Made by a program: the position numbers and the translations under genes. From Camelus ferus (lineage: Eukaryota): 64,000 nt of DNA. Shown one piece after another: positions 1 to 64,000 of this stretch (within the stretch, counting starts at the first letter, position 1; the number at the start of each line of letters is the position of its first letter). The stretch lies in assembly GCF_009834535.1 (NCBI RefSeq), contig NC_045696.1:85314001-85378000 (forward strand). The letters run 5' to 3'. The notes under the pieces are model-generated. The model saw only the letters and a program-made list of their open reading frames with translations, was not told the origin of the DNA and made no database searches.

Positions 1-454
1 GAAAGTAATTTATGAGGCTACATTCATGTCATGAACAGAATAAAGAATGACAGGAGTTAGCAGCATTGCCCATTATTTACCATGGTCTTCCTTTCCTTTC
101 TCTGGTGTCTATTACTCTATGAAGTGGTGTTTATTGGTCCTTATTTTCCTCTTTTGTGTGGGAAGAACAATTGCTGTGCTCCCATCACAAGGTCGTGGTG
201 GCCTTCCTCCTCCCCCTGCTGCTTTTTCCTGCTGTTATAAATTACACACACTGTACTGAATTCCACCCAGGAACAACGATCAAGATAAATGCTGCAACTA
301 GGAGTTATCTTTATTGTTGTTGTTTTATTTTCATTGTTGTTATATAATATTGATATTGTATGTATATACAGTATTAGAAGATACAGTAAAGTCAGCAAAG
401 GGAATAGCTACCTCGGATGTCTCCAGTTGTTCCAATGGGATAATACACACATGG

Positions 455-575
455 AATCAGAATTTTTGAGCTATGGCAGACTTGAGAATTTGTCTAATCA
501 AGGCTCTTCATTTTACAGAAGAGGAAAAAGAGGTCCAGTGAATTAACATGGACACAGCTGAGTTTAAGCCCCTTT
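455..575 (-). mobile_element. MIR-family SINE fragment
   Basis: cttcattttacagaagaggaaaaagagg. Confidence 0.5.
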
Positions 576-1889
576 CTTCCTAATAAACCTACTACGATGG
601 CCAAAAAATAAAATCACCATAACCACAAGAAAAGACTGACAATTTACCTTAAGAGGCTAAATAATTATAACAGGAAACAGAGAACATGAAAAATGGTGGA
701 AATAAAGGGAAAAAACTAAGAACAAAAGGCACTGCATGTACTTTATTCTAGAGAAAGTCTTCAGCAAAATGTGGCCAGATACCCTAGACTGATTAAGAGT
801 CTCAAATCCATCCTGGCTACTAGAGAACAGTATAAACAGTACCTTTATTTATCTTCCCCAAATAGTCAAAGATCTAGAACTATCCCACGTGGATATAGTT
901 GAAGAAATTGTTGACACTTGATTTTAAAAGAGAGGACTTTTATGAATACAATAGTGGTATTTATAACTTTTGAAGTACCGTCTAATGAAAAGAGTATCAA
1001 ATAGTACATGAAACTGTAGAGAAAACTAGAAGAAATACATGAATCTAGAAAAGAGACGCTTTCTAAATACAAACATAAAAGAATCAGAAAGCTAGCAGCC
1101 CAGTCCTGGGAGTGTTCACACAGGAGGAGGAGGAAGACCTGTTAGGGACCAGATGACCAACACACCTTCAAGACAATAAGTAACTGCAGGTTCTTTCAAA
1201 TAACACTGAAGACCTTCCCACAAAGATTATATGATTCATGACATAAAATAAGACACACATAGCTCACTTGGTAGATGGATACTCAAAATGAACAGTTGAA
1301 CGTAAAACAACTGGGTTAGGGTATTAAATGGTCTGTTCCTTCTCCTCTACTTAAACATTATCATTCTTTAGGATCTGTTTTAGACCTGTTTTCCCCAGGA
1401 CAATTTCTGTTTTCAGCTGCCGTGCAATTATCTTAACATCATTTACCATAATGTATTGGTTAGACCCCAGAAACATATTTAGGGACTTAACTTTCTTCTC
1501 TATAAACTCCTACCAATATACTTATAAAAATTAAGCAAATTCAGAATTTACCATTTTATAACATTATTATAACTTGTGGTCTGCCACAGTCTTGAGGCCT
1601 GTGGTCTTCCAGGCTACTATGTAAAGAACTCTAGAAATACAGGTCAACAGGAAAAAAAATTAAAAATCATGTGATCCTGACTCAGTGAATAATTTGGATG
1701 AATGGAAAGTCATAATACAACAGAAAAATATCAAGAAAGACTTTACTTTCACAATATCACTCATGGGTCACTCACTCAACAAACATTTAACAAATATCAA
1801 CTCTACAAATATTTCTATAGCAGCTGCTATGGTTCTGCAGATAAGACTTTCTCTTTTCCTTATCCTTATGTAAAAATATTTACCATAAG

Positions 1890-2140
1890 GACTAATTTAT
1901 TTAGTACTTACATTTTTGCTAGTCACTGTGCCAACCTCCAAATATAAATCATCTCACCATATTTTCACAGCAATTGCATAAAGAGAAATATTTCTTTTTT
2001 CACAGAAATTGCATGAAGAGAAGTATTTCTGTATTATCGAAGAGGAAACTGAGGTTCAGAGAGATGAAGCCTCGTGCCCCATGTCCCACACCGAGTAACG
2101 GCTGTACCTAGGACTCACCATCAGGCAGGCTGTCTCTGCA
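1890..2140 (-). mobile_element. MIR SINE
   Basis: Core gaagaggaaactgaggttcagagagatgaag...gcccc. Confidence 0.7.
1962..2030 (+). repeat. Tandem duplication with 35-bp period (31/34 identical)
   Basis: ttttcacagcaattgcataaagagaaatatttct / ttttcacagaaattgcatgaagagaagtatttct. Confidence 0.9.
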
Positions 2141-5100
2141 GCGGGCTTCATACAGCTCCCTAGGGAACTCACTGTGGGCTCACTGTCAGAGCACCTATTT
2201 TCCCTGAACAACCTGCCAAAATGAAGCATTATTTAAATATATTTCATGCAATATATTTGACTGAATAATATTTGAAGTTTTATTTTTTAGAACTATAAAG
2301 AACAAAGTGTGACAAGGGTTTCTGAGAACACCATTTTCCCCTTCCCTCCCCCTAAACCTGAGTGGTCCTCCACTCCTTCCCAAGGTTCCCACTAGGGGTT
2401 GGAGTTACTACATTAGGTTCTGTTGAGGCGACTTTCATTCTCCAGCCGAGGTAGTTTATTAAGCACTGGGTCTGGCAAAATATCTTACGTGCTGAAGTTC
2501 TTTCCTGCCCCTTGCTGGCTCTTTAAATTGCCGCATAACTTGACTGAGCCTTTATGTTTTTCTCTGTGAACAGAAGAGTTAATATCTACTGGAAATAAAA
2601 GGTATCAGTCTCACTGAGGACGTCTGGTGACAGCGTCATGTGGCAATATCGGGATTCGCAAATTCTCTGTTGGGCAAATGTTGACAGTCTTCTGAAGATG
2701 TCCTCATCAAATCAGGACTGATGTTCAGCCATGAGTTCATGATAAACCGATAGCAGTGATTAAAATATCGAAATACTTCCTACACTGTAAATACTTGTTT
2801 CTCGGGGTCCTGGGTACCTCTCTATTTCCCAGGCTGCCTCTTCTACCCTCTTCTTAGATCCCGTAGACCTTCCTACTGTGCAGAAAATAAAAGGTAGTTC
2901 CTGGCCCAGCAGGACCCTCCAGAATCCTGCTCCAGTTCCATGGCTTACATCATTTCTAACCAAACAGAATTCTTGCTATCTGGTTGTAAATTAGTTTTTA
3001 AAATACACTTGCTTTTAACAGATATTTCTTGAGCATACTAAGTGCCTCTCAGAATGAGACATACATGGCCCTCTCAGAGAATTAAGGTCTCTGTTTAACC
3101 TTTCAGAAAAGAGAACAAGTTTCAAAGAAATAAGGAGCACTGTCGGCAACTGTTTTAGAAAATGATTATATGTCTGGCTTTAGAGAGCTGTGAGTAATCA
3201 GTATGCTACACAATTTTCTTAACTGTTTATACTGTTCTCTCTGCTACAAGTGGCTTAGGCTTAATGAGAATTGGGGTTTTAGGCATTCAGTTTTATTCTC
3301 TGCTATAAGGTATAAATTGTTTGTGTTCTTCTGAATAGTTTGTAAACTCACAGGAAGCCTTGACACCTGGATTCCCATTGACATTTGGTTCTTGCCGAAT
3401 GTTGCATGTGCTGCAAAGCCATTTATTACTTTACAGCAATTTTTCACTCACCTTAGTCACTAATGACTCATTACTGATCCATTATGGTCCAGCTATTCAA
3501 CTTCTTTATGGCATAAGCTTGTATTTCATTTTCAAAAAAATCTGTGCTTTCAGTTTAAACCAGAGGAGCTATTGATGTACAGATGCAGAATATGCTTGAG
3601 TAAGCTTTCACATGGGAAATATTTTTCTGCAACATAAAACTTGTTTCATTAAAGGAAAGTGAAAATGTTGACACCCAGAACTCAACCAATCAGAATCTTA
3701 GCCTTTAACAGGTTACCATATCAAGTGTAAGTGTACAGGGGAGAGCAATTTGAGCTGAAGACAATGCAAATCCAAAGAAAATTCTGATATTAATAGTGAA
3801 ATCTATTTTAGAGTTAATACTACATTCACTTAACAGACAGTAAATTATACATTGAGAAATGAACTCTGTGGGAACATTGATGCCAGGTCGTTAGAACCTA
3901 GATATTGAATGTGCCATTCATAGAAGGGTCCGTAGAGGGTAAGAATGCTAATAGACTTATCAATACATTTCTTGTTATCTTGTATAGAATTGGTAAAGGC
4001 AAAATATATCTCAAAGTCATCTTCCCCGCAGCTCAAAGAAGTTCCAATTCTAATTACCTTCACAAGATTTTATACATTAAAATAGTTTTCTCCATCAAAT
4101 TTGAACATTATACATAATCTTGAATTTAACCACGGCACAAATATGAGAACAGGTTAATTCTAATTCTGTGTGTTACCTCAGGGGGCTCTTCGTGGCTGTG
4201 AAGTTGAATGGACACTAAAGTTAGAGGAAGCAGGGGGTTTGTTTGTAAATGTGAATTACATGTAAGACAAGCTTAAAGTGGATGTCAGTCATCACTGTTC
4301 CCTCAATATTCGTTGCCTCTTTCCTGTAACTTTTCAATGAGAAGAATACAAAAAATCAGACAAATCTCAGTGATATTATAAGAGTGAGAATAACAGACCA
4401 GTGAGAGGCCAGAGAAGTATTTGATGGTCAAAAAAAGAGAGAAAAGTATACAAGGGAATAGAGATCAGGTTGAATTTATTCCAAAACATACTGAAACTTA
4501 TCTCTACCTAACACTGAAGGAACCAAAGTTTACTTTCCTGATACACAGTTTTTATGTAAGCTTCCTTCCTGGGAAGCCTTGTATAGAATCGGTAAATATT
4601 AGAGATTTGAAGATTTCTATTTTTTTCTTTTTTGACCATTTCACAGCTCTTCTCTCCCTTGAGAAGAGTGTTTGCTTTTTTTTATTTCTCCTAAGTTGCT
4701 AAATGACATTTAGGATGTGATTTAAAGTATCTAAATGTTGTGGTGGAAAAATAGCATATCCAACAGAACCCAGAGAAAAGCAGGAGGAGAACACTGACTA
4801 CAAAAGACAGAAACATTAACTTTAATCAATTAGTTCAATTCTAATTACTTTTACAAGATTTATGCATTGAACTAGTTTTATAAAACAGGCATTGAATTCT
4901 AACTCGACCACGTAATGTATGTTTGCCTCTTCAGCGTCTATTTGTATTGCCAGGATGAATTAAACAATAGGCATCCATTGACTACTTATTGTAGGTCAGT
5001 TGCAAATAATTTCTAAAGCAATGTATTAGAGTCAATTTACATAACTGGCTTTCTAAAAGTTTAAAATTTAATTGGTGAAAATACATAAAAATGATAAATA

Positions 5101-7189
5101 ATACTTCAAGACAATGTAATTGATTTCGTAGCATGAACTTGATACAGGTTTTCAGAAAAGAGAGCTTGAATTAGGATGAAGTACTCAAGCAAAAAAAAAA
5201 AAAAAAAGACAGAGAAGGAAAAAGAGACACGCACAGAGTAAATGGAGTATATGAAACTAGAATTAAGTACTGAAAAATGAGTACAATGTTGACAAGTGGT
5301 AAGAATGCAGGAAGAATTTTAAGGGAGAGTCCTCTCCAAAGTGGTTAATGACAAAGTGCACAGTTGACAGTAGGTAGAGAACTTGCGTAGGACACAGGCA
5401 AGAGAAATCTGAAGGAACTGGAGAATAATTTAGGAGATAAATTTTGGTGTTCACAGCAAGAGGGCCAGCTGGAAACAAAAAAAAAAAAAAAAAAAGAGGA
5501 AAGAAAGAAAAAAGAGAAGGTGGTTACTGAGGGAATGTACTAAAAAAGCTAAAGTGTATAGAGGCTGGACCATTTTCTAGCCACTGGAGGGTTGAATGCG
5601 TAGCATTTGCAAAGGCAAAACAACTTTAGACATCATTTTTGAAAGCCTCTGTCTGTCATTAAAGAGAAATAAACGTTCCAACTTAATGTGTGTTAGGAAG
5701 TACTAGAGGATCTCACAAAGGCTGTTATCTTTAAGACAAATGCCTAGAAATGCATTATCCCACGTGATCGGTCCATTCATGTGGCACTTCGACTAGGGTG
5801 AAGGGAAAAGAGAAGCTGCCTCAACTTCAGGGGACAATGTCAAGAACAAACTAGGTGTTAATGCCCTAGCAAAGTCAGTTTCTCATCTCAGCAATGTACT
5901 GGAATGTTGATGAAAAACAAATTGAAGTATAACTCAAGTAAATGGCAGAGAATGTGAAGAGAAAGGATAGGACATAAATAACCCTGAGATAGAGTTTGCC
6001 TGCAGATATGTTTCATTTAGCCTATTCAGTCTTTTAATCAAATATTGAATGAGTTCCCAACATTTAGAAATTGGAGTATTTAATATTAGAAAAAAGGCTG
6101 GGATTCTGACCTTGAAAAACACAACTGGTTTCTTATTTCTGAACGGCAATTTATAAGAATTATTCAATTAGGGTATCTCCTCTTGAACCTACCTGAGTCT
6201 GTAGTTTATCTGCTTAATACTGTTAAGATCATGAAGACTTCTGCCTGGCTCCTACATATACCAACGTTTGGGATCTTCAAGCTGAGATACACAATCTTTA
6301 CAGCTCACGAAGATTTTCTAATGTGTACATGGGTATGAATGGTTTTAAGACTATCAAATTTCAAATCTTGCACCCACATATACTCTTTCTTAAGAATTTA
6401 TCTGCCTGAGAAGATATTTGGTGGAGCCATCAGCCTGTTTTTCTTAGCAACCTTTCCTTTCACAACTGTCCAGACCTACCTCTCATTAATTTCAAACCTT
6501 ACTATGTTGCATTGCCCCAGGGTATCAAAGTTGGTAGGCTGACTAACTATAGGGAGAATTCAAAGTATTGGTGTGACCACGACCTGCTACAGGCAAAGTA
6601 AGACAACTATGTCAGGTAGAGCTTCACACCTTTGTCAATCTTACTAGCTTTAAACATGGCTTTAGAAATGGTGCACTGTGACTAGTGATGAAATTTTTTG
6701 AATTTAGATATTTTGTAGAATGGAAATTAAGGGATATGGACATTTTCATTTATCTATATTGCTTCCTTACTCCACACTGCCTCTCTCCAGTTATTTTCAA
6801 AAAATGTTGCTGGGTAGAGACCTATGAGATCAAAGTAAATCCCTGATAAGAAATACTGACAAAAGCATTGCCTCTTTTCATCCAGGCAACAAATTCATGG
6901 TAAGATTCCATGTCTTTATTAAGCTAGCTATTCATCCACCCATATTAGAACTAAAATTTACAAGTCAAATGGTTATTTGTTTGTATTGAAGCTAGAAGTC
7001 GTATCTTTCTTGAGAAAAACTTAGTTTGATGATACAGGTTATCTGTCAAAGAGAAATGCCTCTACCCTGTAAGTTATAAGATAGATAATTTTACAGATAG
7101 GATCAACGTAATCTGCAGGTACAATGCTTTAATAAAAATATTTTTAAAGCATATGTTAATATAAAAGCATCTTATCAAAAACTATTATA

Positions 7190-8195
7190 CTCAATATAGT
7201 CATAAAATTTTATTTTCCCAGCCCTTTTCAGTACTCTAACTAAAATGATAATCAATATATTAGCTAATAATCATTTGGTAACACTCAATAAAGCATTTTG
7301 GATACTTCTAAATAACAAAGAAAGGGGCTGAATAACACATTCTTCTACAAACTAGTAGATCCTGAGTCTTTAAAAAAATGAAGAAAAAAAAATAACTGAG
7401 TTGTATGTTGATAGGTCAATGGAAATATGGTATCACAATATGGCTTTTGGAATATAATTCAGAAGGAGTTCAAAGGATCTGTAACATTACCGTACCAAAA
7501 CTTCTTCCAATTTTGTCAACTTATTCATGTGAATTTGTTTTTCCCTCAAACTATACCTGTAAAACAAAAATAGAAATAGAAGTAATGCCACATAACGTCC
7601 CATTTTAATGGCAATATTCATCTACAGATACATAATCTAATTGAAAAATAAGACATAATATTTTATATTTCAAGATACATATTCTTTTTATATTATTTTT
7701 AATACTTATAAATGTAAATACAATGTATATTGATGCTGTTATAATAAATGTGCTTTAATAATAATCACAATAAAAAGAATCCAAAATTTAACACTGAACT
7801 TATAAAAATTATTTTAAATTAATTAAATTTAAATAATGTATATATTTTTGATGGGGTGATCAATAAAACACTTTCAAGCATGAATTTTGAATGCAGGAAA
7901 TGGAATGGAAATGTGAGTGGAAAGAGAAAAGAAAACTGATAAATTCATATTCTTGCTTGTTTATTTATATTTTTAAGTAAATGATACTATATTTCAAGTC
8001 AATATTGTTTTCAAGTCCAATGGATACATTTACAAGAGTGACCTATCAGTTTTAGTTTTAAATAGCAAAATTCACATAATGTGAAAATTACTCTCATTTA
8101 TACTGCTTAAACTTTTGATGAATTTACAAATATGTGAGGATGTGTGTAACTTTTCAAAAAGATCTTTCTGGAGGTATACAAGAAACAATATTAAA
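7190..8195 (+). mobile_element. hAT-Charlie DNA transposon fossil with transposase C-terminal dimerisation motif
   Basis: ORF 7405-7608 contains KLLPILSTYSCEFVF...KTK, matching the hAT 'LLPFPSTYLCE.GFS...KTK.RNRL' motif. The AT-rich 3' region resembles Charlie elements. Boundaries are approximate. Confidence 0.7.
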
Positions 8196-8869
8196 TTATT
8201 TTTTCTTAGAGAAATAGAAATGTAAAATTCTCATTGGTTACCAAATCTCATTATTGATAAGGCAGTTGCAGTTTATTTAGTTGCCTGGTCTTGTCACATA
8301 GGACTCTGAGGCATCGATGTACTGAACTTCCTAACCTGGTCCAAAATGAATTAGAAAATTAGGCAGGATTGAGTTTTGGTTGCAAGAACTAGCTGTGAAA
8401 GGTTGGGGTAGGCAGATGCCAACAGAAGTGAATAAAAGCAACATGAAAATATTGTGAGATCAGAGTGGGGGGAGATTTGAAAATCAGAAAGAGAATTTTA
8501 GATTAATTATAAACAAAGTTGTTTATGAGTATTCTAAATTAGCCATCTCAAAGGAATATTGAGGAGAAAAAAGAAGTAAAACTCCTCTGTGTAAAGATAT
8601 GGTATTGAGAGTAAACAGTAGTCTAAGTGCTAGGGAAAATAAGAGGCCAGCAATCCACTATCATTGAGTGATGGTAACAGATAATATAATATCGATGTTA
8701 AGATTGTATTAACAATTTATGATTAACAGTTGTTTACGATTATTGTTAGTAGTTAAATTATTTCACTCTAAAGCATTAAGAGTAGGCTTGTTGGATAAAT
8801 GCCATATAATATGTTTAAAAATTTACAGGATAATAAAAAAAATCTTTAAATCCTGATATTTAGTCAAAA

Positions 8870-9030
8870 ACAATATTAGCTCAAATTTATTGAGTGTTGA
8901 CTGCAGAACAAGCACTATGCTAAATATTTACCTGTATTAACTCACTATAATAACTCATTACCTTTTCCAATCAACCTTCTGAGAAAGGTATTATTACTAT
9001 TATTATGTGATTAGAAAAAATGAGGTACAA
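8870..9030 (-). mobile_element. MIR SINE
   Basis: tttattgagtgttgactg...caagcactatgctaaatatttacctgtattaactca...aggtattattact. Confidence 0.65.
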
Positions 9031-11424
9031 TCCATGAAGTCTGAATCAAAAAGAAGAAAATACCTAAATCAGATAACTTATTTTTCACTCAATTCATAAG
9101 ATAGAAAAGCTCAAAATCTGTAGCTTTTTAGCACTGAAAGATGAATTTAAGTCTCCTTGGCACAGAATCTTGTTTTAGAAGCAGTTGAGCATTGTGTCTA
9201 GACCAAAAGCAAGACCACAATATGACACAAGCTCTCCTAACTCTTCATCCATTACATTGACATAGCCATACATTTCATCACTAATATGAAGAAAATAATA
9301 ATAATGTCAAAAGGTTGTTTTGAGAAGTAAATTATCAAAGAATCACTTTAAGAAGTAAATTGGTTCATTCATATAAAACACCTAGAACCGTGTCTGGTAC
9401 ATAACTAACACTCGATCAGTTTGAGCTAATACTGTTATGTAGGCTAATGATTAACTTTATCTCATCTTTATTTCTTTTTCTTCTGCAGTTCTCTGATTTG
9501 TTTCCTGTTGTTCCATCAACTTTAGGCTTTATATCTTTTTAAAGATACAATCAATTACCTAAATGCTCAAAGCCTAAAATTCTTTGTTTAATGATTTAAA
9601 AATACAATTATTCATAATTGTTTTTGTACTGTTAAAAGTTGAAAATGTGTGATATTTGCATTTACCGACCCTGTATTTCTGGTAATCAATAATTATGTAT
9701 GAACAATCTAATGATGTTTCGAACATAGCCATCATGTTGTATGGCTAATAATATATGTAAGATTGAAGTTAACCTTGAAGAAATAATATATAACTTCCCT
9801 TCTTTCCAGGTGTAGAATACTTTCCTAATGTACGGTTGATTTTTGGTGCAGTGCTGCAAAAGATGGGAGGTTAGGAGACTTGGGGAAAAGGGGACTATAT
9901 ACTTTCAAGAATTTATCAAACTTAGGGTCGGGGGTAGGTGAATTTGTACTTTGAAAATGGCCTCACCTCCAAAACAAACATATTCTCAGAAAACACTCCT
10001 AGTCATACCCACTATGAACCTGGGCCCTAAGGAGATATGATTAATACTAAGGCTAAATAGGAGGCTCGTCCATGTTGTGTATATTTGTCAGCAAAAAACA
10101 AAACAGTTGAATGATTAACTTTTGAACAAAGTAATGAGATGTTTTAGAACAATACCTGGATGAAAATTGAAATCTTTAAGAGAAATTTAAAAGTTTTAGG
10201 TTTGGTGTACTCAACAAAAAGCACTCAAGTACTTGTAAACATTTAGAATTTCAACTGAAAATTTCACTTCTCATCCAGATGGTTAGCATCAGAAAGCAGA
10301 GATTCTCAGCTCCTTTCAGTCTGGGGTAAAGGGTTAGAGCAGGTGGTTTATAGGCAGAAACTGCTGTCATAGCTGTAATATCATTTTATGGTAAGAAAAT
10401 TACAATTTCATTATTAACTTCTTCAGTATCATATTGTCAGTTTTTATCCCATTTGTATTTATTAATTATTCCCTAATGGAAAATAGTGGTTTGCATGCAT
10501 GTCTATTAGCTTTTTAGAATATTTCATGTGAGAAATCACAAATTTCTCAAGTAATTTTTATGGGAAGGTTCTTCCCACTATGAGCTTAGTTTGTGCTACA
10601 TAAATATAGAGTATATCATTTTACCATTTACATAATTGACATTTACCACAGTTGTTAAATATTCAGTTAGAATGTTCACAGCACCGGCTTGTCAGCTTGA
10701 AAACTATTGGACTCCAGGTGCTGCTTGTGGGAATTTATATTTTCAATAAAATGTCCTCCAACATGAGCAGCTGTGTTTTGTCAAGAAGTTTCAAATCCCT
10801 AACATTTAGTTTCTTCTTTCCTTCTTACATTCTACTTGCTCTCACATTCAGATGCCAAAATTTGTGTCTGAGAAAGAAAAGACACAGAGAGATTGAGAGA
10901 GGGAGGAGAGGGGGAAAGAGGAATGGGGAGGGGGAGGAAAAACAAAACAGGTTGTGCTCAACTCAGAGTCTTTTCTCTTGAGCTTTTCATAAGCCTTGGG
11001 TAGACAAGTGAACTAATGACACTGGTTATTTTTATCCCCATGAAGTATTATTGCATCGTTTGGAAATTTTTAAGATTATGAGGGATCTTTCTTAATTTAG
11101 AACAGTTTAGACCACTTCTTTGAGCTTAATTCAAACAGACAATTAAATATTTATACTAAAATATACATAAGACCCTAAAGAATTTAGTTTATCTTACTAT
11201 GGCCACTACTAACCCAAGTCACATAATCCTCACTTTCAAGATGAGAAAACTTGCATGTATTTCATGTTAAGCAGGTTCTTTTTCTTCTCTTATTATCTTG
11301 ACAGCTTGCTTATATTTAACATTTTCTGTCTTTTAAAACTTTGTCCACAGTTCACATATAACAGCAATAAGTAAATACCAAAATTTTAAAAAATACTCAA
11401 CAATAATTTTTATCAATAATTTAA

Positions 11425-12600
11425 TGAGGTTGTCTAGTTAAAGAACATAAAGTGAAGACATATGTTTATATTTGTTCCACCCTAAAACTACTAAAAATTT
11501 TTAAAGTCACAAAGCACCTAAAAGAAAATAACAGGAAAGGAAACATCAAAACAATTTTAAGAGCTGTAGACAGATTTATGAATGGTAACGTAACATATCC
11601 AAGGAAGCCAAATCCTAAAACTCAATTCTAAAGCCATGGTGTTAACAATAAAACAACTCAGTTTTCACCACAGAGATCTCAAGGCTCAGGGATTGTTAGA
11701 ATCTGGTATCTTTCTGAAAGAGGGATCTGGGAGGAGGGGAGTCAGGCTAAACTGAGACAGTGTGAAAGGTTTTTTTTTTGAGAATTAGTCAGGCCTGTAA
11801 GGATTCTCCCCCACTTTACACTGCCAGGTAATTTATCTCCCATTATGCTCTCAGAAGTCTGGAGTTTTCTTCTTTACAAGGGATCAAATATTTTCTATCA
11901 ATAAAAGTATTGCATCTGTAAAAAGAGAACAAGATGCCACATAACACAACACAGATAACAGAATAGAAAAGTTCTGAAAACCAATACTTTCATTGAATGA
12001 ATGAAGAGAAGAAAGATAAAGTTGAAATGTCTTCTAGAAAAGAGAGCAAAGAAAACTGAAAATTAGGAAAGTAAGAATAAAAGCTTCAAAGACTTATTTC
12101 AGATATTTCAAATACAAATAACACGAGTTCCAGGAAGATAACTAACAGGAGAAAAAATATGAAACGAGTAATGTTAAAACGCCTTAAGAACTGAGAGATA
12201 TGAATTTCCAGATTGTAAAGGATCGCTGATTGCTGAGCAAAATAAATGAAAAAAAGATCAATACCAATATTATCATCCAGAAACTTTGGAGTATAAAGAA
12301 TAAAGAAACTATTCTGAAAGTTTTCAGAATGAAATAACAGTACTAATTATTAATATAAAGAGTCTGTAGACAGAATGGTGAGACTTTTCAACAATAACAC
12401 CAGAAGCTAAAGAAAGTGAAGTAAAGCCTTCAAAATTCTGAGGGAAAATAACTTTCACCCAGAATAATACAGCCAACCAAATTATCTCTTAGATATAAAG
12501 GTAGAATAAGGGCATTTTCAGTATGCAAGCATCCCTTTCCCCTCGCAAATTACCTGTGTCACTTTTCTCAGACCCTGAGAAAAAAATTGGAACATAAATT
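11425..12600 (+). mobile_element. HAL1/L1ME-type ORF1 remnant
   Basis: gacttttcaacaataacaccagaagctaaag...gccttcaaaattctgagggaaaataactttcacccagaat matches the recalled HAL1/L1 ORF1 C-terminus. Confidence 0.75.
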
Positions 12601-13149
12601 GTTTAGGTCTAAGTTCCGTTTACCCAACAATCTTTTAAACTGTGGAGGAAATGAAGTCAAAGTACTAATTATAAAGCAAACTGTCCCTTTCCTGTGAGCA
12701 TTAACCAACAATCAAGTATCATTTTATATTTTAGAATTATCATTAAAAGATTTTTGAAAAACCTGACCCAGGTTAAAGAAAACAATGCCCTTGACATATA
12801 TAATATCTGCCCACAGTGTGGGCAAAATTTGACAAAAATTTTGTGTGAATTTTCCCTGAAATTAAGGAAGAATGAAATTTTCTGAGATGAAAAGCACCCA
12901 CCATAATTTACATTAAATGGATTCAAAATCACATGTACTGAGACAAAATCGAATTTCAAGGATCAAGAACTTTAGAGAGAGAAGTCAGGGAAGCCATACC
13001 TCAGGGTTCTCCAGAGCCACACTGATCCCGAGTAAATTCCTGAGTACAACGACTGAGAAACCATGAAGGTCCAAGAAAAGCTGTGCCCATCCAAATATGT
13101 TTAAGTATAGAGGAAGCAGGAAGACATTTCCAAACATAAAAGTCTTTTT

Positions 13150-13915
13150 AGATAGAACTGCTAGAAAAATCCGGGCAACTCAAATTAATATGATGTCATG
13201 ATAAATGAATAATAATCAGTATTAAAATTATTCATATATAAAACTATATAAAATGTGGTAACAGACATTAAATATTATACACTATATATGATTTATGTCA
13301 TAATAACATATAACATAAAAACATATATACACACACACATACACATACATATATATATATAATAATAACAAAACCCAAAAACTGGGAGGTGGAGTGGAGA
13401 ATAGTAGATAATGGAATTTTATTAATTTCCTCAACCTACTTGGTGGAGAATTAACAAGTACTGAATAAACTTGAAAAATCAAGAAATCAAAATGTAAGTA
13501 GTCATATAAGGTTATAAAAGAAATGTTACAAAAACAACACGATGAAATCAAGGAGGTTAAGAAGAAAAGGAGGATAGACGAGTGAAAATTAGCTACTCTT
13601 TTTTGCCTTAAGGAGATATAAATAGGTACTGTATAACGTTAAAAATCAGGAAAAATGTGCATATGTATGCGTCTATAAGTACATCAGTATCTATCTACAT
13701 AGATAAAAATACCTACTAAAATAGTTCACACACAGGCAGAAGGCACATATATAGCTAGCTATCCATCAACATCTGTATCTTTTTAGCTATATGAGTAAAT
13801 AAATGCTTATTTGCAGGAACAAAACTTTCAATAAATGTTATTTTGGGAAGTCAATAGTTTTAATTTTGTTTCATACCTTTTGGTACTATTGGACGTTTTT
13901 TAAAACATATGCATT
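13150..13915 (+). mobile_element. HAL1/L1ME-like downstream remnant with a (CA/TA) tract
   Basis: AT-rich old-L1-like text (gggaggtggagtggagaatag...aaaaatcaagaaat). Confidence 0.45.
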
Positions 13916-13974
13916 TCTAGAACCTTACAAGGTCCCAATATATGTTTTTTACTGAGGAATTGTCCTGCACCTGT

Positions 13975-14340
13975 ATTTGTCAGTGTTCAGCTCAGCAACA
14001 TGTGACAAAACAAAACTAAAGTGAAATCAAACAAACCAAATAAATAATGGATGGACAAGTTAGGTGTTTATCTCTCTAGGCATTTCAATCCAGGCCTTCT
14101 CTTCCAGAACCTAGGTTCATTCTAGCTTGATATTCTAAGATGATTTACTCAAACCTAGCCATCATGTCTAACTTCCAGTTAAGAAAAAAAACTAAAACGG
14201 AACTTTCTCCTTCATTCCTGCTTAAGGATAATAAACAGAAGTATCATAAGAAAAGTTCTCATCTCTTAGTGGTCAAAACTAATGCTTAATTCACAGGAGG
14301 CTGGGAAATACAGTCCTTACTTGGATTATATATGCTGGAT
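13975..14340 (-). mobile_element. Old MLT1 LTR
   Basis: gtcagtgttcagctcagcaacatgtgacaaaac...caggaggctgggaaatacagtc. Confidence 0.5.
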
Positions 14341-15109
14341 ACTTTGCTTCCCTAAGTATGTATTTCTTAACTTCCTACGAAAATGGGATGATATTAGGGT
14401 CTTTGCCACAGTGCCTTACAATTTGATATGTATTTTTCTTCACAGTACATACTTTGGTTAAATATACAGTAAAATGCATAGATAATACTTATAAATATAT
14501 TCAGTAATGAAAAACAAAAAGCATTAACTATATTTATGCTATATCTAATAATATGTAAACAATTATGTATGCAAATGGACAAGGGCTGAAACATGGATAA
14601 GCAAAAACAATATAATGGCTGGGGTAATTTTTTCCCCCTTTCTTTCCTTTCAGTTAAAGTTAGTGTTCTTCGTAAATACTTTTTAACGTTTGATCAGGAG
14701 GAGCTGAAACAAGAAAGGTCCTTGGGGTTTCATACTTTGTCTTTTGCAAGTTAGTAATTAATCTTTCATGGGCAATGATCATTAGAACACTTGAACAATT
14801 GGGAGTGTTAAAGTGAACCAGAGAAAGACTATTGCGTGCTGTACATTCTGTTTCACTTTGTTCTTTTTAATTTTGTCCTGTAGTAATAAGCAGTTGATAT
14901 TTTAGTGGGTGTTTAGGAGGCTTATTCAAAGCACTTAGCTCTTAAAAGTTTTGTTGATAAATTATTTATTAGTATCAGCAAATCGAAGGCTTTCTGACTA
15001 TATAAGTCAAATATATTTCCTCTTCTTTACTGGTTTGGAAAAAAAACTGTGATCTCAAGGGTCCCCAGGATCTGCCTTTCCCATCATCTATGGATGAAAG
15101 ATGTTATTA

Positions 15110-15462
15110 CTTATCACTGTTCACCAGTATCTGACTCCCATCACCTTTCAGAACCTGGGCGGTTATACACTCTCTCCTTGAGGTGACATATAGCCATGTA
15201 ACTGATTCTGGCCAATGATCTATAGGTGAAACCCATGTACCTCACTTCCAGACTGGAAAACTCAACCATGGAAGACCCTGCAGCTTTACTTCCCCTGTGG
15301 TGGTGAACAGGAAAGAGCCTCCACCAAGTGCCTCTGATGCGTGGAGCCCCCGGCAGCCCTACTGGTCACGTTCACCAAGTGAGAAATGAGCCTTCTTGTA
15401 TTTAACCACTGAGAGTATGGGGCTGTTTGTGCCTATAGTATAACCCACCCTATCCTGATATG
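15110..15462 (+). mobile_element. MLT1-type MaLR LTR
   Basis: gccatgtaactgattctggccaatga...tcacttcc; gtgagaaatgagccttcttgtatttaaccactgagag...taacccaccctatcctgata. Confidence 0.8.
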
Positions 15463-15879
15463 AATCTTAACATATAAATTAACAACTATGTTGAAGTTGA
15501 AGTTTGTACAACCTGAGGGGACCATGTTTGCTTTTCTGCATATTAGGTGCTATCTATAGCAATTGCTAAATCTGAGTTGCATTTTTATTTTTTTCAAAGG
15601 AAGAATCATGAATGCTAGAATTTTAAATAGATTCATGAATTCCCCTTGTTATACAATCTTGACCTCTACTTTCATTAAAATTCACTGATTATTTTCTTGG
15701 TACAGAATTGTATTATACAACAAGCTTAAGCAGAAAATGTCAGCCATGATTTGCATTTTTAATCTTAATATTTTTCCTACGTGTTTAAATGTTATTAACA
15801 TAGAATTAGCAACAGGGTCAGTTCTAGTTTTAAATTGCTGTATTTATATAAGTGTATATATATATTATATACATTTGTA

Positions 15880-16620
15880 TGTAATCCAGGTCTAGTTAAC
15901 ATAATAATAAACTTAACTAGACTTAAGTGTTCAGTTTGCTGAGTTCTAACAATTGTATAACTGTGTGATCACCATACAAAACAAGATAAAGATCTCACAC
16001 ACACAGCTCTCGAAGAACCAACCTTTTAGGTTTCACTCTAGTCCCCAGAACTATGAGACAATAGATTTCTGTTGTTTAAACCTCCACTTTGCAGTATTTT
16101 GTTTTGACAGTCCTAGCAAACTAGTATAACTCCCATCTGCAGTATTTGAGAGTTCCAACTGGCCCACATGCTTGATAACATTTGGTATTTTTAGTTTTTT
16201 GCTTTTGGCCTTCAGTTAGCCTTTCTGGAGTGTGAATAGTGTCTTGTTGCTTTATTTTACGTATCCTCAGTGACTATTAATAAAAATGTTGACCATCTTT
16301 TATATATTTATTGGCCATTCACTACCCTTTTGTGAAGTGTCTCTTCAAGTCTTTTTCGATTTTCATTGAGTTATCCATACTTACATTTTATCTGAAGAAT
16401 TATGTGCATATTCTGGATATTCTGGATACATATTCCAGTCCTTTTCGCAATCTATATATTCTGAATATATTTCACAGTGTGTGGATGATAATCTTTAAGT
16501 TGTCTTTTGTTGAGAAAATATTTTAAATGTTGATGAAATATTTATAATTTATAGATTTATTGAAGATTATACTATAATTTTGTTCTCTTAGTGTTAGCGC
16601 TTCTTATGGTCTGTCCAATA
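15880..16620 (-). mobile_element. Old L1ME/L1MC 3' region
   Basis: gttgaccatcttttatatatttattggccattcactacccttttgtgaagtgtctcttcaagtcttt. Confidence 0.7.
16005..16128 (+). mobile_element. MLT1 3' fragment nested in an L1ME
   Basis: ccccagaactatgagacaatagatttctgttgtttaaacc...cagtcctagcaaactagtata. Confidence 0.8.
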
Positions 16621-17792
16621 ATTTATCTTTTAAATACATCAAATTTAACATACATTTTCCTAATATTATATGCCTCTTTCTGCAAGACTGGGAGGTAAGT
16701 TAGATGGGGCCTCTGCCAAGCCAAATGCTATCTCAATAAAGGTTAGTATTAAGATGTGCCAGAAATTTAAAATGTAGATACATTTTTTTATTTCTTGAGA
16801 AACTACTTTATGTCCAATTTACTTTATACTTTCTTTTCAGAGTAAATTTAATCTTAAAAGTTTAATGCCAAGATTAATCTCAAGAACGTACTTCAAAATC
16901 ACTGAAACTATGGATGGATTTCTATTTTTTTTTACTAGAAAGCAGAAAGTTTATTCTTTAAAGGAAATCAACCCCATCTTTCTTATGTAAAGTTTTCAAA
17001 GAATTTGTCATATTTTAGCAACTAGGATAATGAGAAAGATATTTTTTCATATAAGTACAAATTCATAAGTATAAAATTTTAATGATATTTATAAGTATAA
17101 AAATTTTACTATGAAAATGTTTTAACTGTAATATAGGAAGAAAAAAACGCAGGTTTCAAAGCCTGAATTATTTTTCATCACAATTTATTTAATTGTATTT
17201 TCTCACTAGCATGTACAAGTAAGCAGTCCCAGAACATTTCAAAAAGATAGTGGTAAAAAGATAGATGTATCTAAAATCTAAATAATGTCACAGATCTCAG
17301 GCAAATAAAGATAAGTCATAATACGCAACTTGTTGGATAACGATTTCTGCAAACTCATTGACACCACTAAGTGGTCATTGTTTTGCTACATGAAGTTCTC
17401 TTCTTTATTTTGTTGATTCATGTTCACTCGTGTGATTCATATTGGGAGGCATAAAATCTCTCTAAAAAGCAAATGTGGCATTAGCTCTGGACTTTGCCAT
17501 CACTTCTAGTCACTGAAAGCATCAAATTTGATGCCTAGGAAAAAAAGCTCCCATAAATATTTCCTACTTTAGCGTCACCAGTAGATTAATTCCCTTTTGA
17601 ATATAGTTAATCAGCATAGGTACCTAATTTCTACCATAAATAATATGCTTACAAATTTTTTCTGCAAAAACTCTCCCCTACGTCCTTACCTCCTATACTT
17701 ATCTTAGCCTTGGCAGTCTTCAGATGATTTTGTTCTCTAAGCCCATTTTCTTCTAAATAGTCTCAGGCTGTTTGTGGAAGAGGCAGCACACC

Positions 17793-18360
17793 TGTATTAG
17801 CCTGGGCTGCCCAGAAAGCACAATCTGAAGCATGGGCTCCCACTTTATTAGGGAGTGCAAACCTATGGAGGCAGAGTTAGGGGAAAAGTGAGTGAAGCAG
17901 GAGAAGAGGGTGAATCAGTCCAAGAGTGCATTGCAAAGTTACATGCACTTGTTATACGCACAACTGCTTGCTTGATCTCATGGGAATATCTTCCAAAAAA
18001 CAGAAAGACCATGATTGAAATGACAGTTGGGAAGAAAGTGAGAATAATTTGTTCTCCAATCTGGCATTCTATTGTCAGGGATTTATAGGCGGGGCATTAA
18101 TTCCCCCTCACTTACAAGTTGTAGTCACTAAGCCTGTCCCCTAATATCTCATACTTCAGTAACACTAGGTAAGTACCAGGACAGGGAATAAGAGGTGTGT
18201 GTTGTGGACATCGTGTGTTTTGAATGTGTGATACTTTTTGAAGATCACCCAGAGTCACTTAATGAGCAACACTGGCAAGACTGGGAACAGTGGCTGAAAG
18301 CACCAGAAAGAAACATGTGATGCAGAATGGATAGAAAGTAGCACAGATGAGGTATCTGAT
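17793..18360 (-). mobile_element. Old ERVL LTR (LTR16/LTR33-like)
   Basis: tgtattagcctgggctgcccagaaagcacaatctgaag...actttattagggagtgc. Confidence 0.55.
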
Positions 18361-18714
18361 ATGGTAGCTAAGCCAAATAGGGTTTTAAAAGGAAATGAAA
18401 TATAATTATTTCAAATGCATGAAAAGCTGTGAGGTTTATCTCTTCTAGGTTATATTTTTAACAGTAACTCCTGAAATTCTCTTAGACTAATTTCTCTTCC
18501 AAATTGGGATTGTGTGTTTGTCCTCAAAGAATTCATTTCATCAAAAAGTTTGAAGAAAAAGTTTGAAAACACAAACACATGAATTCAATAAATCCCCTGG
18601 TAATAACTACCTTTAGCCAAATCCAGGAAAGTCTAACTTGGTTTGTGTGTTCTGACACGAATCAATCTGATTATAATAATTATATAACATTTATATATAT
18701 ATATATATAAATGT

Positions 18715-19250
18715 TGTGGAGCAGTTGACAGTTTTTGGTGATATAGACCATGAGGAAGCAAGCAAACTCCAAGGAGGCAGTGAGATAATTAGAAGACAAG
18801 GTAGCTCCAAAGATAGGTAAATCCTAGAGTAGAGCTGGGTTTGGGAGAAGATTGTTAGGTTTTAGGCATTTTCGCTTTGAACCTGCAGGAGAGAATCTGG
18901 ATATAAGTATCCTGAAGGGAAATAGAAACAAAAGACTAAATCTACAGAGATACCTGTATTAGAGATGTGAACTAAGTACCATCCACGTATGTAATAGTTG
19001 AGGCTGAGAAGGTGAGGGCTGTCTCTACTGGAGAGGTGAAAGAAAGGGAAAGAGAAGAACTTAAGAAGCGTCTTTATTTGGGGGATAGAAAGAAGAGGAA
19101 ATTCAGTAACAACTTAAAAAAATGTAAGTAAAAAGGTAGTTAACTCTAACAGAATTGCTTCATAAAGCTGAATGAAGAAGGATTTCAGGGATGAAACGGT
19201 AATCACTTAGGAATAGTGTTATTGTGTTAAAGAACTTTGTATAAGCGATA
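18715..19250 (-). mobile_element. L2 remnant
   Basis: ttaggttttaggcattttcgctttga...gtaatagttgaggctgagaagg. Confidence 0.5.
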
Positions 19251-19364
19251 TAATGATGCTATTCATAGTTTTATGTTACCCGGGATCAGAACAAACTTTC
19301 TACTTTGAAGTTCTCATCAATTGTGCATATCTTAATAGAAGACACTGTTACATCAGAAGATGCC

Positions 19365-19735
19365 AGTTAAACCTTCTCCTTGCTCTGTGGCTGACTAGAG
19401 TGTGAAAACTAGGTCTCTGATAATTAAATGCTCACACCTCCAGGTCTGAACCTTGAAAAGCTGACCAAATGATATGGGTATTTGGAGACTTTTCCATGCA
19501 GCACTGGCAATCAGGGCCATGAGAGCTCAGGGGTGGAGACAGTGGTAAGTATCCAGTGGAATTAGTGTCCGCAGCAAAATCCTAACTAGACTGTCCCTGG
19601 GCCATGATGCTGGTTCTTTCTTGTCACTAGATGTTCTTGGTAGTTGCCCAACTTCTGAGCCTGCCTTTCCAGGCTTCTGTTGATTTATAAATTACCACAT
19701 GTGCTTCCAGCAATTTATTTTTCTGCTTGAGTTTT
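19365..19735 (+). mobile_element. Old ERVL LTR (LTR33/LTR41-like)
   Basis: 3' part ccaggcttctgttgatttataaattacc...cttccagcaatttatttttctgcttga. Confidence 0.5.
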
Positions 19736-19768
19736 TAAAAAACACACTGGAAATGTCTGCAGTCATTC

Positions 19769-20141
19769 TGTTGAGACAAGATGGACCCCCATCTAAGATT
19801 CGATTCTTGTGTCAAAACTGATGACACCACAAACACACTCACCAAGAGGGTATGAAAAATTTTATTTACTCATTAAGAAGTCAGCAGAGGAGAGCAGTGC
19901 TGGCTCCTGACCTGGTCAAAAAATGACTTCAGAGATCTAGGAAAGGAGACTGGCTTGATTTTTATGGTGATTAGGTGTGCTTAGCTTGATGACGGTTCTC
20001 AAGTGTTCTGTGACCCTCAGTTGCATGAGTTCATCCTGCAGATGCCAAAGGAGGTGGTGTTGGGGCTATATCAGCTTGCCTAGACGTGGGGCAGGAGGGG
20101 AAGGGGAGTGATGGGGCTTTAAAGCTATTAGCAGTCAAACA
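19769..20141 (-). mobile_element. MER76-like ERVL LTR
   Basis: Minus strand begins tgtttgactgctaatagctttaaagcccca and ends gggggtccatcttgtctcaaca. No TSD is preserved. Confidence 0.65.
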
Positions 20142-20164
20142 GAAACTTGAAAAAAAATGAGGAA

Positions 20165-20295
20165 ACCTCTCAAAGAATCAGTTTCTCCATCTAAAATGAG
20201 AATAACAATAGTAGTTAAAAATATTGTTTGGAGGAACAAATGTGATCTAACATTTGGCTCAGAATAAGAATTCCCTAAATAGCAACTGTTATTAT
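20165..20295 (+). mobile_element. MIR SINE
   Basis: tcagtttctccatctaaaatgagaataacaatagtag. Confidence 0.6.
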
Positions 20296-21867
20296 TCTAC
20301 CCACCAAATGGAGCCAGCTCCCCCGTGCATGAACAAGACTGCAGAGCTCACTGAAGATACTGCAGGGGTGTGTGACCAGGTTTCATGGTGCTGTAACTCC
20401 AAGTGCCTATTTCATAGCTTCCTCTTCTTCACTAAGATCTTTTCTCAGCAAGTCATCTGTCTCCTTTCTTTCCCTCTACTATCTAATAATCCCATGAATT
20501 GATTATTAAAAATTAGCTCTTACCCTTCATTCCAATACACTGATCAGTCAAATAAAAGCCCAGAGATCATCACTGTACTGAGCATTTGTTATCCTTTCAC
20601 ATGCTAATGGGAGAGGGTCTTATGTGCTGCCACACCACTAATAACTAACTGTATTATTAACTTAACAGAGCGTGTGTCTGTCCAAAAGGGGGATATGCCT
20701 CCTAAGAAAATGAATATATCTAAAAAGAGTGCTACATAGGAATTATTATACTTGCCCCATGAGCTTGTGGAGAGAATTTAACTAGGTAACTTTTTTTTTA
20801 AGAAAAAAAACCTCACTGTAATGACTTGCTCATAATAGGTGAAAAACGTGTATTAGTCATTCATATTAGTTATTCACATTTATGCTATAAGAATCTACTC
20901 CATATTTCTCAGGATAGTATTTAATCTTATGATGGATCTCACATTTTAAAATCTTATTTGTTAAAAATTATTTCTTATTGATAAAGCTAGTTTATTTAAA
21001 TTTAAATGCCAGATCAAACTTTATGCAATTGAAGGCAAAGTAAAAAACAATAATTCCTTTAACACCATAGCAGGGCAACTCTGAAATGATAAAATATACT
21101 ATTTTTCCAGACTTTTAAAACCTTCATTAGTGTTTCAACTTTTCTTCTTCTCTTGAGACCTATGAAATATAAATTAACTTGGAAGACTGAGAAAATTCAG
21201 TGCTTTTACACCATGCAAAATATTCCAAGATTATGAAGTGTTTGGTTTATTTCTTTGTCCAACATATTGTTTTTATGCTTTTCAGAGGCTTTAAGTAAAA
21301 ACTGCAAGCAACATTTTTAGTTTGTTAGCCTTTAACTGTTTTGAAGGCTCTTTGCTTATTTACTGTTTTGAAAAACTGAACAATGTTCCATGAATGGGCA
21401 AAATTTAAAAAAAAATGATAACCTCCTTCCCCAACAAAACAAAAAATGTTAGGTTTGCACATTCCCTTTCTGGAGGTTTACAAATCTCTACTCTTAGCAA
21501 TGTTGCAACTGAAGAATTCTAAATAAAATCCTATAGTCCCTTTCTCTCTCAAATTCTTAAGGTGGGCCTGGGCTAACTGGCAGAGAAGAAGGCAGCAAAG
21601 ATTGTTGCATTGATAACATTCAAAAATACACTATCTCATCCACTTCAGAAAGGAAAAAGGAAAGGGCCAGGTTATTTTTCAAGGAAATACTATTGCTATT
21701 GGCACACAAGTCCCTTGGATCAAAGCAGGAGTGCACACGCAGAAATGGTAAAGCTTTGACAAAGGTGGGTAAAGGACAAGTTTCAGGGACGATTTCACCC
21801 TGAAACCTACTTCTTGAACATACACCCAATACTCTAATGCTACATTTCTGCATCCAGTAAGATTTCT

Positions 21868-21949
21868 ACATTTTTTGGTCAAAGGAAGTGTATTATGCTT
21901 AGGATATATATATCCTAAGCATAATACACTTCCTTTGACCAAAAAATGT
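21868..21949. repeat. Perfect 82-bp palindrome (41-bp arms, no spacer, centred on (AT)5)
   Basis: acattttttggtcaaaggaagtgtattatgcttaggatata|tatatcctaagcataatacacttcctttgaccaaaaaatgt. Every base pairs about 21908/21909. Confidence 0.98.
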
Positions 21950-22599
21950 GTGTATTCTAAGCCTGGTTAAGTCTAGGCTGAAAGTTAAAAATCTATAAAT
22001 ACAGGTACACCAAACAAATACACGACTTACTGAACAATCAACAGTGCAACAACAAGTGCATATAAATACATTAACACAGCACAGAAGGAATGTGTGAGTC
22101 ACTGCCAAGTGCTGAAGCAAAGAGTTTCAGACGCAGAAGTTACTCAGTAAATATTTGTTGAATTGAATTGCATGGATATATTCTTAAATTGCTTTGATCC
22201 TGGTTTGGAAAGTGAGATCAGTTTCTTTACGAATAGGACAGGGGAGCAAGTCTTGAGGGGATTAGTATGGGACCAAAAGAGCTGCTGATTTTTCAATGAG
22301 TCTGAGTGAAAAAAAAACTTAACAAATCCTAGGCTAAATGTGACAATAGTCAAAAGAAGGAAATCGTCTCTTAATTCTGGGATGGCTTTTAGGCTAAAAG
22401 ACTACTGCGATATAAAACAATGTCCCTTTCACCAAGAAGTCACCATGCTTATAGCAGAATCACGGACTATGCACATCAGCCAAAAAGTGCCTGCTTCATG
22501 CTGTAGGGACCCATTGTGCTTATTGAAATGGACATTCCAAGTTCTATTTCACACATCCTGCATTATGTAGCAGCAATGAAGTTTTGGGAATTGGTTCTG

Positions 22600-22960
22600 T
22601 TCTACCCAGTAGTGTGACTTGATTAGTCTATTCTTTCCTCTTCCTGTATTTGGCTCAGACATATACAGATTTAAGCCATCTTCAAGCAACAAAATGTATA
22701 GAGACATTTGCCAGTGGAGCCATGGTAATTTGTTACAGTTACAGTTTATCTCCCCTCCTAAATGTGAACGTGGGAGCGTGCTGACTGACGTGCTGCAATA
22801 GCCATCCTGCAACCATAAAGGAAGTTACCCAACGATAAAGCTAACACGAGGAGGAAGGTGAAGTCAAGAGAATCTCAAAGAAATGAAGTCAGAGTCATAA
22901 TTATGTGATCCAATAAAGTTCCTGTGATTTAGGCCAGTTTGAGGGGAGACTGCTATACAC
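22600..22960 (+). mobile_element. Old MLT1 LTR
   Basis: gctgcaatagccatcctgcaaccataaaggaag...aggccagtttgag. Confidence 0.45.
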
Positions 22961-25236
22961 AGAAGAAATCATCGTGATTCAGGATGCTAACAGGAGCTCC
23001 TCCTCTGAGAGGCCAGTGTTCAGGACCACACGAAGAGTTGGGCAGGACTTGGAAGAACTGAGCTGAGCCCAGCCTTTAATTTGCTACCTGTAAGACCTGA
23101 ATCAGTCACTTCATTTCCTGAACTTTGAATTTCTTGTCTGCTAAATGTGGTGAGAACACTACTTACCATGAAAGAGATAATTAAGTAGTTTGCATCTAAC
23201 AACAATGATTTTCAAAATTTAAAACATTAAACAGACATAAGTTCTTTTTGTCAGGCATGGCTACATTTGCAGCCTTTGAATGCTGACTTTCTCCACATCT
23301 AAGTCCACTAGGCACCCAGGTCTAGAAAAAGCTCTTTCCAATCTCTGCCATCAGTAGAATATGCCTGGCCCTAAAAAGAAGCAAGATGGCAATCTATAGT
23401 TTAGAAGGAATAAAGTGGGAGAGAATTTAGCCTGAAAAAATGATTTAATTATCAAGATTAAATTGTCATAAGATGTATGACAAAACCAAGATAGATGTTT
23501 TCCCTAGGGAATAAAGGATCTGTCCATGGGGCTTGTATGCTGCCCGCCATGAGGCATGCACTCTTGGGCCTGTTCGGTTCCCATCATGCCCTGTTGTCTT
23601 GTAACCTCACAATTTCACTCAAATATATTGGTTTTGGCTCTATAGGATTTAATTTTGGTACCTCATTTCAACCCAATAGGGACTAATGCTAAAAATCAGC
23701 AACTTATATGCTAAATAGTTTGTTCTTTATAATCCTGTTCTTTATGTCTTGATTCTGATTGCTGGACTTTTGCTCTCCACCCACAACCCCATTCCCACCT
23801 AACACTCTAGTTTCTTGGATAGTGTTCCTGACACCTGACCTCAAGTTTCTACCATGGTAATCTGCCATAGGCATGTACATTCTAGGCCTTATTATTACTG
23901 ATTCCACCTTCTCCTCCACAGAATGTACGTGTCTCTGAACTTTTTAAAAATCTCCTGACTTTAGATTTCACATACCTGTTGGGATACCCCGCCTCTAACT
24001 TAATGCTGTTATATCGACACATACATCACCGCATAGCAGAGCTGCCTTTCAGAGAAAGAGCTCTACTCACTGCAGTTCCTATTTTCTGCTTATATGAGCA
24101 ACTGACATTCCTTATGCATTTACAACAGTCTCTGTCAGATTTGACTGCAGCCAAACTCTACACAACAAAGTATCTGGAATTTCAAATCACTTGTTTCCAG
24201 TGCTCTCTTTCCAGAATTTCTAAAATCTGTCTCTTACTTGCATTTTTATGTATCTTCATGAGACATAAGTAATTTTCAAAGGTTACATCTATCTAGTGAA
24301 AGTGTTAAGTAGCTCTGCCATTTTGGGGATGAATCACAAATGATGAAACAAAATACTATCATGGTATAAAGCAGAAATATGATGTAAATGTCTAGCTGTT
24401 TCATCTGAAGAAGATGGAGGTCAGAATGACAATATCTTATTTATAGCTTTTCTTGACTTCTGAGAGTTCAATGTAGAGTTTCCTCACAGCATAGGACACT
24501 TACTTCTTCATACTTCATTCTTTCAGTTATTTTGAGTTACGTTAAAATTTGATATACAGTCCAGTATTCTGAATTTAAGAGTGAGAACTGGTTGAAATAA
24601 GGACATTGTTATTCTTTTGAGTGTGTCCCCTATTACTACTTTATTTTTTAAATGTAAACATCACCCTAACTATACACATATTTTTATAAATCTTACATAA
24701 ATCTTACTTATGCTTGATTGCATAAGTGTGATTTCTCTTTACTTTACCTTAGTCCAGACATGAAGCTAGAAGGATAAATTGTGATTCTGAGGATTTTGGA
24801 TTTCTATGTCAGATTTATCATACTCCCACAATCATTTTATAGCTAATTTTTGAACTTCATTATGCAGAGACTTCATGCTTATTAATAATTTATACTGTGT
24901 ATTGTTAGACTACCAGTGAAACTGAAACTAATACTTTTTGTCTTACAGAATTTAGAAAATTTTAACCTAAAAATCAATGAGTCTCAGTGAATTACATAAG
25001 GAGATATTAGAATTAGTATTTGGAAAGTTTGATAAAGGCCATCTTACTACTTGACAAAAGAAAAACATATTGTTTCATCCGTAAAAAAATAATTTGGAGA
25101 ATGTTTGAAACATTTAAACTGATGTTTATATTGATATATAGAACTTAACATTTGCAGAAGTACAGTTTAATAGATACCTGAATTATTATTCTCACTGATA
25201 TAGCTGAAATAATTAGAATATGCAAATAGATAGATA

Positions 25237-25262
25237 TGTGTGTGTGTGTGTGTGTGTGTGTG
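25237..25262 (+). repeat. (TG)13 microsatellite
   Basis: Read directly from the sequence. Confidence 0.95.
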
Positions 25263-25699
25263 TATCTGTGTGTATGTAATTTTTAAGTGAATTGATGAAC
25301 ATTTAGAATAATGGATCCATAGGACCCAGGAACAAAGTGAATACAGGAAACTTAGGAAGTATTTAGAAGTCAAAATCATATCTCTGCCAATACTTGGAAG
25401 CCTTCAGTGTCTAATCTGGGGACGGCACAGGATACTGAAAACTGTATCTAGAGCCTATTCCCAATATTAGAGATATAATAAAATAACCCAACATAAACCT
25501 GAGACTGGCCACAAAGCTGTGGCCTTGAATAGTTATAGTCTCAGTATAAAGATGAGTGAGAAATAAATCCCACTTTGAAGGACATGAACTTGGTATTGAG
25601 TTGATGGAGAAAGATCTTTCCTGGGAATTTGCAAACTCAGTCATCATTTTCAGTGCTTTTTATCCATATTCACACTAACTATGCAGTCTGAAAGACATC

Positions 25700-27900
25700 A
25701 CAGATTTTGATTTAATGTGCCATTTAGTTGACTAGCAGAAACAAGGCAGATGCTCGCTAAAGAAGCTGTACTTCAATCTACTCTTTAAAAAATGCCAAAA
25801 ACTTCTAAGGAAAATGGTGAGGCAAATCACATTCAATTTTTCAAACATTCCATGCAACAATGCCCCATGCATCAAAGCTAACAGAAGAGGCTAGAGAAAA
25901 GTTCACAAAGCTCATATCAAAATCAGAGATAAGATTTACCAGACACAGAGTATAAAGTAACCGTGCTTATTGCTTTGAAAACTAAAAGAGAAAAAAAAAT
26001 GATATGGAACAAGAGGAAACCAGCTTCTCCAAATAACAAAATAGAACTTTTGGAAATATATAATAATTTAAACTAAAAACTCTGTAGATGGATTCAACAG
26101 TGCACAAACCTAGCTAAAATAAAATTAATGAAAAGAAAATAAAGCAAAATCAATTATGCAGAAGGCAATCCAATGAGACAAAACTAAGGAAAATAAGAAA
26201 GGCTTCATTATTAAAGGCTTCAAGTGTTATCAAGGAGTTTAATATAACATATATATATTTTTGGAGTTGCAGAAGGCTATAACAGAGAGAATACATCAAA
26301 CAACAGTAAAAAAAATTTTGAGATAGTAATTGCTTAAATGTTCCTATAAATGTGAAAAAGGAAACCCTCCACAAATCCTTACATCTAAAAAGTCATCAAA
26401 ATTGCTTGTGAGATAAATGAAAATATTCCCCGCCTAGAAACATCATAGTGTGACTGCAGAGCGCACAATTAAAAAATAAAGCTTTTCTGAGAGAGAAAGT
26501 GAGGGAAAGATTTTAAAAGTAACCAGAGACAAACAGTAAATTATCTAGGATAAAACAACTAGACTGATTTCTCATTCTCAACAGCAACAATAGAAACCAG
26601 AATACAATGGAATCCTTGTTCTATGATTCCAAACAAACCAAAAGGTCTATCACATTGTTCTATGTGATGATAGCACAATTCTTAACATAAAATTCTATGC
26701 ATAGTTATGAGGGGGTCACTGAAATGAATTGTCAAAATCCCTCTTCAGGAATAAAAGATTTATTACACCAGCTCTTGAGAGTGCATGAAGAAGACAGCTC
26801 TGAACTCCTGGTCCCCTTTGGGAGTTGTGTCAGCTGTGGAATGCTGCTTTACTGAGGTCACAACTTCTTTCTCATGAGGACCATAGCCAATGACTAGTCA
26901 ATGCCAAGGTTCAAAAGTTTGTATCCCACTAACTAGAAATAGCTGTGAAGGTACATTCCATCATCTGAACTTCTGTAAGGTTGTAAGCTTGACTTCTCCC
27001 ATTCCTCAATCCCATTTTCTTCCCGTTCCTTCCACAGGTGTTAACTCCAAAATTCCTAATAATACTACTGCATGCTTATCTGTATAACAGAGTTTGTTTC
27101 TTGGCTAACTCAACTTCTGACAGTAGTGCATTGCATTTCAAGAAAGAGAATGAAATAAAAACCCTTCTCAGAAGATTAAACTGCACCACCAAAGGACATA
27201 TATAAAGGAAATTCTAAGAAAGCATTTAGGAAGAGGAAGAGTGTTCTCAGATAAAAGACTGAAAATCTGAAAATGAGACATGACTGTAAATATTGTAAAT
27301 AATAGGGTGAAAATGACCTAGTATTTATAGTATAAATTAATGTTAACAATGTCTAATTATTGGTTTGAAAACAGACCAGAATTATAATACTGAACAACAG
27401 AATAAAAGTTAGAGGGAGAATCATTGTAATTATTTCATTCATTGTATATGATATTAAATTATATTTTTATTGTTCAAGATGCTGATTAACTTTACATAGT
27501 GATTAACTTTATATATTAAGTTAATATTGCTATTCAAATCATTATTAAAGTTATAGACATGAAAAACATAATGCTCTTGAAAAGAATGATGGGGGAAATA
27601 TAATGAACAAAAAAATAGTACCTTGAAAATCAAAACAAAGGATCAAAATGAAGAAGAAACAAAAGAACAAAAATAATTGTAAGAATCTAATATATAGTAG
27701 AAATAAGTACCAATGTACCTAAAATACCACAATTAATTCAATAAACCTTCCAGGTCAAAGACTATTAAAGTGGATTTCAAGAAATATAAGGAAATTGAAA
27801 GAATTAAAGTCAAATGAATAGTGAGCTATACCAAACAAATATCACCAAATGAAGGGTTATGTACCTATAATAAGTCAAACAGGTTTTAGGAAAAGCTTTG
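25700..27900 (+). mobile_element. Old L1ME-type 5'/ORF1/inter-ORF remnant, interrupted by an LTR16-like element
   Basis: aaaactctgtagatggattcaacag; ctagaaacatcatagtgtgactgcag; gactgatttctc..caacagcaacaatagaaaccagaatacaatggaat. Confidence 0.7.
26708..27122 (+). mobile_element. LTR16-like ERVL LTR
   Basis: Starts TG and ends ...acttctgaCA. Internal ccatagccaatgact and ccttccacaggtgttaactcc are typical of LTR16. Confidence 0.7.
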
Positions 27901-27924
27901 CCCGAAAAAGAGGGTGGCCTCCTA

Positions 27925-28210
27925 AAATGAGTTTGGAAGAGTCCCCTCCTTTTCCATTTTTTGGAGGAGTTTGAGAAGGATATGTATTAATTCTTTTCTG
28001 AATGCTTGCTGGAATTCACCAGTGAAGATGTCTGGTCCAATCTCTTCACTAATAATCTGTCTGTTTAGAATTTCTATTTCATCATGATTTATTCTTGGTA
28101 AATATAGTTTTTTAAGACATCAGGTTGTCTTTCAAAATGGCTATTCCAACCAGCACTGAATGAGAGTTCCTATTGCTTCACATCCTTACTAGAATTTGGT
28201 ATTATCAATA
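27925..28210 (-). mobile_element. L1 ORF2 fragments
   Basis: aaaatgagtttggaagagtcccctcc...ttttggaggagtttgagaaggat...gaattcaccagtgaag. Confidence 0.75.
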
Positions 28211-29752
28211 CATAAATCACTATTTTGGAACATAAAATGTGTCCAACCAACACGTCAACAGAAAAAGACAAATTTCAGATTTCTACATGATATGGTGTGG
28301 GACAAAATGTTGTAGAATGAATACCTCTTTCAATTTAATAACTGATGATAGCTCATGAAATTATTTTCTGTTTAATGGCTTAAACACACACCTTCTGTCC
28401 AATTTAGCTTTTACCTCTTCCAATGTCTACACTATAACTATGTCTCTATTTCTTAGATGCCCCTAGTTTTTCTGTGTATTAGTTGTCTCATTAAAAGAAG
28501 TTCCCCGAAATCATGTGTCATCTCCTGGCCCTGCCAGGGTTGAAATTGTTCTGCACTTCTTGGGCCAACAAATTCCTAAGGTTATTTACTTTTTCTTAAT
28601 GTTAGGTTGTACCAGTTAGTTAAATGATAAAAAGTAATTAAAACTGAAATTTAAATAATAGCTTTTGGAGACAGGTGAAAGTTTCGTAACCATCGAATGC
28701 AATCAGATTTGAACATATTTGTGCTAGGCACTACACTGGACACTGATAATACAGGAGTGAAAAAACACAGTCCCTACAACTGGATATTAATACTTCAAAA
28801 CTGAGAATAAAAATGAGGATAGAACTACCTAAGAGTGAATGCCAGAAGAAAATAGTCCCAAGAATTAACCAAATTAGGATGGATGCTTACCTAAGGAAAC
28901 CTAGGATACCAGAAATGTTTTCTAAACTTTCATGAATAATGGCGTGGAAAATGGAGCCAAGCTTCATAAATACAGAGTGAAGTGAAAGCAAAGGCTAAAC
29001 AATGAGAAGCATGTTTCATGTTAGCTGATGAAGTCAGATTCAAAGAGGGATCAGGGAGCATTTCTGAACTTCAGTGAAAAGCAAGCTGCTTTAAATGTGG
29101 TAATCCCCATCATGCCCTTGGGGCCAGCATAGTGGATTAAAGTAACAGTTTTGCTCTGTTTCAGATATCATCAAGAATTTTATAATTTCTAAGGTGTTTG
29201 TTCAACTCAAAATGTTTGAACATTTTTCCTGTGGAAGGCATAAAAGAGACAGCCTACCCCCAAGGATGCATTTACTCACATTGAAAAGATTTGATACCCA
29301 CAATGGGAGTAAATAATTTTTTGGATTCAAGGCCAGAAAGGATAAACTGTGAAAACCTAGTAAAGCATCCAGAAGGCAGCTCCTAAATAAGCCCTACTGA
29401 TTTGAGAGCCTAGGTTCAGGGAGGGAGTAAAACAACCAAGTAGTTAGAGATGAGAAAGGAAATAAGGCTTTATCAAGAACAGGAGAAAGAAACTTGATTC
29501 TCTGTTAATATTGAATTCTATAGGACAAAGATTTCAAGTCATTTGTGGATCAAAGGATCATGGAATAGAGCACCTCTAAGAAGGATATTTAAGGAGGTGG
29601 AGGGAATGTTTCTGCTATGAATAGTCAGCAAGGGCCATTGCCTTGAAAGATCTGAAAAAGCCACCTGTAGCTCAACTTGGAAAGATGCAGTAGAGAAGTC
29701 AGCTTAGCTCATTGACTGAGGCTGAACCGTCAAGAATTAAAAACCACATCAG

Positions 29753-30658
29753 TGACTGGGTTATTTTACTTAGCATAATGTTCCCCAGGTTCATCCATAT
29801 TGTCATATACTGCAGGACTTCCTTCTTTTCTAGACTAAATAATAGGCCATCGTGTGAGTGTGTGTGTGTGTGTACCACATTTAAAAAACCCATTCATCTA
29901 CTGACTAATATTTAGGTTGTTTCTATATCTTTGCTATTGGGGATAATGCTGCAATAAATATGAGAGTACAGATATCTTCTCAAGATTCTCATTTCTATTC
30001 TTTTAGATATGTACTCAGAAGCAAGATTGCTGGATAATACGGCATTTCTATTTTTAATTTTTTGAGGAACCTCCATATTGTTTTCCTCAGCAGTTGCACA
30101 ATTTTACATTCCCACCAACAGTGCACAAGGGTTCTAATTTCTGCGTGTCATCACAAACACTTGTTACTTCATTTTTTATAACAGCCATCCTAATAGGTGT
30201 GAAGTGAAATCTCATTATGGTTTTGATTTGCATTTCTCTGATTATTAGTGCTATTGTGTCTTTTTTTAATGCCTGTTGGCCATCTGTATGTCTTCCTTGG
30301 GTAATGTATTCAAATCCTTTGCCATTTTTTTTAGTGGAGTTATTTTCTACAGAAATAAATACAGCATGACTCCACTTAAATGAGAAATCTAAAATAGTCA
30401 AGTCTATAGAAACAGAGAGTAGAATAGTGGTTGCCAGAGGCTGTGGGCAGGAGGAAATGGAGAACTGCTAATCAATGAGCATAAAGTTTCACTTAGACAA
30501 GGTGAGTAAGTTTTGGTGATCAGCTCCAAACAAGCATTGCACCTGCACAACATTGCACCTTACAGTTAACAACACTGTGTTAACCTAGTAGATCTTATGT
30601 TAAGTGTCCTTACCACGATTTTAAAAAAAAAAAAAGATTAAAAAAAAAAACAAAACAG
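29753..30658 (+). mobile_element. L1MA/L1MB-type insertion with 5' inversion (29753-~30345 antisense, ~30346-30658 sense with poly-A)
   Basis: The antisense block's reverse complement ends ...aagtaaaataacccagtca. The sense block starts acagaaataaatacagcatg, the next bases in the L1 consensus. Degenerate TSD aaaaaccacatcag / aaaaacacttcag with TT|AAAA at the left end. Confidence 0.85.
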
Positions 30659-33600
30659 AAAAACACTTCAGATGGAGCATTAGCACCAGGTTTTTTGATA
30701 GCAGCCTACATGACTGCAGGGGAAATGCAGCTGCTGTCACAATATCTGGTAAACCCTAGTGTCTTCAAAGAACCCTGCCGTGTAGAACTAAAGAGGGTTC
30801 AAAATGGCTGACACTAGGTTTCTCGTATGTTTTTGAAAATTGGTGCTCAAGTTGGATTCAATTTGGTTTCAAAAACGGACCTTCTGTGAGTTTTCTTCAC
30901 AGAATTTCCCTAATGCTGGAGGCATCTATTGTGTATAATAAATTAGCTCATCTTTTGTGCATCTTGAATGGTACAAGCTACGTACCTTCCTTGGGAAAAC
31001 TGAAAAAAATAGTAGTGCTTAATTGTCTCAGAACCCTGGTTGAGGAAAGCTGTTCTGGAATCATAAACAAATATGACATGTGCTACACCCCAAGAGCGGT
31101 ACTAAAGTTCATACATGTGGATATTTGAGTAAGTGGCGGTAGTGAATGTGAGAGACTACGTCAGGAACACGACTTCTGCAGTTTGACTAAATCACAGCAC
31201 AACATTTAGAGTTATGGTGAAAGACACACAGCACTTAAAAAGTGAGTGAAAAAGTCTGGCCATCATCCATTAAATAATAAGCGTTAGTGTTTTAAGTTTT
31301 TAGAGAGAAATGTCAGGCGGCTCCTTGGAAGCATACTATCTCAACCACTCAGGCAGCTTCTGTTTTCTTTTTGGCAAACTTCTCCATGCTCCCTCACAAA
31401 CTGCTACACAGCCACAGAGGAATCAGTTGCAAGAAGCTTCTAACTTTGGAAAAATCTCATGCTTGCCTTAGCATGATATAATAGAGACTAGTACAGCTGG
31501 ACACAATTGAGGGTAACTTATTCTAAATAGGTTCTCAGAATCTAAAATCACTTACATCGGCTCTTTGAGGTAACTACTGGACTAATTCTCTATGTGTGCC
31601 TACCTCTTTGCTTGGTCACTTCAAACAGGATGGACTTGTCAAGGACTCCAGCTGTAAATTTAGGCTTATTTCCCTTTTATTGATTACTTGCCTACAGTTT
31701 TTCTGTGGGGAAATAGCGTGGACCTTAAACAGTACTCCAAGTTAGGTGATGGCCCTTAGGTCTCCTTTATTTACAGAATAGAGAAGTAATGGGATCAGAG
31801 CTCCACTTTAAGAAAGCGACTCCGATGTAAACTAGAGGAAAAATGACTACATATTGGGACAGTAGAGAGGCATTTATGCTTCCATCAGGGAGACAAGGGC
31901 TGAGATTACAAAAATGAGTTGTGAATACTTCTTTATGAGAAATTTATAATCAAGTTAATGACACAAAATGTCTATACAAATCAATTAGTGAATAAAATGT
32001 ATTAAAATGTAACAGCTCACATCTTTGATAATCATTCAAAAGCAATTTTAATTCCTGTGACTAAAAGAAATAATTTAGAATGCACCATCATGGTCTAAAA
32101 CATGGTCCAAAATGTTCTAATTCTATCTTTTTTCTCTGGAAATCAAGAAACAAGTCTAGGAAGTCATGTAACTTCCTAAGTCTAGGAAGCAAGAGCTAAA
32201 TTAATGAATTTATAGGATGTGAATTATTTTCCTTTGTGAGAATAAAATATCTTTTCTTTGTATTCTTCTTTTTTGTTTCTGTTTTAAAATTTTTCTTTCT
32301 GGAAATTATTTTATAATGTTAATTAAAAGTTAAATTGTTAGTTGTCAAATATGTTATGAGTAAAAAAATATTTCCCACCTAGAAAATGGACTGGATTTTC
32401 TATTTCTTTTGTTCTTTGAAATTGTCTTTATTTTGTTAGATATGGTGCTGGAAATGTGCAAGTTTCTCATATGCGGCAAGATCCCTGAAGGTCAGGGAAC
32501 CAATATATTTTGGTTGGCATTAAAATGTCACAGTATCCCAGAGCAGTGGCTCTTTCCTTCGTATATTAATTCATTATCTGCAGGCAGTACTGATGGTGAA
32601 TTTGCTCACAAACAACCAAATAGTGTAATTAAAAAATATTTAAGGAGTTTGAAACAAAATTAAGCACTGAACAGAAAAACTTTCTAATTTGATCTATTTT
32701 AAATGAATGAATTAAAATGTCTCCCTTTTATATAAAATAGCATTTGAAGTGAAACAGAAAATTTTGTGTAGAAGTAACATTTATGGTAAACTACTTCATA
32801 CACAGTTAACTGATACATGTGTGTGTCCACAAAGGGAAACAAATGAATAAGGTATTTCATTCAAAGCAAAGGTAATTTCAGACAAAGATAATTTAATAGA
32901 CTTCAAATAGCCATGTGTTGTTTCATTTATGGTAGTGAACTTTCAAGAATTCACTGTTGTATAAAATCTGGGATCTTGGGGTGCTATGTAAACTGTAAGT
33001 ATCAAGTTAATATCTGTTCGATGTAAAGCCAAGAACCAGATTAGAGAGGGAAGAGAGACTAAGCTTGAATCTTTCTGCTGTCAGAATAAGCACTGTGATT
33101 TCTCTTCAGAGGCCCTGAACATACGCAGAGAGAGTCCTGGCAAAGTCTTTGGCAAATTGTGCAAACACATCATCATCTACTGAAAACCCAATGACCATCA
33201 CAGTGGGTCTTGAGCCCAGGAGATGGCTGGCCTTTTCTGAGTCATAGCATTATCTCTCTGGTCACATTCACCTTCATCACTCACAAAGTCCATCCCAGCT
33301 CTAAGACACAGAAAAACTTGTGCTTCCCAATTAATTTTCATAAGAATATCTCATAAATAGAATCAAATGATTTTCCATTTCAAAAATTCTCTTATACTAA
33401 TGCCTTTCTAGTGAAATTAAACCCTTAGTAAATGTTGAATCAATACTAAAATTTAAACTAATTCACATACTAGAAAGAAAAGATTTCCAACTAGTCAGTA
33501 TTTCATGTGCGAATCTGGCAGGCCTCAGCATGATCATTAACAATTCACCATGATTAAACTCTTGATCACTACAAAATATATCTGTTAAGAACAAACACAT

Positions 33601-34704
33601 AATATACAGGTTTCATTATTTTTTCTCAGTATTTGTGTGGAATTTTCAGTCTAAACTACATGAGTTTCTTATACATGGCTTGATATTGATGAGACAAAAA
33701 TTTATACCTTAGTATTTCTGAATCAAAATCAGTAGAAATTGTATATATTATTTAAAAAAACTCCTTTAAAATATGCATTTCTTTGTCTTCAAACCCACAG
33801 ATTTAGTAGAATAGATTTGTGGCCCTCAATTATGGAAAAGAGACAAATACTCTTACAAATGTGAATAATGTGGTTTTAGAATAAAAATAATAAAATTAGC
33901 ATAATTTCACAATTACCTAATCATAGCAAGAAATAATTTAATAAGGACAGCACAAGAATGAAAACAAAATTTTCTTTTGATCATACAAATGAGAGATAGC
34001 CATTTAATTAACTTGTAACTAACAAAGCTCTAGCAAATCAAGTTATTTTATTATATGTAAGTATATTTTGCAAAAACTTTATTTTGGCAACTTGGCAAAG
34101 TTACATGACTTTAAATTTTTGCTCAAGGGGTACTTTATTGAGGTAATTTATATGATCATTTATAGCCTCAATTTATTTGATGTCTAATAATTATTGCAAG
34201 ATTTATATCAAGTAATAATGTGCTAGAACTAGCCCCTGAAATAGGCAAGTCATACATTCTTTGAAGCTTCTCGCCCCGACTCCCATCTCAGTGTGGATGT
34301 AAAACGTGTCCTTTGTGACCTTTAGTTCACTGAAGAGTGGCTTCTGCAGAACTGATATCACTAACCTGCACTAGATGATGTTATAAAAAGCTATATATAT
34401 CTTACATTATATATTTTTACAGTAATTAAGCTATTGCTTACAGTATAACACATTTCACAAAATCTTCTTTTTGACAAACTATAAAAAGTAAATCTTTAAG
34501 AAAATACCAGGAAATGTTAGATTTATCTTAAACAACTGGTTTATGTTAATCATCTAGGCATTATGAACCTTTTACTGGTTGTGTTTACCTCTTAACTTTA
34601 GCTATAGTCACCTTGAGATAGAATAAAAAAGTTTATGGTAAGGATTTTCTGCATAATCTTACCTTTGGCCCTATCATATGCTGATGTTGTGTTAGTTTTT
34701 CTTA

Positions 34705-35735
34705 ATACCATGGAATTGCAGCAGATACATGCTTTGCAAATAGTTTCTTCTAGTCTATGGGTCATTTTTTATTCTCTTAACAATGCCTTTCAAAAAGCAG
34801 AAAGTTTTTACTTTTGTTAAAGTCTGATTATTTTTTTCTTTAGATCAGGTTTTTGGTGTTGTATCTAAGAAATCTTTGCCTAACCCAAGTTCACATAGAT
34901 TTTCTTTCGTGCTTACTTCTAGAAGTTTAATAGTTTTGCTTCTTACATTTAATACTATGACTCATTTATATATATTGGCCTATAATAAGAGATATGGATT
35001 GAAGTTTATTTTTTGCATAAGGATATCCAAGTGTTCCAGCACCACATTTTGGAAAGACTGTCATTAATCCACAGGATTTTATATCCACCTTTTTTTCAAA
35101 TCAGTTGTCTTTATGTGTGAGTCTGTTTCTGGACTTTACTCTATTCCATTGATCTATTTGTCTATCTTGATGCCAACACCACACTGTTTTGATTACAGTA
35201 GCTTTATAATAATTCTCAAAACAAAGGTGGTGTTAATCTTCCAATTCTGTTCTTTTTTAAAATCGAAGCTGTTTTGGCTCTTCTAGGACCTTTGTGTTTC
35301 CAGAAGTACTTTAGAATTAGTTTGCCAATTTCTACAAGAAAGGCTTTCTGGGGTTTGGATTGATATTAACCTGAATATATAGATCAATTTGAAAAGAACT
35401 GGCAACTAACAATAGTCATCCATCCCATTAATTAGTTTTTTTTTCTAATTTATCTGTATTATGTATTGTACTTTTCACTGTACATATCTTTTGTCAGTTT
35501 TATCTCTAAATAGTTATTTTTGGATGCTATTAAAAATGGTATTGATTTTTAAATTTAAATTTCTCGTTGTTCGTTGCTAGCATATGGATATGCAATTAAT
35601 CTTTGTATGCTAATCTTGCATGCTGTAATCCTGCCTACCTCACTTAGCAGCTAATCTTCTATCCTGTAATCCTGCTAACCTCGCTTAGCAACTATAGTGA
35701 CTTTTGTATATTCTGCCAGGTTTTCTGCAAAGATT
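34705..35735 (-). mobile_element. Old L1 ORF2 3'-half fragment
   Basis: ggtgttgtatctaagaaatctttgcctaacccaag; ctattccattgatctatttgtctatc; cacactgttttgattacagtagcttt; gaatatatagatcaatttg. Confidence 0.85.
35609..35690 (+). repeat. 41-bp tandem duplication inside an L1
   Basis: gctaatcttgcatgctgtaatcctgcctacctcacttagca / gctaatcttctatcctgtaatcctgctaacctcgcttagca. Confidence 0.9.
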
Positions 35736-36944
35736 TTTGCTTTTAATGCCAACCAGTTCACTCAAGCACCACAAAGTCAACACTTGATCAAATGAGTTAT
35801 GGTGTCTCACACACATATACAATGTATATCACCAGGAGTCTCTAGACTCATTTATAAGATTTTGTTTTTAATACATAAAATCACTTTTTTTTTTGGATTG
35901 ATACAATCCTTAAGCGCTCAATTTTCAATCCTACTTCTACTTTTATCCTTATTCCTTTGAATTAATGATAAATTTCACTTCTCTGGTTGCTAATATTAGT
36001 CATGAAAGTTCTTGTTTAATTCATTTCATGCCACTTCTGGGTAATAACTCATAGTCAATTTCTGATCTCCTTGGTTGTGTTTTCTTTTATTTTGACAGGG
36101 CCTGGTTCTGTCCTTAAAGGGAAATTTGAATAATCTAACCCACATTAGGCCAAACAAAATACTCTCCAAATTCCTACAATTCTTAATCGACCCTATTTAT
36201 AATTTAGTTATCTCAGAAATAATCTGCCTTTACTCACTTCAATTATCACTAACAAGAAAATGAAGGCAAGTTGGCATCACTGTCTCCTCCTTGTGGTTGC
36301 TGGGTTCATAAGACAGATTCAGCCAACTAGGCAGGTGTTCTCATCCTCACTACTGTTTAGCTTTTGTTCTGAAAATAGGTGATTGGTCAGCATTTCCAGA
36401 GAAAATATACTGATTTTTTTTCAGTCTTCCTGTTGAGTTAGTGGCAAGACTAAACAAAAATATGCCTTCAAGAACAAGCAGCATGAGAAAATGATAGATA
36501 AAACACAGAGAAATGTGAAAGTAAGTAAGAGGTTATCACCTGGGAGAGAGAAAAACTAGGTGGATATAAAATGACATGATTGTGTTGGAAAGAGGTATTG
36601 GAACCCAGTTCTCACAAAAGTCAATTGTGAGGAATCAACATAATAGTGGAAAGAAGGAGGATAGAATCACACAGTGGTTAAAGATTAAATGTTAAGACAT
36701 GATACGGTTATAATCAAAGCTTTATGATAAACTTTAACATAATTCCTTTGAGGATAAATGTTTCTCTGAACTAAATTCATGACTATATGTAAGGGTGTAC
36801 AGTAGATTGGCATAATTATCTAAACAATTCAAGATTTCTATTTTTAAGCTTCTTAACAATACAAATAGTCTTCTGCTTTTTTTGTTTGTTTGTTTTTTGT
36901 TTTGTTTTTCTCTGTATTTTGGTTGATAAACTAAATTGTGAGAT

Positions 36945-39900
36945 TTCTGTTTCTGTGCAAGATGGAATAATGACTGAATTTATGCATAAAACAAGCTTTA
37001 AAAAAAACATACACAGACAAAATATATGAAGCAGTGGTTTTCAGGACACTGGACATTGGGCATCAGAGGTCTACTGAGACATGAGAAACAAACAAAATGA
37101 GTCCAACAAATGCCTCAATGCTTACTGCCTTGGGACAGTTTCCAAGCAGGTGTGCAAGCAGGGATAATTCAGGAAAAGCCTGTAATCTCTCTGAGTTGAG
37201 GAGATAGAGCTGGGAGCCCAGGAAGGCCAAGCGGTTACCTCCTGGGAAAGATCACCAGAAGGTAGGGAGCTGCCATAGAGAGAGTTCCCGAGATCTGCAG
37301 AAGGCCCTCTCTGATATTTAGCTGAGCATAGAGCCTGTTCCTACCATCTGGAATGGGAAACCTAATAACTCATAGACACTGAGTGGAGCACTCAGAAAGG
37401 CCTTGCCACAGGGAGTGAGCAGGATTAGCCCTAGACTAAAAGCTGCGCTGATCCTACCTCACAACATTTCAAAGCAAGACCTGAGAGGAACAAGCACTTC
37501 CCAAGTAATTTAACCTTGTCCAATCACAAAGCTAAAGAACATTTATAGATATGTAAAAATACTTAACACTTAAAATTCAAAATGTCTAGCATCCAATCAA
37601 AAATGACTGAGAATAAAAAGAACCAGAAAATAAGATCTATAATTAAGAGAAAAATAGATCACTTCACACTAACCCAGAAATCAGAAAGGTGATAAAATTA
37701 GTACATAAAGACTTTAATCATTATTATAACTTCATTTCACTATGTTTGAGAAGCTAGTAGAAAGACTAAATATGTTAAATGGAGACATGAGAGATACATA
37801 TTTTAAAACTGGAACTTCTAGATGTGAAAAATACTATTGTCTAAGGTACGCACTGGGAGGAATTAGTAGATTAGACAATGCAGAAGAAAATACTAGCAAG
37901 TTTGTGAATCTAGCAATACAAACTATCTGAAATTAAACAGAGAGAAAAACACTCAGAACAAACAAATGGCCAAAAACAAGAGTGTCAGTATGCTTTGAGA
38001 CAACATCAAGTAGTTAAACATGTGTGTAACTGAAATCCTCAAAGGAGAGGAAAAGGAGGGACTGAAAAAAATAATAGTCAAATTTTTTTTCAAATGTGAT
38101 GAAAACTGTTAAGCCACAGATTCAAACACATTCAAACACAAGAAACAAGAAGCAAACTACAAGAAGGCACATAACAAAGTTTCTCAAAATCAATGACGAA
38201 GGTAAAATCTTGAAAGCATAAGAGAAAGAAGATACAATGCAAGAAGAGGAACAAAGATAAGGATGACAGCAGATTTCTCATCATAAAGAATGCAAGCCAG
38301 AAGACAGTTACTTCATTTTAAAGTAATTGAATAAATAAACCTATTAACACAGAGTACTGTACCCAGAAATACACCTTTCAAAAGCAAGAGTGAAATAGAC
38401 ATTTTCATAAACACAAAAGCAGAGAGATTTCAAATCAACAGAATTATTTTGCAAAAAATGTTACAGGACGTCCACATCCTCACAAAGGAATGAAAAACAC
38501 TAGAAATGGTAATTACATGTGGTAAATAGAAATGGTTAAATATAAAAGACACTTTTCTTCTCATTATTATTATTTAAATCTCTTTAAAAGGTCACTCGGC
38601 GAGGCTTGGGCAGGGAATGTTAAATGACCACTAATAAGCATGAGGTTTTTCTATAAGGTGATGAGAATGTCTCTGATTATGGTGATGGTTGTGTAACTCT
38701 GTAAATACACTAAAAATACTGAATTATAAACTTTAAATGGGTGAATCTTACACTGTGTAAGTTATATCTCAATAAAGCTGTTTTAAAAATATAATTTACT
38801 GTCTAAACTAAAAATAATAACAATGTGTTGTGGCCATATGTAGAATTAAAATGTATGACAACAGTAGCACAAAGACCAGGAGAGAAAATCACAAAAAATA
38901 CACAGTTAATCCAAAGGAAGGCACAACAAGAAGGAAAAAATAAGAGAAAGGTGGGTCAAATAGAAAGCAAATAACAATATAGTAGATTTGGACAAAAACA
39001 TATCAATAATCATAGTAACATATAATAATATAAACTTTTAAATTAAAAGGTACAGGTTATCAGATTGACCCTGTCTCTCCCCACTGGCTTATAAGGTTGA
39101 AGGTATTCATCTGAAGCTCAGGGCTACACACTTTAAACATGTTTTACATTTCTGGATAAAGCTTGAAATAAAGTGATGTAGAGTTTTCTTGCAACTCAAA
39201 AAACCCCAACAAGACAAACAGAAAATAGACATAATTAAAACACATAGATTGTCAGACTGGATAAGAAAGTAAAAAACCAATTATATTCTATCTGTATAAA
39301 AAATCTATATGAAATATGAAGACACAAATAGATGAAGAGTATAAAAATAGAAAAGGATAAACTATATCAGAAGAAAGCTGGAGTGCTCTATTAATATAAA
39401 CACAATATATTTCTGAACACAGGATATTGAAAGGCATAAAGAGAGTTATCTGAAGCAATGAAGTGTCCCACTTGTCAGGATTACATGGCAATTCTAAACA
39501 CTTATGTCCGTAATAAGAGAGTTTGAAAATGCTTGAAGTAAAACAAAGAAAAAAACTGGGAAGAAAATACACAAATTTCCAGTTATCATCAGATATTACA
39601 GCACCTCTCTCATTAATGAGTAAGGAAAGTAAACAGAAAGGGATATGGAAGACTTGAACAGTATTATCAACCATTTCCACCTAATTGAGCTTCACGTAAC
39701 ACTCCATGTAAAAACTGAAGTATACACAGTCTGTTCAAGTACACAGAACATTTACCAAAATAGAGCATTCTAGGGCCATTAAAATTTTTTCAATGATTTT
39801 CAATGAATTTCATACAAATGTAGTTCTCTAATCACAACAGAATTAAGCAAGGCAGTAACAGTAGGATATATGGAGTACGTATAAATATTTGGGAAATAAA

Positions 39901-40155
39901 TACACTGAAAAAAACACTTGTGTCAAAGAGCTAATGAAAGGGGAAACTAGAAAGTATTTTAACTGAGATAATAGCACAAGACAAAATGTCAATTATTTGT
40001 AGGATACAGTTGAAGCAGTGGGCAGAGGAAAACTTTATAAATTTAAGTGACTATGTTAGAAAGAAAGATCTCAAATCAATGATCTCAGCTTCCACCTGAA
40101 GAATCTTTAAAAAAATAAATCAAGAGAAACCAGTAGTAAGCAAAAGAAAGGAAAG
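36945..40155 (+). mobile_element. Old L1M 5' portion: 5'UTR, ORF1 and ORF2 endonuclease remnants
   Basis: L1-type 5' start (ttctgtttctgtgcaagatgg). ORF1 signatures (agattagacaatgcagaagaa; gatgacagcagatttctca...gcaagccagaagacag). Endonuclease signatures (gattgtcagactggata; ttctctaatcacaacagaattaag; aaagatctcaaatcaatgatctcagcttccac). Confidence 0.85.
38600..38790 (+). mobile_element. L1MB-like 3' end nested in the older L1
   Basis: ggtgatggttgtgtaactctgtaaatacactaaaaatactgaattataaactttaaatgggtgaat...tatatctcaataaagctgttt. Confidence 0.8.
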
Positions 40156-40159
40156 GGCA

Positions 40160-40942
40160 ATTTTGTGAGACTGAGGTCTGAACCTGTGGAATCTGGTGCT
40201 CTCTTCAGGTAGACAGTGCCAGAATTGAGTTAAATTGTAGAGCATACAGCTCGTGTCACAAAATTGCTTGATGTGTATAAAACCCAACCATCTGGTCACA
40301 GAAGTATTCTGTTGTGAGTATCATAGGAGAAGTGAAAGAGAATTAATAAAACGGCAGAACTCAGGCCAACAGTTGCTTATTCTTATGCTTGTCCTTAGAG
40401 CGGTCAACAAACCTGACCTACCGGTTGCTACCCACAGCTCCAGGCCCACTGTTAAAACTAAAGCTATTGATCTTACTGTTTCTACTTTATTCCAGTAATC
40501 GAAAGTAATAATCAAGCTTGGTCTCTGAGTCATCCTCCAAGGAGAAGGTCATAGGACTGTAACCTTACAAAATAACCTGAATTACCAAGAAGACCACGCC
40601 TTGGGTGCTTATAAGATAAAGAGATGGTAAAAGTGACAACCACTAGCCTTTATAGACTTGGTCATCTGGAGACACCATGATGCCACTCTGAGTCTTATGA
40701 GAATGTTGATTGTTATCAATGCTTTGTTGTTTGAGCTATGGCCATATAATCACCCCACCCCATCCCCAAGCTGGGTTCACAGTTGTGAAGGCAACAGCCT
40801 GCTGTCAGTCCCCTTTGCCTGGCAAAGCAATAAAGCTGCCTCTTTTCTTCTAAGCTCCAAGACCTTGTCTCTGGGTTATTTGGCTCTTCAGGGACGGGGG
40901 CCAATCATTCGGCGACAGAAGCAAAGGAGTGTTTTTCCTTAA
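40160..40942 (+). mobile_element. MER21-like LTR 3' fragment, interrupted by the ERV1 solo LTR
   Basis: cctgtggaatctggtgctctcttcaggtagacagtgccagaattgag...tggtcacagaagtattctg matches the recalled MER21 3' half. The element resumes after 40921 (gtgtttttcct). Confidence 0.7.
40333..40917 (+). mobile_element. ERV1-type solo LTR (585 bp)
   Basis: Starts TGAAAG and ends ...GGCGACA. Flanked by a 4-bp TSD GAAG (40329-40332 and 40918-40921). TATA-like tataat at 40745 and AATAAA at 40829. Confidence 0.9.
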
Positions 40943-40999
40943 TCTGCTAATTTTTATGAAAACACTAACTGAAGAAGAATGGAAGGCACTTCACGGGAG

Positions 41000-41245
41000 A
41001 GGCAGCACAGCATAGGAAATCTGGGCTCAAATTGTGTGGACTTAAACCCTAGCATGGTCACACACTGGATGTATGACCTTGAGAAAATTATTTAATACCT
41101 CTGTGTCTCAATTTTGTCAGAAAAATGTGAATAGTATCAACATCTACCCGAGAAGGTCGCTGTAAGGATTTAATACCTGTAGACCATTAAGAACTTGCCT
41201 ACTGTCCATAGTGAGCACTATCTGTTGTTAAATAAGTATATTAGA
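41000..41245 (+). mobile_element. MIR SINE
   Basis: ggatgtatgaccttgagaaaattatttaatacctctgtgtctcaatttt...gtaaggattt. Confidence 0.75.
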
Positions 41246-43649
41246 AATTATCCACATGTTATTCCCAGATTTTCATTCAAATATTATTTCCACGTGTTGT
41301 TCAAATCCATTTTCCATTGCTGTTTTGTTCAAATATAATTAAGGAACATGTTTCTTGAAACACTATAAAACACCGTAAAAGGGAAAAGGTTTACAATCAT
41401 TTCACGCCTAAAAATGAACATCAAGTGGGCTCTTCATGTTATTTTAGTACAGTCAACAAGGAGACAGATGATGCAGTGGAAAATGAAAATAGTTAATCTG
41501 GTGACCTACAGAGTTTGTGGCTCTACAGACAACACAGACTCTGAGAGGGAGAAGAGGGAGTGCTGACAGAAGCTTCACAAGTGAGTCAGAAAAAAGGAGG
41601 TGACTATGCTTGACAAAGATCGGTATATGAAGACAAGGATTTACTTCCTATCTTTCTCACAGTTTGCTTTGTATTAACTCTTTTTTTCCTGTTAAAAAAC
41701 ACAAACGTCTTTTTAACACTTTGGTTCACAGTAGACTTCTGAATAACACCATTACAAAATCTTCAGTCATGAAGACATAAAACAATGTATAAATACACAC
41801 AGGTACAAGTTAGTATATAATTCAAGAGTGCTAAAACAGTGCTAATTGAAATATCATTATAAATAGAAAATAAACAGATATAAATCACTGATTTTAATAT
41901 AAAAGGATTTTTTACCTTTTAATGATTCAGAAATAAAAGAACAAATATTTTCCAAAGTCTAATACATTAAAACTGCTGAGAATCCCCTGAATTCTGTTTC
42001 GTGGAGGAACAGAATCAAGTGAAACTCCTCACAGGAGAGAATGTAGAATTTCTGTGATGCTGCTTCATATAATTTCTGCCCTTAATCACTCTCCCCTCTT
42101 CTTGATTGTGCTGGCTCTTAGAGGGTTTTCAGTAAGGCTTCATATTTGGTAATGAACTGAGAAAGACTGTTAGATAAACATTGCTATTACAATTAATAGT
42201 ATTAATCTACAGAGACCTCAAACACCTAGAAGAGTGAGAAGAAAAAGGGTCTTCAAAACTGCAGTTGAGTTCTGTATATACTAAATATTTAACATATATA
42301 CAACTATAGTTGTTACTTATGCAAAATATTTCAATTTGAAAATCTTTTCTTATTTTTTAAAATTACTAGGTAAACATACCTATACATGTATATAGGTTTT
42401 AAGGACAAATTTACTATTTTACTTCAAATAGTTATTTCTTTTGCAGCATTTTCATTTCTTAAAAATGATATTTTTTGTATTATTTTCAAAATAATAAAAA
42501 TAAAGAAAATATTAACACTCACCACGGATTTCAAAATAAGCAAGTACTATAAAAGTACTCAAATTAAACTGTATATTATTGTTTCAAAAAATATTAAACT
42601 TTAAATGACTGTAGCCTGGTTACTTAACCTTGAAAAAATTACCGTTATTAAGATGATGCACTTTTTCCCTTGTTCTGTCCTCCAAGAACTTACTAACACA
42701 GAAGAAAGCACAAAGCTCCGATGAAAAGTCTTTAATTAGGTCAGTAACTGCATGCCAGCCTTTCGCTCCAAAACTATTTACTCCTGAGTTTATACCTTTG
42801 GAAAACAGCAATCACACAAGGAGATGATTTTGTAACTTTATTCTTCTCCATACTTTTAAGCTTTCTCTAACAATTAATTGACTAGTTCTATTGACTTTAT
42901 TCCTTTTATTCCATTGTCACTGGCTAACAGAAGATTCTATTCTAACAATTTCATGTAAAGTTCCAGGTATATATAGTCATGAAACTCTGTTTCAATACTG
43001 CAAATCTTTCAATGATACTTCTATATTTATGTGTCTGAACTCAAGGCTTTCCAGTTTGTGGCACTAACCTATATTTGACATCTTAATTCTCAGTCACCCC
43101 ATGAAGAACTGTATGTCCAGCCAGTAGGTATGGAGGTCCATATATATCCCCATCAAACCTGATCTACAAACTTCCTTCCCTCTTATGTTGTTAACATTTC
43201 TCAAAGAAAATCTCTCTCTCTCTCTCCCGAAATACTTGCCGTTACCATTCATTTTACATCGTATTTTGGTATCGTTTTGTGTATTCATATTATCACTGGT
43301 TGTTCCATTCCACGCACTGCATATGCAGTGAGAAGGTAATTCCAAAGAAATAGGAATTCTTTAGTAGAGGCAGCAAGAAGCAAGTCCACCTCCTTCTTCC
43401 AGGTCTATCTTTTTTTTTTTTTTTTTTTACCTTTTCTCTCACACCTCAAAATAATGATCAGAAATTCTGGCGGACATTCTGGATGAGTCTTTACACAACT
43501 TCTTTAAATCCTAGCAGAAACTGAAGTTTTAGAGCCAATTAAGCAGGGTTAACTTAATTTTGCAACGTAGTAAAGAAATATTTTCACTTAGTAAAATGAA
43601 AGTTTTCACCTATTTTTAAAATTCTCCAAAAAATTTAGTATTTTACAAT

Positions 43650-43960
43650 AATTCATCTTCTGTATGTTTCACAATTTTCTCTTTTTTCGATATTTGAGTT
43701 ATTTCCAGTTGAGAGCAATTATAAATAAAGCTACTGTGAACATTTGTATAAGTATTTGTGTTTTCTTTTCCCATTATAAATACATGGATGTTGAATGAAT
43801 GGGACATATGAGAGCTATATGATTCCACTTCTAAAGCAACTGCCAACCTGTTTTCTAAATGGACTCTACCATTTTGCATCTCTGCTAGCTGTGGATAAAT
43901 GTTACAGTTCACATCTTTGACAAAATTTATGTTCATTCTTAGTTTTTAGTTTTTCTAAGT
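43650..43960 (-). mobile_element. L1ME 3' fragment
   Basis: atttccagttgagagcaattataaataaagctactgtgaacatttgtataagt. Confidence 0.7.
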
Positions 43961-43974
43961 GTTTCTGTCTTCCG

Positions 43975-44065
43975 AAAATTGGGATTGTTGTGAGGATTAA
44001 ATGAGATAATGTTTTAAGATACATTATATATCAGAATTCAATACATGGTAGTTATTATAATTATT
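43975..44065 (+). mobile_element. MIR SINE 3' part
   Basis: gggattgttgtgaggattaaatgagataatg. Confidence 0.75.
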
Positions 44066-44364
44066 ACCCTTCTTTTTTCAGTATAATTATTATTTCTTCA
44101 ATTCTGTAACCCCAGCTCATGTGCCCAGTAAATTTTGCATAGTAGGTGATCAACAAATACTTGTTGATTATGAAGGCAATGAATTATAAAGAGTAATGAA
44201 GTGTATGAAAAGGCACATTGAAAGCGGTAATGGTAACACTAGTGCATCTGCCTGAATGAATGTGGCATCAAGAAGATAGGAAGAAGGATGGGACAGCATT
44301 CTTCAATAGTGCATCTGGGGTCAATTCTAGTGACTGAATTCTCATACTTATGCTTGGTTAAGTA

Positions 44365-44765
44365 CTTTTTTTTAACATTTAAAAAAATTCAACTTTACTG
44401 AAGTATAACTAACATATAAAATTTAAGATATTTAAAGTGTATATCTCGATGATGATTTGACATACATGTACATTTTCAAGATTTCCCCCATCTAATTAAT
44501 TTTCATATCCATCACCTCATATCTTTATCTTTTTTAGCAAGAATATTTAAGTTCTACCCTCTTACCGAATTTCAATTAAACAATACAGTGTCAACTAGAG
44601 TCACCACGTCTACAGTACATCCTCAGATACTGCTCGTCTTGTAGATGAAAGAATATATACCTTTTTATCCACCTTCTCTCCAGTTTTGTTCTTTCTCAAG
44701 ATTGCTTTGGCTATTTGAGGTCTTTTGTGGTTCCACACAAATTTTAGAATTTCTATTTCTATTGG
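44365..44765 (-). mobile_element. L1MA-type 3' end fragment
   Basis: Poly-T start, caactttactgaagtataac..., gaatatttaagttctaccctctta, ctcaagattgctttggctatttgaggtcttttgtggttcca. Confidence 0.8.
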
Positions 44766-46069
44766 GAATTTTTTCACTTAAGAAAGTAACAAAGATTTAG
44801 CTCCTTATATTTAAAATTTTTAATAAACATAAGTTTAAAAATGTGTAATGATCCATCTTACCTAAACAGGCTTTACTGATAGAAATGTGGATGTTTCTAA
44901 AGTCTCAATATAATGACTATTCTTAACATCTTTGGGTATAGTTTCACTATACTTTTACTTATTTCATTAGGATAGGATTCTACAAATAAAAGTAATGGGT
45001 AAAGGACACTAAATAACTTTCAGACAGAGCTATCTTATGCAATGTTCCTCAAATAACCTACTGACTTGAGAATAACTGTTCTCATTCTGGAAAATGTATG
45101 TTGGTCATGCTTTCAAATACATTCTAACATAATTAAGTGTAGATTTTCTGCCTGTTCCTCTGAGATAACAGATAAGCATCTTTCTCTAACAAATTCCTTA
45201 GAAGTCCTTCTACCCTGATGGGAACTACTAAAGAGAGGCTAGAGGAAAGGCAAATAAAGGTGGCAAAGCTGCGCTTGTGGCATTAGCAGTTTCACCAGTG
45301 ACTCTTGAAAATTAACAACAACTAGATTCCAGCACATCAAAAAGAAAAATCCCACTTTTCCTAAAACTTTTTAGGCTTCAGTTATTGTGATATTATATTT
45401 ATCATTTTAAGCACATTAAAATTACAACAGTGTAGTCAGGAGTAAATTTTATAGCTCTGAACTTAAAAAAAAAAAAAAGTCATTCTTTGCATAGCTGAAA
45501 ATTGTAACAGTACTGTTAGATACAAATTATTGTTACAACATATACTACCTACAATAGCACAAAAGCAATAGAAATTTCTGATTTATACTGAATATCAAAA
45601 GTTCATGTGAAAAAACAAGTCTGGCAGTCAAGATATACTGAATCGGGCATTTTCAAATGATCGCCTGAAATTTAGGAGGCAAAGAAGTAGAGCCAAGAGT
45701 CATCAGACTATAGATGGTAGTCAACACAGGGAAGAGCAAAACGCACAGTCAGTCATAAAAGAAGCTGACAGCAAACGGAGGCCACAAGATCACCAACATT
45801 TAAGGGGTTTGGCAGCATAAAAGCAGTAATAGAGACCAAAGATAAATTTTAGAATTAGAAAGAAAACCTGGCAAGTATAATGGACATGTTGGTTACCTGG
45901 TTACACAGAATGCATTTCTCCTTTCTAGCAGAACTGCATCTTCTGTCCCTGATAACCATCTTTTCAGTTCATGAAGCTCTAGTGGTGTCAGGGCAATCTA
46001 CTCCAAGCACCATCTTCAGGACAAGGCTTTGATTCTTAGCAGTTATTTATTCTCTTTCTTGACTTGGCA

Positions 46070-46340
46070 TTAGACTCATCCGATTTTTTGCTTGTTTGTT
46101 TGCCCAAATAGCAATCCTAGGGTTCATTCCAGAGATTATGTTTTAATTGGTAGGTAGGAACACAGACCTCCTATATTTTTAATCCTTCTTCCCTTGGAAG
46201 ATCTTAGAAAATACCACGTTGGGACTCAGCACCAATCAGGTACATCAGGACTTCTGAATGTAAGGATGGAATGCAGGCATCAAAAATTAAAACTCTCTAG
46301 GTAAGTCTAATCTATAGAGAGCGTTCAGAACAACTTTATA
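46070..46340. mobile_element. MER5-like hAT MITE remnants
   Basis: cattccagagattatgttttaattggtagg and caggcatcaaaaattaaaactctctaggtaagtctaat resemble MER5 halves. Confidence 0.55.
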
Positions 46341-46469
46341 AAGTTCCTCTTTATAAAGATTGGATTAGAAAAGAATATAAGACACAAATTAGCCCAAAAA
46401 TCACAAAGGGAAATTACTGGTAGATGAAGAAAAAGAAAAGCTCTGTCTCAGGAGAAATATCTCTAGAGT

Positions 46470-46930
46470 CAGGCTGTCCGATATGGTACAAGAGGCTTTG
46501 AGTATTTTAAATGTGGCTAGTACAACTAAGAAATAAAATTTTAAAAATTAATTCTTGTTTTAATTTAAAAACTGATACTTTTATGATTGGAAAACTTTTA
46601 AGTATAGCTGAAAAAACTTTCTCAGCTATACATTTCGTGAACTATATATACATCAAATGCTTCTGATGAAAATTTGGTGTCTAAATTGAGATCTTCAATA
46701 CAAATCAGATTACTAAGTTTTGGCATGAGAAAGGGAATGTAAAATATCTCAGATGATTTATTTATGTAGATTAAATATTGGAATAAGACTATTTGAATAT
46801 ATTGGGCTAAATAAAATATATTATTAAAATGAATTTCACCTGGTTCTATTTACTTTTTTAAACATGATGTTTAGAAATTATGAAATTATGTATCTGGCTT
46901 CCATTCTATTTCCTAGATTGCACTAGCTAG
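46470..46930 (+). mobile_element. MER33/Charlie1-like hAT element
   Basis: Starts caggctgtccgatatgg...aaatgtggctagtacaactaag. Contains gggctaaataaaatatattattaaaatgaatttcacctg near the end. Flanked by ctctagag / gctagac, a Charlie-type target site. Confidence 0.8.
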
Positions 46931-47105
46931 ACATGAGTGAAGTTAAGCTATCCAGCAGCCACAGCCCTCTTGCTACCAGCATGAGGACAAAAATCACAGT
47001 GTATGGGAAAACCAAGCTGATGACACAGAAATGGAACAACAGCCCTGAAGGATACCTGCTGATTTTGCTAGATTGCCAGACATTTTCAGTTATTTCTCCC
47101 ATTCC

Positions 47106-47670
47106 TGTATTAGTTATCTACTACTACTTAATAAATTACCCCAAGGTTAATGGTTTAAGACAATAGGCAATTATTACTTTATAGTTTCTTTGAGGCAGGA
47201 ATCTAGATGTGCCTCAGCTAGGTGTCTCTGTTCCAAAGTTTCTCACAAGGCTATAATTAAGGGGTCAGCCAGGGCTGTGGTGTCACCTGATGGCTTGACT
47301 GGGAGATGATGGGTTTTCAAGATTATGCAAATGTCAGGATTCAGTTCCTCACAGGCTACTGGACAACAGCCTCAGTTCCTCACTGGCTGTTGGCCAGAGG
47401 CCCCCCTCAGTTCCTTGCCACATGAGCTCCTCCACAGAGCAACTCACAACATGGCAGCTAGTTTCCAAAATCATGACAAAACTCAAGATGGAAGTCACCA
47501 TTTTTTTGTAACCTCATCTCTGTAGTGATAGCCCATTACTTTTGCCATACTTGACTCATTCAAAGTAAGTCACTAGGTTCAGCGCATACTAAAAGAGAGT
47601 GATTATATAAAGGCATGACTGTTCTAAGGTGAGAATCATCAGGAATTATCTTAGAGGCTGCTTTCCACAC
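47106..47670 (-). mobile_element. MLT1 MaLR LTR
   Basis: tgtattagttatctactactacttaataaattaccccaagg...ggcaggaatctag...gcaactcacaacatggcagctagttt. Confidence 0.85.
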
Positions 47671-48740
47671 TTCTTTATGTACTCTGTTCCCAACCTCAGA
47701 GGTAACTTCAGAGGTAACCCCAACCTCCATCCCCTTCATTGCCCTGAAGCTGGTAAACATTATTTATAAGAAAGTATTTATATCGTTACCTAAATCAATG
47801 AATTCACAAATATTATGTATTATTTTTAAAAGATATATAATACATTTATAAACTATAAATATTATATATAGATATACACTTGCTTTTTCCTCTCAACATT
47901 ATTTGTATTAATATAGCAATGGTAACACTGGGTGATCTAGTTTATACATTTTACTTACTATATAAGATTTCAATGTATGAATAAGCCACAAGCAATGTAT
48001 GCAGTCACTTACTAAGGAATGTCTAGGTTTCTTTTCCACATTTATTCTATTACAAAGAGCGCTGCAATAGACACTTTCCTAAATGGCTTCTAAGCACACA
48101 CGGGAGAGTCTCCCTAGACCTAAGATTATTGAGATGTAAAGTATATGGAACTTCAAATTTATTAGATATTGCAAAATTGATTTCAAAAAGTTATATTAAT
48201 TTACGGTTTTGCCAGCAAAGTATGTGAGTTCTTGTTTCACCAGCACTTGAATTTATTGAATTTAACTACATTTTTCCATTTTGATGGCTACAAAATCTCA
48301 TTTTATTATAGTTTTAAATTGTATCTCCCTGATTACTCATGACGTCATGCATATTCAACTCAGTTTTAAATTTAAATGTTAGCATTCAGATTCCCTTCTC
48401 TGAGGCTTGTTGTTCATATATTTTGGCCTTTTTCTAATGAGTTGTGTGTGTGTGTGTGTGTGCGCGTGTGCACACATGTGTGTGTTTGAAATTTAGTCAT
48501 TGGAGCTTTGTATGTATTTTTGATAGAAACCCTTTATCCAATATATGGATGATAAATATATCCTTCCAATATATGACTTGTCTTATTTTTAATTTTTTAA
48601 TTAATTCATACAAAAAACAAATTTTAATTTGTTAAACTTATTTCAATATTTCTTTTATGATTTATGGTTTTTGTATCTTATTTAAGGAAATATCCCTATC
48701 CTAAATTCATAAAAAATATTATTTTTTACTTTTTTCTTTG
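47670..48740 (-). mobile_element. L1ME 3' region containing a (TG)n tract
   Basis: tctaggtttc...tattacaaagagcgctgcaatagacac; tctcattttattatagttttaaattgtatctccctgattact. Confidence 0.7.
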
Positions 48741-49139
48741 TCACTAAATTATCCCCTTGAAAAAAAGTTATTGTTTTGCTTTGTTTGAGGTTTGCATTCA
48801 GTGTTTCTAGGCATCTGATAGTAAAAGATTTGTCTCAGTTTTTTTTTTTTCTTGCCTGAACCACAGGGATTCTGGTTAATATTTAATCTTTAAACCACTC
48901 TGTGATTTTTTTCCATTACTTGTACTAAAAAGTACCTATAATAAAACAAGAAGTACAAAACACATAGAATTTAATAAAGAATAAACGATTCAACAACTTA
49001 AAGTGCCACAGCAAGTTCAGGAGCTATAAAGCAGCAGTGCGTTCACCTGATCTGTCGCTGGTGACGGCGGATCCAGGGAGCAGCTTGCATAGGAACCAGA
49101 CACTGATGAGGGGAAAACTGTACAGATCACTAGTGCTGT

Positions 49140-49448
49140 TCTCTGGGTGTTTCCACCTCTCAGTCTCCCAGGAACATGGTGACATTGTGCTTTCTGGCCC
49201 CACCGTGGCTGCTATCTGACTAGTTTTGGCCAGTGGGTTGTGAGGAGAAATCATATGTATTCCCTTTAGGGTTGAGTATTTCATAACATTCAGAGCTGCT
49301 TCCCTCCACCACCACAGCCACCAAGTTTCACGGTTGCTCCTTCATCTGGGTGGGTCCAGAAGTGAGGAGAGCTGCATAAGAGAAAGTGAATCTTTCCCAT
49401 TATTAGCCATTGGGATGCTAGAATTTATCGACACAGTATATCCTAGCC
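49140..49448 (+). mobile_element. MLT1 MaLR LTR
   Basis: tgactagttttggccagtgggttgtgaggagaaat...ttagccattgggatgctagaattt...cctagccc. Confidence 0.65.
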
Positions 49449-49499
49449 CATTATATAAACTGATACAGAAGGGTGTGGACTCATACCGATAGCACATGG

Positions 49500-50330
49500 A
49501 CGGGCTGGATTATGCTGTAGTAACAAATAATGGGATATCTCAGCAGCTTTAAAAAACAAAGTCTCCTTTTTCTCTCACACTACACGTCCATCGTGAGTTA
49601 ACTGTGGGCTCTGCTCCGTGTTTTCCTCACTCTAGGCCCCAGGCCAACAGAGCAGTCACTATCTGGAATATTGCCAGTTGCCAGGGTAGAGAGGAAAAAA
49701 GGTAGGTGGCAAATCACACAAGGGCTCTTTAAGTCTGAATATGACATATGTCAATTCCATACATTTTCTTGTAGTTTGGGTTCCCTGCAAGTAGCTCCTG
49801 TGCCAATGGTTCATGTGAAAGTAATACAAGGAGTGTTCACAGCTAAAACCAGCAGGAGGGTGGGGAAGTGGAACTGGAGGGAGAGAAAGCCAAGAAATAT
49901 TGCAACGTCAAGCAAAGTGTCCTGAAAGTTTGGCTCCATCGTCAAGGCAGCTTTGGAGACTGGGCAAGTCAAGCCTGAAATGTTCTAACCAGGGGGGCAG
50001 AGAACCTGTATTATTATTCCCTGCTACGTGTCAGCTACTTTTTTAGGGTTCCCGCTGTGGTAATATAAAATTCTAGGCATCTGGGACTCCAATGGCCTAA
50101 AGAGGATCACAGATCTGGATTTTGGCAGCAAAAACACAGGAGTCTTTGTGCACTATAATTGCAAAGGGATCCCAGGGGACAGGAAGGCACTGACAGTTCT
50201 GATATGCATGTCAATGGCAAGGCACCACACACCTAAGCTTAAGGAGGCCTGGAAGTGCAATCCTGCCACACTAGCGGGAGGGCAGGTGGGAATTAACAGC
50301 AGTCAGTGAGTAGCACTAATCACAACCACA
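49500..50330 (-). mobile_element. MLT1 LTR interrupted by an ERVL LTR (about 49770-50205)
   Basis: ggattatgctgtagtaacaaataa...cactatctggaatattgcc resumes at ggaggcctggaagtgcaatcctgcc. The insert starts tgtagtttgggttccctgcaagtag (LTR16/33-like antisense). Confidence 0.7.
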
Positions 50331-50854
50331 AGGAAATGGGAGATCAAATAGAAAGGCTTAGAATGGAAGCTTTCTTAGAGAAACAGTTAATCTAACAGAA
50401 AATTTGATAACTAGTTGTTTCCAAGGGGTAGTGAAAAGGAGAAGGGACAGAAGGAAGTAAAGCAAGAAAGATGAAAGGAAGCACAGGTTAAGGGAGGTTT
50501 TTTCTTTTTTTTAAACATTAAAAGTCCTTGAGAATATGTATGCTGAGATATATACATATTATTTATATATATACATATATTTATATAAAATGGAAGGTGA
50601 GTTTGAAGTTGAGATAATAGATGAGACAAGGTTTTCAGGAAACATAAGAGAATGAAATCACCTGTATAGGTAAATCTTTATTTTTGAAAGGTGGAGAGAA
50701 ATCATTTACTTAATGAGAAAAAACAGCGTAAGACTGATTAGAAATGCAAATAAACCTGCAGGCATGGGGCTGAGGAAGAAGGAAGAGGCTGCCTTTCCTC
50801 TCTGATATGAAATCACCAAGTCATCTCCGGAGGCGGGAGAAGGGAAAGAAGAGA

Positions 50855-51519
50855 TGATACAGGAAAAATGAATGTGGGGCATGAGAAGGGCCCTGTCCCA
50901 GGTCTCGGCTGAGTCCCTGGGACGCGCCCCGCCAAGTGTGGGTCCTTGGCTTCGCACAGGGAAGAATTCAAGAGCGAGCCACAGTTGAGTAAAGATAGAT
51001 TTATTTAGAGAGGTACATACTACATGGAGTGTAGGCTGTTCCAGAAGGTGAGAGAAAGGCCACGAGGTGTGTGGGTTGGGTGCTCAGGTTAAAGTAAAAG
51101 TAGATACACACTCCATAGACAGAGTGTGGGCGATCTCTGAACACAAGGAAGCAAGAGAGGTGGCCACAAGGTGTGGTGTTGCCAGTTTTTATGGGCTTGG
51201 AAGCTTCATTTGCTAACAAGTGGGAGGACCATTCTAAGTACCCTGGAGAAGAGGCTGGGATTCACAGGAATTGGGCCACCGTCCACTCTTTGACCTTTTG
51301 TGGTTAGCCTTGGAACTGTCATGGCGCCTGTGGGCATGTTATTTACCATGTTAATATATTACAATGGGCATATATTGATGCTCAAGGTCTACTGGAAGTC
51401 AAATCTCCCACCATCTTGAGCTTCAAGGTTTACTGGGAGTTGATTCTTCCACCATTCTGGTGTTAATTGCTGTGTCATTCTTTGAATGACTGTGCCCTGC
51501 CCCCTTCCCTCCTGTCTCA
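50855..51519 (-). mobile_element. MER41-like ERV1 solo LTR (665 bp)
   Basis: Terminal inverted repeats TGATACAGG / CCTGTCTCA. Near-perfect 4-bp TSD gaga/caga. AATAAA on the minus strand at 51000-51005. Minus strand carries the MER41 hallmark 'cccacaggcgccatgacagtt' plus internal tandem duplications. Confidence 0.82.
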
Positions 51520-53134
51520 CAGAGAACTCAGGGATAAAGGTAAGTTTGGGATAAACATTGAGAGGAATGAGAGATGTGTCCCTAGGTTTATGATGAAGTG
51601 TGTATGGCAAGAGTGAGAGCCAAATGAAGACCCAGAAGCTGAGTTTGAAGTAGAATCGACTCACGTGGTCCCCCTCAACCCCACCCCACTTGGCAGCTCT
51701 GGTGCTGTTGTGTTGGAGAGGAGCAACACAACACTGCCCGAGGGAAAATGGATTTATGCTTTTGGCCAGAGAATGATTAAGTGAGTTATTGTATAGCATC
51801 TTCTTTTAAGGATATAAGACAAGCTAGGAGAAGGCTGAAAGACAGGGAGAGAATACAGTGTTAAGGCTTGATCAGTTAGAGTAGACTTAATGGCAGTAGA
51901 GATCTGAAAGACAAGAAATGGTGTACACATACAGTTCTGAACTTTCAACTTTCAGGGATTCTGTACTCCGAGAGATAACAAGGTTAAATGTGTGGCATTA
52001 AGTTATGGTCAAGAAAAATGAAATTAGGGTAGTGTGTTGGGCATTATTCACATGTAGAACTTGATTTAGTTAGTGAAAAGACCAGGAGATCAGACATAAT
52101 GTACTTTTAGAGTGTAATTATCTATAGTGCAAGATGCACAGAATTAATTGTTGAGACACCACAGTTGGAGTCCTGGATCTCTAGAATTCAGTGTCTAAAA
52201 CTATACATTGTGTTCAATACTATCTGTCTTACCTGCTTACCTAGTCATTTTACTAATGATACTCTTTCTCTTGAGAATTAAATGCAGTAATGAGTGAGAT
52301 GTCTTATCTAACATGCAAAGTGTTAGTCAAACATTATGCTGTCCACTGGATGCATACTTAAAATTTAACATCATAGCAAGCATAATACAACAAATCAGAA
52401 ATGTCCAATGTGTGTTAAACTGAATTGAACCAATACTTGACAATGCCAGATATCTTTGCTCTTGTTTAAATGCAGTGTGATTAGCGAAAAAGAGGTAGTT
52501 CGCCTCAGATCATATGGCATTGATCAATGTTCTCCTTAGATAAACAAAAATAATTTGATGTAAATTACTATCTGTCTTTGTTTAGGAAATACAATTGAAT
52601 AGTCAGCAGGAAAACTAAATTGCATCTCTGTTTAAGTAATAAAACACAGCAGGATATGGCACTGTTACATTGAACACCCTGAAGTGAGTTAATGTGACTA
52701 TAATGTGGTTTCTTTAAACAAACCAATTACAGTGTGCACAGGTAATAAATTATTATCAGTATTAGTATATGAAGCTTAATCTTCCATTTCCTCTTTATAC
52801 ATTTATGAAAATTTAAGATGCATCACCATAAAATATAAATGTTGTTGTTTTACTGTTTTATAGTTCACCAAACTAGAAATGTTTTACTTCTCATTGGATT
52901 TTTAATTCTTTCATTCATGCGTTTATCCTTTCATTTAGTTATATAAAATTCTTACCAATTATGGTTATATGGGGATTTCAAATATGATATATGCTATAAA
53001 TGTGGTACATGTGTGTATTATGATTTTGTTCAGAATCAGATTGTAACCACATTAACCAGCTGGTGGGGGAGGGGGATTGTAATATGACAATAGCTTAGCA
53101 TGCTGCATCTTAATATTTAAAAGGAGGTGTTTTT

Positions 53135-53599
53135 TTTTTTTTAACATTTTTATTGATTTATAATCATTTTACAATGTTGTGTCAAATTCCAGTGTTCAGC
53201 ACAATTTTTCATTCATTCATGGACATATACACACTCATTGTCACATTTTTTTCTCTGTGAGTTATCATAACATTTTGTGTATATTTCCCTGTGCTATACA
53301 GTGTAGTCTATTCTACAATTTTGAAATCCCAGTCTATCCCTTCCCACCCTCCACCCCCCTGGCAACCACAAGTCTGTATTCTCTGTCTATGAGTCTATTT
53401 CTGTCCTGTATTTATGCTTTGTTTTTGTTTATTTGTTTGTTTGTTTGTTTTTGTTTTTTAGATTCCACATATGAGCGATCTCATATGGTATTTTTCTTTC
53501 TCCTTCTGGCTTACTTCACTTAGAATGACATTCTCCAGGAGCATCCATGTTGCTGCAAATGGCATTATGTTGTCAGTTTTTATGGCTGAGTAGTATTCC
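53135..53599 (-). mobile_element. Young 5'-truncated L1 (camelid-type 3' end)
   Basis: Poly-T followed by L1 3'UTR antisense text. Perfect 17-bp TSD taaaaggaggtgttttt at 53118-53134 and 53600-53616. Confidence 0.95.
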
Positions 53600-53839
53600 T
53601 AAAAGGAGGTGTTTTTGAGTATTTTATAATCTGATAGAGGGAAAACATATTCAGAACAATAACTCAACTGCCAGGAAAAAATGCTTTAAGCTCCACAGAG
53701 AGAGGGCTGGTGTGCCTAGGTTTATGGAGATATAGGGGAGGGAGAGTAAGTAATGGGTATCCCCCTTTAAATTATTTTTCAACAAAATAAAATAGAAGCA
53801 TCTTCATATAATCTTTCTAGAAATACTGAATACATAAGT

Positions 53840-54140
53840 TTCTATCAGTTTTTCAAGAAAAATTTACTGAGCAATGACTATGTTCCATACACAGTAGAGA
53901 TAAGAGTGACTTGACTTGGCATGTTAGTGGTGAAAAAGGGAGAAATAATCAGGTTTACAATCTATTTAAAGTTAAAACTGACCACCTTTGTTGATGGACT
54001 AGAAGAATATAAGAAAGAAAGTAAAAAATAACTACAAGGTATGGACTTTACCCATTGAATGAATGGGCTGCTATGTTTACTTGGAAGGACAGAGACAGGG
54101 ATCAAGAATCTGTAGACCTATTAGTCCAAGATATATGTGA
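53840..54140 (-). mobile_element. L2 remnant
   Basis: ttcaagaaaaatttactgagcaatgactatgttcc... Confidence 0.5.
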
Positions 54141-55179
54141 CTACCTCTTATTAAAAATGCTGTAATTAATGTCTTTCTTCATAAGGATGTTTTTATATCT
54201 AGGGGGCTGCAGATTTGAATGGATCTATCTTTTTACCTCATGACCTGGGAACTGAAGTAGGCTAGTTCTCACATCTTCTTGCCTGACCATCGAAATAATC
54301 CATCTGTTTCCAGTCTCAGTGTCATCCCTACTTGAGCAATGAGACAGGTCAGCATGCCCCCTTTCTCAGTATTTCTTGCACCACATAAAAAGCCACTGGC
54401 CAGATTTCTGGAAATCCTCCCTCAGATCTGAGTAGTGAAGTCAGTCACGCACTTTGCTTCCTCACCCCTCTGTAGGAAACGATAGCCTCCTTCACAAAAG
54501 TGTTCTTGACAAAAGCTGACTTTCTTTCTCTCCTCAGTTATCAACTTGGTCACTCTCACACTTCACGGGAAATTGGTGCTTTCATTTTGAGAAATCAGCT
54601 GTGAGGAATGTAATAATTTTGTTTTCTACATGATACTTTCTATATTATAAATACTGCACTATTCAGGAATCTGTAAGAACAGGAAAATATTGATTATAGT
54701 GTATCCTGGGTTTATTCTTTTGTTTTCAGAAAAAGTAAAAACCTTTAAATAGATCTCTACTCAAAATTGTACATCATTAATTATCATTTACTGGCTAAAT
54801 TAATCACCCAAGTCTATAGAGTAAGCAAATTATTACTTACTCTTCCAGTAAAGGTCACTAGAATTCACTGTTGCAGGCAGAGCTGTAGTTTTGGCTTCCA
54901 GTCCCATTTTACTTTTTCACATCTAGAGTTGACTATCAGCTTGGGCAATGATATTTTGATGTATTCAACACCACTCCTCCAACAAACACACACACACACA
55001 TACACACACACATCAAAAAACAAAACCGAAAGCAAGCCCTGTTACTGATTTAATTAAAGGATTCCAATTTGGTGAGATTTATTTTTCCAGTGACTATCAA
55101 GGATGCTCTTTGGAACCTATCTTTCCCATGGGTTATGATTTCTTTTTAACAATGTTTCAACTTAGTTGCACACATTTTT

Positions 55180-56660
55180 AGTCATGTTAAGAAGTTTGGA
55201 CTTCTAATACTAGTAGAAAGTTACTCATGATTATTAAGGTAAGAAGTGACATGACATATTCAGTGTATTGGAAAAAAATTACTCTCAGTCAATATAGAGA
55301 AAAAAGAGGCTTGGAAATGTGGGAAAATGTTAATAGCTAAGAGACCTTTTAAGTTGTCAGAACAAAAGAAAATTTTTTTAAATTCAGATGTGACAGAGGA
55401 AATGGAGATCAGTGGAAGTTTTTAAAATATATTGAAGGAAGTAGAATCCTAATTGCAAGAATTTCAGAATTGCAGATCTATTGATTGTGCAAAGCAAGGG
55501 AAAAAGGGATGCAAAAATGATCTAAGGTTTCTGGCTCTGACAGTGGTGTAGACGAGAATGGTACTCTCTGAGACAGAACACACATAAGGAGAAGCAAGGG
55601 ACAAATCGTTGTCAGTATTATTCCTGTTGGTCTTGAGTTAACTGTGATGTCTGGTATTTAGTTGGACACATGAGTCTGAAGCTCACTGAAGAAACGGTGT
55701 TTAGCTATCCAAACGAGGAACTCATGAGAGCTGATGGGAACTGAATCATAAAAGGATGTGTAAAAACTCTGAACATAAGAAAAGATGAGAAAATAAATAA
55801 ACAAATAAACCTAATTACCTCCCCCTCCAAGAATAAATTAAATAAATAAAGAAGAGATGAGAAAACAAAGAGTATTCTACAAGAAATGTGATGAAATGTA
55901 GCAAGATAAAAAGAAAGGAATTCCAGATGCATGGTGGCATGGAAGTATTTCAAGAAGGAAAGATACAATATAAAATGCCCCAGGGATTTGATTAAACTTA
56001 AAGCATCCATCGTATTTCTTAAAAACAAAAATATTTGTGATATCACAATACAAGTTTCAGGGCAAAAGAGTGAGAACTGAAGCTGGGTAACAGTGAATTA
56101 TGGCATGGATGGAAGGGAAGAAGTAGGGGCACAAAAGAAATCAACATTTTGAAGGAGTTTGAAGAGGGCTGGGATAAACACTAGAGAGGAAGATGAGACC
56201 AAAGAAAATGTGTAAATATCAAAGATAGGAGCATATTTAAATGCTTATAAGAAGAATACAGTGGAGAAGGTAATTGAAGATATAGAAGATAGATGGGTAA
56301 TAGTGTGGTCTCTTAAAAGCAGAAGGTAATTTATTTCAGCTGCCTGATTGAAGTATTACCTGTAGAGTAGGGGAATCTATTTCCATTCCATTTTGAAAGA
56401 GAGAAAAAGAAAAGAAGAGTGAAATTGTACGTGGTTGTCCAGGTTTGGTAGTTGAATCTTAGGGCAGAGTCTATCTGACAGTTCTGGCTGAAAATAAGTA
56501 AATGATGAAGTCATCTCCAGTTTAACTAAAGATCCTGGGAGAATAAGAGATTTAAGAGAAATAAAGAAGAACTGAGACTGCCTTTCTGAAGAAAGGAGAG
56601 GAATTTCTAGGCTGCATTACTCAATGAAGGTTAGATAGCATGGATTTACAAAGGAACCAG
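55180..56660 (-). mobile_element. L2 remnant
   Basis: Purine-rich L2 antisense text (aagaagtgacatgacatattcag; aaaaatgatctaaggtttctggc; tgagtctgaagctca). Confidence 0.65.
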
Positions 56661-57779
56661 TCTAGGCAGTTGATTAGCATCTTTCTTTACCTTTTTTTTT
56701 TTTTTTTACTTTGAAATGAAAGATTGCCTGGTTATTGGCTTATTAGCAAGCTGAATTGATTTGGTGTTGGAGATTTTCCAGATGTTGCTTCAAAACAACA
56801 AGAAGGGATGAGGATATGGGCCAGTGTTATGGAGGAGGACATAAAAACTAAAAGATTGTGTTTTATTTGATAAAACAAAAATACCACGTTATTGCACAAG
56901 GTAATATTAGTTTTATAAATATAAAACAATAGCCAAATTTACTGTAAGCTATCTAATTTTGCTCTCTTGATCTCCCTAAGTTATTCAAAACATCACAATG
57001 TATTTACATTTTGCCCTGAAGTCACATAAATAACTTACTTTCTGGTTCGACTTAACGATTACCTAAAGGTAAATTTTTGTAAATGTGTAATTATTTTTCT
57101 TTAGCATGATATTAAGGGTTATATTTTTATATTTGTTATGCTACAATTGAAATAAAATACTTTTTGAAATATATAAGCATGCGCTTACATTTTTTGCCTC
57201 CAATTTCTGCCATATCAAATGTGGTTAAATCTATATCTATATTCAGGGATAAAATAACTAGAGGTCTGCCACTTCCCTGACATTATTGCATTTTGTGTAG
57301 ACTATATTTGTTCAGCAAAACACCCCCCCATGTTACACATATTTGAAAATTGATGATTCTTGATTTATATATCAATTTAACATAAGAAAGCAAATTATTA
57401 TGTCAATTGCCTCATAAAAATAGAGTATTCTTTTAAAAATCTTAAAGTCTGGTCTTTTGTGATGCTAAAAGAAGAGACTGTCCGACACTTTGATATGTAA
57501 AAGTAGATCTGCAGCTGAGTTTGACTGCAGTGATTAGAGAGAGCTGGGACACTCAGCAGGACAAAGTGAAAAGAATGTGTGTTTTTTATAGATCTCAGGA
57601 ACAAGATCTGTAGAGTATGGAAAGGCTTTATCATCGATAGAGTAGTAGCCAGAAGGGCTTTAAGAGTAGGGATATCTAATCTAATAAAATTTTAATACAT
57701 TTTTCACTGAAAAATATGGAAATAAAAAAATAGACAGCTAAGTGAATTTTCAAAAGGGAAAACATGTGAAGGTGAGCCC

Positions 57780-58000
57780 CTTTGCAGATTAGAACACTAC
57801 TACCATTACAGATGACCCCTTTCCTGGACCTTCAAATCGCTGTTTCCCTTCAAAGATAACTATTGAGCTTAACTTCTAGCATTACAGAGGATTTGGTTAG
57901 TTTGGTGTTGAAGTTTTCATAAATGGAACTGTTCAGTATAAAACTCCTCTGTGTCTCGTTTCCTTAGCTCATGTGCTTGTGTGTAGTTGACTTCATAGTT
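57780..58000 (-). mobile_element. L1ME 3' fragment
   Basis: cccttcaaagataactattgagcttaacttctagcattacag...cataaatggaactgttcagtat. Confidence 0.55.
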
Positions 58001-58006
58001 TTATAG

Positions 58007-58118
58007 CAGAGTTTCTCAACCCTGCACTGTATGCATTTTGGGCCCGATAATTATTTGTTATAGTAAACTGTCCTTTGCATGATGGATATTTAGTAACATC
58101 TCGGACATCTACCCACTA
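58007..58118 (+). mobile_element. MER20 5' fragment
   Basis: cagagtttctcaaccctgcactgtatgcattttgggcccgataattatttgtt...catctacccacta. Confidence 0.8.
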
Positions 58119-58129
58119 ATATATATTAA

Positions 58130-58645
58130 GTGGGACAAAAACACCTTATGAATCATAAAGGAAAAAAAAAATATCAAAAGTTGAATTTCACTAAGATTAA
58201 ACATATCTGGTCATCAAAAATCACTATTTAGAAAGTGAAAAAGCAAGCTACACATCAGGATAAGATATCTGCAATACATATATCCAACAATGGATTTGTA
58301 TTCAGCATATATAAAACCCTAAAGAAAAATAAAGATGGCTATACCAACAGAATAAAAAAATCTGCAAAAGTCTAGAATGTGCACTTCATGAAAGAACATA
58401 CCCAAATACCCATTCAGCATGACTACTTCAAACTAAAAAGCTTCTGCCCAGCAAAGAAAGCAATCAATAGAATAAAAAGATAAACTGAGCAGTAGGAGAA
58501 AATATTTGCAAATTATATATCTGATGAGTTAATATTCAGAATATATAAAGAACTTCTACAACTCAACAACAAAAGCACAAATAACCTGATTTAAAAATAA
58601 GCAAATGAATCAAATAGGCATTTTTCCAAGGAAGATATAGAAATG
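58130..58645 (+). mobile_element. Two adjacent L1 ORF2 3'-region fragments
   Basis: aagattaaacatatctggtcatcaaaa...gatatctgcaatacatatatcc and aaactaaaaagcttctgcccagcaaag...gaaaatatttgcaaattatatatctgat are homologous L1 segments. Confidence 0.8.
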
Positions 58646-58654
58646 AAGCATTCT

Positions 58655-58900
58655 ATTTGTCATTTATTCCCAGGACTCCATATTGTAAACCATACCGTCT
58701 TTCCATCATTTCTTTTTCAGAGTAACAAAGAAGCTTCATTGGTAGGAATCTCAAATACCCCCAAGGACTCTGCTTTTCTCTCACTAACTTCCTGTCTCCC
58801 TGGAACTGGTCAGTATAGTTTTCTGCCTAGTCCTTACACTCCAGTGAATCTGTGGCCCTATCTGGAAGCTGTATTTGGAAATGCTGTTGTGAAAAATGAA
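58655..58900 (+). pseudogene. pro: Retroviral aspartic protease remnant
   Basis: ORF 58643-59002 contains SNKEASLVGISNTP...YSFLPSPYTPVNL. This resembles the class I protease pattern 'V.VVGVSN.P...HSFLL.P..PVNLLGRD'. The catalytic DTGA is not preserved. Confidence 0.7.
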
Positions 58901-59397
58901 CCAGATGACCTTCTTTGGAAATCCCACAAGGAAATTAACTCTTGGTTTTATGATAGCATACTTTTATTCCTCACTCTGATGACTCTACTGTCAACATCTT
59001 AGAACTTGGATCTATTTCCAGTAGCCTCTTGGCTATAGACAGTTCATATCTAGAACATATTAAGGAGGCTGAACCCATAAAGTTCTCTGTCACTCTATCC
59101 ATGTGCTTACTGAAACTGGCCCGATGCATATCAATAGAAGAGGCTACTGAAGGCCTGTGGCTCATCACACCACACACCTCCAAAAAAGATTCAGAATCTC
59201 CTAGATTAGCCCTTGCCATACCTCTTCTGCTCATCAAAAGGGCAAATGGATGTGGCTACCTTGTTACTTCCCTGTAGGCCACACCCATATTACCACCCTG
59301 GTGTCAATCCCTGAGACAGCTAACTTTGCAGTGGCAGATCTATGTTCAGCATTTTTTAAAAGTATATCTTTCCAACCAAACTCATAGTATCTTTTTT

Positions 59398-59760
59398 TAA
59401 AAAACTGAAGTACAGTTGATTTGCAATGTTGTGTTAGTTTCAGGTGTACAGCAAGGTGATTCAAATATATACATATGTATATATACATTCTTTTGCAGAT
59501 TATTTTCCAATATTGATTATTATAAGATATTGACTATAGTTCCCTGTGCTATACAGTAAGCCCTTACTGTTTATCTATTTTATATATAGTAGTGTATATC
59601 TGTTAATCCCAAAGTGTTAATTTATTCCTCCTCCCCTCCTTTCCTCTTTGGTAACCGTAAATTTGTTTCCTATGTCTGTGAGTCTACTTCTGTTTTGTAA
59701 ATAAGTTCATTTGTATCAATTTTTTTAGATACCATATGATATTTGCCTTTCTCTGAATTT
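59398..59760 (-). mobile_element. 5'-truncated L1 3' end (cetartiodactyl-type) inserted into the proviral RT
   Basis: Typical L1 3'UTR antisense text (tgaagtacagttgatttgcaatgttgtgttagtttcaggtgtacagc...gttccctgtgctatacag). The 14-bp TSD atagtatctttttt lies at 59384-59397 and 59761-59774. Confidence 0.92.
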
Positions 59761-60499
59761 ATAGTATCTTTTTTGCATTTACTTAAGGAAATAAACAATA
59801 CACATGACTGTTATGTTCCACTGATGCAGAAGTGTCCTCCAATTTTTTGCAAATACTGAGCCAGGACTCTACTCTTACATATGGAGGTTCTCCTGCTGTG
59901 TTCTCCAGACAGAAAATCTTACAGAATTGATTTCGTTTGCTTAGGAAGCTTTTAAAGACAAACTCTGTTTTTTTTTTCATATGGAAGTGCATTTTCTAGG
60001 CCGTGACAATATACAGAATTGTAACGATATCCTCAAAAATTAGAAGCTATTTATCTGTCTGTAAACTTGGAGGAGCTCTTGGAGGATACTGTATATTAGA
60101 TTCCTAAATATCTAAAACTTAATACCCCTTTATACAATCTGAGAGAAGCTGACAAATGTGAGCCTTTGCTTGGACAGAAACACTAGAGATTGACTTTAGT
60201 AACATTATTTCCTTTAAAACCCCTTACCTTGTACTACCCAATAAACATAAAACTTTATGTCTAAGTGTATATTAAAATTCAGGACAAGCAATGAGGATCC
60301 TAACTAAATAGGACAGGAGAAATCAGAAACCATTCTTTATTATAACTTTTCACTTAATATTATAGCAAAAACTCACTCTTCTTTATGCAGAGTGGCCGCA
60401 GTTATATAGTTAACTGATCCTGTAGAGAAGTCTACTCAGGTTTTGGGACAATTCAAGTACGAAGCACTCATTCTGAAAAGCAGACAGAACAGAACAACT

Positions 60500-60500
<1 letters not shown>

Positions 60501-60550
<50 letters not shown>

Positions 60551-60566
60551 CACACACACACACACA
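60501..60566 (+). repeat. Compound microsatellite (CAA)16(CA)9 inside proviral pol
   Basis: Read directly from the sequence. Confidence 0.97.
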
Positions 60567-60664
60567 CTGGAATGAATTAAATTGTTTATTCCACCCAGAT
60601 GGTCTCTGGACACACTAAGATACCACATATAGACTCTTATGAAATATTGAGAGGAAGTTTCTCA

Positions 60665-61545
60665 AAAAATTTAACACATCATGTAAAAGAAAGAAAAATT
60701 CTTCTTAAATAGGTCTTATTTAGAAAACTTCAGAGGATGTTTCTAGTGCACACCCTATCTGTGAATGCCACAATCCTGAGAAAACTGTAAAGGCTAGTTG
60801 TGAATGTAAGCCAATCTCTTTAGGCTCTTTGAATATCTATAAATGAACTTAATTAAGCCTTATATGTCTATAGACATATTCTTACTTATTTTCTGCTTGC
60901 TTTCTGGTGAGCTAGAGACTTTTCTTGCCATAAAGCAGCTTCTCTGGTAGTAACAAAGCAACTTTCAGGCTTTGCATTTCCCTCTTGGGAAAACTCACAC
61001 CTTTGTCCAGTATTAGGGGTGCAGATTCCATTGGAACAGTAATTAAGATACTTCATAAGGCTCTGCCTATTGCTTAGAAGCTTCATTTTCACATTTCTCA
61101 GAGAAAACAGAATAAATTTTACACTAGACTTTCAAAACTACCTGAAGAACTTCAGTAGCTGTGGCCAAAGGTTTGCCCTTAGCTTTCATGGCCATTTCCC
61201 CATCCAACAGGAATACATACACTATCCTCATGGAGGCTCATGCATCTTGTGATCTCACCCTTATACTGACCCTCCTCTTTTACAGTAGGCTGATGTGGAC
61301 AAATTTTGTAAAGGTTTAATGCAAGCTTATTATCAACAGATCCAAGGTTTGTCTTCTTTCACAAATAAACTGCAGGAACCTCTGCCTGATCTTCAGTCTA
61401 GTTTACTTACTAGAAATGATGCCAGTTTAAGATTACTCTTGCATCTCATCGCAAGGAACATTATCAGGTACTATTGATCGTAAACACTTACATGCAATTT
61501 CAGGGAACTGACCCTTGGATTTGTGTATCCCAATTAAAAAAAAAT
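60665..61545 (+). pseudogene. pol: Retroviral integrase remnant (HHCC zinc finger, DDE core, GPY/F C-terminal module)
   Basis: 60671 LTHH; 60751 HPICECHNPEKTVK..GS/EYL*MNLI (cf. CQ.HNPGK..GPFEHLQMDFI); ~60894 CLLSGELETF/CHKA...FAFPSW (cf. FSGWVEAFPCRKA..FPTWG); 61003 LSSIRGADSIGTVIKILHKALP (cf. SSDRGTHFTG); 61162 WPK/LPLAFMAI; 61450-61542 RKEHYQVLLIVNTYMQFQGTDPWICVSQLKK (cf. WKGPYQVLLTT.TA.KLQG..PWIH.SQLK). Confidence 0.93.
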
Positions 61546-61699
61546 CATATATCTACCTCTTGAACTTTTTTGCAAAACTTCCCCAAAAGTTTCTTAGGAA
61601 ACTTGGGTCAAAAGCAGACTAGGCCTAGCCTCCACCTAAATCTTCCAATTGAGACACTTGAATGCAAGGAGCCAAAAACTACTACAACTTTTTCTCTTT

Positions 61700-63312
61700 C
61701 TCTTCCAAATGTTAATGGACTTATTTTCTCTCCCTTTCTGTTGGTTTAGGATTCTTGATTGCTAATATGAGCTTGGAAAAGTTTCCTCCCTAGTCTTGTT
61801 ACTCTGAGCACCAGAGATTAAACCTTGACATTTAAATTGCACTTGGCACCAATGAACTCATTTTCCAGCTAAATGCTTAATTAATCAAATTGCTGGATTT
61901 TTACCATTTTCCCTGGGAAACTGAATCTATGTACCAGACAATAATGTCACTTTTCTTTCACTATATGCTGATAACAAGATTTTAGGATGATTGATAACAA
62001 GAAAAATTAAAAGTGAAATACCCTAGACTGTCATTTCCCACAAATGTGTCACATGTTTATATCTAATAATGTAAGGTACCTGGGAAGCAACCTCTGCAAA
62101 GAGATCCAAAAAGAATTTCCTTCTCTTAACCTCTAATACCAAACTGGAACATTCACTGCTTTCTATAACCCCAAAACCTGCATTCCTAGTTACCCTACAG
62201 TTAGTAATATTGCTGCCTCTCCCTAACGTTATCATCATTTCAAGTATAGGAGATAAACAATTTTGACACATGCCTACAACCTCAGTCCCACCAAAGTTCT
62301 GTGTTTTATAAGGAACTACATGTTCCTGTGACAAGAGTGTTATGATTTTCATGCTTACAACCTCCTCAAATCTATGTAATGAATTTAAAAACTACTATTT
62401 ATTTGGAAACTTTAATTCCTGGAGATCATTCAAGAATGTGAATAAAACTATCTGAATAATACTTTTCAGTACCTAAGTAAGAACCCTGGATCACACTGAA
62501 TATTCCTGGATCTCTGGGACACAAGGTTGTCAGAGAATTCCTAATTGAACAGGTATTGGTATCTATTTCCATTCCCACCAGTTTTCTGGTTTAATATTCC
62601 TTTTAACTATACAAAAACTTCACTCTTCTTTCTCTTTTAAGTACTGAGCTCTTAATAACCTAGTCCCATGTAATAGTACATGATTATAAATTTTTAGGAG
62701 AATATTCACTGGAATTAGAAGAAAAACTTCTAATTTTTCTTAGACATAACAAACTATATCTACCAGTGAATCCTGAATTGCAGTCTTTTCGCCTAGTTGG
62801 ACAACCATGCAGAAAGCTCAAACATAGAATTTATTATGCCATAATTAAAACAACCATTAGTAACCAGTGAAACCTAAATAATAATTCCAAGAATTGGTAT
62901 ATATTCAACAAGCTGTAGTGCAATGTAGAAAGGCTTTAAATATATTCAGCATATAAATATGCACAGGGCAGTACACATGCTGACTTAGGGAAAGTAGAAT
63001 CTATCTATCTGCCAAGAGACATACTATATAATTTTTAACATAAACAGGAGGGTTAGGAAGGGTAATGAACAAATCAAAGGGAAAAAAAAGTGTTAAGTCA
63101 ACTTACTGATATCAAATATCTCTTCTTTATAGACCCAGAGTAGGAATGGGGTCTGTTCTCTTGGCTTAGTCAAGATTCTTGACTAAAACATCATTGTTCA
63201 AGGTGTTCTGATAATTCTAATGTTAATATTTGCTTTCTGCAGAATTGTTTGCCCTGTTCTCTCTAGAGTCTTAAATGCTTCTGCAGAGCAACTCACTAGC
63301 CAGATAATTTAA
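61700..63312 (+). pseudogene. env: Gamma-type envelope remnant (SU CxxC region, immunosuppressive domain, transmembrane anchor, cytoplasmic tail)
   Basis: 61876-61902 LN*SNCWIF (cf. NQSNCWIC). 62906-62947 QQAVVQCRKALNIF plus 62961-63014 AQGSTHADLGKVESIYLP (cf. AVLQNRMALDILTAAQGGTCA....ECCVYIP). 63147 WGLFSWL. 63190-63312 hydrophobic IIVQGVLIILMLIFAFCRIVCPVLSRVLNASAEQLTSQII*. The start position is approximate. Confidence 0.82.
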
Positions 63313-63472
63313 ATTCAACTACAAATACAAAAATCATAAGAAGCCCTAATGGCAGCCATCACTAATGAATCTGGGACTACAATCAAAGAGTGGTATTGAT
63401 CTAGAATTCTGAACAAATCTGTATGTGGTTAAATTATGAGATTCAGTCCCCCTCTTGAACAGGAGGCAGGAC

Positions 63473-63790
63473 TGTGAGGAACCCTGGAGATCTACAATTT
63501 TTTCACTTTGAACCTCGTAGGACACTAGCACCTCCTTTAATTCATCCCCATCCTTCACAGTAGTCCTCTTATGACTTTAACTTCCACACTGCTGAAGAAA
63601 TATTGTTCAAACAATTGCTGTTAAACCACAACAGCAGATTTTCCTTCTTCCAAGAAGTGATTTTGATGAATTTCTCTTCAAATTAGGTAAACTTTAGCTA
63701 TTCTCTCTTGCTTAAGCCCTACGAAACTTCATCCATCTTCTCCAGTTCAAAACTCTCCTTCAGAACAACACTCATATGACAGCATATTAT
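63473..63790 (+). mobile_element. Candidate 3' LTR of the fossil provirus (end uncertain)
   Basis: A purine-rich tract, ctcttgaacaggaggcaggac, is followed directly by TGTGAGG at 63473, about 160 nt after the env stop. This is where a PPT/U3 junction is expected. Confidence 0.5.
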
Positions 63791-63799
63791 AAGAAGGCT

Positions 63800-64000
63800 T
63801 ACAGTTTTTTGGTTTATTTTCCTCTATAGAAATAAGTCATATCTTTATAATATTGATCTTTCCAGTACTTGATCATGGTATATGCCTCTATTTAACTTCA
63901 GTCTGTGATTTTTCTTGAAAGAGTATTGCATTTTTCAGTTAGGATTCTATTATGTCTTTTGTTAGAACATTTCCTAAGTTTTTGTTTATGCTGTTGTAAA
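63800..64000 (-). mobile_element. Old L1 ORF2 fragment running off the window end
   Basis: catatctttataatattgatctttccagtacttgatcatggtatatgcctctattt. Confidence 0.65.

Follow-up and report, generated by a model that had tools for sequence, protein, structure and literature searches.

Towards the end of the 64,000-nucleotide stretch of Camelus ferus DNA analysed here (the window), an initial annotation had read a very old provirus from about 20 short motifs that the open reading frames do not reveal. What is this locus, how old is it, and is any part of it out of the ordinary? We found that a class I endogenous retrovirus (ERV) in an advanced state of decay occupies positions 58676–63828 of the plus strand. 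We are confident that it is the non-coding remnant of the 3′ part of a class I provirus. It likely belongs to the epsilon-like HEPSI/MER4 supergroup, likely entered the germ line 70–120 million years ago and has been decaying ever since. It is a new copy of an already known class of old ERV; it encodes no protein and is immobile.

Structure of the provirus

The features are collected in Table 1. Colinear homology to protease, RT and integrase is followed by the anchor and tail of env and then by a polypurine tract and the 3′ LTR; a later L1 insertion interrupts the provirus. The provirus has lost its 5′ LTR, gag, protease active site and RNase H, and its catalytic motifs have been destroyed. 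The earlier statement that pol and env are retained therefore stands for pieces of protease, RT, integrase and the env anchor and tail, and falls for RNase H, the protease active site and the catalytic motifs.

Table 1 Positions of the provirus, its parts and the adjoining repeats in the window
Feature	Position	Strand	Basis or remark
Old L1 ORF2 fragment(s), flank	58116–58645	+	adjoins provirus where 5′ LTR, gag and protease active site are expected
Protease remnant, C-terminal part only	58676–58900	+	P0016 from residue 1 = RVP profile 27–100
Protease motif	58742–58852	+	
RT 5′ part, ends after DLCSAFF motif	58901–59397	+	P0016 block 1, 121 vs 38 ± 5
RT motifs	59337–59357, 59878–59907, 59987–60007, 60084–60135	+	
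Nested L1 3′-end insertion	59398–59774	-	14-bp target-site duplication, 59384–59397 and 59761–59774
RT 3′ part and connection domain, YxDD destroyed	59775–60436	+	P0016 block 2, 116 vs 35 ± 4
RNase H deletion junction, with (AAC)n/(AC)n microsatellite at 60493–60566	60437–60573	.	comparison with C12
Integrase remnant, decayed HHCC, core, putative GPY/F-type C-terminus	60574–61565	+	P0016 block 3, 120 vs 37 ± 4
Integrase motifs	60674–61521	+	
Likely env start, common to env-deleted paralogues	61721–61823	+	68% match to C25 (E 3e-9), weak match to C3
Likely env middle, CWI motif, ISD/CX6CC relic at 62915–63014	61824–63065	+	lacking in all three subfamily paralogues
Env membrane-proximal region, anchor, cytoplasmic tail	63066–63333	+	protein scores; DNA matches to C3, C12, C25
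Env motifs	61885–61899, 62915–62981, 63190–63240	+	
Polypurine tract	63457–63472	+	directly 5′ of the TG opening the LTR
3′ LTR, ~355 bases	63473–63828	+	matches to C3, C12, L098, L144
Old L1 ORF2 fragment, flank	63826–64000	-	runs on to ~64128

The reference for pol was the opossum Gag-Pol A0A5F8HBR7 (P0016; Pfam domains RVP, RVT_1, RNase_H, rve and MLVIN_C), which had been found through a paralogue, L075, and not through the window. Frameshift-aware local alignment, the kind of search that the initial annotation had proposed, gave three colinear blocks with 30–34% identity, 16 frameshifts and 13 stops (scores 116–121): residues 1–254 at 58676–59396, residues 297–508 at 59866–60436 and residues 846–1125 at 60712–61542. 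These lie far above the controls, thirty shuffles per block (means 35–38, maximum 52) and the reverse strand (34–35). P0016 is the closest intact named protein found for protease, RT and integrase; unlike the locus, it is intact and comes from a marsupial, and in the integrase tree it falls outside the subgroup of the window. The alignment includes the MLVIN_C part of P0016, a domain that the candidate orthologue P0001 (see below) matches below the cut-off. The aligned pol blocks leave no room for a dUTPase, though part of pol is deleted. At the DNA level, protease/RT matches paralogue L098 (58% at 58688–59157) and integrase matches L054/L055 and L095 (62–64%).

Single frames were silent: no retroviral Pfam match was obtained with six whole frames or with eight short pieces of the window, a PDB search with one RT frame gave no match, and a homologue search with one integrase frame returned 0 of 269 candidates. 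The open reading frame track thus does miss the provirus, as had been claimed, and the motifs do follow one another in retroviral order on the plus strand, from the protease through to the last env motif. An Rfam search of the window gave no signal. The sequence words of the locus were present at 99–100% in 14 sequencing runs from two organisms, nine of which were marked as possible sources. CpG observed/expected is ~0.06 in protease-RT, integrase and env against 0.19 in the flanks, which favours the reading given above; the RT 3′ block (0.23) is flank-like and speaks against it.

The nested L1 with its duplication and the microsatellite proved to be as first described. The closest copies of this L1 are 86% identical (out of 11,366 candidates, 40 were scored). 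At the RNase H junction, ~160 bases of the window stand opposite ~840 of paralogue C12, which keeps RNase H, indicating a deletion of ~750 bases. The 5′ flank, which we take to be L1 from its translation and its motifs, matches L1 pieces at other loci (66–72%).

Downstream of the polypurine tract, the sequence aligns to both LTRs, 5′ as well as 3′, of the related copies C3 and C12 (scores 72–85; reverse-strand controls 24–33), and also to L098 and L144. Because it aligns to 5′ LTRs, it is itself an LTR; the tract directly before it confirms the reading of a polypurine-like run followed by TG, and the provirus extends beyond 63790, where it had been thought to end. No match to a second LTR or to gag was found in the window and 20 kb downstream, and the locus thus lacks the two LTRs, PBS, gag and target-site duplication of a complete provirus. 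Since C3 and C12 have LTR pairs, we read the missing 5′ LTR as a later deletion. Solo LTRs at ~40330–40920 and ~50850–51520 were ruled out as the missing partner, since their matches are to other families rather than to the 3′ LTR.

Classification

Assignment to class I is supported by the order protease, RT, (RNase H), integrase, from which RNase H was lost by deletion, by the polypurine tract preceding the LTR, and by a Pol that lies nearer to the gamma/epsilon ERVs than to the beta or spuma-like ones in trees and in the matches of L075. The best matches of this paralogue are RVT_1 and MLV-type RT structures; it matches the RT of MLV/XMRV at 1e-21 and that of foamy virus at 1e-11. Eighteen related decayed loci were met in the analysis. 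In the integrase tree, the window groups with C3 and C12 (support 94) within 14 decayed loci (98) that exclude the gamma-like, beta-like and ERV-L copies of the same genome; the rows were anchored on P0016, with neither named HEPSI nor WDSV sequences, and decay itself can draw sequences together. The RT phylogeny that had been called for was poorly resolved.

The HEPSI supergroup comprises HEPSI1–4, PRIMA4, MER89, MER34, MER65, MER4 and HERV24 (Vargiu 2016, PMC4724089). Within the first 400 letters of each of the 63 Pol entries of that supplement, a CSAF motif occurs in three (HEPSI3, HEPSI4 and MER89), all of this supergroup; the marker is drawn from the table and is not those authors' own criterion. 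The locus carries a CSAF-type motif at 59337–59357. It also shares high LTR divergence with the supergroup, its putative GPY/F-type integrase end would be a further common trait, its protease and RT layout is by eye similar to that of the HEPSI1/3 entries, and its putative ISD relic resembles the HEPSI2b/PRIMA4 type. These motifs likely point to the HEPSI/MER4 supergroup, and the motif and layout favour the earlier view of an epsilon-like rather than an MLV-like element. Four motifs had zero matches in the first 400 letters per sequence of the Vargiu supplements, which at that length weighs little. The locus differs from the supergroup in its non-human host and in lacking gag, PBS and RNase H. 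HEPSI/MER4-group internals are already curated in Repbase. By eye the LTR is unlike the printed chain starts of HEPSI1–4, MER89, MER34 and HERV24. The LTR may resemble MER110. MER110-int/MER110 is listed as unclassified ERV1 (PMC5753468).

Envelope region

The env anchor and tail match four of six related proviruses (scores 62–66 vs 29 ± 4), which bears out the hydrophobic anchor first noticed. The ISD relic and the SNCWI motif reported with it are present in the expected order and rise weakly above chance; 15 of 39 residues of the relic are identical to the TM of L094, and 4 of 300 shuffles score as high. Against gamma-type env, then, anchor and tail are significant, the ISD is weak and SU is not significant. 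Some 1.25 kb of the region, lacking in three subfamily copies, is kept here. This middle part of env is only weakly shown to be env and found no significant homologue among the references tried; for it the claimed retention of env was overstated. Cheap-gap alignments left the env deletion junction unpinned. The provirus is an ordinary genomic fossil apart from this ~1.25 kb of likely env, missing in its three closest own-genome relatives.

Age

LTR pairs of related copies differ by K2P 0.30 and 0.52, corresponding to ~68–117 My on short alignments (~210 sites) of paralogues and one assumed rate. This indirectly supports the very old insertion proposed at the outset; LTR dating can overshoot, as stated in the dating remarks of PMC9604959. 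Such ages are already documented for old insertions common to a mammalian order or to placentals, namely ARTenvV/CARenvV (PMC9604959) and an ERV-L orthologue (PMC3758187). The former keep an env ORF and Prima41/MER66-like parts, unlike our locus, which has no ORF; the latter is class III.

Candidate orthologues and alternative explanations

The insertion is likely common to several placental orders. Unnamed proteins of other datasets (P0001–P0015) look like candidate orthologues: they are 53–68% identical in amino acids to the window, against 36–48% for the best paralogues over comparable lengths, and in a simulation such values correspond to ~75–83% DNA identity, compared with the 58–64% at which paralogues match one another. 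Of 66 private residues, P0004 has six in common with the window and no more than one with any of the 10 paralogues; these include changes at motifs that the paralogues conserve. It is nonetheless possible, though we favour the shared insertion, that the insertion is specific to the host lineage and that these proteins derive from other subfamily copies rather than from the orthologous site. They were chosen for their likeness to the window and their flanks are unseen; P0015 scores 32.2 bits with the window and 32.1 with a paralogue in the own-genome search and shares 4 of 116 private residues with the window versus up to 3; and P0012 scores 138 with L095 versus 110 with the window. DNA of the candidates was not found in the metagenome and viral contigs scanned, and P0002 compared with Atlas gave a best value of 0.85 and no family. 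A shared deletion towards the end of integrase has different sizes in the window and in P0015 and was for that reason dropped as an orthology marker. When integrase and env were searched as DNA against the own genome, they matched only the locus itself; these searches miss known 62% paralogues and so do not show rarity.

The env middle could instead be unrelated DNA inserted later into a provirus env-deleted like its paralogues, which we consider improbable. Its env homology is not significant: the best score in 180 frames of 30 TLV_coat loci was 54 (shuffles up to 57), no SU/ISD match was significant in 54 frames of 18 paralogues, 375 natural frames gave no significant homology, an ISD profile from 26 blocks gave no significant match, and 61824–63065 had no match among ~140 loci or in own-genome searches. 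The piece nevertheless restores a normal env length (~540 codons, by established gamma-type sizes), carries its CWI motif near the left end and the ISD-like relic near the right end as expected, shares the skew and CpG depletion of the provirus, and matches no L1 or LTR repeats in ~735 kb of loci. Retention of env here and its loss in paralogues might also suggest co-option, with env turned into a host gene or the LTR into a promoter that works in reproductive tissue, and three reproductive-system RNA runs contain 57–95% of the words of the locus, a figure that neither shows nor excludes transcription. We regard co-option as highly improbable. From 59277 to the LTR the plus strand holds no open frame of 100 codons; the contigs of run X15 are flat and unspliced and overrun the searched stretch by 1,150 bases, as pre-mRNA or DNA would; and the sole LTR sits downstream. 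On the frames and the X15 contigs, the locus shows neither the long conserved env ORF nor the transcript of a co-opted gene of the syncytin, HEMO or ARTenvV type. Coverage holes in runs X16 and X17 prove nothing. There is no sign of function or of an own transcript.

Proposed history and implications

Returning to the shared, env-bearing provirus, a retrovirus with env would have integrated, and its subfamily would have spread further mainly in an env-deleted form, which would explain the absence of one and the same 1.25 kb from three paralogues. This copy may then have been methylated and drifted, deletions would have taken its 5′ third and RNase H, and the L1 would have inserted at least ~35 million years ago. 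A bolder reading, which we hold to be rather unlikely, is that, in an epsilon-like subfamily otherwise spread as an env-deleted element, this copy alone bears env and predates the split of the host lineage from other mammals; its 1.2-kb env middle would then be absent from curated repeat libraries and represent an undescribed Cretaceous envelope with an ISD type unlike that of neighbouring HEPSI-like families.

A single dead provirus matters little, mammalian genomes holding many such fossils. If the orthologues hold, the locus would give a dated record of epsilon-like retroviruses in early placental mammals and, for phylogeny, a presence/absence character. Should the 1.25-kb piece be env, the subfamily would have begun enveloped and amplified after env loss, in line with the env-less superspreader idea as cited in PMC6112702.

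Detection of the pol remnant

Single frames of the window gave no retroviral match in Pfam, PDB or a protein homologue search, and the search was therefore made through related copies in the same genome (a 2.09-Gb assembly; the window is 85314001-85378000). From these copies one frame of locus L075 led to four named opossum Gag-Pol proteins, which were compared with the window by frameshift-aware local alignment. The initial annotation had described a provirus hidden from an ORF-type view; frame-by-frame searches indeed show nothing retroviral, and the motifs it named all lie on the + strand in the order it gave. The frameshift-aware protein search that it advised produced three colinear blocks with P0016 (opossum Gag-Pol A0A5F8HBR7), corresponding to RVP, RVT_1/connection and rve/MLVIN_C. 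The blocks score 121, 116 and 120 (shuffle means 35-38, 30 shuffles each, maximum 52; reverse strand 34-35). Identity is 30-34%, and 16 frameshifts and 13 stops fall within the three. A second opossum protein, P0017, itself without integrase, supports both RT blocks (106, 102); P0018 and P0019 score 56-75. The provirus is not an assembly artefact, since 14 sequencing runs from two organisms contain 99-100% of the words sampled from 60570-63790; nine of these runs are flagged as possible sources of the window DNA. L075/L076 (contig C16, ~44.45-44.46 Mb) is a HEPSI-like provirus that has decayed less and belongs to another subfamily; its immunosuppressive domain (ISD) is of another type (DNRIALD-like) than the candidate ISD of the window.

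The P0016 alignment begins 3′ of the protease active site, which is absent; an L1 ORF2 fragment ends directly before the protease remnant. P0016 residues 509-845 correspond to 276 window bases only, and the RNase H region measures ~160 bases, as against ~840 in C12, a subfamily paralogue that keeps RNase H. The catalytic motifs of RT and integrase are destroyed, and the + strand 3′ of 59277 contains no 100-codon frame. Of the proposed pro-pol-env series, pieces of RVP, RVT_1 and rve and the env anchor and tail survive, while RNase H and the protease active site are lost. Neither a second LTR nor a match to the 5′ parts of three paralogues was found in the window and 20 kb downstream. Because the L1 ORF2 fragments on either flank are oppositely oriented, a simple split of a single L1 by the provirus does not account for them.

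The purine tract is followed by 355 bases that align, with scores of 72-85, to each of the two LTRs in the subfamily paralogues C3 and C12 (reverse strand 24-33; for the C25 comparison, shuffles 39 ± 6). The LTRs of six other related proviruses tested did not match (25-47). The window LTR may resemble MER110.

Features of the window and its provirus remnant (L numbers are loci of the same genome)
Feature	Position	Strand	Remarks
Second solo LTR	40330-40920		81% identity to L069/L101 copy, 75% to L110
Solo LTR, younger ERV1 family	50850-51520		78-83% identity with the LTRs of L092, L042, L078, L038; unrelated to provirus 3′ LTR
Young-looking L1 3′ end	53118-53616	-	17-base target-site duplication; L1 type would suggest a camelid host
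Upstream L1 ORF2 fragment	58116-58645		Appears tandemly duplicated
Provirus remnant	58676-63828	+	3′ part with one LTR
C3 and C25 match breaks off	61801-61823
Candidate ISD	62888-63014		15/39 identities to L094 TM
C3 and C25 match restarts	63066-63071
C12 match restarts	63085
Env anchor and tail	63190-63333
End of 3′ LTR	~63828		Same end as C12 5′ LTR
Downstream L1 ORF2 fragment	63826-64000

Classification and age

The integrase tree (30 rows; three loci with <130 aligned residues dropped) and the RT tree, their rows anchored on P0016, contain no named HEPSI (epsilon-like ERV) sequence; in the former, the window, C3 and C12 group at 94, nested in 14 decayed loci at 98. Gamma-like, beta-like and ERV-L copies fall outside these 14, which P0016 joins at 60 only. 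The RT phylogeny proposed in the initial annotation (20 rows, 14 dropped) recovered a window/C3 pair at 70 and left the rest unresolved. Within the first 400 letters per entry, 3 of 63 Pol entries have CSAF, and these three belong to the HEPSI supergroup, whose LTRs diverge by 13-31% and whose ISDs are of two types (Vargiu 2016, PMC4724089). Of six motifs screened, the 30 top-scoring rve loci of this genome carry none, in contrast to three loci found with the window, which do. Many HEPSI internals are curated, and MER110-int is listed as an unclassified ERV1 (Kojima 2018, PMC5753468). No description of this locus was found in the portions covered of the literature on MER110/MER110-int, camelid ERVs and epsilon-like orthologues. 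A camelid TE survey counts two-LTR ERV1 elements (1,142-2,455 per genome; PMC8605555), and would skip a one-LTR copy such as this. The remnant is genuine and comes from an old, now dead HEPSI-like provirus, of a kind already known.

The supergroup is common in this genome: 14 or more other decayed loci are HEPSI-like (for example L056, L058, L077, L079, L083, L097, L099, L100, L101 and L105), with LTR-pair K2P of 0.25-0.48 where measured. Three identical env + integrase matches at 5,648-base spacing (L107-L109; contig C17, 36.276-36.291 Mb) are either a tandem array of proviruses or an artefact of the assembly.

LTR-pair K2P is 0.30 for C12 and 0.52 for C3 (~210 sites); these correspond to 68 and 117 My under a rate of 2.22e-9 per site per year, which is from PMC9604959, according to which LTR dates may overshoot the true age. 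The nested L1 is 86% identical to its closest copies (40 of 11,366 candidates scored), which by hand arithmetic would give a rough minimum of ~35 My. CpG is strongly depleted in most provirus parts.

Candidate orthologues and RNA

One window frame searched against 1.84 billion proteins returned three short unnamed proteins, whose clusters, with one more relative, amount to 15 sequences in assemblies of Logan and ENA. These are junk ORFs across the same decayed integrase. Chosen by likeness to the window and known from protein sequences alone, without flanks, they share 53-68% identity with it (best paralogues 36-48%), equivalent in simulation to ~75-83% DNA identity. For P0004 the window is the top match in the genome, with six private residues in common; P0015 gives a less clear picture, and for P0012 the score with C12 exceeds that with the window. 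On this comparison the 15 are probably orthologous to the window locus. Insertions of comparable age are already on record (PMC3758187; PMC9604959).

Three RNA runs contain contigs over the 3′ part, with no splice joints. In run X15 depth is flat and one contig extends ~1,150 bases past the examined stretch into the downstream flank (L002:1-1150). This fits pre-mRNA or DNA carry-over rather than a proviral transcript, and the surrounding region may be intronic.

The env region

The env anchor and tail score 62-66 against four of six related proviruses, in which the matched segment stands 3′ of visible ISD relics, and 47 and 38 against the other two (shuffles 29 ± 4, maximum 45). Comparisons of the env middle with 30 TLV_coat loci (180 frames), 54 paralogue frames, an ISD profile and 375 natural frames yielded no significant match. 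The candidate ISD was placed by a targeted comparison with the L094 TM, a query picked after looking; 4 of 300 shuffles scored equally high and a chance match elsewhere in 84 kb scored higher. Retention of env, as originally claimed, is borne out for the anchor and tail; the ISD relic is weak, SU has no significant match, and the support for the middle part as env is weak.

The window LTR and env tail are common to C3, C12 and C25. Their matches leave out ~1.25 kb that the window copy keeps, the piece being absent from all three subfamily copies found; the spacing in C12 is compatible with the same loss as in C3 and C25. No further copy of the piece was found by searches of the genome with it, which are insensitive at this divergence. 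The rival account is a later unrelated insertion of the piece. A bolder reading, in which the subfamily is env-less apart from the window locus and that locus is deeply orthologous, appears unlikely. The shared absence of the piece makes it likely that an env-deleted form amplified, and that the window locus is nearer the enveloped ancestor.
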